DNA of 64,000 nt from Octopus vulgaris (taxonomy: Eukaryota), in contig OX597815.1 of the NCBI GenBank assembly GCA_951406725.2, positions 192,076,001-192,140,000 on the forward strand, written 5' to 3'. The translations under genes and the position numbers were made by a program. The notes under the pieces were generated by a model. That model saw nothing but the letters and a program-made list of their open reading frames with translations. It did no database searches and was not told the DNA's origin. Of the stretch, positions 1 through 64,000 are shown piece by piece. How positions within the stretch are numbered: the stretch's first letter is position 1; each line of letters starts with the position of its first letter.

Positions 1-502
1 ATTTTACTAGTCTTTATTTATTTATTTATGTTTCTCCTGATTTATGGATAAGTTCAGGGTTTGAAGAAAAAAAAAAACAACAAAAAGACTTCTCTTCTCA
101 GCTTCGACTGCTTGATTTTCCAGTCTCTTACTGTAATTCCGTGTTATTGATCGTAAGTGTAAAGTTTTGATTTAAGGGCTTACACCTATCTAACTATATT
201 TGACTTATGTCGTTCTCCCGTGATTCATTTTTATTTTCTTTATGAGAGAGAATATGAAGGGATCGGGAAGAAAGTGGAGGGTGTTTGGTATATGATATTT
301 TCGGTCTCTCCTTCTTTTTATAAAATGGCAAGGAATTCTAATCTGGTTGAAAACCTTTGTAGGTAGGTAACTAACTGTGATTTTTAAAAGACTATAGTTA
401 AATGTACATATATATATATATATAAATAGATGTCTATATGTCTTTTAAAATGACATATTACATATGCATACTCGCATATATGCATGCATACATACACACA
501 TA

Positions 503-970
503 ATCATCATCATCATCATCATTTAACATCTGCTTTCCGTGCTAGCATGGGTTGGATGATTTGCCTGAGGACTGGCGAACCAGATGACTGCACCAGGCTC
601 CAATCTTGATCTGGCAGAGTTTCTACAGCTGGATGCCCTTCCTAATGCCAACTACTCTGAGGGTATAGTGGGTGCTTTTACATGCCACCGGCACGAGGGC
701 CAGTCAGGCGGTACTGGCAACAGCCACGCTCAAATGGTGTTTTTTTTGTGCCACCTGCACAGGAGCCAGTCCAGCGGCACTGGCAATGACTTCATTCAAA
801 TGTATTTCATGTGCCACCAGCACAAGTGCCAGTAAGGTGATGCTGGTAATATTCACGCTCGAATGGTGCTTTTTACATGGCACCAGCACGGAAGCCAGTT
901 TCCTGCTCTGGCAACGATCATGCTTGGATGGTGCTCTTAGCGCTCCACTAGCATGGATGCCAGTCATAAA
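503..970 (-). mobile_element. RTE-tailed SINE (family A; (GAT)n tail, TTAGGAAGGGCATCCAGCTGTAGAAA motif)
   Basis: (CAT)n followed by TTTAACATCTGCTTTCC..GGATGCCCTTCCTAA, with internal GTGCTTTTTACATGCCACC units. The same sequence recurs more than 15 times in the window (e.g. 19918-20260, 22091-22352, 23580-24035, 32660-33415, 43850-44160, 48160-48485, 54540-54880, 62152-62495). Confidence 0.85.
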
Positions 971-1125
971 ACTAGGCATATAAATCTGCACATATACATG
1001 CATACATACATACATATAAAAAAATTCCCTGTTGATGTTAAAACCCAAATGAAGGATTTCTCTATAGACAAGAAATCTTGAAATAAAACTGAATAATGAC
1101 ATACATACATACACACATACACACA

Positions 1126-1519
1126 TCTTCATATATAAAAGTAAGGTTGTGTGCTGTCTGTCTCCTACGATTTAGATTTCTAACTACTCCCACATTTTGC
1201 GGTGCAGTTTAACCAAAACCGGGTATCTTATAGTCATGATTCATATCGAGCTCTTCTGGGTATTAGCGCGCGTCTACGATGAGTCTACGATTTTAAAAAT
1301 AATTTACCATCAATTTTTCCCATTTTTAATGCATTTTTGGCATATATAAGGGAAGTAACTCTCTAAAAGTTTATTATTAAATCTCAGAACGTAAAAAGCT
1401 ACAGTAACACCCCCTTTGTGGTTAGCCATATTGAGATGGCTATTATACTTTACATCTCTAAAAATGCTTATATAGTTATTTCCCTTACAAACCTGAGCAA
1501 CGCCGGGCGATACTGCTAG
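1126..1519 (+). mobile_element. Non-autonomous Helitron
   Basis: Starts A|TC at 1126 and ends CTAG|T at 1519. Subterminal GC-rich hairpin CCTG-agcaacgc-CGGG at 1492-1507. No TSD. These are canonical Helitron termini. Confidence 0.8.
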
Positions 1520-1537
1520 TACATAATACAAATATAC

Positions 1538-1880
1538 ATGATGGCTGCCCCCTCGTTATCGAGTATGGCCATTGCACGATGCTTAACTGTTATTGGTGCT
1601 GTGATCGAATGTGACTTTTTAGCCCAGCCAAAGATCTACAATGTCTTGTACAGAATTGGCAACTAAAACCTTTACCAGTAATAGCCGGCTGTAGTTGTAA
1701 CTGGGCTTCATGTACCTTTGCATGTCGTTTAAGTCCTCCTGCCGAATTACACTCTCTTCCACATGCCTGACAGATATGATTGGTATGGTGTGTTACACCA
1801 CCACCACCAGTGGCCAGGTTGTCATTCATCTGTCTCGCTTTATGACTACGAAGATGACTCTTGAGTCCAGCTACTTTTGA
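1538..1880 (-). mobile_element. 5'-truncated RTE-like LINE 3' end encoding tandem C2H2 zinc fingers
   Basis: ORF 1590..1967(-) contains AGLKSHLRSH, CQACGRECNSAGGLKRHAKVH and CQFCTRHCRSLAGLKSHIRSQH*. This matches the RTE C-terminal CxxCxRxCxSxxGLxSHxR finger. A short 3' UTR ends GGCAGCCATCAT. The ORF N-terminus is microsatellite. Confidence 0.7.
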
Positions 1881-1954
1881 TAAATATACATACATACATA
1901 CACATAGTGTATTTGTGTGTTTGAAGTAGTGTACAGGTATAATATATAATAAAA

Positions 1955-2090
1955 GAGAGGTTGTCAAACTCTTTGATAGTTATTTATTTTGTGCTTTCAT
2001 CTCGTTTCAGAGATTCATCAGAAATGGTGATTCTCAGAAACAAGATGAAAGAGCTGAATAATTAATTATTCAAAACTCTAACTACCTCCT
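1955..2090. repeat. Degenerate inverted repeat (hairpin element) with GAAA loop at 2021-2024
   Basis: CTTTCATCTCGTTTCAGAGATTCATCA-gaaa-TGGTGATTCTCAGAAACAAGATGAAAG. Weaker complementarity extends out to GAGGTTGT...ACTACCTC. Confidence 0.7.
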
Positions 2091-2601
2091 TTTCCTTAAT
2101 ATATCACAGTTTCACAGTATCAGCCAGACCATCAGATGCTGTTATACACCACTGGTCACAGTGCGTTTTCAATTTTGTCTTGATTCTGCCTTTCTTTTCC
2201 ATCTTGTCCAAGATTGTTTGACTAAATTGTTTTCCCAGTGCTGCTGGACAATACCAGTGCTGCCTGACTTATGCCAGTGCCGCCTGACTGGTTCCCATGC
2301 TGGTGGTACATAAAAAGCACCATTCAAGTGTGGTCAATGCCAGTGCTGCTGATTGGTTCCTGTCCCATAGCACATAAAAAGCACTATTTGAGCATAGTTG
2401 ATGCCAGTTCCGCCTGACTGACTCCGTGCTGATGGCATACAAAATGTACCCACTACACTCTCAGAGTGGTTAGTGTTAGGGAGGGCATCAGATTGGGGCC
2501 TGGTGTAGTCTCCCGGCTTGCCAGTCCTCAGCCAAACCGTTCAACCCATGCCAGCTTGGAAGATGGATGTTAAACAATGATGATGATGATGACTTAAAAT
2601 T

Positions 2602-2920
2602 GTAAAGACCCCCTTCGGTCATAAATGACCATGGGATTGGACCTAGAAAGTTACCCTCCAAGGTACAAGTCTGGGCAAGGTTTTTTTTATGGAACACCCA
2701 GCAGTCACCCATGCATGCCAGTCCCTGCTCTCCATGCCACTGATGTTATCCAAGGGAAAAACAAAGGGGTCGATACAGCTTGGCCCCAGTGATGCTGCAA
2801 CTCATCTCTACAGCTGAGTGAACTGCAACAACCTAAAATGAAGTTTCTTGATTAAGAACACAACACACAGCCCAGTCCGGGAATAGAACTCACTACCTCA
2901 GGATTGTGAGCATAATGCTC
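2602..2920 (-). mobile_element. tRNA-derived SINE (family D, 5'-truncated)
   Basis: Matches the fuller copies at 24108-24448(-) and 56392-56745(+). Confidence 0.8.
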
Positions 2921-3948
2921 TAAATGGATTGGACGATTTGACTGAGGACTGGTGAACCAGATGGTTGCACCAGGCTCCAATCTAATCTGGCAGAGTTTCT
3001 ACAGTTGGATGCCCTTCCTAATGCCAACCACTCTGAGAGTGTAGTGGGTGCTTTTACGTGTATGTGCATGTGTGTTTGTATGTATATATACATGTGTGCA
3101 TTGTTATATATATACACGTGTATTGTTATATATATATACACGTGTACATACATACACACACACACACACATGTGTACATATATGTACACATAGAGGCTTC
3201 TTTCAGTTTCTGTTTAACAAAGGATTTGGTTGGCCTTGTAGAACACCCTAACCCAAGGTTCCATGCATTGGGAGTGAATCTGAGACCACATAGTTCAGAA
3301 GCAAATTCCTTAACCACATAACAATATACACATGTCTGTCTGTCTGTCTATCTATCTAAATGTATGTATGTATGCATCCATCTATCTGTCTGTCTGTCTA
3401 CATATATATATATATATAGATAGATATACATACATACATATGCATACACATACTTCACACACACACACACATAAAGATACATATATACACACATACTATA
3501 TATAGAGATATATAGATATACATAGATACATATGCATACATCCATCCATCCATATGAGAATTGGAAACTCAGAATATTTTGCTTTTTTTGTTAGCTGTTT
3601 GGTAATTTAAGACAGTTTGGAACCCAAGTATGGCGCCTGGGTGTTGAAGTTGAGGCTTACCAAACAATCTGATCTACTTTGTACGTTGAACGGAAAAAAA
3701 AAGGAAAAGGAACCAAAATTGTTGGTTATATGTCCGAAACACTGTAAATGCTAATGTAATGTAGCGCACAAAGCCTTTGGTTCCAAGCCAAAATCTCTGT
3801 CAATTAAGCAAGTCTCATTTCAGTTCTGTGATATAGCGTTAACATGGTAATGCTGGATGTGAAATCTATGCAAGTGAAAATGAATAATGAACTCAAAAGT
3901 AGCGTAAACCTTGCCAATTTGCAATGCATCTTGGTGGCCCTAGATAAA

Positions 3949-3979
<31 letters not shown>

Positions 3980-4225
3980 TGTTGTTTTAGCTGTTGTTCA
4001 GTCATGAGTTGGTCTTCATTGGAGCTGCCAAACGAGCAAAGGAGTTCTGGCCATGACTATCCAGCCTTTCTCAATGTGATTCTCCGTATTATGATTGAGA
4101 TTTGGCTGCTAATTCAAACTGGTCAGTTGAGCTCCTGCATAAATGCTCTCTCATTAGCGCTGACTACTACTACCACTACTACTACTGCTGCTGCCACTGC
4201 CACCCCCAAAACCACCACCACCACC

Positions 4226-4259
<34 letters not shown>

Positions 4260-4497
4260 ACAGCAGCAGTAGTAGTAGCACTAGTTGTTTTTTCTGTCGT
4301 TCAATTCTGACTGGCCTTGATTGAGTTGCCAAAAGAGCAAAGGAATTCCAGCCGTGACCATCCACCCTTTGCTTATGTTGAGGATTTCATTATTCAGTGT
4401 GAGTCTCCATTATATTATGACGAAGATTTGGCTGTTGTTTCTAGTCAGTCAATCAAGCAACTGCCTAGAAAAACCTTCATTAGTGTATATCAAGTAT

Positions 4498-4810
4498 ATG
4501 AAGGTGCATGGCTTAGTGGTTAAGGTTGTTGCTCTCCCAATCATGAGATCGTGATTTCAGTTCTCCGGCCCAGTGGTCCATTGTGTTCTTGAGCAAAACA
4601 CTTACTTTCATGCTGTTATGTGACCATTTCAATATCCCCGATGTGGTACACTTGTATACCTGTACAGGTAATGTCAATTTGATGGATGGAGTGAGCTTAG
4701 ATGCTACACAAAAGATATGATCGCTATAAACAAATCATTTGCATGGCTATTTGACAAGGAATTACAGAGCCCTCAACCATTATTTAACAACAGGAGAGTT
4801 GATAACCACA
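4498..4810 (+). mobile_element. Older tRNA-derived CORE-like SINE
   Basis: Head TGAAGGTGCATGGCTTAGTGGTTAAGG (A box), followed by TTCTTGAGCAAAACACTT (CORE-like). Confidence 0.6.
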
Positions 4811-5050
4811 ACCCTCGATTCAATAACATTGTGTATAAACTCGATACTTGGAATGACCAATTTTTAATACTATTGGATTTTACTCATAAGGTATTGGAAT
4901 CTTATATGTATACCATTCTACCTAAAAAAAATGGATCTACAAATGCAATATCCCTACATATCTCACATCTATTTTCTTTTATTTCCTCAATTTCACGCTC
5001 TATTTTATATCTTATCTAAATTAACTATTATTTAACCATCCTCTCACACC

Positions 5051-5098
5051 GTCTCCAATGAAGGGATATAATAGATATCCTAGAAACAGCTGTAAGAC
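5051..5098 (+). ncRNA. Minimal type-I hammerhead ribozyme motif with mutated core (Penelope-like pLTR remnant)
   Basis: GTCT-CCAATGA-A-GGGATAT-aatag-ATATCCT-A-GAAAC-agct-GTA-AGAC. Stem I is GTCT/AGAC, stem II is 7 bp, stem III is the palindrome ACAGCTGT. CUGAUGA is changed to CCAAUGA. The module ends at (TA)n around 5163. Confidence 0.75.
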
Positions 5099-5486
5099 CT
5101 ATCTATAAATGTTCTAAAATTTACACAACCTTGGTTTTTTTATCTCATTACGAAAAAAATTTATATATATATATAGTATGCCTGATTGGCACCTGTGCCA
5201 GTGGAACATTAAGATAGCAATTTAAATGTAATAGAATGTTTAAGAAAAAATTTAAAGTGCCTACGTGATAACTGTAAACCTACTTTTGGGTCACCCTATA
5301 TATATATATATATATATATATACGTTTAAATATTGGCTAAACTGGCAATATGACCATTCCGAAATATAACAATATATATATATATATAGTTATTTAAAAT
5401 TGAATAAGGGTAGAAATTGATATTAATCATTTAAAACCAGTGGCCTAACATATTAAAAAAATCCGAAGATTAAAATATTTTATACT

Positions 5487-5660
5487 TACAAAATTTAAAG
5501 GACTGACCACAAAAAATGGACAGTCAATATGCTAGATATAGACGTCAAAATCGCTATGTTTTTTCTTGAGAACACATTCTTCATGGAAAATAGCGATTTT
5601 GACGTCTATATCTAGCATATTGACTGTCCGTTTTTAGTGGTCAGTCCTTTAAATTTTGTA
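5487..5660. repeat. Hairpin element: 71-bp inverted arms, 32-nt loop, in (TA)n context
   Basis: 5487-5557 is the reverse complement of 5590-5660 with about 2 mismatches. Confidence 0.9.
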
Positions 5661-5747
5661 TGTATATAGTTATGTATATAAATATGTATATATATATATA
5701 TATATATTTGTATACACATACACACACACATATGTATATGCACTCAT

Positions 5748-5784
<37 letters not shown>

Positions 5785-6028
5785 AGTGGTCTGGCTCATT
5801 GCTTCTTGTTGACCTCTCAGCTAAATTTGAACTCTCAAGCACCCAGTTTGACGAACCACCATCCGTAAACTTCCAACACCTTGCTGACTGACTGTTTAAC
5901 CACATTAACAAATTTGGCCAGTGTTACGATAACGGTGGGGTGGGAGTGTAGCGGGACGAGGGGGGGATTATGAAAGAGGGTATGGGTGGTAGGGGTGGGG
6001 ATGGTGTGTGTGTGAGGATTCTATCCAG

Positions 6029-6294
6029 ATGATTACAATGCAGTACCGCACTGCATTGTACCGAGTGGCACAGACCAAGACAGAAGCTGCCGTTTCCACT
6101 GGAGGCAGTTTAGATCAAGCCTGTCTGCGTACCTTGATGAACTCAGCGCAGTACAAGTTATAGCACGGTACAGAACCGTAAACTCAGCTCCTGCGCTCAG
6201 AACAATGGAAGAAGGCAGAACCGCTAAAACGGAGAGGGTGGAGAGCAGAGTGCGGTTGGTTGGACGTGGCGGTGGCGGTGGTACTGGTGCTGGG
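6029..6294. other. Unique non-repetitive island; candidate exon (strand unresolved)
   Basis: On +: CCAG|AT at 6029, an 88-codon open frame (DYNAVPHCIVPSGTDQDRSCRFHW...GGGGTGAG), then GGG|GTAAGA at 6295. On -: a long U-rich tract ending CTTACCCCAG| near 6290, then an open frame to a stop at 6033. No recognisable domain. Confidence 0.3.
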
Positions 6295-6769
6295 GTAAGA
6301 ACAAACAGAAAAACAAACAAACAAACAAACAAACGTGCAAACAAACGGACAGACATGAATACAAGAGACTCAGCTTTATGAAAGATAAGTCGGTGCGTGT
6401 TATACACAAGAGAAAAAAGTTCCATCCAGCTAATGTTTAACATTCAGCGAGTGTGTATGGTGGGGGGATGGAGAGCAAATGCCCAAAACAAAAAGAACTT
6501 CACATTGTGAGGAATTTTTTCCCATGACAAAAGTATAGAAGTATGTGTTTGGTGTTTGTTTGGATGGTAGGTATAATTAGGAATCTCTGCATTATTTTAT
6601 GCAACTAACCGATTTTTTTGTTTGTGTGTGTGTGATTGCGTTAGCTTCTTGTGAATGCTTTAATTTCTTTTGTGTGTGCGCTCGCTGCAAAAATGTATGC
6701 GTGTGTGAGTGTGTGTGGATGTGTGTATACAGATACATTTTTGCAACTAGCCTGTCCCCCCCCACATAC

Positions 6770-8044
6770 ATGCACATTAATGTACACACACATACACACA
6801 CTCACACACAGACATACACATACAAACATATACACACAAACACACTCATACACATACACACACACTCAAACACACAGAAAATCACACACACATATAGACA
6901 AATACAGACACTCACACACACACACACACACAAGCACACTTACACACTGATACACACATGCACACTCACACATACACACATACACACACACATATCCACA
7001 TGCATAATTTCTACAGCCAGTGCACACACATATGTACACACACTGACACACACATACACATCCACATGCATTATTTCTACCGCCAGTGCAGGCACACATT
7101 TATATGCACACACACATTTATATGCACACACATGCACACATACATTATTTCTACAGCCAGTGCATGCACACACACGCATCCACATACATTATTTCTGTAG
7201 CCAGTGCACACACACACATTTACATGCACACACACACACACACACACACGCGCGCAGATCCTAAGGGGAACAGTGTTCCCTCATGTACTCCCCAACCCCC
7301 ATCCCTAGTATGATTGCACTCATTTACTTGCTCATAAGGTCAGGCAGAGCTCCTTATGGAACAAACTCTCAAAAAAGGGAGTTTCTTCTTCTGTCTTTCT
7401 TTCTCTCCCTAACCCCTTTTTTCTTTTTCAAGGCTTCAATAACATAAATTTTTAGTCAAATAATATTAAATTAACCAAAAGAAAAACAAAAAAAAAAAAA
7501 AAGAAACCGAAAAAACATCATACAAACAAAACAAAGGAAAACCAACAAACAAACAAAAAAAAACAAGATTTTCTTTGTAACATTTTGTTTGTTGTTGATG
7601 TTTATGATGTTGTTGTTGTTGTTGTTGTTGTTTTCCAAATTTCTTTGTCTTATCTTTGTGATTCTTCTCCATCTTCTCCCATCCTTTCCTCCTCTTTGCC
7701 TGCTCTTTTGTCTTGCATTTGTGATTCTTTAAATGAGATTATTGCATCTGCTGTGGTTTCCCCGTCACTCTCTCTCTCCCCCTCTCTCTTTCTCTCTCTC
7801 TCTCCTCTCTCTCCCCTTCTCTCTCTCTCTCCTCTCTCTCCCCTTCTCTCTCTCTCTCTCTCCTTCTTACTCTCAGTCTATCTCTCCTCACCACTTTGTC
7901 TGTCTGTCTGTTTTCTTTTTCTCTCTCTCTTTCTCAGCTGATCTCTCTTCCAACCATTTTGTCTGTCTGTCTGTCTGTCTGTCGCCTTTCTCTCTCTCTC
8001 TCCTCCCAGTCTATCTCTTTTCCCACCACTTTGTCTGTCTGTCA

Positions 8045-8084
<40 letters not shown>

Positions 8085-8505
8085 TCAGTATCTCTCTTTC
8101 CCTCAGTCTATCTCTCTCCCTACTACTTTGTCTGTTTTCTCTCCCTCTCTCTTTCTCAACTGATCTCTATTCCAACCATTTTGTCTGTCTGTCTGTCTGA
8201 CACCTTTCTCTCTCTCTCTCTCTCTCTCTCTCCTCCCAGTCTATCTCTCTTCCCACCACTTTGTCTGTCTGTCAGTTCTATCTCTCTTTCCCTCAGTATC
8301 TCTCTCTCTCTATCTATCTATCTCTCTTTCCCTCAGTCTATCTCTCTCCCTACTACTTCGTCTGTTCTCTCTCCCTCTCTCTTTCTCAACTGATCTCTAT
8401 TCCAATCATTTTGTCTGTCTGTCTGTCTGTATCTCTCTCCCTCCTTCCAGTCTGTCTTTCTTCCCACTACTTTGTCTGTCTGTCTGTTTTCTATCTATCT
8501 ATCTG

Positions 8506-8556
<51 letters not shown>

Positions 8557-8979
8557 GTCTCTTTCTCTCTGTCTACTTCTCTTATTTATTCCCTCTGTCT
8601 GTCTGTCTATCCATATAAAAGCTCACTGCCATGAGCCAATAAGGGAGCCACCATGTCGTTGCTCAACTTATTACTAGAAATAGTAGCCAAACTCTCCCTC
8701 ACATCCTACCATCTTAAATAAATAATAAGGATAACAAGGGACACAATACTACATGCAGAGGTCAAAGCAAAAAAAAAATGCATGGTTGTATATAGAATGC
8801 CTTTGATCAGAGAGACCTGCTACATCAAAGCTGACCTGGGGTTAAATGACAACAACAACAACAACTGTATTTCCTTCATTATAGGTAAAACAAAATCAAG
8901 GTGGGTTTGGATCTAAAGTTGCAAATTATGTAAATAATCATCACCACTATCATCGTCATGGTGACCATCATCATGCTGT

Positions 8980-9011
<32 letters not shown>

Positions 9012-9965
9012 CCATCGTCACCATCTCCATCATCATCATCACCATCATCACCATCATCATCACCATCATCATCATCATCACTATCACCATTTTCATTATT
9101 TATTCTCCTCCTCCTCATCATCATCATGGTTGCCATCGTCATCATAATCATCATCATCACTATCACCATTGTCATATTTATCCTCCTCCTCCTCCTCATC
9201 ATCATCATTATTGCCATCGTCATCATAATCATCATCATCATCACTATCACTATTGTCGTATTTATCCTCCTCCACCTCTTCCTCCGCCTCCTCCTCCTCA
9301 TCATCATCATCACTACCACACCACCTGCATCGTCATCATCATCATCAGCAGCAGCAGCAGCAAGGAAAAGCAATAAGAATACATTTTATATTTTGTTCTG
9401 TATCATATTTTCCCCACCCACCCCCACCCTAAGATGAACCAGTAAGGGAACCTCTGTGTGTTCACTCTCACTGCTAGACATAGCAACCAAATCTCTGTTA
9501 GTTCATACTGTGTCCGCTTTTAAAAAAACAAAAAGGAAATGGAAGAAAAACAAAAAAAACAAGCATGACATATCAGGACTAAGTCACCCTAGATATACAA
9601 AACAGACAGGGTGGTTATGACCGGAACCCCTTCGGATTATAGGTGTGTTCAACCTTGTTTGACCAGGGGCAAAACAACAATCACCTCAAAAATGATAAGA
9701 ACATGAGGAGAAAACAATTATGTTTTTTTTTATAGAAACTCTATTTTATGAAATAATTGAACTAGAAACAAAAGAAGACGGTTGACAAGAACACTGAGAA
9801 TAATATGAAACCCTGAGGGAAGCTAAATGGAGTGGCTTAACATGCAGCTAGAAATAGCAGTCAGAAGATTTTTCTTCCAATCTATTTGTCTGTCTGTCTG
9901 TATGTATGTATGTATGTATTTATGTCTATCTACCTGTATATCTATCTACCTGTATATCTATCTAC

Positions 9966-10017
<52 letters not shown>

Positions 10018-10160
10018 ATACGTCTGTCTGTCTGTCTATCTGTCTGTCTATCTTTCTATCTGTCTGTCTAAGTCTGTGTGTGTGTGTGTCTGTCTATCTA
10101 TCTATCTATCTATCTATCTGTCTGTCTGTCTGTCTATCTATCGATCTGTCGATCTGTCGC

Positions 10161-10219
<59 letters not shown>

Positions 10220-10601
10220 GTCTGTCTGTCTATCTTTCTGTCTGTCTATCTTTCTATCTGTCTGTCTGTCTATCTTTCTGTCTGTCTATCTTTCTATCTG
10301 TCTGTCTGTCGATCTGTCTGTCTGTCTATCTTTCTATCTGTCTATCTTTCTATCTATCTATCAATATAAGTCTGTCTGTCTACTTGTCTATCTATCTGTC
10401 TGTCTGTCTATCTATTTGTGTGTGTGTGTGTATGTATGTATGTGTGTCTGTCTGTCAGTCAATCTCTCTGTGTATCTGTCTCTCCACATATATAAATACA
10501 GCAAACATAAGCATTACATACATACATATACACATACATATACACACACATATATACATATGCATCAACAGGCATACACACATGTATATATAAACAGACA
10601 G

Positions 10602-10637
<36 letters not shown>

Positions 10638-12334
10638 TCATCTATATGTATATGATAATTCCTTGACTTGTATTCTGCTAGTTAGGATGGCTATTTCCTT
10701 TATCTGTAGAATATATCTTGAGAATATCTTTCAATTTACTTTTTTACCTTTCCTGCTCTCTGTACGAAGAACACCAGAGGCGGAGGAGGGGGGGGGGGGA
10801 GATGTCGATTATTGGGAAAATTTAGTGGGTTGGAGGCAGGGGGTAGGAGAGGGTGGTAGTGGTGGTGGGGGGAACAATGAATCTTACCTTATTATCTTAG
10901 AAAAAGGTAAAAAAAAAAAAACCAAAACAAACAAAAAAAAAAGAAAAAGAAAGGAATGGAGATATACAGGAGTTAATGTAAGTCTTAGACACATTGTGTC
11001 TGAAGGAAAAGATGGGATGGGCACACCTGGAGTGTCTTTGAGCAATCTGTTCAATGAAGGAGTTATGCTATGATAGTAAAAACAACAACAAAACAACAAC
11101 CTTGAATAACTAAAAAGGAGACAGGATAAAGAGAGAGTGAGAGAGAGTGAGAGTGAGAGAGAGAGACAGTGAGAGAGAGTGAGAGTGAGAGAGAGAGACA
11201 GTGAGAGAGAGTGAGAGAGAGAGCGAGAGAGAGAGAGAAAACTATGTATTCTCTGTCTACATCTCTGTGTGTTTGTCAGTGTGTGTGTTAGTGTGTAAGT
11301 GTTAGCGTGTATGTGTGTGTCTTAGTGTGTGGGTGTCAGTGCGTGGGTTTTAAGAAATGTATCTTTGTGGATGTGTGTGTTAGTGTATGTGCATGAATGT
11401 GTGTGTGTATGTTAGTGTGTGTGAGTATGTGTGTTAGTGTATACGTGTATGTGTGACTCTCTGGGTGTGTATATGTGCATTTATATATGTGTGTGCATGA
11501 ATGTGTGTGTGTATGTTGTGTGTGTGAGTATGTGTGTTAGTGTATACGTGTATGTGTGACTCTCTGGGTGTGTATATGTGCATTTATATATGTGTGTGTG
11601 TGTGTGTATGTTAGTGTGTGTGAGTATGTGTGTTAGTGTATACGTGTATGTGTGACTCTCTGGGTGTGTATATGTGCATTTATATATGTGTGTGCATGAA
11701 TGTGTGTGTGTATGTTAGTGTGTGTGTGTTAGTGTATATGTGTATGTGTGACTTTCTGGGTGTGTATATGTGCATTTATATATATGTGTGTGTGTGTACC
11801 TCTATCATTGAACCGTCCCAGTAGTAGCTGGATTAGGTGTAAGGATGTAAATGGGTTAGCTCCCCCTGACTTCATTGTAGTTGTAGTTGTGGTGGTGGTG
11901 GTGGTGGTGGTGGTGGTGGCGGTGGTGGTTTAATTACTTCAACAATAATCCGAGAGAATGAAAAGAGGGGGAGGAGGCATTTCCAGTAGGAAATGAATCT
12001 TCACCACCGCCACCATCACCACTGCCACCACCGCCACTATCTCTGCTGCTATTCCCTACTCCCCAAAGCCCATCCAACCCCACCCCACCCCAGCCCTGCC
12101 CTGCCATTCACCAAATTTCCCCCCAGTCTCATCATCACCCACCGCCTCCTGTTCTCTTCCTAATGTGAGCAGGAAAAGTGAAGAGAAATTTTGAAAGATA
12201 TTCTTTAAGTATATTAATATATTGCACAGATGAAGGAAATGGCCATCATATCTATCAGAATATAAGCTATCAGATATATATATATATATATATATACATA
12301 CATAGATACATACATACATACATACATACATAAA

Positions 12335-12379
<45 letters not shown>

Positions 12380-12426
12380 TCATACATGCATACATGTATA
12401 TATATATATGTATATATGTATATGTA

Positions 12427-12470
<44 letters not shown>

Positions 12471-12510
12471 TACATGCATACATATATAAATATATGTATA
12501 TATGTGTGTG

Positions 12511-12549
<39 letters not shown>

Positions 12550-12585
12550 GCATACATATATAAATATATGTATATATATGTGTGT

Positions 12586-12626
<41 letters not shown>

Positions 12627-12651
12627 TACATGCAAATATATAAATATATGT

Positions 12652-12717
<66 letters not shown>

Positions 12718-14501
12718 GTGTGAGAGATAGAGAGAGAGTACAGATGGAGGTAAAAAGAAAGATAAGTAGATAAAACGATGGAGGGGTAGATAGGTGGATA
12801 GACAGAGAGATAGTTAGATAGATTGATGGATAAAGAGGGAGAGAGAGAGGGAGAGATAGACAGGTTGATAGAAGGATAGATAGATAAAGAAGCAGAAAGG
12901 TAGACATACATACATACAAACATACATACATACATATAGACAGACAGACAGACAGACAAATATCGAGTTAGGCAGACAAATGGATACAGAAGTTATGAAA
13001 ATGGTGAGGGAGTCTAAAGTGTATTGAGAAGAGAATATTAGAAGAACTGAAGACAATAGAGACAAAGAGGAGAAGATAAGGAGATAAAGAAAAGGAAGAG
13101 TATAAGAGGCATTGGAGGCATAGATTGGGAAGAATGGAGATTAAGAGATAATGTTGGACATAAGAGGAGAAGAATGGAAGAAACAGCAGATGACTGATGG
13201 ATTGAATAGAAGGGAGGGGGGGTAAGATGGAGTGATGGATAGGGAGGTAGATGGATGGGTGGATGGGTAGAAAGATAGATAGGCAGAGAGATGGGTAGGT
13301 AGATAGATAGCTAGATGGATGGATGGATGGATGGGTAGGTAGGTAGATAGATAGATGGGTAGGTGGGTGGGTGGATGGGTGGATGGGTAGAAAGATAGAT
13401 AGGCAGAGAGATGGGTAGGTAGGTAGATAGCTAGATGGCTGGATGGATGGATAGGTAGGTAGGTAGGTAGGTAGATAGATAGATAGAGAGAGATAGATGG
13501 GTAGGTAGGTTTGGGTGTTTGGATGGATGGATGGATAAGTAGAGAGATAGATGGGCAGGGAGATAGATAGATGGATAGGTAGGTAGGTAGGGAGGGAGGG
13601 AGAGAGAGAGAGAGAGATGGAGAGGTAGGTAGGTATTGGGTGTTTGTATGGATGGATGGACGGATGGATAGGTAGAGAGATAAGTTGATAGATAGATACA
13701 TAGGTATGTATGTATGTAGATGGATGGAGGATGGATAGGTGGATAGATTGATTGATTGATAGACTGTCTGATTGACAGACCCAAGGACTGATTCATCTCC
13801 AGATGGCTCCCCCCCTCTCTCTCTCCCTCTCTCTCTCATGTAGATAAACTAATTGATTTGAGAAGAAGAAGAATTAGAAGACATGATGATGATGATGATG
13901 ATAAAGAAGAGAGATAAAGATGGAGAAGAAGAAGAAGATGATGATGATGAAGGGGAAGGAGCGGATGAAAAAAGGGGAAGAAGGGGATGAAGGACGTGAA
14001 AAAAACCCCCAGAAAAAGATGAAAACAAAAAGAAGGGTAACAACAACAACAGCAACAACAACAAAGAAGAGGAAAACAAAAGGGAAAATGTGGAGAAAGA
14101 AGAGAAGGAAAACGAAATGAAGAGTTTGTGAAAGAAGAAACTGGTTTGTGTGAGTGACACTCATTTGAGTGGGATGGAGTGCTGCACTCCACTTGTGGTT
14201 TGGAGGAGATAATGGAAAGGTGGGGTTAGGGAATGGGGTGGATATCGGTAAATTGAAGGATTTTGGGACAAAAACCCCAATTTCTCTGGATTCCTCTCCT
14301 TTTCTCTTCTACTCAATCCCTCTCCTGTCTGTCTGTCTGTCTCCCTTTCTTCCTCTCTCTCTCTCTCTCTCTGTCACTACATTCCCCCCTCTCTCTCTGT
14401 CACTACATTTCCCTCCCCCTTCTTCCTCATTGACCTTCTTCATCTTACACTCTCTTTTTGTATACCTCTACATTTCCTTTTTTTCTTTCTCATTCCAGCT
14501 T

Positions 14502-14536
<35 letters not shown>

Positions 14537-14850
14537 TTCTCTCTCTCTCTCAATCTCTCACACTCACACTTTCCCTCCCTCTCTCTCACACATACAATAC
14601 TCTCTCACTCTCTCACACACATTCTCTCTCTCTCTCTCTCTCACACACATATATAGTCTCTCTCTTTCACACATACTCTCTCTCTCAGACATACACATTC
14701 TCTCTCACACACAGACACACACTCCTCTTCTCTCTCTCTAACACACACTTTCGCTCCCTCTTTCGCACACAAACACATACTCTCTCAATCTCTCTCTCTC
14801 TCTCTCTTTCTCTTTCTCTCTCTTCCTCTCTCTCTCTCTCTCTGATAAAT
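6770..14850. repeat. Compound microsatellite/low-complexity block: (CA)n, (CT)n, (CAT)n, (TCTA/TCTG)n, (GT)n, (TA)n, (GGAT/AGAT)n
   Basis: Seen directly. Higher-order duplications occur at about 7860-8480, 11395-11790 and 13245-13450. Confidence 0.9.
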
Positions 14851-15661
14851 GTTTTCCACTATAGCCCTGTGCCATTCAATGCCTTGTGAGTGAATGTGGA
14901 AAGTGGAAACTGCATGGAAGCCCATCCTGTGTATATGTGTGTCTTTGTGTTTGTTCTCCTCACCAGTGCTTGCTAACCTGCATTGGTCTGTTTACATCCT
15001 CGTAACATGACAGTTTAGCAAAAGAGATGAATGGAAGAAGTATCAAACATAGAAAATGATTACTGAGGTTGATTTGTTTAATGGAACCCTTCAATGGGGT
15101 GCTCCAGCAGGGACACAGTCCAATGACTGGTACAAGTAGAAGGATTAGTGATAAAGGATCATCATCATTATCATCATCATCATTGTTATAGTCATCATCA
15201 TCATTGCCATCATCATTATCATCATCACCACCACCGTCATCATCATCATCATCATCTTCATCATCGTCATCATCATCATCATCATCACCATTGTTGTTGT
15301 CATCATCATCATCATCATTGTCACGTCATCATCATCATTGTCATTGTCATCAACATCAACATCCTTGTCATCATCATCACCAATGTTGTTGTCATCATCG
15401 TCATTTAACATCTGCCTTCCATGCCGGCATGGGTTTGACAGTTTGGTAGGAGCTTGCTATAGTAGAAGACACTTGCCCAGGGTGCCACACAGTGGGAATG
15501 AACCTAGAACCATGTAGTTGGGGAAACAAACTTCTTACCACACAGCCATGGCTGAGCCTACCGTGAATTAGATTCATAAGAGAAAATAGGAGAGAGAAAT
15601 ACGTGGTAAAACTCGATTCTTTTATGCGCCCCTAATATGTTAAAAGCCTTCCCCAAGCCCA

Positions 15662-15937
15662 TTAATCCTTTCATGATTGTATTTGCAATGAAATACCCTG
15701 TCCATGTTTCAATTAATTTTCAAGATAAACTAAGAATTTAATAAATTAACTAATTTTTTATTTCTGTTTTTTAAAATTTTTGTTATAAAGCTGGGATTTT
15801 GAATATAATTTAACAAAAGGTTCTTTTGGAGTATTATAAAGGAAAAGTTTTAATTTAAATATGAATGCTTTTAATCAAGGGATTTTCTCTCGTAGAATAA
15901 AAGGTGAACTGAGGAGTTTTGTTGTAATAAAGGATTA
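15662..15937. mobile_element. Old piggyBac-like MITE
   Basis: TTAA-TCCTTT...AAAGGA-TTAA ends. The interior resembles the reverse complement of the 42179 and 47145 elements. Confidence 0.5.
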
Positions 15938-16128
15938 AGGAATAAGAGAATCAATCTGAGAAACGGCACCGAGTTGTATGAGGTCTGATCAAAAAAAGGA
16001 TCAGGTCTGTTGCTATGGTAACAGAGCTAAAGTACAGAGAGTTAAGACGCTTGGCATAGATTGACCTTGAACTCTGTTATGCATGCATGCTGAGATATTA
16101 CGTTCTCACTCACTTCTGTTGTTTATAG

Positions 16129-16314
16129 CAGTGCTCTGCAACCATTATGCAGCGGCACACTGGTGTGCCATGAGACAGTGCTAGGTGTGCCACAGTGTAA
16201 CCTGGATATAATTTTTTTCCCCTGTACTTTTAGTTATATTCTTTTGTTCAGGTGTGTTGCTGAATTTTGAAAAGAATTTGTGTACCGCAAATGCAAAACG
16301 GGTGCAGAGCACTA
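16129..16314. mobile_element. hAT (Charlie-like) MITE, 186 bp
   Basis: TIRs CAGTGCTCTGCAACC / GGGTGCAGAGCACTA. Perfect 8-bp TSD GTTTATAG at 16121-16128 and 16315-16322. Confidence 0.85.
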
Positions 16315-16814
16315 GTTTATAGCACATGGTCGACTCATCACACCACAGACGCTCTGTCAGTGACCACCACTGACAAAAGTGAGCAAAGAGTCTGCTTCAA
16401 ATTTTGCCAAAAGCTTGGTAATATCTGGGCTGCCAGAAATGTTAGCATTCTGGGTGAAATGCTTAGCAGTGTTTTGTCTGTCTTTACATTCTGAGTTCAA
16501 ATTCCGCTGAGGTTGACTTTGACTTTCATCCTTTCAGGGTTGATAAATTAAGTACCAGTTACATACTGGGGTCGATCTAATTGACTGGCTGTCTCCTCCA
16601 AAATTTCTAGCCTTGTGTCTAGAGTAGAAAAAAAATATCTGTGGCTTTTCCCACTTTTCTTCTTTCTGAAAATGAAATTCCACTTGAAAGGAACAAGATT
16701 TCAAAACAAAGAAGAAATCCAAGAGAATGCAACAAGGCAGATGCTTGCTATCCCAAAAAAGGGAGTTCCAAGAATGCTTCCATCAATGGAAATGGTGGAT
16801 AAAGTGTGTGCCTT

Positions 16815-17170
16815 GCCATTATGTTCTAAATTCAAATTCTGTCGAGGTTGACTTTGCCTTTCATCCTTTTGGGGTTGATTAAATAAGTACCAGTTACGCA
16901 CTGGGGTTGATATAATCGACTTAATCTGTTTGTCTGTCCTTGTTTGTCCCCTCTGTGTGTAACCCCTTGTGGGTAGTAAAGAAATAGGTATTTCATCTGT
17001 CTTTGTGTTCTGAGTTCAAATTCCGCCGAGGTTGACTTTGCCTTTCATCCTTTTGGAGTCGATTAAATAAGTACCAGTTACGCACTGGGGTCGATATAAT
17101 CGACTTAATCCATTTGTCTGTCCTTGTTTGTCCCCTCTGTGTGTAGCCCCTTGTGGGTAGTAAAGAAATA
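16815..17170 (+). mobile_element. Family C SINE body dimer
   Basis: Two tandem bodies of about 184 nt (GTTCAAATTCCGCCGAGGTCGACTTTGCCTTTCATCC...GGGTAGTAAAGAAATA) joined at GAAATAG|GTATTTC. Confidence 0.85.
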
Positions 17171-17271
17171 AGAAAAGGATTACTTCAACTGAGATTAGGT
17201 ACTGAACTGATACATGTTCTAGTTTACTTTCTATAGTACAGGTTCTGATGCTTTTGGAGAGTCCTTTAGAG

Positions 17272-17485
17272 CAGTGCTACTCAAAGTGGTAGCCTGCAGA
17301 CTGGCGCCGGTCCATGAACCATCAGCTGCCGGTACACAGCGAGTTTTCTGAAAAGAAGGAAACAATAGCATTATTTCAGTAATTTCGCCTTATGCACTGC
17401 AGTAAACAACTTGTCAGCTTATGTTATATAGTATTATTTGTTTACAAAATAAATATAAGATAAAAAAAATTGTCAACTTTTATTA
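17272..17485 (+). mobile_element. hAT-Charlie-type left end
   Basis: CAGTGCTACTCAAAGTG terminus preceded by TTTAGAG. No right end seen. Confidence 0.55.
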
Positions 17486-17575
17486 TACAGTTCTATATTT
17501 AAGAGATGAGGAACTATGTATATTATTGACATTATTTACATTTGACAGATATTTGTAATCATCTTGTTTGTTGTT

Positions 17576-17861
17576 AACACAACGTTTCAGCTGATATACC
17601 CATTTCTTTATTACCCACAAGGGGCTAAACACAGAGGGGACAAACAAGGACAGACATAGGTATTAAGTCGATTACATCGACCCCAGTGCATAACTGGTAC
17701 TTAATTTATCGACCCCGAAAGGATGAAAGGCAAAGTCGACCTCGGCGGAATTTGAACTCGCAATGTAACGCAGACGAAATACCGCTAAGCATCTCGCCCG
17801 GCGTGCTAACGTTTCTGCCAGCTCACCGTCGTAATATACCCTCCAGCCTTCATCAGGTGTC
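17576..17861 (-). ncRNA. Minimal hammerhead ribozyme motif split by a SINE insertion in loop II
   Basis: With the insert removed, the - strand reads GACAC-CTGATGA-A-GGCTG-gagggtatat-CAGCT-GAAA-CG-TT-GTGTT, with an intact core. The insert 17602-17833 is flanked by TSD ATATACCC (17594-17601 and 17834-17841). Confidence 0.8.
17602..17833 (-). mobile_element. Family C SINE, full monomer
   Basis: Head GAGCTGGCAGAAACGTTAGCACGCCGGGCG, B-box-like GAGTTCAAATTCC, 8-bp TSD. Confidence 0.9.
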
Positions 17862-18380
17862 TTGGGGGAAATTTCGAACCTGGGTTCTCATTTTTTACTG
17901 CTAGCAGTGAACTTAAATGGGATAAAACGCTTTGCTCTCCTTGGCAAAGAGCTTTATTCTAAATATTTATCCTCTTGCCTCAACAGAGCATTCAGACTTG
18001 TATGAATTTTCAAGCTTTTCTGAATAATTTCAGCGAACGTAGATGGCCAGAGGGTATTGGGTATGAAAGGTATTGACTATGAAATATAAGAACAAACATG
18101 AGGATACTAATCGAAATATATGAGTATTGTAAAAAAAAGAATTTATTTTTATATCTCAGATATTCATAACACACCCACACACCCACCCACACACACATGT
18201 ATGTATATCTATGTATATGTATCCCTCTCTCTCTCTCTTTATATATATATATATATGATATACACACACATCTATATATTTATGTGTATGTATATATATG
18301 TGTATACATACACACACACATCTATATATTTATGTGTATGTATATATATGTGTATACATACACACACATATCTATCTATC

Positions 18381-18419
<39 letters not shown>

Positions 18420-18450
18420 ATGTATATATATATGTATACATACACACACA

Positions 18451-18489
<39 letters not shown>

Positions 18490-19454
18490 CTATATATATA
18501 TATATGTGTGTGTGTGTATGTATATATATGTATGTATATATGTATACATACACACACACATCTATATATATATATATATATATACACATGTACAGATGTG
18601 ATTGTGTAAATATGTATATTGACTTATGAATAGACTCGTATATGTGTATATATATATTTTGCCAATACATAAATAAATATTAATGTGATTTTTTTTTTCA
18701 TTTGCAAACAATGATATAAACACATCATTAGCATCTCTCTCTCACCCCCTCTCCCTCTCTCCCTCCCTTCCTCTCTCTTTCACCTTTTTTCTCATCATTA
18801 GCATCTCTCTCTCACCCCCTCTCTCTTTCACCTTCTTTCTCTCCTCTCTCACGCTCTCAAATCACCACCATTGCCACCAAGGCTGCCACCACCGCCAGCA
18901 CCACATCCTCCTCCACCACCAACTCCGCCACCACCACCATCCTGCAATATAATCAATATCCTCGCCATCGTTGCGAACATCATCATCATCATCATCGTCA
19001 TTATCACCTTGTTATTGTTTGAACACCTCATTTTCAATTATGTTTCCTATGTAGGTACGAATGCATGTATGTAAGTATAACGACACACACACACACACAC
19101 ACACTTCCAGGTACACATACTCATACATGATAAAGTAATTATTAATAGTTTCCAGATAATTAGGCTTCACACTATTCTAGAATACAACCATTTTTATCCC
19201 CTTTCTGTAACTTTTTTATTTTTGTTATCACTTTCCATTTATACATATATCTGGTTTTGAAGGAGTATATATATTTATGAATATATATTTGCGATCAGTG
19301 AAAAAACATCCATTCTAAAGATAAATATTACTTTGCAAGTATTATAAATTAGAAATGTAAAACAGTTGTACCTCTTGAAATTGATATTCAGCACACATCA
19401 ATAAACGATATGTGTGTGTGTGTATTAATATATACATATATATATGTTTTATAA

Positions 19455-19485
<31 letters not shown>

Positions 19486-19499
19486 TATATATACATGCA

Positions 19500-19539
<40 letters not shown>

Positions 19540-19886
19540 TACATATATACATACACACACATGCATGCACACACACACATATATATATATATATACATAC
19601 CAAACATATACATATATATATATATATCTATACGCACATACACACACACATATATATATATACATACATATATATATCTCTTTACTCTTTTACTTGTTTC
19701 AGTCATTTGACTGTGGCCATGCTGCAGCAAGACCTTTAGTCGAGCAAATCGACCCCAGGACTTATTCTTTGTAAGCCTAGTACTTATTCTATCAGTCTCT
19801 TTTGCCGAACTACTAAGTTACGGGGGCGTAAACACACCACCATCAGTTGTCAAGCGATGTTGGGGGGACAAACACAAACATATACG

Positions 19887-19919
<33 letters not shown>

Positions 19920-21099
19920 CATCATCATCATCATCATTTAGCGTCCGTTTTCCATGCTAGCATGGGTTGGACAGTTTAACTGGGGTCTGTGAAGCCGGAA
20001 GGCTTCATCAGGCCCAGTCAGATTTGGCAGTGTTTCTACGGCTGGATGCCCTTCCTAACACCAACGACTCCGTGAGTGTAGTGGGTGCTTTTTACGTGCC
20101 ACCTGCACAGGTGCCAGACAGAGCTGGCAAACGGCCACGAACGGATGGTGTTTTTTCATGCCACCGGCACGGGGGCCAGGCGAGGCTGGCAACGGACACG
20201 AACGGATGGTGCTTTTACATGCTACCGGCACGGGGGCCAGGCGAGGCTGGCAACGGACATATATATATATATATATACACATATATACGATGGGCTTCTT
20301 TCAGTTTCCGTCTACCAAATCCACTCACAGCCATGCCAACAATCCAACATACCTCCATCATCAGCTGCCTCGTGGATATCATTATGGTTTCGACACCTGG
20401 GCAGTACCATTCAATCCAACAGTGTCAACAGCACAAAATAAGTGTTGTTTGGGAACAAACAAACCAAAGAAACCACAACTCTCAAACACATTTACCCACT
20501 GTACAACAGTATCGGTAAATAAATTCAATAAGTAAATTACAACCAACTCCTAAATACGTAACTATAGTGACAACTCTATTAAGTCATACAAAAATTATAA
20601 TACCTACCATCTTCCGTAGTGTAATATGAAAGTAAAATCGTTATAACCACATTATTTTAATCAGTCAAGCAGGATTAAATACTAACTTTAATAAAACTAC
20701 AACAAAGAGATATGTAAACCAATGTACATTGTATCTGTATTAATAGTGAACTGCTATAACTAAATTATATACTAAATTGCGACCAAACTTCCATACAAAT
20801 AATAATCCCACCGGTCTTCCATAGATACTACTATAATGAAAGTTAAAGCCGTATAAAGATCGCTGCAAAACAAAACATGATTGAAAAGAATTTTACTAAT
20901 ATTTTTATGAGTGAAATACATTATTTCATCATTCAAAAGTTAATAATAAAACGCTACATGCTCATTAATACATCACAAGCTATAATATAAAATTGCCAGT
21001 AACTAAACATTAAACATTAAATTTCATTAAATAGGAACTAATAACACACACACACATATAGTAAGAGGAGGGATATGATATTCCAAGTAGATAAATTTC

Positions 21100-21900
21100 G
21101 GATCTTTTCGGTTTGAACGGCAGTTTTTAACATAATTTCTAGGCGCGGGAGTGGCTGTGTGGTAAGTAGCTTGCTAACCAACCACATGGTTCCGGGTTCA
21201 GTCCCACTGAGTGGCATCTTGGGCAAGTGTCTTCTACTATAGCTCCGGGCCGACCAATGCCTTGTGAGTGGATTTGGTAGACGGAAACTGAAAGAAGCCT
21301 GTCGTATATATGTATATATATGTATGTGTGTGTGTTTGTGTGTGTGTGTTTGTCCTCCTAGCATTGCTTGACAACCGATGCTGGTGTGTTTACGTCCCCG
21401 TAGGCGGTTCGGCAAAAGAGACTGATAGAATAAGTACTGGGCTTACAAAGAATAAGTCCTGGGGTCGATTTGCTCAACTAAAGGCGGTACTCCAGCATGG
21501 CCGCAGTCAAATGACTGAAACAAGTAAAAGAGTAAAATAGAGTAAAGAGTAACTAAACACTTTTAAACTTCGTATACTGGTAGAATGTGTTTATAAAACA
21601 TCTTTTTCTCTTGGCTTTATTGAGAAAATTCTATAATTTTAAAAATATTTGTTGTTTTTTTTCTTCAATTTCTGCAATTTCAACCAATCAATGACATCTA
21701 TTGAGGTGAAAACATTCTTTGCCGTATGAATATGTCCCTCGTTTAAGAAATAGATTGGGTTTATTTACATTTGTAAAGAAAAAAAGATACCCTTCCCCCC
21801 CTAACCCTAAAAGAGATTGAAATGCAATAGGGTTATAATTATGGGAGGCAATTTCATATGACACTGCTAGAAAAAACTGCCGTTCAAACCGAAAAGATCT
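21100..21900. mobile_element. MITE family M1 (TIR GGATCTTTTCGGTTTGAACGGCAGTTTTT), interrupted by a SINE
   Basis: TIRs at 21100-21128 and about 21872-21900. The interior is the reverse complement of 40945-41364. Confidence 0.85.
21142..21549 (+). mobile_element. tRNA-derived CORE-type SINE (family B), full length
   Basis: A box GTGGCTGTGTGGTAAG, B box GGTTCAGTCCC, CORE-like CTTGGGCAAGTGTCTT, (GTAAAAGA)n tail. Other copies or fragments at 14860-15145, 15455-15560, 19678-19900, 24495-24660, 35270-35415, 44335-44478, 59672-60000, 60665-61150. Confidence 0.9.
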
Positions 21901-21917
21901 CCAAGGATGGTTCTTTC

Positions 21918-22439
21918 GGCATTCTTTCGATATAACTCGACAAAATGAAAACAGTTCATTTCGGGTATTTCCGTGGGTTGTGGAGTATAGATGTAACGAA
22001 ATTATGCCAGCAATGTCTCATTTTAAACTTGAAGAAAAAAAAGCCTTGCATATTTGTTCTTACCTGTTTCATGTGTGTATGTAAAATCCGCATCATCATC
22101 ATCATCGTTTAACATCCGTTTTCCATGGTAGCATGGGTCGGACGGTTCGATCGGCGTCTGGGAAGCCAGGAGGCTGCACCAAGCTCCAGTCTGATCTGGT
22201 AGTGTTTCTACAGCTGGGTGCCCTTCCTAACGCCAACCACTCTGTGAGAGTAGTGGGTGCTTTTTATGTGCCACCGGCACAGGTGCCAGGGGAGGCTGGC
22301 AATGGCCACGATCGGTTGGTGCTTTTTACGTGCCACCGGTACGGAAGCCAGTAAAATCAGAATCAAACTGTCATTTGCTTCCACGGAAATACCCCAAGCG
22401 AAATGCTTTGATTTTGTCGAGTTATATCGAAAGAATGCC
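21918..22439. mobile_element. MITE family M2 (about 60-bp TIRs, GG ends, 8-bp TSD) containing a family A SINE
   Basis: GGCATTCTTTCGATATAACTCGACAAAAT...GGGTATTTCCGTGG, with its inverse at 22381-22439. TSD GTTCTTTC at 21910-21917 and 22440-22447. Confidence 0.85.
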
Positions 22440-22639
22440 GTTCTTTCTAATGGTGCTGTGTTTGGTAATCTACATTCAGCTCTCATCTGATGTTCCAGTT
22501 TATTACATATGTTTCTATCGCAACAATCACATATTCTTAAGTATTCATATGCAGTAATTTAGGCATTGGTACGATCTCTTCAGAGTAAAGAAATGTGACA
22601 TTGTTTGAAGAGGAATTTTCCTCCTCAATTCGTTTGAAT

Positions 22640-22800
22640 TAGATTTGGTAGCAATAGCAAGCTCTGAACATTCTTCAATGAGATATTTGCCTAAGTCACT
22701 GCATAAGAATATGCAACAATTTGCTATTAGTGATACTGAAACACGTGTCAGACTTTTATTCTAATTGGAAATAAACAAAAAGTTTGAATGTTCTAATTTT
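22640..22800 (+). pseudogene. Possible degenerate hAT transposase C-terminal dimerisation domain
   Basis: Reads DLVAIASSEHSSMRYLPKSLHKNMQQ, reminiscent of the (V/T)xASxERSFS..xKxxLRxxMxQ motif. Confidence 0.3.
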
Positions 22801-24036
22801 TCAATCTGCTCATTTTAATATATATATACACATAGGACAGACACAGAAGAACCGTAATTATTCATCAGTTATTGACCAAAAAATACTAATATATATATAT
22901 ATCATCCTCATCACCATCATCATCCTTCAATGTTTCTTTTCCATGCTGATATATATATATATATATATTAGGGTGGTGAGCTGGCAGAAACGTTAGCATG
23001 CCGTTACATTCTGAGTTCAAATTCCGCTGAGGTTGACTTTGCCTTTCATCATTTTGAGGTCAATTAAATAAGTACCAGTTACACACTGGAGCCAATGTAA
23101 TTGACTTAATCCCTTTGTCTGTCCTTGTTTGTCTCCTCTTTGTTTAGTCCCCTGTGGGCAATAAAGAAATAGATATGTGTGTGTGTGTGTGTTTGTCTCC
23201 CACAACCATTTGACAATTGGCACTGGTATGCTTATGTCCCTGTAACTTAGCGATTTGGCAGAAGTGACTGATAAAATAAGTACAAGGTTTATAAAATTAG
23301 TACTGGTGGTCGAAACTTTTGGCTAAAATTGTTTAAGGCAGTGCTCCAGCATGGACATAATTTTATGACTGAAACAACTAAAAGACAATATATATATATG
23401 GTGCCATTCTTTTCAACCTTCCATGAAAATATGTCCAGTCAGAGGAAACATTACACAGAATCAAGTGAGGGTTGAAGACAGGGAAGGCATCCAGCTGTAG
23501 AAAATTACGTCAAATAATTTTATCTGACTCATGCAAGCATAGAGAAGTAGGCATTGAAATGATGCTGATATGTATATATAGGAAGGGCATCCAGCCGTAG
23601 AAACATTGCCAGATCAGACTGGGCCTGGTGCAGCGTTCTGGCTTCCCAGACCCTAGTTGAACCGTCCAACCCATGCTATCATGGAAAGCGGACGCTAAAT
23701 GATGATGATGATGATGATGATGATGTGTGTGTATGTAAATGATACCCATAAATTGTAGTTGTGGTTTTTGCTGGTACTATGAAAAGGGCACCTGCGAATC
23801 ATAGTCAGGGTCACTGCTGGTGTCATGTAAATGGTACCCATGCTGATGGCACCTGTGCTGGTGGCATGTAACAGTACCCATTACACTCCTGGAGTGGTTG
23901 GTATTAGGAATGGCATCCAGCTGTAGAAACTCTGCCAAATCAGACTGGAACCTGGGGCAGCTCTCCAGCTTCTCAGCTCCAGTCAACCATCTAACCCATG
24001 CCAGCTTGGTGAGTGGACGTTAAATGATGATGATAC

Positions 24037-24103
<67 letters not shown>

Positions 24104-24107
24104 AAAG

Positions 24108-24444
24108 GGTAAAGACCCCCTTCGGTCATGAATGACCATGGGATTGCACCTAGAAAGTTACCCTCCTAGACACAAGTCCGGGCAAGGTTGTTTATGGAAG
24201 ACCAGCAGTCGCCCATGCATACCAGCCTCCCCTCTCCACACCACCAGTGTTATCCAAGGGAAAGACAAAGGTCGATACAGCTTGGTACCAGTGACGTCGC
24301 AACTCATTTCTACAGCTGAGTGAACTGGAGCAACGTGAAATAAAGTGCCTTGCTCAAGAACACAACACGCAGCCCGGTCCGGGATTCGAGCTCACAACCT
24401 CACGATCGTAAGCTCGACGCTCTAACCACTGAGCCATGCGCCTT

Positions 24445-24448
<4 letters not shown>
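24108..24448 (-). mobile_element. tRNA(Arg)-like SINE (family D), full length
   Basis: The - strand head GTGAAGGCGCATGGCTCAGTGGTTAGAGCGTCGAGCTTACGATCGTGAGGTTGTGAGCTCGAATCCC has A and B boxes and an ACG anticodon-like loop. Confidence 0.9.
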
Positions 24449-24496
<48 letters not shown>

Positions 24497-24817
24497 TACA
24501 GGCGTGGCTGTGGGCAAGAAGTTTGCTTCCCAACCACATGGTTCCGGGTTCAGTCCCACTGCGTGGCACCTTGGGTAAGTGTCTTCTACTGTAGCCTCAG
24601 GCCGACCAATGACTTGTGAGTGGATTTGGTAAACGGAAACTGAAAGAAACCCATCATATGTGTGTGTATATATATATATATATATAACTGTATATGTATA
24701 TATATGTGTGTATATTTTTTATATATATATAAATGTATATGTATATATATATGTGTGTGTGTGTATATTTTATATATATATATATATTGGAAGGTTTTGG
24801 AGATGATGTACAGTTAT

Positions 24818-25112
24818 TATATATTAGAAGAAATGAGGTACTCAGAAGATCAGATGGTTTATATGTACAGATATTTATTTGTATATTACATTTTTTATAT
24901 ATATATCATATCACTTAGATCATTAGCGCTTTCTCCCATTCTAGTGGGATTTTCAAATCAAACTAAGTTTGATTTGAAAACCCCACTAGAATGGGAGAAA
25001 GCGCTAATGATCTAAGTGATATGATATATATATAAAAAATGTAATATACAAATAAATATCTGTACATATAAACCATCTGATCTTCTGAGTACCTCATTTC
25101 TTCTAATATATA
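24818..25112. repeat. Near-perfect 295-bp palindrome (146-bp arms, TAA loop at 24964-24966) within TA microsatellite
   Basis: The arms are reverse complements except for one mismatch I can see (A24949 opposite C24981). The ORF track gives the same peptide on both strands. Confidence 0.95.
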
Positions 25113-25116
25113 TATA

Positions 25117-25183
<67 letters not shown>

Positions 25184-25269
25184 ATTTTATATATATATAT
25201 ACACTTGCACATATATGTATATATATTAATACATGCACACATACATATGCATTAACGTGTAAATTAATA

Positions 25270-26450
25270 TAATAGAGCGTTGGAAATGCATTAGATTAAT
25301 ACTGAAAACAAAGCTAAATGCTAAAAATAAGTTAATGGGTATTAATATTCTAGATGTTCCTGTAATAAGCAATAGCTATAACATTATCAGTTTAACACTA
25401 AATGAATTAACAAGAGTGAATAGGAAAGAAGAGAAAATATTAATTACCGCTACAAAAGCCCCACCCAACTCGCAGCACATAAATATTATATTTATCTTTA
25501 ATACAGAGAGGTTTTGTGCTGCTTGAATATTAATCCAAAATAACAACGTAGGACTAAAGAAATATCTAACAGAAATAGTTACAAAGCATGAATTAAAAGA
25601 ACGATGTAGCTTTTTGTTTCCAGGGAAGCCAATCAATATAAATGAGAGGCTGATGTAAAAGACAATTATGAGAAAAATGGGAGAAAATAAGAAGGAAATG
25701 AATTTGGAAAGCAGAAAATCAAACTGAAAATGGTTTCACCAAATGTTTGATGATGTGAAGACATTGGCAAGGAAAGCTTCTTCATGAGAAAACCGAATTT
25801 GAGAGGAATAGATAAAGTGGATTAAAACACTTGGCATGGATTTAGAAACTGTGGACTCAAAACTCAAAACTAAGGGTTTTGATCATGACACAAGTCCAAG
25901 TCCTTGTCACCAGAAATTATGAAAGGCAGCGAGCTGGTAGAAACGTTAGCACACCGGGCAAAATACTTAGCAGTATTTCGTCTGTTTTTATGTTCTGAGT
26001 TCAAATTCCGCCGAGGTCGACTTTGGCTTTCATCCTTTCGGGGTCGATAAATTAAGTACTAGTTACGCACTGGGGTCGATATAATTGACTTAATCTATTT
26101 GTCAGTCCTTGTTTGTCCCTTCTATGTTTAGCCTCTTGTGGGTAGTAAAGAAATAGGTATGTCGTCTGTTTTTACATTCTGAGTTCAAATTCCGCCAAGG
26201 TCAACTTTGCCTTTCATCCTTTCGGGGTCGATAAATTAAGTACCAGTTACGCACTGAGGTCAATGTAATCGACTTAATCCCTTTGTCTGTCCTTGTTTGT
26301 CCTCTCTGTATTTAGCCCCCTGTGGGTAATAAATAAATAAGAAATTATGGTAAACATGTAATGAAGTGGAATGTGAAAAAATTAACCACAGAATATGTAG
26401 ATGTGAGAAAGAATCAATCAGTCATATTGGCTCTGGATGGTAAATTTATA
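25270..26450 (+). mobile_element. Degenerate R4/Dong-like non-LTR retrotransposon fragment (post-RT region to CCHC knuckle)
   Basis: IRLILKTKLNAKNKLMGINILDVPVIS..LNELTRVNRK, VGLKKYL, a frameshifted GLK.ETEG..AQDQSL.TRNY-like stretch, and RICRCEKESISHIGSG. These motifs are typical of RLE-type R4/Dong ORFs. Confidence 0.75.
25922..26339 (+). mobile_element. Family C SINE: head plus two tandem 184-nt bodies
   Basis: TSD AGAAATTATG at 25912-25921 and 26340-26349. The bodies start at 25973 and 26157. Confidence 0.9.
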
Positions 26451-26947
26451 AGTCCAGCACTATATATATATAAAATTTACTGTTTACAAAAGTTGGGATG
26501 CATGGTGTTTAGTTCTTCAATAAATGAAAAATGCATTAAATAGACAATGATAGCTAAAAGACATACACATAGGACAGACACAGAAGGACCCTAATTCTTC
26601 ATCACTTACCAACCAAATGGTTATGCTCAGTTTCATCCCTTTAATAATAATACTGAGAAATTTGTATATCAACACCCTGAGCATTCCACAGACATGCGTA
26701 CCCTTAATGTAGTTCACTGGGGACTTTAGCGTGACACAGGATGTGATAAGGCTGGCGCTTTCTATGAAATACAGTTACTATTCATTTTTGCCAGCTGAGT
26801 CGACTGGATCGATGTGAAATAAAGTGTCTTGCTCAAGGACACTACGCCTCAATGGGAATTGAGCTCACGACCTTATTATTGTTAGCTGAATGCCCAAACC
26901 ACTAAGCCACGCACCTTCACTTGGCTACGTGCCTTCACCCCCCCCCC

Positions 26948-26980
<33 letters not shown>

Positions 26981-27238
26981 TTATTTGTGGGTTAACAAGG
27001 CAACCAATGGTTTCATGTGAGGTGATCTTCACAATTGTTCAAGTGTACTCATTTCATGTTACTCATTGTATTCATGCACAAATGGAAATTAGTATTAGTA
27101 CTCATCTACATTTTGGATGAGAACCATCATCGTTACCATCATCGTTGAAAATGTTTATATATATATACACATATAGATATTTCTTTTGTTATTAATAATC
27201 AACAAAAGTTACAGTGTGTTTGTATATGTATGTGTGTG

Positions 27239-27295
<57 letters not shown>

Positions 27296-27459
27296 TATTG
27301 GTGTTAGGAAGGGCATCCAGCCATAAAAGCCATGCCAAAACAGACACAGAAGTCTTGTGCAGGGTTCTGCCTGGCTAGTTCCTGTCAAACTGTCCAACCC
27401 ATGCCACTATGGAAGGAGTACAGAGGATGTTAAACAATGATGATAATGATATATATATA

Positions 27460-27509
<50 letters not shown>

Positions 27510-29034
27510 GACACATACACACACACCCACACATACATATGTGTGTGGTGGTGGTGGTGGGGAAATTGGTAATGAACAATGAATTCAAGAGCAAAAACAA
27601 AACCAACAAAAGTCAAACGGATGTACAAAATTAATATATTAGCTTCATGCTTTATGAAAGTTATATACATACATATATATATGTATATGTATATATGTAT
27701 TAGATTTTTATGTGCATATGCATATTTATGAGTTTGTGAGTGTGTTTGTGTGTTTGCGTGCATCTTTACCAAGATATATCTAATAATACTGTTTACAAAC
27801 CTATCCAACTTGTGTTGGCATCGGAAGAAAAAAAAAATGGCACCAAAATATGAAGAAGATGCTGATACTGATGATGATGATGGCAATGATGATGATGATG
27901 ATGATGGTGGTGGTGTTGGTGGAGTTAATGGTACTGGTTTTTTTTTTTTTTTTTGCATAGAAAACATTGACTGCGTTTATGAGTCCGCGTATACCTGTGC
28001 AGATGTACGTAATATAGTACAATACACTTTATGTTTATCGATGTATGGATTTGTATCTGTGCGTATATCAGTTTGTGTACATAACACTGCGTGTTTATGA
28101 ATAAATGTATATGCGTGTGTGACTGTACACAAGTGTCCGTGTAAGGATGTGTGTGTGCTTATTAGGGTGTTTGTACATATGTGTATGTGTGGTGTATGCG
28201 TGTGCATATGTGTGTGTATGCCTATATGCATGCATGTGTCTGTGTATGCATCTGTATGTGTTTGTTTATATATGAATGCACACATTTGATAAGTTCGTAC
28301 ATATGTATTTATTTGCATATTTGTGTTTCCGTGTATGTAGGTATGTATGTATGTGTGTGTGTGTATGTATTTAACGTATATATAAGTATGTGTGTGTATT
28401 TATGTAAATGTATGCATAAGTATGTATGTATGTATGTTTGTATGTAAATGCATGTATGTATGTGTGTGTAGGTATGTATGTGTAAGTATGTATGTATTTA
28501 TGTATATGCATGTATATATTAGTATGCGTGTGTGTATTTAAGTAAATGTATGTATGTGTAATCAGGTATGTATCTATGTAAATGCATGTATGTGTATGTA
28601 TGTATGTGTATGCATATATGTGTGTGTATGTATGTGTAAGTATGTATGTATGTATTTATGTAAATGTATGTGTGTGTGTGTGTATATTTATGTAAATGTA
28701 TGTATGTGTAAGTATGTATGTATGTCTAAGTATGAATGTATGAACGTATTTACTTATGTATATGTATGTCTATGTATGCACTAGTCTGTGTTTTAATGTG
28801 TGTATTTAAGAGTATTTTCATAATAAACACATACATACACATTCACACACACACGCACACATGCACGTGCGCGCGTACACACACACACACACAGAGAGCT
28901 GCATGCAAGTCTTATTGTAGAAATTTCTAACATTGGTGCAAAGTCACACAAAATTTCAAGGTAAAACAGGTGCTAATGATTTAATCAACCCCAATACCTT
29001 ACTGGTACTGCATGTGTATTGAATATAATATATG

Positions 29035-29068
<34 letters not shown>

Positions 29069-29544
29069 CATGTATGTTTTCATATTTATATGTATGTATG
29101 CATATATATGTGTGTGAGTAAATTGGCGAAATGTCATGAATATGCCTGTACATGTGTGTGCATATTTATGAGTGCATGCATGCATATGTATCTGTGTATG
29201 CTTGTACGTATGTATGTATGTGTGTGTGTGTAAGTTGTTAAAGAAGGATGTGTGTGTATGCATATGCATGATGTGGTGGCTGTGATTGTGAGGAGAGGGG
29301 AAGATGAAGTGACAAGATAGGAATGTAATTCGGTTACATGCAACAGCATTCCACCATCATCCCCACCACCATCACCACCGCCACCACCACAACCGGCACC
29401 CCCTCCATTCCCCTCATCTGCATCTGCAGGTGTAGAAACTAACTGCTGCATATGATAAGACTGTTGCAGTGCGCATGCATGCAAGCGTGTGTGGTGCACG
29501 CATGTATATACATACATTTACATAAATGTGTGTTTGCGTGTGTT

Positions 29545-29613
<69 letters not shown>

Positions 29614-30019
29614 CTGTATTTATTTGTGTGTGTGTGTAGGGTCTGCAAACGTGTGTGAAATGACATCCTCCTCAACGATTATAGGTGCAAATCATAATCG
29701 TATTGGGCTGTTATAAAAGTAGATCAATTCTTGATGCTTAATTTAGTTTCACTTTCACTTTCTTCTGTTTATCATGTTTTTGTTTCGTTTATTTTGCTTG
29801 TACATTTGTTTGTTTGTTTGTTTGTTTCATTTGCTTATCTTTGCACGGTTCAACTCCTAATGAATGCTGAAGTTTCTTAATGAACAACTTGCTTTAGTTA
29901 TTCTAACGACTAGTTGAGTTGAAGACTTAATGACTGCCTTTTTAAGTTAGTTCCCTAATGAATGTCTGAATGATTAACATCAACTTTGCTTTCTAATTAT
30001 TGTTTACAAGCCAGCTTAA

Positions 30020-30460
30020 GAGCATCTAATGTGTGAGTCAATGTAGCAGCATCTTATGTGAGAGTCAATGAGAGAGTCAATGTAAAAGAGTCTAATGTGA
30101 GAATCAATGTAAGACCATTTATTGTAAGAGCTAATGTAAGAGCAATTATTGAGAGAGTCTATGTAAGGGAGTTGAATGTGATAGTCTATGTATGGGACTC
30201 AATGTAAAAAGTGCCCAGTGTGAGAGTCAATGTAAGAGCATCAAATGTGAGAGTCAAAATAAGAGAGTCTGATTTGAGAGTCAAATTGTGAGAGCCAATG
30301 TAACAGCATCAAATGTGAGAGTCAAAATAAGAGAGTCTAATTTGAGAGTCAAAGTGTGAGAGGCAATGTAAGTCTCAAGTGTGAGAGCCAGTGTAAGAGT
30401 CAATGTCAGAGAATCTAATATGAGAATCAATATAAGAATGTTTCATGTGTGAGTCAATGT
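30020..30460. repeat. Degenerate minisatellite (AATGTGAGAGTC / AATGTAAGAGC units)
   Basis: Repeated related units of about 12 nt, with a near-exact duplication at about 30228-30350. Confidence 0.75.
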
Positions 30461-30901
30461 AAAACTATCTATTTTGGTCACTCAACCTGGCCCACTTGAA
30501 ATAGCAGCCGAATTATCCTCAGAATCACAAAAACCTCATCTATATCATATTACATAAAAGAAAAAGACACATTAAAAAGACAGGATGGTCATGGCCTGAT
30601 TGCTTTTGATCATAGGTCTGTCTGAGGATCTGTGTTGATCTGGTCTTAAACCATAAGAATAGTTCATTATGAAAATCTCTAGTAATGACTCTTTGGTTGA
30701 GAAACTTGCCTTACAACCTTGTGGTTCTAGGTTCAATATCACTGTCTGGCACCTTTGGTAAATGTCTTGTACTGTACTCCTTGGCCAACCAATAGCTTGT
30801 GAGCAAATTTGGTAGATGGAAACTGAGTGGACTCTTGTCATTTATAGTTCACTGACAATGTTCTTATTTTCCTGTCATTTATATATATATATATATAGAT
30901 G

Positions 30902-31180
30902 TGTTTGTTCCTTCTCGAGCCATGCCTGGCTCATAGGGCTGGTTTCCCAGTTTCCTTGACGTATAGGTTCCCCACCTTGATGGGATGCTGGTCCATTGCA
31001 CATGAACTGCATGATGCAAGAGGAAAGAGTGAGAGAAAGCTGTGGCGAAAGAGTCAGCAGAACTTCGCCATTACCTTCTGCTGGAGCCGCATAAACACAC
31101 ACATTGCCCAGTCTGAGATTTGAACCCATGATCCCTCGACCGTGAGTCTGCTGCTCTAACCACTAGGCCATGTGCCTCCA
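30902..31180 (-). mobile_element. tRNA-derived SINE, same head type as the 49568 family but a different tail
   Basis: The - strand head is GTGGAGGCACATGGCCTAGTGGTTAGAGCAGCAGACTCACGGTC. Flanked by (TA)n. Confidence 0.75.
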
Positions 31181-32485
31181 CTTATATATATATATATATA
31201 CTGGTGCAGCCATCTGGTTCGCCAGCCCTCAGTCATTCATCCAACCCATGCTTGCATGGAAGGTGGACGTTAAACAATGATGATATATACATATATATGC
31301 ATGTGTGTGTATCTTTGTCCCACACTCTGCTTGACACCTGGTGTTGGTTTGTTTATGTCCTCATAGCTTAGTGATTCAACAAAACAGACCAACAGAAAAA
31401 AAGTATCAGACTTAAAAAATAAAAAAATTAACAAAATACTGAGGCCAATTCGTTTGGCTAAACCCCTCAAGATGGTGCCCCAGCATGGCCCGTGTCCAAT
31501 GTCGGAAACAGCTAAAAGGCCAAAGCTATGTCTCTCCTTATTTCTTCATCTCTCCACTTTCAGGAAAAGATTCTTAAAAAAAATAACCCAAAAAAGAATT
31601 AATCCTTTGCTGCAAAAAAAAAAAAAAAAGATAAAAAAAGCAAAAAAAAAAAAAAATGAGATCACCACCAAAATAATTTCTTTTTACATAATCTCTCGGG
31701 AAAAAGTAAAACATGAGATATCTTTATTTTCCGATTGATTTCTTGAACTCAGTCGCATGCAATCAATGGATGAGAAAATTCTATTGAATTTAGAAGAGAT
31801 GAGGGGAAAAATAGAAGTTATAACGTAGTCTTTGGTGCTTGCTTCATTTAAACAGGCATTTCTTATAGAGTTAGTCACAGTCCTAAATTTATTGATTTCT
31901 CTCGTGTGCACCGAGTCACAATTTTTGGAGGATGTGTTTTGATGATTTTTGCAGCCAGCTTCATTGGTTCCATGTTTTATTGATCCAGTTTGGCGTGGGG
32001 GGTGCGGATGGATGGATTGACAGGAGCTGGCAAGCCGAGGAGTTGATGTGAAACCGTCTAACCCATGCCAGCAGCATGGAAGATGGATGTTAAATGATGA
32101 AATGATGATGATGATGATGATGAAGATTATGATGGTGATAGATGTTAAATGATGATATGATGGATGATGATGATGAAGATTATGATGATGATGATGATGA
32201 ATTTATGATGATGATGATGAAGATTATGATTATGATGATGATGGATGTTAAATGATGATGAGGAATGACAATCACTGTTGACCTTGATGAGCTCTTTCGC
32301 TATTTCTCTGTTTGTTTTACTCTCTCAGTCACTCTCCTTTCTTTTCCACCTGAGGTATCCATGTATCTACTCTACATCAAGACACCTCCATCTGTCCCCT
32401 CTATACCCCTAATCTCTCAACTGGCACAAAATCACCCCGCCCTTCAATACTACTCCTCTGTCCCACTTGCGAGGATTTTGCTTTG

Positions 32486-32658
32486 CAAGGTACTTGGTGA
32501 CTTTGTCAGTACCCCAAGGTACTTGGTGACTTTGTCAGTACCCCAAGGTACTTGGTGACTTTGTCAGTACCCCAAGGTACTTGGTGACTTTGTCAGTACC
32601 TCAAGGTACTTGGTGACTTTGACAGTACCTCAAGGTACTTGGTGACTTTGTCAGTACC
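32486..32658. repeat. 29-bp tandem repeat, 6 copies
   Basis: CAAGGTACTTGGTGACTTTGTCAGTACCC at 32486, 32515, 32544, 32573, 32602 and 32631. Confidence 0.95.
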
Positions 32659-33369
32659 AGTGTCGCACAAAAAGCAACCATGCTGGTGCCACGTAAAGAG
32701 CACCCAGGACACTCTGTAAAGTGGTTGGCGTTAGGAAGGGCAACCAGCTGTAGAAACTGCCAAAGCAGACTGTGGAACGTGGGGTGGTTCCTGGCTTTGC
32801 CAGCACCAGTCAAACAGTCAAATCCATGCCAGCATGGAAAGTATTAAGTGATGACGACGATGATGACAAACCTACACAAGTGAATGGGTGAAAAGCAAAG
32901 ATGAATTTTGAAAGAAGTTTTTTATTGAACCAGAACAAAATAGTAATTAAAGTGCTAGCACCACAAAAAGCTTCCAAAACATTCAATAAAGTGGTTGGCA
33001 TTAAGAAGGGCATCCAGTCATAGAAACCATGCCAGAACAGACGATTAGAACCTGGTGCAGCTCTTCAGCTTGCCAGCTTCTGTCAAACCTATTTCTTTAC
33101 TACCCACAAGGGGCTAAACACAAAGAGGACAAACAAGTACAGACAAATGGATTAAGTCGATTATATCGACCCCAGTGCGTAACTGGTACTTATTTAATCG
33201 ACCCCAAAAAAGATGAAAGGCAAAGTCGACCTCGGCGGAATTTGAACTCAGAACGTAACGGCAGACGAAATACGGCTACGCATTTCGCCCGGTGTGCTAA
33301 CGTTTCTGCCAGCTCGCCGCCTTCGGTCAAACCATCCAACCCATGCCAGTATGGAAAACAGATGTTAAG

Positions 33370-33415
<46 letters not shown>

Positions 33416-33898
33416 AGGGTTCCATAAATAAAAAAGAAAATAGTTGAGAACTATTGATCTCAATCAAGTAAAATATCTACGGATGTTGTCGGCATATTTA
33501 AAGAGACTTACTAGAACTGTAGGGCATGTGCGTCACCCTGTGTTATCACTTATTAAATTAATCAAATCGCCTCTTCACTTAATGCAAATGAGACAAACTG
33601 GAATCTATTGTTTTGCACAAGGCTTCGTAATTAGTTGTTTCCACGAAAGGAAGGATGATTTAGAATGATTTGCTTCAGAGCTTTCTTTTTAATCTTTTCA
33701 ATCAAGTGAGAAGGTTGTGCATTTGACCCTTTAACATTCAGATTTTTCTGTCAAATGCAATCCTTACTGACCCCCCCTTGAAATTGCTAGTCCTATGTCA
33801 AAAATGAAAAAGAATTACTACCAAAGCAGACCCTCATTAGCTTCTGCAGATTCAGGATTTCTGTAACCATATATATATATAATAATAATAATAATAAT

Positions 33899-33935
<37 letters not shown>

Positions 33936-34023
33936 GTAGTAGTAGGGAATATGATTCCAAAACTTACAGGGAAAAATTCAATTTAACAATTTTAAATCAA
34001 ATTTCACAATATATTATATATGT

Positions 34024-34440
34024 ATATAATTTAGAGAAAAACCACTATTAAACAATTTAATAAAGAAATATGTTATTCACACCATATAGAAAACATATAC
34101 TATAAAAAAACCTTATTTTAAATCAATAAAGTACAATCAATAGTAAACAGTAGTAAAAAGACTATTCGTGTTTCATGGCTATATTTTCAAATAGATAATA
34201 ATAATAAAATCAATTCGATTCAAAATTAAATCGAACTAAAATTAATTCTATTTAAAAATATAGTCACTCATCAGGTCTAAGATAATAAATAATAAAAAAA
34301 GTAATAATAGAATAAATGTACTTATCTTAACTTATACTAATTATCAAATAGATATATAAAAAATATAAACAATCAAAAAATATTTAACAATATGTCTTAA
34401 AATAAAAATATAAACTTATCTTGTTGAAGGATTTTCGTTT
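34024..34440 (-). mobile_element. (TA)n-flanked Penelope-like pLTR module (copy 1)
   Basis: 34024-34293 is closely similar to 61553-61825 and contains a hammerhead motif. Confidence 0.7.
34159..34278 (-). ncRNA. Hammerhead ribozyme motif with very long AU-rich stem II (copy 1)
   Basis: AGAC-CTGATGA-GTGACTATATTTTTAAATAG...CTATTTGAAAATATAGCCAT-GAAAC-acga-ATA-GTCT. Stem III is damaged. Confidence 0.75.
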
Positions 34441-34469
34441 ATATATATATATATATGTATGTATGTATA

Positions 34470-34786
34470 TAATTCTAAATAAGAGCAAAAGTAAAACATT
34501 TCTATGCCAATATGCTGAGAAATAGACTTTAAATTGTCAATCACTACATACAGTATACATCACTATAAAATACACTACTTATGAGGTGAAAAATCCGTTG
34601 GATTAATCCCGAAATTGATCAATACAGAGATAACGCATTTGAAAAAAATTCTGTTAGCTTGCTTTCCTCAATTCAGCATGATGTGTATTTTATAGTGATG
34701 TATATTGTATGTGGTGTTTGAGGATTTAAAGTCTATTTATCAGCATATTGGCATAGACATTTTTCTTTTACCCTTATTTATAATTG
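34470..34786. repeat. Hairpin element: imperfect inverted arms of about 105 bp with a spacer of about 107 nt
   Basis: TCTATGCCAATATGCTGAGAAATAGACTTTAAAT...CACTATAAAATACAC versus GTGTATTTTATAGTG...ATTTAAAGTCTATTTATCAGCATATTGGCATAGA. Confidence 0.85.
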
Positions 34787-34949
34787 CTTAAAATTTTCAC
34801 CTTTAAAGGTATTTTGATATGCTGGCCACTTGATGAAATTTTTTGAAAAAATTTTATCCTATATGAGAAGTATAGGTGTGTGTGTGTGGATTGTTGGCAA
34901 TTTTTTTCCCTGTCTTCCTTTTTTGGGGGGGGACTTTCCTCTGTGCCCT

Positions 34950-34984
34950 GTTTCTGAAGAAGAGCCTTGCTTAAAATGTAAAGC
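34950..34984 (+). ncRNA. Decayed minimal hammerhead motif
   Basis: GTTT-CTGAAGA-A-GAGC-ctt-GCTT-AAAAT-GTA-AAGC. Reverting two CpG sites gives GCTC-GAAAC-GTA. Confidence 0.55.
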
Positions 34985-35042
34985 ACCCTTTCTTTCCTTT
35001 CCTGAGTGTCTTATTAATACCTTGCATGTACCACGTTCTCGC

Positions 35043-35046
<4 letters not shown>

Positions 35047-35090
<44 letters not shown>

Positions 35091-35270
35091 TGTGTACAGT
35101 GCTCAGGTGCACTACAACTCATCTAAAGTGTATATATAATCAGGTGTAGTTTCGGCGGATTTCGGAAAGCATGAGGGCCTTAAAGGATGCAGTGTCATGG
35201 CAGTCAACAACTGACGCAGGTAGTTTATTCCATGCTTCAGCAACTCTGAGCGTGAAAAAATGTTTCCGAA
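35047..35270 (-). mobile_element. CR1-clade LINE 3' end with (ATT)n tail
   Basis: Encodes FRKHFFTLRVAEAWNKLPASVV. Homologous to 48826-49166. Confidence 0.8.
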
Positions 35271-35635
35271 GACGGGCTTCCTTCAGTTGCCGTCTACCAA
35301 ATCCACTGACAAGGCTTTGGTTGGCCCAAGGCTATAGTTGAAGACACATGCCCAAGGTGTCATGCAGTGGGACTGAACCTGGAACCATGTGGTTGGTAAG
35401 CAAGCTACTCACCATATATATATATAAAGAATACGAGGGGTTTAGTTCACTAGTGACCTAAACAAATAGGTACACTGGATAAGTGCTATGGTTGATTGAC
35501 CCTTAGGTTCCAGATCACAGCTAAGGCAGGATCTATGGATCCGTGTTAGGGTTCTGTTATAGCGGGTGTATATTTTATTAGAGGAAAAATCAAAACTGAG
35601 ACAGAACCAAGTCATTTAGAATAATTTAATTTTAA

Positions 35636-35711
35636 GTCTTACAGCCGTTTCTGGGATAACCCAAGTGGAAGGTTAGCATGTCCATGCAGTAGGTATTCTA
35701 TCATCAGAGAC
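35636..35711 (-). ncRNA. Type-I hammerhead ribozyme motif with intact catalytic core
   Basis: GTCT-CTGATGA-TAGAATACCT...GGGTTATCCCA-GAAAC-ggct-GTA-AGAC. Same stem I and GUA site as the 5051 copy. The module runs to (TA)n at about 35415. Confidence 0.8.
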
Positions 35712-36176
35712 AAGGTATGAATATTTTAGATGGGGAAAATTTACAGTTAAAAATGAATAAAATTCAGTTTATAAAGAATAAAATACAACCTTTTTTTTTT
35801 TACAATAAAAAATAAGAATGGTAAGATATTTTATAAAGGCATCGAATAACTAAATCTTTATTCCATGTCAAACATTAAAAAAATGTGATGAGGACATTTA
35901 AAGCAAAATTTCTTATGGCAAATTTTTCTATGGTGAAAATGTATATGGCAAATTTTGCACCAATACTAGAAACCTGGCTATATCTTCAACAACAGTAAAG
36001 GGTTCTATGAATTTTATTTATTATTTCCATTTGTTTGTCAACCAACCTGAAGAGTGTACTGGGTGCATTTTATGTGGGTAGCAGCAATGTTGAGATTGAC
36101 TTGTACCTTGTGGTTAATAGTCCTTGCTATGATCTGTTTGTTCGTCCAAAGCAACGTGACTGAGAGGATGAATAGA

Positions 36177-36213
<37 letters not shown>

Positions 36214-36584
36214 AAGGGAGAGGGGCGAGAGAAAGAGCAATGACATCATGGGTTCTGACTAGGGGTGGGGTTCCTCAACAACAGCTATTGACAGAAAACC
36301 ATTCCGTTTTTTAACATCAATGAACAATCAATATCGTTGCAGAACAAAACAACAGTTGTTCAATAGGATAAAATACATAATTACATAAGTAATAGGAGGT
36401 TATGAAAATTCTGGACAAAAGAATTTATTTGCTTCCATCCCCCCCACCCACATCTTTCCTGGGGGTGGGGCATTGTTTCTGACTTTTGCTCATTGTGAAA
36501 TAACCAGATATTGAAATGGAAGTTAGATATTAAATTCTGCCCAACCACAAAACAACAAGTTTGCTTTCAGCTTGATAATTATAT

Positions 36585-37200
36585 GTGTTGGCATCACACA
36601 AAAGCAACCTGTGCTGGTGCAAAGTAAGCGGCACCTGTGCTGGTGGCACATGAAAAGCCCCTGTGCTGGTATCATATGAAAAAACACCTGTGCTGGTGGT
36701 ACATGAAAAGCACCTGTGCTGGTGCTATATAAAAGCACCTGTGCTGATCGAAGTAAATGGCACCTGTGCTGGTATCATATAAAAAAAAACACCAGTACTG
36801 GTGTTAAATAAAAGCACCTGTGCTGATCAAAGTAAATGGCACCTGTGCTGGTGGCACATGAAAAGCACCTGTGCTGGTGACACAAAAAAGGCACTTGTGC
36901 TGGTATCATATAAAAAACACCTGTGCTGATGTAAAGTAAATGGCACCTGTGCTGGTTGGTGTATAGTAAAAAGCACCTGTGCTGGTGTCACATAAAAGTC
37001 ACTGGTGCTGGTGCCATCTAAAGAGCACCCACTCTGTAAAGTGGTTGATGTTAGGAAGGGCATCCAGCTGTATAAACCTTGCCAAAACAGACAGCTGGAG
37101 CTTGGTGCAACTCTCTGGCTTGCCAGCTCCTGTCAAACCATCCAACCCATACCGGCATGGAAGACAGATGCTAAAGGATGATGATGATGATGATGATTGT
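36585..37200 (+). mobile_element. Family A SINE with an expanded internal minisatellite of about 21-23 nt
   Basis: About 19 units of AAAAGCACCTGTGCTGGTG.. at 36585-37020, then the family A 3' part and (GAT)n. Confidence 0.8.
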
Positions 37201-39755
37201 GATGGTGGTGATGATGATGATTGTGCTGGTGGTGGTGGTGGCAGTGGTAGCTCTGACGTTGGTGATGATGATAGTGATGATGATGATGATTATGCTGGTG
37301 GTGGTGATGGTGATTGTGGTGGTGGTGGTGGTGGTGGTGGCTGTGGTGACGCTGATGATGATGATTGGTGGTGGTGGTGGTGGTGGTGGAGACAGTGGCA
37401 CTGTTGTCAGTAATGATGATGATGATGGTGATGACTTGCTCAAGCAAAGTCTAATACGTCTCTCTATTTTTCCCTTCACCTTTCTTTCTCGCGATTGTTT
37501 ATTCATTTCTACCTTATCAAGGAATGCAGGACGGTTGGTGTGTGTGTGTGTGTGTGTGTGTGTGGTGTTCGAGCTAAGTTTCGCCTTTAAACCATCCTAC
37601 TGTAAAGCAACAAAGTTTTCCTTAAATTCCACCCCTCTGCAACCAGCATCCTGCGAAGCAAGATAAGAGCAGATAACTTCATTTGTCTCCGTTTCAAGAC
37701 CATTGACAGCCAACCTTGTCTCGTGTTAAGCATTTATTTCCTATCCTAATTCTGCTAATCTCGGTAGGAAGAAAGGTTAGATCAACTTTTCCCGCCCTCT
37801 TATATCCCTTCCTATCTCCAACGATAAAAAAAAAAAAAAAAAATGCAAGAAATTCTCTTAAAAATTCCTTCTTAAATGACGAGAGAGAGAGAGAGATTTC
37901 GTATTTAAAGCTAAAAAAAAAAAAAAAAAAAAAAATTAATGGCCAAGAATTTAGTGAAATCTCTTAATTCCTGTGAAATGAATAAATAAATAAAGAAAGA
38001 AAGAAAGAATAAAAGAATAAATAAAACTTATGAAAGAGTGAAAGAATTGGAGAAGAATGAGCAGATTGGCTCTTTAAATGTTACAAAAGAATTTCTGGCA
38101 TTTTTTGTTCATCACTTATTTTTTAATATTTAATTTAATCTGAAATTAAATATTTAAATTAATTCAAAAACATAATCAAAAAATAATAAAATAAAATTTT
38201 TAAAATCATGAATCTATTTTTTTCCCTATTTTTAATTTTCTAGTTTCTATTTTTTTTTCTAGTTTTTTTTTTGCTGTAGAATCGAGTGTGATATTTATGT
38301 TTTTTTTTTTTCGTAATCCGTATTATTTTTATACACCTTCCCCCGCTCCATCCACACGCTACTACTTTTAAGTATTCAATGAATTATAGGTCATGTGGTT
38401 GAGTATTCCAAAGACGTGTGTACTCTAAATGTAATCTCCAGACAGAATCAATGTGGTAAAATCCATAACGGAATTGCGTTTTTGAATTACAAAAGGTGAG
38501 AAAACCCTACCCAGCTGAATAAAATCCAAGACATAAAGGCATGTCCCTTATGTCCATGCTCACTGCCCTACTCCCCAACAACCCATCTTCCTGACACCTT
38601 CCCACCCACCCACTCATCATCAATGTTTTCCCTCCCTCCCACTCTTCCTCATGCACTCACTTGCATGCAATATGTCCCTGTTGAATTCCTTCTTCACAAC
38701 ATACCCTCCTAATACTCCCACCTCTCTCTACCAATGCCTACCCATTACTTCCCACCACTTCCAGCTACCACTCTCCTTTCCCACCCTTGTGACCTCACCC
38801 ACCCATTCACTCACTTACCTTCCCCAGTTCCCTGTCCACTTCACTAATACATACTTCCCAGTAACTTAGGTATATGGGCCTTGTCCCTTCTTCATCACAT
38901 CTTTACCATCTCTCTCCTTTTCTGATATGGCCATGTTTCTCTTCTAATGCAGGACACATTGGTTGTCAAGTGATGGCGGGAGGACAAACACAGACACAAA
39001 GACACACACATAAATACCACACAAACACACACACATGACAGATCAGATTGGAGCCTGGTGCAGCCTCCTGGCTTGCCAGTCCCGTCAAGCCATCCAACCC
39101 ATGCCAGCATGGAAAACAGACATTAAACGATGATGATGATCATGATATATCACATTGAAAGCACTGGTTCTTGTCCCTTTCTTTTCCTAGCATACAGCTT
39201 CCTATCTCAGACATGTGAGCATGTACACAACAGCCAAACACCGCATCGCAGGAACTGTGAAGCATGCAGTTCTATACAAGGATTTTTGTATTTTCTTTCA
39301 TAAACTAGGGGGGTGGGGTGGCTACTGACATTAAGCTTCAGGATTATATAATGTACAAATAATATAAAGAAAGAATTAAAGAAGAAAGGACTTATTATAT
39401 CGAATGTTATCGATAGCATCAAGTGGAAACAAGGGGGGAGGGGTGCAGTTCTGCCGTGCCTATACATGAGCTGCCAATGTCTGAGACAATAAAATTCTGC
39501 AAGACCTCCTTCAGATTTGAAGTATTCCGTATAAAACAATATCCTTTTCTTCACAACCTTGCTTGCCAAGCAGGTGGCCAGTCAGAATTAACTCTAAATT
39601 AAAAAAAAAAAAAAGAAGAGAAAAGCACACGGCCACTCTTTTGATGTCTAAATTTCCAATGAATGAATGAAAGAAAGAGCCTTGTTTTCTCGACTTAGAA
39701 ATTGACTCTTTCTTCCTTGGTGGGATATTTCCAAAAATAAAACCCATAAAGACGC

Positions 39756-39810
<55 letters not shown>

Positions 39811-40944
39811 TCAGACGAAAAGAGGGGCATCAATGAAAATAGGAAACATACTTGCTTGCTGAGGGGAACGGCAGAGGGAGGGGCTGGGGGGAGGGAAACC
39901 GATCCATCATCTGTCTTTCTTTCTTTCTTTCTTTCTCTCTCTCCCTCCCTCCCATTTACTGCATTCCTGCCCTACATTTACTACCTCCCTCCCCCCGCAC
40001 CCCCTCCCCAGCTGCTCTCTACCTCTTTACTTCATATCAATCACTATTTCCATGATGATTAAGTCGTTACATTCTCAACTAAACTGCCTCTACATCACCA
40101 CCACCACCACTACCGCCTCCGCCGCCACCTGCACAGCTATTGTTGCCATCCTCCTCACCTCACCTCACATAACTGTGCTTCAACAATTTCCACTACCACC
40201 CCCCCCCCGCCAACCTCCACCACCACCATCACCACCACCGCCCCTCAGCTAGAACTACTCCCCCTACACCCCCACACCTTCTTATTGCCTGCAGCAACTT
40301 GCGGCTCTTTCACCACCACCACTCCACCACCACCATCGCGTTTACCTTTTACAACAATCTCTCTCTCTCTCTCTCTAACTCTTGTCTCTTTTCCTTTCTC
40401 TTTTTCTTTTTCTTTTCCCCCTCCCACATCTCTGTAGCAATCCTTATACTACAAACTCATCATGTGCTCATGTGTGTTTGTGTATATATATATATATACA
40501 TATGTTTGTGTCATGTGTACGTGCGTGTGTGTGTGGTTTGTGAGATTGGAGTCATTAATAAAAACTGGCAGAATTACATGGTTATAGTTTGTAGTTGTAA
40601 TTCCGATCAACTTTGACCTTTGCATGCCTGCCTGGTCATTCATTGACTGACTGAGAACTGATTCATGAGGGAGCTATTCCAGATACACACACACACACAC
40701 ACACGTACACACACCCACGTGCACGCAGGCAGAATAAGGCTGGCAAACAACCACTTGTTTGCAAGGAATATCCAGAGGAGTGTTATTAAGCTTTCAGTGA
40801 AGGCACGTGGCTTAGTGGTTAGGAAGGTATTCGGCTCGCGATTGTAAGGCTGTGAGTTCGATTCCTGGTGATGCATTGTCTCCTTGAGCAAGACACTTCA
40901 TTACACATTACTCCAGTCCATTCAACAGGAATAAAATTAATATT

Positions 40945-41364
40945 GGATCTTTTCGGTTTGAACGGCAGTTTTTTCTAGCGGTGTCATATGAAATTGTCAC
41001 CCATAATTATGACCCTAGTATCGATCTATTGCATTTCAATCTCTTTTAGGGTTAGGGTTTGGTTTAGTGGGGGAAGGGTATCTTTTTTTCTCCACAAATG
41101 TAAATAAACCCAATCTGTTTCTTAAACGAGGGACATATCCATACGGCACAGAATGTTTTCACCTGAATAGACGTCATTGATTGGTTGAAATTGCTGAAAT
41201 TGAAGAAAAAAAACAACAAATATCTTACAAACTATAGAATTTTCTCAATAAAGCCAAGAGAAAAAGATGTTTTATAAAACACATTCTACCAGTATACGAA
41301 GTTTAAAAGTGTTTAGTTATGTGGAAATTATCTTAAAAAACTGCCGTTCAAACCGAAAAGATCC
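40945..41364. mobile_element. MITE family M1, intact 420 bp, nested in a SINE (40797-41545)
   Basis: TIRs of about 30 bp (GGATC...GATCC). 8-bp TSD TTAATATT at 40937-40944 and 41365-41372. Internal TTAGGGTTAGGG. Confidence 0.9.
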
Positions 41365-41657
41365 TTAATATTACCTGTCTTTCAAAGGACCAGCCTTGTC
41401 ACATTCCATGTCACGTTGAATCTCTCCAAGGATTACATTAAGGGCACGTGTATCTGCGGAGCCCTCAGCCATTTGCATGTTAATTTCCTGAGATGGCTGT
41501 TCCGTTAATCACCTCAACTGGAGCCCTTGTTGTCATAACTGACTCTTATACTAGGGTCACACATAACTTACTCTTATGCTAGGGTCACACATAATATAGT
41601 AAGTTGGAAAAACTTTGATTAAATGAGCTTATAGATGCATTAAGAAGCTTTACTCTT

Positions 41658-42075
41658 AAGGCAGTGAGCTGGCAGAAATGTTAGCACACTGGGTGAAATG
41701 CTTAGCAGTAGTTCGTCTGTCTTTATGTTCTGAGTTCAAATTCTGCTGAGGTCAACTTTGCCTTTTATCCTTTCGGGGTTGATAAATTAAGTACTAGTTG
41801 TGTACTGGGGTTGATCTAATCAACTGGCTCCCTCCCCCAAAATTTCAGGGGTCGATTAAATAAGTACTAGTTGTGTATTAGGGTCGATCTAATCAACTGG
41901 CTCCCTCCCCAAAAATTTCGGGGTCGATTAAATAAGTACTAGTTGTGTACTGGGGTTGATCTAATCAACTGGCTCCCTCCCCCAAAATTTCGGGGTCGAT
42001 TAAATAAAGTACTAGTTGTGTACAGTGGTCGATCTAATCAACTGGCTCCCTCCCACAAAATTTCGGGGTCGATTT
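41658..42075 (+). mobile_element. Family C-type SINE with 4 tandem copies of a 72-73-bp 3' segment
   Basis: CAACTGGCTCCCTCC recurs at 41821, 41894, 41966 and 42039. Confidence 0.85.
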
Positions 42076-42178
42076 ACATCTGTATTTTATTTATTCACAT
42101 TGGAAAGGTGAAAGACAGAGTTGATGTATGCAGGATTTGAACTTGGAACAAAGAGAGCTATCCCCAGATGCTTCTTAA

Positions 42179-42617
42179 CCCTTTCGTTACCAACCTACCT
42201 GAAACCAGCTCTGGCTCTGTAGGTCTTGTTTTCATAAGTTTTGAATTAAAATCTTCCACCAAACCTTAGTCACAATTTATGTCCTTAACACTAGCTGAAT
42301 GATAACTAAGTTATTTTACTAAAATTAATTGAAAGAAACACAAAACATCTCAACAGAAATATGGTAAGAAAAGGGCTAACAAATGATTAATTTAACCCAT
42401 TTGGTACCAGCCAGGCTGAAACCGGCTCTGGCTCTGTAGTACAAATATCTTGTTTTCTAAAGTTCTGAATTAAAATCTTCCACCAAACCTCAGTCACAAT
42501 TTATATTCCTAACACCAGTTTAATGATAACTAAGTTATTTTACTAAATTCTTTGTTATATTTAAAATTAATTGAAAGAAACACAGAGAATCTCAAAATGA
42601 TTACAGTAACGAAAGGG
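42179..42617. mobile_element. Two adjacent piggyBac-like MITEs (42179-42375 and 42396-42617)
   Basis: TTAA-CCC...GGG-TTAA termini and shared interiors. Confidence 0.8.
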
Positions 42618-42853
42618 TTAAATCACATTATTAGGACAAATTGTTAGGACACATTATTAGGACAAATTGTTAGGACACATTATTAGGACAAATTTGAAAA
42701 CTGACACTCTATCGGTTATGACGACAAGGGTTCCAGCTGATCTGTTAAACAGAACAGCCTGCTTGTGAAATTAACATGCAAGTGGCTGAGTACTCCTCAG
42801 ACATATGTACACTTAAAGAAGTTCTCAGAGAGATTCAGTGTGACACAGAATGT

Positions 42854-43307
42854 GGTACTACTTAAGAAGAGTGGTCCCGGTGCGCGTACTCGCGCATCTG
42901 CGCTAGCTAGTCATGGCTAGTCGATCCTACAACTACCTAGCAAAGTAAATAAAACAGAAAATAAATTTTTTTTTACACAAAAAAAATATTGTAAATTTTA
43001 ATCAAATTGTGAAGTGACCAATGTTGATTTAAACTTCTGGACAGCAAAATATAAATCTGATTTGAGGAAATAATCTCTTATTTACTTATTTATTGATGTA
43101 ACAAATTTAGATGTATGTGTGTGTGTGTGTATGTATGTATATATATATATGTGTGTGTGTGTACGTATCTTGCGTATATATGCATCTAATTTTTTTAAAG
43201 CAAAATAAATAAAACACAAAAACACAAAGTAAGGATTGACTAGTCACGACTAGCTAGCGCGGATGCGCGAGTGCGCGCACCGGGACCACTCTTTTTAAAG
43301 TAGTACC
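42854..43307. mobile_element. MITE family M3 (GC-rich TIRs of about 75 bp, GG ends, 8-bp TSD), nested in a SINE (42703-43452, -)
   Basis: GGTACTACTTAAGAAGAGTGGTCCCGGTGCGCG... and its inverse. TSD CAGAATGT at 42846-42853 and 43308-43315. Confidence 0.9.
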
Positions 43308-45105
43308 CAGAATGTGACAAGGCTGGCCCTTCACAATTCAGGTACTATTCATGTTTGCCAGATGGGTGGACAGGAACAATGTGAAATAAAGTGTCATGTA
43401 CTGCCAGAAATTGAACCCATGACCTTACTATCATGAGCTACATACCCTAACCACTAAGTCATGTACCTTCACATATGACATATTTTAAATACTAATAAAA
43501 GTTTATGACTAGGTTACGATGTTAATGACTCGATCACTATGTAAATAGACAGGTCACAATGTTAATAAACCGGTCACATGTTAATAGCCAAGTTACATTG
43601 TTAATGGACGGGTCATAATCTTAATAAATCAATAGAGATATTGATGAACAAGTCTAAGTTTTAATCGTTTGTTTAATTGCCCATTATTATGGTCGCTTAC
43701 AGAAGCAAAACTACGAAGCTCAGAGGATTTAAACAATAGTGTTAATGTTAATACAATTAAAGTGATATCGTTAAATACTGTGACAAAGGAGCCTTTATGT
43801 AGATGCTCAAACTGCTAGAAATAATAGCCAATAGATAGCGGTTTTTGGTTCATCATCATCATCATCATCATCTTTTAAAATCCACTTTCCATGCTGGCAC
43901 AGGGTTAGACGGTTTGACTGAAGACTGACAAGCCAGGAGGCTGCACCAGGCTCTGATCTAATCTAGCAAGGTTCCTACAGTTGGATGCCCTTCCTAACAT
44001 TGACCACTCCAAGAGCATAGTGGGAGATTTTTATGTGCCACTGGCATAGTGGTCAGTCAGGCAGTACTTGCATTGACCATGTTTGAATGGTGCTTTTTAC
44101 ATGCCACCAGCACAGGGGCCAGTTAAAGCAGTATCGGCATTGGCCATGACAATGATTTCACTTCAACGATGAAGTCGATTATATCGACCCCAGTGCGTAA
44201 CTGATACTTATTTAATCGACCCCGAAAGGATGAAAGGCAAAGTTGACCCCGGCAGAATTTGAACTCAAAACTCAGACGAAATTCTGCTAAGCATTTCGCC
44301 TGGTGTGCTAACGTTTCTGCTGGCTCGCCGCCCTCTTTCAGTTTCTGTCTACCAAATCCACTCACAAGGCTTTGGTTGCCCAGACCCTATAGTAGAAGAC
44401 ACTTGCCCGAGGTGCCATGCAGTGGGACTGAACCTGGAACCATGTGGTTGGGAAGCCACACAGCCATACCTGCACCTATGACCTAACTGCAATAAACAAT
44501 TTTTAATGACATAATTTTTGATTATTTAAGAGGGGAAAAATAATGTTCTTGACTCAGAAATAAAACCTCTAAAAGGAAAAACATTTAGAAAAGTAATCAT
44601 GCAATGTAAAGATTTAGAATTCATAGATTTTAGCAAAATAGGCTGGTCAGTCGCATAATTAATCAAACAGAGTGTTTCTTCTGATAATGTGGCTAAAATT
44701 TTAATCAAATCGTGAAGTGACCAATGTTGATTTAAACTTCTGGACAGCAAAATATAAATCTGATTTGAGGAAATAATCTCTTATTTACTTATTTATTGAT
44801 GTAACAAATTTAGATGTATGTGTGTGTGTATGTATGTGTATATATATATGTGTGTGCGTGTATGTGTGTGTGTGTGTGTCTGTGTGTCTGTGTACATATC
44901 TAGCGTATATATGCATCTACCTGCCTGTCTATCTATCTATCTATCTATCAATCTAGGTGTGTGCATATGTGTGTGTGTGTATGTATGTAGATATTACATC
45001 ATCATCACCGTTTAACGTCTGCTTTCCATGCTAGCATGGTTAGACGATTTGACTGAGGTCTGGCAAACCAGATGGCTGCACCAGACTCCAATTTGATCTA
45101 GCTGA

Positions 45106-45171
<66 letters not shown>

Positions 45172-45311
45172 ATATATATATATATATATATATACATATA
45201 CATGCATGTAGATATACATATATATATATATATATGAATATAACTACACACACATATATATACACCTGTCTTCATCTTTGGTTTTTCTGTAAATTTCAAC
45301 TATATATATAA

Positions 45312-45350
<39 letters not shown>

Positions 45351-45382
45351 TATATATACACACACGCACATATATATACATA

Positions 45383-45423
<41 letters not shown>

Positions 45424-45954
45424 TACTTAATGTATGCATACCGTTGATAGCCAGTCATTGCATAAAAGAAATATATTCATATACTATACATACATACTTA
45501 CACATAGACACACACACACACACACACACATACACGAATACACCAACTCACATACATGTCTGTGTTAGTATTTTCCTATCTACCAGTCAACAAACATCTT
45601 TTTTTTTTTTTAATATTTTATAATTATAACATTATAACACGATTATTGTTGATTTTATATTTTCTTGCTGTTTAATGTGGAATTTGATGCAAAATAATAA
45701 CATAAAAATTAGATTAGAATGATGGTAATTTTTGATTTTTTTTACGGTTTGTTTTTGCAAATGTTGAAATATGAAGAAATAATATTAACAAGCAATAACT
45801 TTTAGTTGAGTAATTAAATAATGCAACCAAAACCCAGAATACAATTCTGCAACAGAAAATATGATTTTATTGCAGTGTTGGTATACTAAGTATTTATGTG
45901 TGTATGTGCATATATATATATATATATATGTATATGTATGTATGTGTGTGTGTG

Positions 45955-45990
<36 letters not shown>

Positions 45991-46375
45991 TATATATTTA
46001 TATATATGCACACACACACACACACATATATATATACACACACACATAAATATATATATATATATATATATACATACATATGCATATGTATACATGTATA
46101 TATATGTAAATATATGTATATATATATCCACATGTATGTATGTATGCATCTATCTATCTATCTATCTGTCTGTCCATCTGTCTATCTTATACTTCTCTCT
46201 CTTTTTCTCTCTCTCTCACTCTATATATATACAAACATATATATCATATAATGTATACATACATGCATATATATATACATGCATACGTACATATATTTCT
46301 ATATATATGTATATCATACATACATATAAATATATTTGTGTATATACTTATACACAGACACAGATACACATATGT

Positions 46376-46414
<39 letters not shown>

Positions 46415-47144
46415 TTCACACAGATGTATAAGAATATATATTTATATGCATACACACATACATATATGTCTATATACACACAAACACACCATGTATATAC
46501 ATGTATGCACACATACACACACACACACACATGTATATATATGTGTGTACGTATAGGTATGCGTCAAAGATTCAAAAGAATAATATTTCAATTCTATCAT
46601 CATAAGTGCAATAGTTAAGAGCTTATATAGAAATTTGGTTGAAATTTTGGTGAAAGATTAAATTGAGAACTTTCAGAACTAAGTAAATATTTAAAAACAA
46701 AATAAAAACAAAACAACAAAACAACCTATGCAGCCACATTAAAGATATAGGTTAATACATCAACAACATATCCATGTATATATATATATGCACTTGAGTA
46801 TGTTTGCTAATATACATACATGTATAAAAATAGATGTGTGCATGTATGTGTGTTTGCATGTGTAAATGTTTGGGAACAGGCAAGACATAAAACATATCAC
46901 CAACATATATAGTTGTAAGTCTTACATGCTTAAATGATTTGTATGTATTGATTACATGTATTATTTTTGCTTAAAAGACATATCATATTTAATATTGCAT
47001 CTCTTGATGGCAAATATTAAGGATATTAACCCTATTTTTTTTGTGTCATCATCATCATCATCATCATCATGAGGATGACACACACAAAAAAAAAAAAGAT
47101 GAAAGTGGGGGAGGTAAGTTGATTACATCAACCCCTGTGTTTAA

Positions 47145-47365
47145 CCCTTTCGATAACAACCCGGCTGAAACCGGCTCTGGATTTGAGTACAAATTTCTTG
47201 TTTTCATAAGTTTTGAATTAAAATCTTTCACCAAACCTTAGTCACAATTTGTGTTCCTAACACCAGCTTAATGATAACCAAGTTATCTTACTAAATTCTT
47301 TGTTATATTTAAAATTAATTGAAAGACACACAGAGCATCTCAAAATAAATACAGTAATGAAAGGG
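47145..47365. mobile_element. piggyBac-like MITE
   Basis: TTAA-CCCTTTCG...GAAAGGG-TTAA. Homologous to 42396-42617. Confidence 0.85.
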
Positions 47366-47819
47366 TTAACTGGTACTTAATTTATTGACCATGGGAGGCT
47401 AGAGGACAAAATCAACCTCGGTGCTATTTGAACTCAGAACGTACAGATCCAGAAATAATGGAGAGATGGGCTTACTTCATCACAGTGATCCCTGTGGTCG
47501 ACTGGTAATTATTTTGTGAACCCTGGAAGAAAGAAAAGCAAAGCTAACCTTGGAAGAGTTTGAACTCTGGCAGGGGTCGTGGTGAACCCTGCTGTACTCC
47601 CTCACCACAGTTCTCACTCAGTCTTTCTTCATGTTTCTGTTGTACCTGTATTTCAAAAGGCCAGCCTTGTCACACTCTATGTTATGCTGAATCTCCCTGA
47701 GAACTACGTTAAGGGTACACATGTCTGTGCAGTGCTCAGCCACTTGCACGCTAATTTCACGAGCAGGCTGTTCCGTTGATTGGATCAACTGGAACCCTCA
47801 TCATCATAACTGACAGAGT

Positions 47820-47946
<127 letters not shown>

Positions 47947-48825
47947 AATGTCCAACGGTGAAATGAGTGCCCAACACCGCATTGGTGGTGGTGGTGGTGG
48001 TGTATGTGTGTATGTGTATGTAGCTACATGCAAATACCTGCATATATATGTTTGAATATATACATATATATATGTGTATGTATATATATATATATATATG
48101 TTTGACCACTTATGTATATCTACATATATGTACACACATGTATACATATGCATGGAAGTTTTTTTGTCTTGCAAGCACTTGGTGACCCTGTCAGTGCAGG
48201 TGCCACTTGAAAGCACCCGGTCCCCTCTGTAAAATGGTTGGTTCTTGGTAGGGCTTCCATCTGTAAAAACCTTGCCAAAACTGACCTCACCTGTGCTTGT
48301 GCCATGTAAAAAGCACAAAGTCAACTCTGCTGAATGGTTGGTGTTAGAAACGGCATCCAGCTGTAAAAAATCCTGTCAAAACAGTCTCAGAAGTCTGGTG
48401 CAAACTTCTGCCTGGCTGGCTCTTGTGAAACCGTCCCACCCATACCAGCATGGAAGGCAGATGTGAAACGATGATGATGATCATGATTCATAGGAACTTC
48501 TTCATTGGAAAGTGTTATCTGGAAAATCTTTGTCCATACTCAGGACAGCTGCGATTACTGTAAGATTTTATGAATGAATGTTTGTGTGCATGTGTGTATA
48601 TTTTTTTTTCTGTTTGGTGAGATCTTGAACTAATCTTAGTCAAATATTTTCTTTCAAACATAGAACTTATGCTGTTGACTCAAAGTTTATGTAATTATTC
48701 TATATTAAATATTCATAGCCATTGAATATATTGGATGCTTTAATTTGTTGAACTTATCGACTAAAAACAATGCGCGCACCACACACACACGTGTATATGG
48801 ATGTAAATTGTGTGTGTGTGTATAT

Positions 48826-49161
48826 ATAATAATAATAATAATGAAATTATTGTATACAGTGCTCAGGTGCACCACAACTTGTCAGAAAGTGCATATAAAG
48901 TACATGCAGTAATGTAGAAATGTCTGGAAAGTGAACATGCTTGTGTGTGTATGGAGGGGAGAAAATCAAGTGTAGTGTTGGCGAATCTCAGGAAGCATGG
49001 AAGTCTTGAAGGATGCAGTGCTCCGACAACTAACAACCGATGCCGGCAGTTTGTTCCACGCTTCAGCAACTCTCAGCGTGAAAAAATGTTTCCTGAAGTC
49101 ATGGGAGCTGTGCTGTTTTCTTACTTTGTAAATATGTCCACGGGTGTTAGATGGGTGGAGT

Positions 49162-49166
<5 letters not shown>
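48826..49166 (-). mobile_element. CR1-clade LINE 3' end
   Basis: ORF 48966..49244(-) reads NTRGHIYKVRKQHSSHDFRKHFFTLRVAEAWNKLP, the CR1 ORF2 C-terminal motif. (ATT)n tail. Confidence 0.85.
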
Positions 49167-49212
<46 letters not shown>

Positions 49213-49567
49213 TTTGTGCTGCAAGATGCCTGATGTGAAGTCATGTGTTGAAACAGATATTGTATTTATGAAGACGGATGTGACAAAAGATTTGTGACAA
49301 AAGATTTCTGCAATCTATGAAAAGTTTCCGTTCTACAAATGAACCAAAAACTATCCAGCAGCTTGGTAGGCATAAAAGACTAACTGGCATCCTGATGTTT
49401 CCAGTACTGTCACATTTCACAGTCACTTGAGCAAGTCCCCTTTTCTTCTAGACCCCCAGTTAAAACAACACTTTGCAAGGCAATTTGGAACACAACCTAC
49501 AGGAAGGTTTCCATGTGTTTGTGTGTGTTCTCTCCATGTGTGTGTTTATAGGTGTGTTAATGTATGT

Positions 49568-49954
49568 GGAGGCGCAATGGCCCAGTGGTTAGGGCAGCGG
49601 ACTCGCGGTCATAGGATCGCGGTTTCGATTCCCAGACCGGGCGTTGTGAGTGTTTATTGAGCGAAAACACCTAAAAAGCTCCACGAGGCTCCGGCAGGGA
49701 TGGTGGTGATCCCTGCTGTACTCTTTCACCACAACTTTCTCTCACTCTTACTTCCTGTTTCTGTTGTACCTGTATTTCAAAGGGCTGGCCTTGTCACTCT
49801 CTGTGTCATGCTGAATATCCTCGAGAACTGCGTTAAGGGTACACGTGTCTGTGGAGTGCTCAGCCACTTACACGTTAATTTCACGAGCAGGCTGTTCCGT
49901 TGATCGGATCAACCGGAACCCTTATCGTCGTAACCGACGAAGTGCTTCCATTCC
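49568..49954 (+). mobile_element. Young tRNA-derived SINE (family E), full length
   Basis: GGAGGCGCAATGGCCCAGTGGTTAGGGCAGCGGACTCGCGGTC..GGTTTCGATTCCC head. CpGs largely retained. Confidence 0.9.
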
Positions 49955-50541
49955 AATGTGTGTATGCATAAGAATGTGTGTGAATCTATATATTCTGGAC
50001 AATAGAGAATGTTTAGCAATGGCAGAGGTGTCCGGCTGGGAAATGCTGACTCAGATAAATCGTTATCCTATTTAACGAACCTGTGATTCCTCCATTGAGA
50101 ACTAGTAGCCTATGATATTGTTATTCATAGCTGTGATACATACCAAAAATAAATAAATAAGTAATAAAACAAAAAATACAATAAAACAAACAGATAATGA
50201 CAGGGATGTGCGATTAAGATGACAGAAACTTGATATATGGAGACTGGGCACAAACCAGAGCACATACATATACATATTTATATTTGCATGGAAATGTATA
50301 TGTTCATATATAAATAGATACATCCCTATGTATATATTTATACATGTATGTATGCATTCATTCATGCATGTATATATATATATGTATGCTAGCATGGAAA
50401 ACGGACGTTAAACGATGATGATGATGATTTATATACATGTATGTATATACATATATGTGTGTGTGTATATATATATATGTGTGTGTGTATATACATATGT
50501 ATGTATATATATATCTGCATATATATATGTATATATATATG

Positions 50542-50580
<39 letters not shown>

Positions 50581-51079
50581 ATATTTATATATATATATGT
50601 ATATATATGTGTGTGTGTGTATATATATATATATGTATATATAGACATATGCACATAGACACACATGCACACACACACATATATGTATGCATATATGCAC
50701 ACATACACACATATATACATACATGTATGTGAGTGCCTCTGTGTATGTGTGTGTCTTTGGACGTATATCAGAGTGGGATGGCCAGTGAAAATTGTTACAC
50801 CAAACTGGGATGTATATCTCGCTGGTATTTAGTTACGTTTCAGTTGCGTCTCTTCATGCCAAGGTTGATTTGCCTTTTGTGTTTCTTCGAGGAATCTTAA
50901 GATCAATAAAATATATTCACCAGACAAAGTATAGTATGGCGGGGTGGGGTGGGGGGTGATTTAGATATATCTACCTGGCTGACCGAAACTCTTCGTGCTT
51001 GGCCAAAATCAAATCACTGAAATCGGTAAGCAAGTAAAAGAAGAAACCACACACACACACAAAATAAAATACATTAACT

Positions 51080-51134
<55 letters not shown>

Positions 51135-51171
51135 ACACATGTATATATATATATATACATGTATACACATG

Positions 51172-51207
<36 letters not shown>

Positions 51208-51511
51208 TAAGTGTATATGTATATATATATATACATATATATACACATATACATAAGTGTATATGTATATATATATATATATACATATATATACACATAT
51301 ACATAAGTGTATATGTATATATATATATATACATATATATACACATATACATAAGTGTATATATATATATATATACACATATACATAAGTATATATATAT
51401 ATATATATACACACATATATATATATACACACATATATATATATACACACACATATATATATACACACACATATATATATACATATATATATATATACAC
51501 ACACACACATG

Positions 51512-51544
<33 letters not shown>

Positions 51545-52066
51545 GTATATATATACACATATATATACACATATGTATATACATGTATGTATGTACTAAG
51601 TGTTAAAACACTGCTTTAGCGTCACTTCAAGTTAACTATGGGCACTTGGGTGCTTTTTATTTCCACAGTAAAAATTTCTAATTGATTAATGATATATCAC
51701 AGAGTAGAAGTCGCCGTTCAGACACTAAATCTACCCATTTTGACCTAAGTTATGTATGTGTGCTGGCTATTGGTACTAGATCACTGTCAAAGATTTCCAT
51801 TAAATAAAATACAAATTACAGGTTTTTTGAAATGTGTAGTTATAGTGGAACCAGAATAAAACCGATTTCTCTCTCTCTAGGATTTGTCAATAACTACATT
51901 TTGCATGAGATGATGCACTTACTGAGAGACTAATATATCTCACTAGTGTACCGAAAAGAGGAGAGAGAAAAAAAAAGAACATTTATGTTGAAAATAAAAG
52001 TACAAAAAGACTATATATATATATAGATAAATATATATATATATAGATAAATATATATATATATAG

Positions 52067-52101
<35 letters not shown>

Positions 52102-52236
52102 TAAATATATATATATATATATATACACATATATATATAAATAAATATATACATATATTTATACATACATATATATATAAATATATATATGTGTATATAT
52201 ATATAAATATATATATGTATAAATATGATACATACT

Positions 52237-52269
<33 letters not shown>

Positions 52270-53582
52270 GTATATAGATACATACTTATAAATATATATG
52301 TTTACATATTTATGCATACAATATATAAACACGCGCATATAAATAAATATGAGAAATTTTATATCCATTAACAGTTTTGAAGTGATAAAATATTTAATTA
52401 TTTCTTCCACATAAAACACTTTATTTAAGAGAGGTCGGTATTATCGTAATGTCGTATCATCGATTAACCCAGCGCTTTGATACATTACAAGAATTCATCA
52501 TATATTTCTGTTATTCTAGTAAAATAATATATTCAGTCTGGAACAGAGTTTCATTGGTATGCACTAAACAGAATCTTTAAACCGAGGGTGATGACGTCAT
52601 TTAATACCAAGTTTCAAATTTCGTACAAACATACGTGAATTTTTCAAAATGTTTTAATAGTTTGTCGTGTGGGTGTGCTGTCGAGGCTAGTCCAAGGTGG
52701 TGACTGGTTGAATTGATGAATGAAAATCTGTTTTTTGAGCTGAGCGTAGAAGTAACTGAACAACATCTGTGAATGTTTAACTGAGGATTTTAATATCACA
52801 CAGATAGACAAACTGCGTTGGCCTTTTACAGATAACGACAGCAATGATTACATACTAGGAGAGAGATACTGCTTGGAATTTGTGGTAATCTATTGATACA
52901 AGGACCTACAGTTTGGGTCATCTGGTTGGTGAAAAATGTGTGTTGTTTGGTGTTGTATTTAATGAAGACATATAGCACTCAACTGCCTCAACAGTCTGCA
53001 ATTAATTACCACGAAAAGCAGTTTTTTATAGGGTGCAAAACAAGATACTAGAAGATTAAATCATGTGATGGTTTGACACTGTTTGGGTGCTTAATAAACT
53101 GATCATGTGAAACTAATGTGGCTTGGTCGTGATGTCTGATTGGTTACCTTGAGGGTCAGCTTAGAATCTCTGCTTCAAGCTATTCTTATTGCTTTTGCTT
53201 TCAGTTTAGTGTCTGCTCTATGCAAATATTATAACGACATACTCTATGCAAATATTATAATGACATAGGCTCAGAGGTCGCTGATTGAGGAATTTTTCAA
53301 TTGGCATTCCAAGCATGACCATTTACATTCACCTTGCTTTTAAGGTTAACTTGGTTAATGGTTAGAGAGAGGGAAAGGAAGAAAGAGAGAGAGTGAGTGA
53401 GAGAGAAGTAGAAAAAGTGAAATGGCTCCTTATTGATAAAGCTTAGATGGCACCTCTCCCTCACTAATTCAGTCTTGATGGGTCCTCTTATATGTACAGT
53501 AATGATCTATCTACCTACCTACTTACCTACCTGTCTGTCTGTCTGTCTGTCTATGGAGAGGAGGTGGAGATGATGATAATGA

Positions 53583-53995
53583 TATCTCTTTTACTTTTTT
53601 ACTTGTTTCGGTCATTTGACTGTGGCCATGCTGGAGCACCACCTTTAGTTGAGCAAATTGACCCCAGGACTTATTCTTTGTAAGCCTAGTACTTATTCTA
53701 TTGGTCTCTTTTGCTGAACTGCTAAGTTACGGAGATGTAAACACAATAGCAACGGTTGTCACAGACACACAAACAAATACACACACACACATTCATATAA
53801 ATATATATATTTATATATATATACATATATATGACGGGCTTCTTTCAGTTTCCATCTACCAAATCCACTCACAAGGCTTTGGTCGGCCCGAGGCTATAGT
53901 AGAAGACACTTGCCTAAGGTGCCACGCAGTGGGACTGAACCCAGAACCATGTGGTTGGTAAGCAAGCTACTTACCACACAGCCACCCCTACGCCT
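53583..53995 (-). mobile_element. Family B SINE, full length
   Basis: Reverse complement of the 21142-21549 type sequence. Confidence 0.85.
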
Positions 53996-55044
53996 ATCTG
54001 TTTATATTCTGAGTTTAAATGCCGCCCTGGTTCACTTTTGTGATTTGCTCAACCGAGGTTGATAAAATAAATTTCAGTATTGCTGTAACACACAATATCA
54101 CAGAAGGTGATGTATTAGTGAGGTCATAGTTTAAAGAATAAAAGAATTAAAGAATAAAAGAATTAAAGAATTACAGACTAAAAGAGATAGTGATGTTGTA
54201 GAATCAAAATTGAAGGATTCACTCTAAGTTCTTTGTGCCACAGTATAAGAATTTAAATGATTGCACAGTTTCGAAGACATTTCTTATTTTTTCTATTTTT
54301 TTTTTTGTCAGAATTTGCTAAATTTGCCATCATGATAATGTGAAGAAATGGCCATTAAGAAAATGGATTTTAATTTGCATAGCGTGATGTAATTTGCATA
54401 CTGGTGTTAGTTTAACAACAATTAGGAATTACTTGTACACCAACAATTATCGCATGGAAAAATGTCAACGAGTAAAAGACAAAATAATAAACAACAGACA
54501 AAATTTGTTATTCCGAAATGTATTGTTTTTAAGCTTCACCATCATCATCATCATCGTTTAACGTCCGTTTTCCATGCTAGCATGGGTTGGACGGTTCAAC
54601 CGGGGTCTGGGAAGCCAGGAGGCTGCACTAGGCCCCAGTCTGATCTGGCAGTTTCTACAGCTGGATGCTCTTCCTAATGCCAACCACTCCGTGAGTGTAG
54701 TGGGTGCTTTTTACGTGCCACTGGCACAGGTGCCAGGTGAGGCTGGCAATGGCCACGATTGGATGGTGCTTTTTATGTGCCTCCGGCACTGGTATCACAA
54801 CTACAATTTCCATTGATTTTTTTTTTTTGATCGATTTTGATTTCGCTTGCCTCAACAGGTCTTCGCAAGCAGAATTTCAAACAAGTAATTTCATTGCGGA
54901 TTGAAAACTTGCAACTATGCCTATAAGTTGTTGGTATAGCCATGGCTGTGTGGTTAGAAGTTTGCTTCCCAACCACATGGTTCTGGGTTCAATTCCACTC
55001 CTTGGAAACTTCAGCAGCTATCGTTTACTGTAGCCTTGAACAGA

Positions 55045-55635
55045 CCAAAGCCTTGTGAATGGATTTGGTAGACAGAAACTGAAAGGAGCCCATCGTGTAT
55101 ACATATCGTTTCTTTTACTTGTTACTGTCATTTGACTGCGGCCATGCTGGAGCACCACCTCTAGTTAAACATTGGGTCAACCAAAGCCTTGTGAATGGAT
55201 TTGGTAGACAGAAACTGAAAGGAGCCCATCGTGTATACATATCGTTTCTTTTACTTGTTAATGTCATTTGACTGCGGCCATGCTGGAGCACCACCTTTAG
55301 TTAAACATTAGGCTAACCAAAGCCTTGTGAGTGGATTTGGTAGACGGAAACTGAAAGGAGTCTATTGTGTATACATATCGTTTCTTTTACTTGTTACTGT
55401 CATTTGACTGCAGCCATGCTGGAGCACCACCTTTAGTTAAACATTGGGCCAACCAAAGCCTTGTGAGTGGATTTGGTAGACGGAAACTGAAAGGAGTCCA
55501 TCGTATATACATATTGTTTCTTTTACTTGTTACTGTCATTTGACTGCAGCCATGCTGGAGCACCACCTTTAGTTAAACATTGGGCCAACCAAAGCCTTGT
55601 GAGTGGATTTGGTAGACGGAAACTGAAAGAAGCCT
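55045..55635. repeat. 136-bp tandem repeat (about 4.3 copies) inside a family B SINE
   Basis: CCAAAGCCTTGTG at 55045, 55181, 55317, 55453 and 55589. Confidence 0.95.
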
Positions 55636-55852
55636 GTTGTATGTTTATATATGTGTGTGTCTTTGTATCTCTATTTGTCCCCCACCCACCATCGCTTGTC
55701 AACCGATGCTGGTGTTTTTACATCCCTGTAACTTTGCAGTTCAGTAAAAGAGACCAAATCTGGCAAAAGAAGCCAAATCTGGCCAGGTGAAACGCAAAAC
55801 AGGTAAAATGTTTTGGCTGGATGTGGCTGGTTTAAATGCTAAAAGGTTAATA

Positions 55853-56238
55853 GGTAGGAAGCACTCTGTCGATTATGACGATGAGGGTTCTGGTTGATCC
55901 GAATCAACGGAACAGCCTGCTCGTGAAATTAATGTGTAAGTGGCTGAGCACTCCATAGACACGTGTACCCTTAACGTAGTTCTCGGGGATATTCAGCGTG
56001 ACACAGAGAGTGACAAGGCCGGCCCTTTGAAATACAGGTACAACAGAAACAGGAAGTAAGAGTGAGAGAAAGTTGTGGTGAAAGAATACAGCAGGGATCA
56101 CCACCATCCCCTGCCGGAGTCTCGTGGAGCTTTAGGTGTTTTCGCTCAATAAACACTCACAACGCCCGGTCTGGGAATCGAAACCGCGATCCTATGACCG
56201 CGAGTCCACTGCCCTAACCACTGGGCCATTGCGCCTCC
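55853..56238 (-). mobile_element. Family E SINE, full length, 13-bp TSD
   Basis: TSD TAAAAGGTTAATA at 55840-55852 and 56239-56251. Close inverse copy of 49568-49954. Confidence 0.9.
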
Positions 56239-56391
56239 TAAAAGGTTAATAAACTTTGTCCAACCCAAGAAGGGTGGAAAATGGGTGTGAAAGCAATGAT
56301 GATGGCCTTATAATCAGTCCTTCTATTGGTGGAGGTGGTAGTGGTGGGGGTACTTAACTGATCCCAGTACTTAACTGGTACTTATTTCATT

Positions 56392-56745
56392 GGTGAAGGC
56401 ACATGGCTCAGTGGTTAGAGCATCAGGTTCACAATCATGAGGTGGTGAGTTCAATTCCTGGATCTGTCTGTGTGTTGTGTTCTTGAGCAAGACAGTTTAT
56501 TTCATGTTGCTCCAGTTCACTCAGCTGTGGAAATGAGTTGCAGCATCATTACTGGTGCCAAGCTGTATTGGCCCCTTTGCCTTTCCCTTGGATAACATCG
56601 GTGGCATGGAGAGAAGAGTCTGGTATGCATGGGTGACTGCTGAGTCTTCCATAAAACAACCTTGCCTGGACTTGTGCCTTGGAGGGGAACTTTCTAGGTG
56701 CAATCCCATGGTCATTTATGACTGAAGTGGTGTCTTTACCCTTTA
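56392..56745 (+). mobile_element. Family D SINE, full length
   Basis: GTGAAGGCACATGGCTCAGTGGTTAGAGC head. Body matches 24108-24448. Confidence 0.85.
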
Positions 56746-56804
56746 TTTCCTCAACCCTGAAACGATGAGGCAAAGTCAACCTTGGTGGTATTTAAACTCA
56801 ATAT

Positions 56805-57405
56805 AAGGCAGCAAGCTGGCAGAAACGTTAGCACGCCGGGCAAAATGCCTAGCGGTATTTCGTCTGCTGTTCAATTCGTTCTGGGTTCAAATTCCGCCGA
56901 GGTCGACTTTGCCTTTCATCCTTTCGGGGTTGATTAACTAAGTACTAGTTACGCAAGGCAAAGTCGACCTCGGCGGAATTTGAACTCAGAACGTAGCAGC
57001 AGACAAAATACCTATTTCTTTACTACCCACAAGAGGCTAAACAGAGAGGGGACAAATAAGGACAGACAAACAGATTAAGTCTATTATATCGACCCCAGTG
57101 CGTAACTGGTACTTATTTAATCGACCCCAAAAGGATGAAACTAAGTACTAGTTACGCCCTGGGGTCGATGTAATCGACTTAATCCATTTGTCTGTCCTTG
57201 TTTGTCCTCTCTGTGTTTAGCCCCTTGTGGGTAGTAAAGAAATAGGTATTTCGTCTGCTGTTACATCCTGAGTTCAAATACCGCCGTGGTTGACTTTGCC
57301 TTTCACCCTTTCGGGGTCGATACGCACTGGGTTCGATGTAATCGACTTAATCCGTTTGTCTGTCCTTGTTTGGCCCCTCTTGCGGGTAGTAAAGAAATAG
57401 GTATT
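56805..57405 (+). mobile_element. Family C SINE dimer containing an inverted, permuted family C unit (56955-57138)
   Basis: 19-bp direct repeat AACTAAGTACTAGTTACGC at 56936-56954 and 57139-57157. Confidence 0.85.
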
Positions 57406-57979
57406 TGAACTCAAAAACCAGACGAAACGGCACTAAACATTTCATCCGACACATTCACAATTCTACCAGCTTGCCACCATAATGGAAGCTTGTCTTATAA
57501 TGGAAAGAATCTCAACAAATATATCTAAATTTCTCTGCAAGCCTAGTATTTTCGCTTAGATGCCTAAATATATAATTAACTTTATTAATATATTTTTTTT
57601 TCCTCTCCATCTTACAATTTTACAAATGTTACCGCCTGTTGTTTTAAGGCTTCAATTTATGCACGGCTAAAACGATACAAATATTTATATCCTTCTTCTT
57701 GTAATAATGGCACCGTTGGAAGATTTTAATGCTATAGAACACCATTTGCAATTAGGTATTAACATTGTACTCATTGTTCTAGAGGCACAGTTTCTTAAGA
57801 ATCATTCCATCAATGTAAAATGTAAGATATAATTTAAATACGATTCTCCCACATTGTGTATTGAATGGAGATTGAACGTGATAAATTTCATATTGATAAA
57901 CCATTGTTATTATCTCTTGGTATTTAAAGCACCTAATCTGATTGTTTGAGTGTTACAGTCCCATATTTCATTTAACCGT

Positions 57980-58620
57980 TACCTACTGCTGCTGTTTGGT
58001 ACATCTACCACTGCGACTACTGGTGGCGGCGCGACTGTCGTCACTACTACTACTGCTACTACTACTACTACTACTACTACTAATGCTGCTGCTACTGCTA
58101 ACAGCAGTAACAGCACCAGCACCACTACTACTACTACTACTGATGCTGCTACTACTACTGCTAGCAACAGCACCACTACTACTACTACTACTATTACTGC
58201 TGCTGCTACTACTACTGCTAACAGCAGCACCAGCACCACCACTACTACTACTACTAGTACTACTACTACTACTGCTGCTGCTACTACTACTACTAACAGC
58301 AGCAGCAGCACCACCACCACCACTGTTCCTGCTGCTATTACTACAGCTGTTGTTGCTGCTGCTACTACTACTACTACTACTACTACAACTGGCAGCAGCA
58401 GCACTACCACCACCACCATCGTCACCACCACCATCGTCACCACCACCATCGTCACCACCACCACTACTACTACCACCATCACCACTACTACCATAGCCAC
58501 CACAACCACCACTACTATTACTTTAACCACGTTTACTACCACCCCAACTGTTACCACTAACTCTATCATAAAAATGACCCCTGCCAATAATTGCCATCAC
58601 CACCACTGTCCCTACTACTG

Positions 58621-58663
<43 letters not shown>

Positions 58664-59215
58664 CACCACAATTTCCATCATTGTCAATCCCTCCTCCATC
58701 TCTGTTGTTGGCCTTTATCTTCGTTTGCAAACTCTATCATTAACATCTCTCTCTCTCTCTTTCTCTCTTCCTCCTTTTTTTTCCTTCTGCTAATCTGAAT
58801 CATTGTTCTTCTTCTTGTTATCATCGTCGTCCTCATTATCGGTGTCGTCATGGTAACAATTAGGCTCTGCGTTTTTATCAAGGCCACCATCACCCTTTAT
58901 CATCATCTTCATCATTTCTAATCACCATCATCATCATCATCATCATCGTCGTCGTCGTTGTCATCACCACCACCATCACCATCATCATTGTAATCATTAT
59001 TCTTCATTATCATCATCATCATCATCATTACAACCCCAGCCACCAGCATCATCACTGCCATCATCACCCCACTCACCACCATCGTCATCATTATCATAGT
59101 CATCACAATCATCGCTACAACCACCACCACCACCCTCACCACCACCACCATCGTCATCATTATCATTCGTTATTGTCATTCTTTATCATTGTCATCATGT
59201 TTTTGTTATCATTGG
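57980..59215. repeat. Trinucleotide low-complexity block (ACT/GCT/ACC/CAT)n
   Basis: Seen directly. It produces poly-T, poly-L and poly-V pseudo-ORFs. Confidence 0.9.
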
Positions 59216-60027
59216 TAATTCGTGATCTGTTTTTATTTCATTCTGAAATAAAGGGATAATTAGAATTATACATACATATATATACATATATATATATACA
59301 TGTGTGTATATTTGTTCCTTTATTACTCATTATTACATGGAAACGAAGAATACCAGTGGATTTGTAAAATTGGAAGAAAAAACAGATAAAATAAAATAAA
59401 ATAAAATAAAATATATATATAAAAAAACTACCTTGCAATATTTTTTCCACATCAAGTTGTTAAATTCAAATCCGATAGTCATCAACTTTCTCTTTCACTC
59501 TTACCGGGGGGCATGGGAAGGGAAGGAGATAAATGGCATACCAGTAAAATACTTGGGTTTGATGAGAATTGATTATCCTGTTCCCCCTCGAAATTTTCAG
59601 CTTTTGCCTTTATGAGAAATAATTCTTTAAAATTTTAGAATTACAAAATTTTAAAATCTGAAGAGATAGTTAGATGCAGGCATGGCTGTGTGGTAAGATG
59701 TTGCTTCCCAACCACATGGTTCTGGGTTCAGTCCCACTGCATGGCACCCTGCATAAGTGTCTTCTACTTTAGCCTCAGGCTGACCAAAACCATGTGAGTG
59801 GATTTGATAGATGGAAACTGAAAGAAGCCCAGCATATATGTATGTGTGTATGCCTTTGTGTATGTGTGTGTGTCTTTGAGTCTGTGTTTGTCTGTCCACC
59901 CCCTATCCCCATCGCTTGACAACCAGTGTTGGTGTGTTTACATCACTGTAACTTACCAGTTCAGCAAAAGAGACCAATAGAATTAACTGCCAGCCTTAAA
60001 GAAAAACAAAGAACAAAAATAAATATA

Positions 60028-60530
60028 GGCGCAGGAGTGGCTGTGTGGTAAGTTGCTTGCTTACCAACCACATGGTTCTGGGTTCAGTTTCACTGTCTGG
60101 CACCTTGGGTCAGTGTCATCTACTATAGTCTTGGGCTGACCAAAGCTTTGTGAGTGGATTTGGTAGACAGAAACTGAAAGAAGCCTGTCGGATATATGTA
60201 TATATATATATATGTTTGTGTGTCTGTGTCTGTGTTTGTCCCCCCAACTTCGCTTGACAACCGATGCTGGTGTGTTTACATCCCCGTCACGGAGTGGTTC
60301 GGCGAGACCGATAGAATAAGTACTTGGCTTACAAAGAATAGGTCCTGGGGTCAATTTGCTCGACTAAAGGGGGTGCTCCAGCATGGCCACAGTCACTTGA
60401 CTGAAACAAATAAAAGAACAAAAGAATTGGGGGTTGATTCGTTCAACTAAAAATTCTTCAAGACAGTGTTCCAGCATGGTCGCAGTTTAATAACTGAAAC
60501 AAGTAAAAAAATAAAAAGATAAAAAGTTAA
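60028..60530 (+). mobile_element. Family B SINE, full length with a duplicated tail segment
   Basis: GGCGCAGGAGTGGCTGTGTGGTAAG head. The tail CCAGCATGG..ACTGAAACAA occurs twice. Confidence 0.85.
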
Positions 60531-61496
60531 TTAAAGACTCTTAACGATCACTTTGCATAAATGAATAATAAAAGAAAATAAATTTCGTTCTATATTTCGG
60601 TTAAGAAAGTTGCCCTGATTTTAAAGTAACTAATAGCAACGGAAGCCATATTGATTTTTAAAAATTTGTTTCAGTCATTTGACTGTGGCCATGCTGGAGC
60701 ACCGCCTTTAGTCGAACAAACTGATCCCAGGACTTATTCTTTGTAAACCTAGTTACTTATTTTGTCTGTCTTTTTTGCCAAACTGCCAAGTTAAGGGGAT
60801 GTAAACACACCAACATCGGTTGTCAAGCAATGGTGGTGGGGACAGACCCAGACACACACACACGCACATGCATATCGTTATATTCTGTTCTATTTTAACA
60901 AAACTGTCCAATGAATGGGAATGTGGAACTCTGAGTAACAGCTTTTGTTATATTTCTGCTGCTTTTAAATAAAGTATATATATACATATATATGTGTGTG
61001 TGTGTGTACAATGGGCTTCTTTCAGTTTCTGCCTATGAAGTTCACTCACAAGGCTTTGGTCGGCCTGAGGCTATTGAGAAGATACTTGGCCAAGGTGCCA
61101 TTCCATGGGACTGAACCCAGAATCATGTGGTTGGTAGCCAAGCTACCAAAAAGCAATCTTTATAGCCAACTTAAAATGTATGTAACGTTAAAGCACTGAA
61201 TATTGTGTTATTTACTTTGAGAAGACGTCTCATATGAACTCAGTGCTAGCGATAAAAGCATGTGTGCTTTTATGCGCCATGGATCCACATAAGAGGGCTT
61301 CTCAAGGTAAATGACAGAATTCAGTGCTCTGACAAGACATCCACTTGAAGATGGATTTAAAGATTGCCAGTTGGTATTAATATCACTTACCACTAATCCC
61401 ACCTTCAAATCCCAATGTCAATTTTCTCTTTCATTTATTCTGATTTGATAAATACAGCAATAATCCAGTCTCTCTCTCTCTATATATATATATCTA

Positions 61497-61547
<51 letters not shown>

Positions 61548-61690
61548 ATATATATATAATTTAGAGAAAAACCACTATTAAACAATTCAATAAAGAAAGA
61601 TGTTAGTCACACCATATAGAAAACATATACTATAAAAAAAAATCTTATTTTAAACCAATAAAGTACAATAAACAGTAAACAGTAGTAAAA

Positions 61691-61811
61691 AGACTATGCA
61701 CATTTCATGGCTATATTTTCAAATAGATAATAATAATAAAATCAATTTGATTCAAATTTAAATCAAACTAAAAATTAATTCTATTTAAAAATATAGTCAC
61801 TCATCAGGTCT
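61691..61811 (-). ncRNA. Hammerhead ribozyme motif with long stem II (copy 2) in (TA)n-flanked module 61553-61825
   Basis: AGAC-CTGATGA-GTGACTATATTTTTAAATAG...CTATTTGAAAATATAGCCAT-GAAAT-gtgc-ATA-GTCT. Confidence 0.78.
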
Positions 61812-61873
61812 AAGATAATAAATAATATATATATATAATGGAATAATTCCTATGAAGCATTGTGTAAAAATTG

Positions 61874-62123
61874 TGGGTAAGGCCAAAACAATGCAAAGTA
61901 AATGACAAGTAAATCACAAGAAAACAAATATGTTAATGAATGTAGACTTACTTTGTATTCAATATTTCAGAGTTATGACCCCATTTTCAAGAAACTGACA
62001 ATTATTGCTGTCAGTTTCTTGAAAATTGGTTATAACCCCGAAATATTGAATACAAGGTAAGTGTACATTAATTCACATATTTCTTTTCTTGTGATTTAAT
62101 TTGCATTGTTTTGGCCTTACCCA
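61874..62123. repeat. Hairpin element: inverted arms of about 120 bp, 8-nt loop (62001-62008), (TA)n on both sides
   Basis: TGGGTAAGGCCAAAACAATGCAAA...TTTTCAAGAAACTGACA-attattgc-TGTCAGTTTCTTGAAAA...TTTGCATTGTTTTGGCCTTACCCA. Confidence 0.9.
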
Positions 62124-63414
62124 TGATCCTTATATATATATATATATATATATCATCATCATCATCATCGTTTAACGTCCACTTTCCATGCTAGCATGGG
62201 TTGGACGATTTTGACTGAGGACTGGCAAACCAGATGGCTGCACCAGACTCCAATCTTGATCTGGCAGAGTCTCTACAGCTAATTGCCCTTCCTAATGCCA
62301 ACCACTCCGAGAGTGTAGTGGGTGCTTTTTACTTGCCACCGGCCTTGCTTGAATACTTTTACACATGCCACCAGCACAGGTGAGCAGTAAGGCGACGTTG
62401 GTAACGATCACACTCGAATGGTGCCCTTTTACGTGTCACTGGCATGGAAGCCAGTTGGCTGCTCTGGCAACAATCACGCTTGGATGGTGCTCTATGGCAT
62501 ATAGCGCGGGCATATATATATATATATGTATGTATGTCTCATGTAATTATTGGACTGTAAGGAGGGCCATTGGGTACCATTCACAGTGTTGATTTCTCCA
62601 GCAGTGAAGCAGGGTTGAGGAAAGGGATCTAGCAACTTCTTTTCACAGGAAAGCCTAAAACACCATAGAACTGTCCCAAGACAGCTCACTGTGCAATACA
62701 CAGCATGACATAACTACCACCACCAACACAACAACAACAACAATAATAATGATAATAATTATTTGTACTCCAGGCACCAGGCCTTGAAAATCTTTCGGGG
62801 TAAGGGGTAAGGGGGTTAGTTGATTACATTGAACCCCAGTGCGTAACTGGAAAGGATGAAAGGCTGAAAGGATGAAAGGCAAAGTTGACCTTAGTGGAAT
62901 TTGAACTCAGAATGTAGCAACAGGCGAATTACTGCTAAGCATTTTGCATGGTGTGCCAATGATTACGCCAGCTCACCACCTGAAAACAATTAATAATAAC
63001 AATAATAATAATAATAATAATAATTGAACAATCTGGTGTGTTTATTTTGATGGCCTAGGTGTCAGGAAGACACTCAGCAAGAAATGGAAACAGAATTGAA
63101 AGATGATGATAATAATAATAATAATAACAATAATAATAATAATAATAATAATAATAACGATAATATTTGCAATATTAATGATTATGGTTTCTGATTTTAT
63201 GACAAGGCTGGCCATTTAAGGGAAGGGGATTAATGGATGGCATCAGCCCCCATCGCTTGACTTGTACTTTATTTAATTAAGGCCCATAAGGATGAAAGGC
63301 AAAGTTGACCTTGGCAGAATTTGAACTTGGAATGCAAACAGCCGGAAAGAGAAAAAGAATGAGACATTGGCATTTTTCTGATGGTGTAACAATTTTGCTT
63401 GTTCTCTGCTTTGT

Positions 63415-64000
63415 ACAATGATCATAATGATGATGGTGATGACAATGATGATGAGAAAAGTGATGATGATGCTGATGATGGTGGCGGTGGTGGTGATGCT
63501 GATGATGTTGATGAGGATAAGAATGATGATGATGCTGATGGTGGTGGTGGTGGTGGTGGAGATGAGAATAATGATGATGGGGCTCTAGATGGTAACGATG
63601 ATGGTGGTGATGATGATGATGGTGATGATGATGATGGTGATGATGATGATGGAGATAGGTGATGATCATGATGATGATGGTGTCGGTGGTGGTGATGCTG
63701 ATGATGTTGATGAGGATAAGAATGATGATGATGATGGTGGTGATGGTGGTGGAGATGAGAATAATGATGATGGGGCTGGAGATGGTAACGATGATGGTGG
63801 TGATGATGAGAATAATGATGATGGAGATAGGGATGGTAATGATAATGGTGGTAGCGGTGGTACTGATAACAATGATGATGGTGATGATGTGGATGGGAAT
63901 GGTAACAACGATGATGATGATGATGATAACAATGATGATGATGATGATGTTGATGAGTATAATGATAATGGAGATGATGATGATACTGATGATGATGATG
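63415..64000. repeat. (GAT/GGT)n block with an internal duplication of about 200-bp period
   Basis: GATGTTGATGAGGATAAGAAT..GGAGATGAGAATAATGATGATGGGGCT..GATGGTAACGAT occurs at about 63490 and about 63690. Confidence 0.85.

Follow-up and report, generated by a model that had tools for sequence, protein, structure and literature searches.

Transposons that hold host DNA between their terminal inverted repeats (TIRs) have been described as Pack-TIRs in animals and as Pack-MULEs in plants. In its consulted parts, the animal survey of Tan et al. 2021 (PMC8277862) reports 370 Pack-TIRs in 100 animal genomes, at a rate of about 2 captures per 10,000 TIR elements. Animal Pack elements most often take their cargo from a few kb away: 160 of the 281 unique cases lie at most 15 kb from their donor, most of them within 5 kb, and 190 show microhomology. 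In primates, outgroups carry the filler-free element in 91 of 97 cases, and the nearby cases are attributed to transposition-independent gap filling. For the Merlin superfamily, the portions of the papers drawn on here list 191 sequences in Octopus bimaculoides (PMC8101967) and 18 families in O. vulgaris, 2 of them recently active (PMC13282606). Our literature search returned nothing on the locus studied here or on cephalopod Pack elements.

Here we describe a 454-bp element in a stretch of 64,000 nucleotides of Octopus vulgaris DNA (the window, to which all coordinates refer). We consider it probable that this is a high-copy, non-coding transposon whose filler was acquired after landing, by template switching during repair of a central break, from a donor 1.4 kb away. 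It would thus offer a clean example of the first pick-up of host DNA by a transposon, and would add a mollusc, and probably the Merlin superfamily, to the known range of animal Pack-TIRs.

The element, its copied interior and the donor

The element occupies positions 42854-43307, begins with GG and ends with CC. Its left TIR (42854-42929, plus strand) and right TIR (43232-43307, minus strand) agree at 69 of 76 columns when the window is compared with itself by BLAST, and the element is flanked by an 8-bp target site duplication, CAGAATGT (42846-42853 and 43308-43315, plus strand). Inside the arms, on the plus strand, lie an A/T-rich left sub-terminal stretch (42930-42992), in which both the minimum-energy and the centroid fold place a short T-run/A-run hairpin, the filler (42993-43188), and a right sub-terminal stretch (43189-43231) that shares a 23-bp direct repeat with the left part (repeat family D20). 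The whole is embedded in an interspersed repeat without assigned strand, recognized by its paralog matches and split by the element (42705-43493, as 42705-42853 and 43308-43493), which we take to be SINE-like. Left and right flanks are matched by the same paralogs in register, and all five insertion-free paralogs checked in the window hold one 8-mer at the insertion point; because these empty sites contain it singly, the target duplication is 8 bp long, as judged from one copy of the element. The single strand of the element has a folding energy of -108.5 kcal/mol (z -14.4 relative to 100 shuffled sequences), and so strong a fold follows from the long arms, which necessarily pair.

A sequence-only reading had described the interior of this TIR-bounded, duplication-flanked element as a direct-orientation copy of 44696-44919, with some 125 bp of near-identical unique sequence running into a microsatellite, and in coordinates, ends and structure our alignments bear this out. 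Positions 42993-43115 and 44696-44818 are identical at 122 of 123 bases, the sole difference being T at 43008 for C at 44711. Next comes a mixed TG/TA microsatellite that is shorter in the filler, so that the totals are 196 bases in the copy and 224 in the donor, and beyond it a 27-base tail contains two mismatches; BLAST within the window scores the pair at 95.4% over 174 columns (E 1e-76). Identity ends sharply at 42993/44696 and at 43188/44919, extending by 0 bases on either side, and the flanks of copy and donor have nothing in common. The six bases AATTTT bracket the filler (42994-42999 and 43188-43193), which is unlikely to be chance because this motif sits at only about 0.1% of nearby positions.

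The donor (44696-44919, plus strand) is unique A/T-rich DNA passing into the TG/TA microsatellite and starts 1,388 bases beyond the end of the element. Apart from the filler, the window contains no strong match to its unique part, the next best reaching E 0.006, and its contig depth is near single-copy. Upstream of it the matches of a neighbouring high-copy repeat end at 44450-44479, and downstream another interspersed repeat starts at about 44997, 77 bases past the donor. Neither element nor donor is overlapped by an open reading frame of at least 100 codons in the window's list, and we accordingly rejected a coding cargo; reading the same list by eye, we noticed no transposase-like frame.

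The neighbourhood is rich in other elements. One of 522 bp (21918-22439) has 59-bp arms with a GG start and a perfect 8-bp duplication, GTTCTTTC, and holds a nested high-copy repeat at about 22091-22352. Another, of 420 bp (40945-41364), has perfect 30-bp arms with a GG start and a perfect 8-bp duplication, TTAATATT; it has an 89%-alike relative at about 21100-21899 and adjoins a further copy of the host repeat that holds the studied element. A 439-bp element at 42179-42617, presumably piggyBac-like, has perfect 12-bp arms with TTAA on both sides and is a head-to-tail dimer of a unit of about 230 bp that also occurs at 47140-47369. The window further contains a 382-bp inverted pair (49568-49949 and 55857-56238; 95% alike, about 6 kb apart), tandem arrays with units of 73 bp (41771-42074) and about 136 bp (55044-55652), and, on the minus strand at 1593-1979, a frame with C2H2-like zinc-finger motifs, the better of whose two matches is an Octopus vulgaris protein (85% over 41% of the query); we assume that this may be the end of a retrotransposon frame.

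Family sequence and filler in public-run contigs

Twenty of the 24 public runs listed hold part of 42700-44814, with a best share of 0.64; they come from samples other than the window's own. Four runs (X1, from organism A; X4, from organism B; X10 and X22) were aligned to 42640-43850 at 85% likeness. X22, a set of raw reads, was dropped, as only 15 of its reads aligned, none of them at least 95% alike and none on the high-copy host repeat. X10 is uninformative on the donor and on the presence of the element at this site: it diverges by about 7% at 43369-43850 and has neither interior depth nor a record reaching the element. A degenerate 20-bp tandem array lies at 43501-43628, and there the diverged X10 carries one more 20-base unit behind 43588.

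Might the interior simply be family sequence, and 44696-44919 an element remnant or a copy of it? Summed contig depth, read here as a qualitative contrast rather than a copy number and with bins 43102-43170 skipped as repeat, is 1.7e5-8.6e5 in the arm bins of X1 and X4, 71-85 in the interior bins and 50-54 in the single-copy flank, so that in both runs arm depth exceeds interior depth by a factor of 2,000-12,000. Loose contig ends before 42854, at least 96 in X1 and at least 141 in X4, agree with their consensus at only 0.38-0.39 and thus represent many unlike flanks, which fixes the start of the family at 42854; the left sub-terminal stretch shares the high depth. Moreover, family copies skip the interior: among the joints listed, 42965 is joined to 43217 with 27 other letters in X1, and 42953 to 43192 and to 43216 in X4. 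The contigs that hold the donor, for their part, run into its local flank under two organism labels. We found no point that supports a normal interior and regard that explanation as hardly credible. On the evidence of contigs, rather than of a built consensus, 42993-43188 is not the normal interior of the family. The sequence-only reading had taken this DNA for host rather than transposon sequence, and had expected it to lie outside the family consensus and to be lacking from other family copies; the near single-copy depth and the skipping joints agree with it on each count.

The same contigs locate the breakpoints. Family-type sequence runs to 42988 in another copy of the family (X1 record 4, aligning to 42890-42988) and resumes by 43190 (X1 record 6, aligning to 43190-43290), so that the breakpoints of the capture fall where the copy begins and ends. 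The break lies in the middle of the element, with 139 bases of it to the left and 119 to the right. Without its filler the element measures 258 bases, compared with 230 for a short family copy in X1, and therefore no large loss of element sequence occurred.

Two further features of the contig data deserve mention. Joints from 427xx-428xx to 43308 were considered as empty orthologous sites and rejected, because identical joints arise from paralogs of the host repeat. Likewise, the interior depth exceeds that of the donor contig by 13-30, and a second copy was rejected as its source: the two-bin ratio is 0.57 in both X1 and X4 and the surplus is absent from the third bin, a recurrence that fits one short unrelated match. 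In both runs some additional sequence, at roughly single-copy depth, matches the filler over about 30-45 bases at approximately 43036-43075, and is possibly a third, partial locus or chance.

Order of events and mechanism

Did the filler arrive with the element or after it? X1 is close to the window: two of its records, of 111 and 98 aligned bases, show 0 differences, and one of 400 aligned bases shows 2. Record 5 of this run (400 bases) is identical to 42993-43101 and continues upstream by 255 bases that do not align; in X4, record 23 (387 bases) shows 2 differences and extends upstream by 251 such bases. Judged by the length of these upstream parts, both contigs would represent the donor locus. 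If they are placed there, their first bases fall on 44441 and 44445, at the edge of the neighbouring high-copy repeat; the donor would thus be present in its local context in organisms A and B. Across the shared stretch the contig shows no branching, and its depth is 1.10 times baseline in X1 and 1.09 times in X4, compared with the 1.18 expected with one extra copy and the 1.36 expected with two.

The element itself seems to be present at this site in X1, where record 7 matches 43298-43395 with 0 differences and includes the last 10 bases of the arm. A further 13 bases of this contig, at 43285-43297, are unaligned, and its allele thus differs in a T/A run; the two arms of the window also differ from each other in this run. 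An element at the site together with an unbranched, near single-copy donor suggests that X1 carries the element without filler, and hence that capture followed insertion, a conclusion drawn from depth and an unbroken contig, which show presence rather than absence. A thinly covered junction between very deep nodes may be lost when contigs are built, and X1 may possibly hold a heterozygous filled copy. A greater age of the element than of its filler was also sought in their substitutions: in the rows listed, the element has at least 5 private changes in 258 bases and the filler has 0 in 109 relative to the X1 donor, which is a trend only and was rejected as a dating (Fisher P 0.33, or 0.07 with both lineages).

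This order bears on the alternative that a nearby copy of the element took up the donor sequence and then made a local, FoSTeST-like hop to its present site. Local hopping is common among DNA transposons, and the target duplication is intact. X1, however, appears to have the element at this site in its filler-free form, and BLAST within the window reveals no other copy of the arms. The multicopy Pack-TIRs in the consulted parts of PMC8277862, moreover, lie far from their donors. We therefore judge capture before or during insertion to be very unlikely.

We envision that the process began with the documented insertion of the element into the host repeat, which duplicated eight bases. At a later time, a break or a stalled fork may have arisen in the A/T-rich middle of the fold-back element. 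The broken end might then have started synthesis on the donor from about 7 shared bases, AAATTTT, a microhomology that depends on our reconstruction of the pre-capture junction; about 200 bases would have been copied, through the microsatellite, before the strand rejoined the element at about 1 base of homology, leaving AATTTT repeated and little or no element sequence lost. Such a process would not need transposase, and the filled element would not have moved since. We favor this scenario because of the depth contrast between arms and interior, the skipping joints, the central break, the lack of a large loss and the donor in its own context. The proposal of the sequence-only reading that template switching filled the element with neighbouring DNA is thus supported as to the filling, and the switching itself stays conditional. 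The geometry fits published cases (PMC8277862 Supplementary Data 1, in the rows consulted), for example row 8, with a 160-bp donor and a 442-bp element about 650 bp apart, row 21, with a 174-bp donor and a 477-bp element about 1.2 kb apart, and row 27.

A break could also have been supplied by transposition itself, if transposase had excised the element and gap repair, templated by the sister or homolog, had strayed to the donor and back. Excision repair would lead to an identical final structure and would likewise imply a filler-free allele; the element appears to be young, with at least 5 differences from the family majority in 258 bases of the rows listed, and the O. vulgaris annotation includes two recently active Merlin families (PMC13282606 Table 1, as far as consulted). 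The expectation for such events in the available text of PMC8277862, however, is of larger deletions and breakpoints near the element ends; in the octopus element the break lies near the middle and hardly any sequence, if any, is missing. Repair after excision is thus an unlikely source of the filler.

Alternatively, a chimeric read or a gap filler might have placed the sequence in the assembled element, perhaps from the donor of the other haplotype. The capture junctions are spanned by no read or contig among the records listed, in 0 of 3 informative runs, which is also what weighs most against the scenario we favor, and the T at 43008 of the filler recurs in the donor-type contig of X1 and could therefore be the other allele. 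Against this, the junctions share only about 7 and about 1 bases with the donor flanks, and an overlap-based assembly join needs more shared sequence than that; copy and donor differ by three substitutions as well as in microsatellite length, and the window contains no N. An assembly artefact is accordingly quite improbable. Returning to repair-driven capture after landing, a bolder proposal, to which we would give somewhat less than even credence, is that the same Merlin-like insertion segregates with and without filler within one octopus species, as a before-and-after pair that would fix both breakpoints and order, and that such fold-back elements may be hot spots of local templated insertion in cephalopods.

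Comparison with Merlin and Pack elements

To which superfamily might the element belong? By its structural marks it is likely to be a candidate Merlin-type element: the termini read 5'-GG, the target site duplication of 8 bp, known from one copy, falls within the 8 or 9 bp of Merlin, and the 76-bp TIRs lie within the range of 24-462 bp. Terminal GG, 8-bp duplication, arm length and internal direct repeats are shared with the non-autonomous Merlin elements in the consulted parts of PMC8101967. A Merlin assignment further calls for a partner element with the same arms that encodes a DDE_Tnp_IS1595 transposase; neither a transposase nor an autonomous partner was seen in the window. A Mutator-like origin is possible. 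The arm motifs were not found as termini in the supplementary sequences consulted from PMC8101967 and PMC13282606, and they had 0 matches in metagenome contigs, viral contigs and prokaryote genomes; the repeat library of PMC13282606 may already contain the family.

The kind of event is already known from hundreds of published animal cases, and what is new is the mollusc host, the Merlin-like element and the possible polymorphism. A specialist would not be surprised, given the published rate per TIR element (PMC8277862, consulted parts) and a cargo of non-coding DNA and microsatellite. The value of the locus would lie in its youth and possible polymorphism, which would make it a test case for whether insertion or capture came first.

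Plant Pack-MULEs, as portrayed in the introduction of PMC8277862, likewise hold host DNA between transposon arms, and gap filling has been proposed for them. They are often multicopy, carry gene fragments and have donors on other chromosomes, whereas the octopus element seems to exist as one copy, has a non-genic cargo and continues to lie next to its donor.

The closest likeness is to the single-copy, nearby-donor Pack-TIRs of animals (PMC8277862, in its consulted parts). Both termini of one TIR element surround the insert. The insert lies outside the family consensus, as read from depth contrast and skipping joints, and its parental match is unique within the window; with 196 bp, 95.4% identity and a length ratio of 0.875, it falls within the survey's bounds of 100-5,000 bp, at least 90% and 0.8-1.2. 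The survey's 100-bp flank filter guards against segmental duplication; with a repeat 77 bases past the donor, the locus fails it if any repeat counts and passes if only TIR elements do, as the sentence that follows the filter in the source implies. The present case differs from that set in its octopus-lineage mollusc host, since the survey was made without octopus and gives 0 cases among 9 annotated elements for the sea hare, and in its superfamily, "Merlin" occurring only as a column head in the consulted content of the 12 supplement files. Shared features are a non-transposon insert of 100-5,000 bases in a short TIR element with a donor less than 15 kb away, and a central breakpoint with little loss and short microhomology. 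As in the published cases, a filler-free element is suggested at the orthologous site, here in X1, and unlike in those cases, the filler-free allele may lie within the same species.

Follow-up and report, generated by a model that had tools for sequence, protein, structure and literature searches.

A one-period, permuted SINE unit within a SINE dimer of Octopus vulgaris: a candidate reintegrated repeat circle

The insert and the SINEs that hold it

The window (the whole 64,000-nt stretch of Octopus vulgaris DNA analysed here) is repeat-rich, animal-type DNA with many microsatellites and tRNA-like SINE heads. A plus-strand, headed dimer of one SINE family at 56805-57399 is interrupted by a second sequence of the same family, inserted in inverted orientation, and the dimer itself lies in an older related SINE, a nesting of three levels (Table 1). 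As originally noted, the insert is flanked by 19-bp target-site duplications (TSDs; AACTAAGTACTAGTTACGC), which are exact at 56936 and 57139 and have no further match on either strand of the window. The 184 nt between them begin with AAGGCAAAG, end with GGATGA and are a minus-strand piece of a tRNA-type SINE. This piece lacks both the head and the terminal tail: it starts in the middle of the body, contains the tail-to-body junction internally, at 57012/57013, and stops at the base that precedes its own start. Its length equals the period of the dimers found elsewhere in the window, for which TRF gives 184 nt at 25973-26339 and at 16822-17170. In the 58-nt part that follows the junction, there is a motif that we take, by eye and from the consensus, to be B-box-like.

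Table 1. Coordinates of the insert, of the nested SINEs around it and of two comparators
Feature	Position	Strand	Remarks
Comparator: 5'-truncated dimer with native tail	16819..17175	+	about 355 nt, not a multiple of 184; subfamily alleles of the insert
Comparator: headed dimer	25922..26345	+	10-bp duplication around the whole element
Older related SINE holding the host dimer	56743..57478	-	body 56743-56800 (BLAST match 56800-56743), head about 57415-57478 (direct reading)
Host's own 15-bp duplication, left copy	56787..56801	+	14/15 match; begins GGTATTT
Host SINE, left part	56805..56954	+	tRNA-like head and start of unit 1
19-bp TSD, left copy	56936..56954	+	part of host unit 1; host alleles C56938, T56946
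Insert, one permuted 184-nt SINE period	56955..57138	-	no head, no terminal tail
Insert, last 58 nt in element sense, body start (GGTATTT...)	56955..57012	-	presumed B-box-like motif; ends GCCTT
Insert, first 126 nt in element sense, mid-body to tail	57013..57138	-	ends AAAGAAATA
19-bp TSD, right copy	57139..57157	+	19/19 identical; first 2 nt also native element sequence (5' junction microhomology)
Host SINE, right part	57158..57399	+	remainder of unit 1, junction 57244/57245, unit 2 (155 nt, two internal deletions)
Host's own 15-bp duplication, right copy	57400..57414	+	

The end and the start of the insert, when rejoined, restore family sequence, as had been claimed, but of the 3-4 equivalent ways to place the boundaries, one bears out the further claim that no base is gained or lost. 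The AA at 57139-57140 can be assigned either to the insert or to the target (2-nt microhomology at the right junction), and position 57158 is C where the family has A, so that the target may have supplied the insert's first A (a possible 1 nt on the left). Because of this microhomology, the element-derived length can be anything from 183 to 186 nt. In the 26 kb dimer, the native antisense context reads GGATGAAAGGCAAAG. When contigs of three public runs (X1, X2 and X3) were aligned to 56700-57900, family contigs with loose ends continued as ...GAAAGGATGA before 56955 (113, 93 and 143 contigs in the three runs) and as GGCAAAG... behind 57140 (223, 187 and 274), and with these continuations at both ends, the end and the start of the insert rejoin into family sequence. 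Contigs of all three runs also extend from the unique right flank into the 3' end of the host. The alignment covered four runs out of 24; the fourth, the raw-read run X22, contributed 11 reads and was left out.

A scan of the window for direct repeats (exact, 12-40 nt, 40-1200 nt apart, with unlike flanks) yielded 19 cases. In our own reading, the repeat around the insert alone brackets an inserted element, and most of the other cases stem from repeats within tandem arrays or SINE copies. The structure is real and tidy, and it is found at one locus.

At the target, the two host alleles give rise to a perfect 6-bp inverted repeat (56935-56951, TAACTA-AGTAC-TAGTTA). The homologous segment is affected by a 16-nt deletion in host unit 2, and the copy at 62809-62974 is also rearranged there. 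Contigs of X1 and X2 contain a joint from 57123 to 56814 (mid-unit to head, with three extra letters) at about 13-15x single-copy depth, which is possibly a recurrent rearranged subfamily.

Dimers of the family and their tail-to-body junction

Four copies in the window bear the tail-to-body junction; a fifth match is the 3' end of the host running into its duplication. The insert is the only copy of its type among the four, and the other three all end at the native tail, two of them with a head, so linear templates of multimers exist. The presence of the junction inside the insert had been put forward as a mark of a circular intermediate. That argument falls, because the same junction is found in three linear dimers, including the headed ones, and by itself is no sign of a circle.

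In each of the dimers (16819-17175, 25922-26345 and 56805-57399), each unit has its subfamily alleles in common with its own partner, and there is no grouping of first units with one another. The units of the 16 kb dimer are 3.5% apart and have a private allele in common, and those of the 26 kb dimer share some sites and differ at two. Descent from a single ancestral dimer master is not supported, given that first and second units are not told apart by any site that holds in all three dimers. From this comparison of three dimers, it seems that the same junction formed more than once. Scans for the junction and body motifs found no loci in metagenomes, viral contigs and prokaryote genomes.

The acceptor of the junction, GGTATTTCG, starts at the loop of the head hairpin or immediately behind it in the predicted fold of 3/5 heads; the head fold itself has modest z-scores, from -0.5 to -2.6. 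Of the six tail-ended copies, four have letters resembling the GGTAT of the junction behind the tail, and two have a repeat of the tail there. The target letters that follow the tail begin with GGT in two of the six (P about 0.002), with the near matches GGGTAT and GATAT in two more. This pattern suggests that an internal tail of a multimer RNA is often the place where copying starts, with priming on the GGTATTT that follows, or else that the endonuclease prefers that sequence. Under such a preference, the head of the family itself would also be favoured as a target, and the junction would thereby be recreated repeatedly. A tie between the start of target duplications and the 3' repeats of SINEs has been described (PMC6007223). 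We consider the recurrent, precise junction of tail to hairpin loop the more promising lead.

The head hairpin has 11-13 bp and is located between the A- and B-box-like motifs (33243-33322, 17752-17828 and 25926-26005). It is lost in the copy at 22970, and contigs of two runs skip 61 nt across it (56835 to 56897). In headed copies (17590-17845, 33078-33340, 56787-57414 and 22945-23183), GGT, GGGTAT, GGTATTT or GATAT stands at the start of the target duplication, which matches the letters behind the tail in the dimers.

As to its identity, we take the family to resemble the octopus tRNA-SINEs (OK, OR1 and OR2; CORE-SINE). OR2 has been classed as a CORE SINE (PMC4758252). In a comparison with MetaSINEs made by eye only, the body is unlike that of BivaMeta-SINE1 (supplement 2 of PMC4824008).

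Routes to a single permuted period

It is established that the insert lies between duplications, spans one period, is permuted and came from another locus, and that multimers with the junction exist. The slightly favoured reading is that the insert is a single permuted period from elsewhere that was released as a circle from a tandem multimer of the SINE unit. The circle would have been opened at a new point and then captured at a 19-nt staggered break, perhaps made by the LINE endonuclease that serves the SINE family. We put the probability of this reading at about 0.47. A circle of one unit gives the one-period length by construction, and the substrate is plentiful, with 3 dimers in 64 kb; in addition, 300,000-400,000 contigs per run match a SINE-rich stretch of 1.2 kb. 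The insert is tailless, and the target complementarity at its 3' end amounts to just 0-1 nt, so it was not primed in the way that is usual for the family. The original prediction of a circular intermediate stands insofar as the insert is an exact, permuted unit of one period, but the exact period at one locus is the evidence on which the circle depends, and a linear route is nearly as likely. Among the points that count against the circle are the single locus and the other headless copy (16819-17175), which is about 355 nt long, no multiple of 184, and ends at the native tail.

As for the nature of such a circle, DNA that looped out when the paired units of a dimer recombined is a tentative option, and a nicked circular RNA, copied once from end to end, is a more doubtful one. 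The DNA circle needs nothing beyond recombination between two dimer units, for which the abundant dimers offer ample material. With an RNA circle, the lack of end trimming, a duplication of the kind left by retroposition and the recurrence of the junction at the hairpin loop would all be accounted for; against it are the lack of a ribozyme and of any special fold and the inability of a 184-nt circle alone to give headed dimers. The data at the insert fit both alike, and the trace of a DNA circle would look no different from that of a single-stranded, one-period loop-out excised after slippage of a dimer.

Indeed, no known ribozyme family was identified in the unit among 8 Rfam matches up to E 5, and a search of either strand for a CUGANGA-like hammerhead core, with up to 1 mismatch, found none. 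The predicted linear fold of the unit is no better than those of shuffled sequences (z +0.36), and for the circular fold, z is +0.8 for the insert and -0.7 and +1.6 for two other periods. Pairing of tail and body as a guide for circularisation was rejected: the small palindrome at the junction, GAAAT-AGGT-ATTTC, has a pair probability of 0.03 in the circle and 0.0 in the headed monomer. It appears improbable that the family spreads in part via a ribozyme-free circular RNA. Such an RNA would be cut in the loop of the head hairpin, and ligation of the resulting end to the tail would close it into a circle of 184 nt. Reverse transcription that ran around this circle or onto it would recreate the junction and yield both multimers and phase-permuted monomers.

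The choice between the circle and the linear route is close to a coin toss. In the linear route, a dimer RNA would have been retroposed, with reverse transcription starting in unit 2 (at a broken end or by internal priming) and stopping in unit 1 at the 2-nt microhomology, so that the period would be matched by coincidence. Headed dimers with duplications of their own show that linear dimer RNAs do get copied. When a linear RNA undergoes target-primed reverse transcription, a long duplication, such as the 19 bp seen here, and 2 nt of microhomology at the 5' side are also what remains. Retrocopies that are tailless or truncated at both ends are well documented, and in human, relaxed screening found 5,593 doubly truncated, TSD-flanked retrocopies compared to 708 full-length L1 (PMC5322556), which lowers the prior for circles.

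It was originally argued that random truncation of a dimer would rarely give exactly one period. When a headed dimer RNA loses sequence from both ends, one period results with a chance of 4/233 (1.7%) over the ambiguity window and, if the TT microhomology is required, of 1/29 (3.4%), the same TT being present at 29/233 positions. Such an outcome is uncommon, in keeping with the argument, but it is not negligible; furthermore, exactness itself was the reason why the insert was picked out. What weighs against the linear route is that two separate breakpoints must coincide, with the odds just given, and that internal priming normally involves complementarity to the target (PMC5322556), of which the insert has next to none. 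With assumed priors of 2-20% and a chance of 30-60% that no trimming occurred, the posterior for the circle spans 0.15-0.90; the prior is unmeasured, and the posterior depends on it.

A period of exactly 184 nt could also arise without a circle if a multimer RNA was cut by a ribozyme or a nuclease, or was terminated, at one fixed site per unit, producing unit-length linear RNAs of fixed phase that were then retroposed. A T4 run at the same position in a sister copy (41658) would fit this scheme, but the searches for a ribozyme family and for a hammerhead core described above were negative, and the phase of the insert is not shared by the start or the end of any other copy in the window, so we consider this scheme very improbable.

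The claim that the insert is not a local fold-back is borne out by its divergence from the host. Compared to the phase-matched pre-insertion host, it has 20/184 mismatches, and the host alleles C56938 and T56946 are present in both duplications and absent from the same segment of the insert. Hence, the source was another locus, and the insertion occurred after the host had gained these alleles. The insert has 17 mismatches to the 16 kb dimer and 18 to the 26 kb dimer, and its best identity to any copy in the window is about 91%. At the subfamily sites (11 units compared), its affinity is with the 16 kb dimer and the 33 kb monomer, not with the host, and it differs from both host units at one such site. 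Outside CpG, it is 4.9-5.8% distant from that dimer and monomer (4.9-5.1% from the dimer alone) and 7.1% from the host. The 16 kb dimer was nevertheless rejected as the donor, its private allele being missing from the insert. The perfect duplication hints, weakly, at a young event from an already diverged source (P = 0.15-0.41 if both aged like the insert).

These same observations bear on local template switching (a fold-back, or an inversion with flanking duplication) that would have copied the host's own unit in reverse. The insert sits inverted in its own family, which makes up about 4% of the window, just 39 nt separate the phase point from the insertion point and a long inverted repeat results, all of which fit such switching; yet the host alleles, the subfamily site and the non-CpG distances largely refute it, and we give it almost no weight. 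Twin priming was rejected on anatomical grounds, the inverted piece being internal and having its own duplication. An assembly artefact in this repeat-dense region is comparably far-fetched: although no read or contig spanning either end of the insert is present among the contigs listed, there are 583,162 further pieces and 840 further joints beyond these, so that such an absence means little, and the insert is no closer than about 91% to any copy in the window and its duplication is clean.

Related systems and other repeats in the window

The closest parallel to the circle reading comes from satellites. Sproul et al. described six arrays in which the truncated first and last repeats together make up one monomer, the expected product of eccDNA reintegration (PMC7403614). 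The ends of the insert similarly form one complete monomer (184 nt, range 183-186), a tandem source of that period exists elsewhere and the insert is non-local. As in the Rsp-like eccDNA arrays of Drosophila simulans and D. mauritiana, the truncated ends amount to one full monomer and the insertion is into another repeat, and some of the junctions there come with a flanking duplication (32 bp) and microhomology (PMC7403614). Unlike those arrays, the present case involves the unit of a dispersed SINE dimer, a single period and one locus instead of six (PMC7403614). By analogy, the insert would be a fresh instance of a signature already described for satellite circles and may work like a reintegrated repeat circle.

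Animal non-LTR retrozymes, for which a circular RNA has been proposed as the intermediate, also have low-GC tandem units of 150-400 nt and long duplications (15 bp in Nematostella) (PMC7229834, PMC4918200). In contrast to these, no hammerhead or other known ribozyme was found in the unit, which is also not highly paired, and the SINE family has a tRNA-like head and a LINE-type tail (PMC7229834, PMC4918200, 10.64898/2026.07.22.740005). The identification of the unit as a retrozyme was rejected on the first two of these grounds. The insert resembles the circRNA-derived pseudogenes of Dong et al. (2016) in having a non-colinear junction inside and no poly(A) tail, but in those pseudogenes the junction is a back-splice absent from the parent gene, whereas the junction of the insert is already present in three linear genomic dimers (PMC4897178). 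With the junction present in linear genomic parents, it is not diagnostic of a back-splice pseudogene, and this candidate was rejected as well.

Tailless retropseudogenes have in common with the insert the 3' truncation and a duplication (8-35 nt), and doubly truncated forms exist; however, they have complementarity at the priming site, compared to 0-1 nt for the insert, and do not predict an exact period (PMC5322556). The fit is therefore a partial one. The SINE-derived satellites of squamates are likewise tandem repeats of part of a SINE and are attributed to unequal recombination (PMC10702118). The accessible text of that study makes no mention of circles, and here, unlike there, dimers were mobilised whole and have one precise junction in common (PMC10702118). 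The Zorro3 LINE indicates that LINE machinery can make RNA-derived DNA circles, as the circle route needs, although this was in a yeast model and with an autonomous element, not with unit circles of a SINE multimer (PMC3510499). In the literature searched, from which subscription papers and supplements were mostly absent, we found no description of one-period permuted or circular units of a SINE dimer.

If one-period permuted inserts proved to be over-represented, a high-copy SINE would provide a countable fossil record of the re-entry of small circles, of DNA or RNA, into the animal germline, the rate of which is hard to measure directly, and SINE multimers would also be linked to the birth of satellites. 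If the circle was an RNA made without a ribozyme, this would be a new route of SINE mobilisation. At present, there is one well-formed case, and chance is almost as good an explanation of it.

Several other repeats in the window were noted. A sister SINE with the same head and body and another tail (41771-42074) contains a 73-nt unit repeated 4.2 times and joined at a TTTC microhomology. The array at 55044-55634 consists of 4.3 copies of a 136-nt unit at 95% identity and looks like a permuted part of another dispersed repeat; sequence similar to this unit flanks the SINE at 44168-44335. The array is a second candidate for the circle question. A different tRNA-headed SINE is located at 56397-56745 (Rfam tRNA match, E 0.085), and its body resembles, by eye, that of BivaCORE-SINE2 (supplement 2 of PMC4824008). 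Finally, there are two young, near-perfect minisatellites, at 32486-32658 (29 nt x 6) and at 42624-42694 (26 nt x 2.7).
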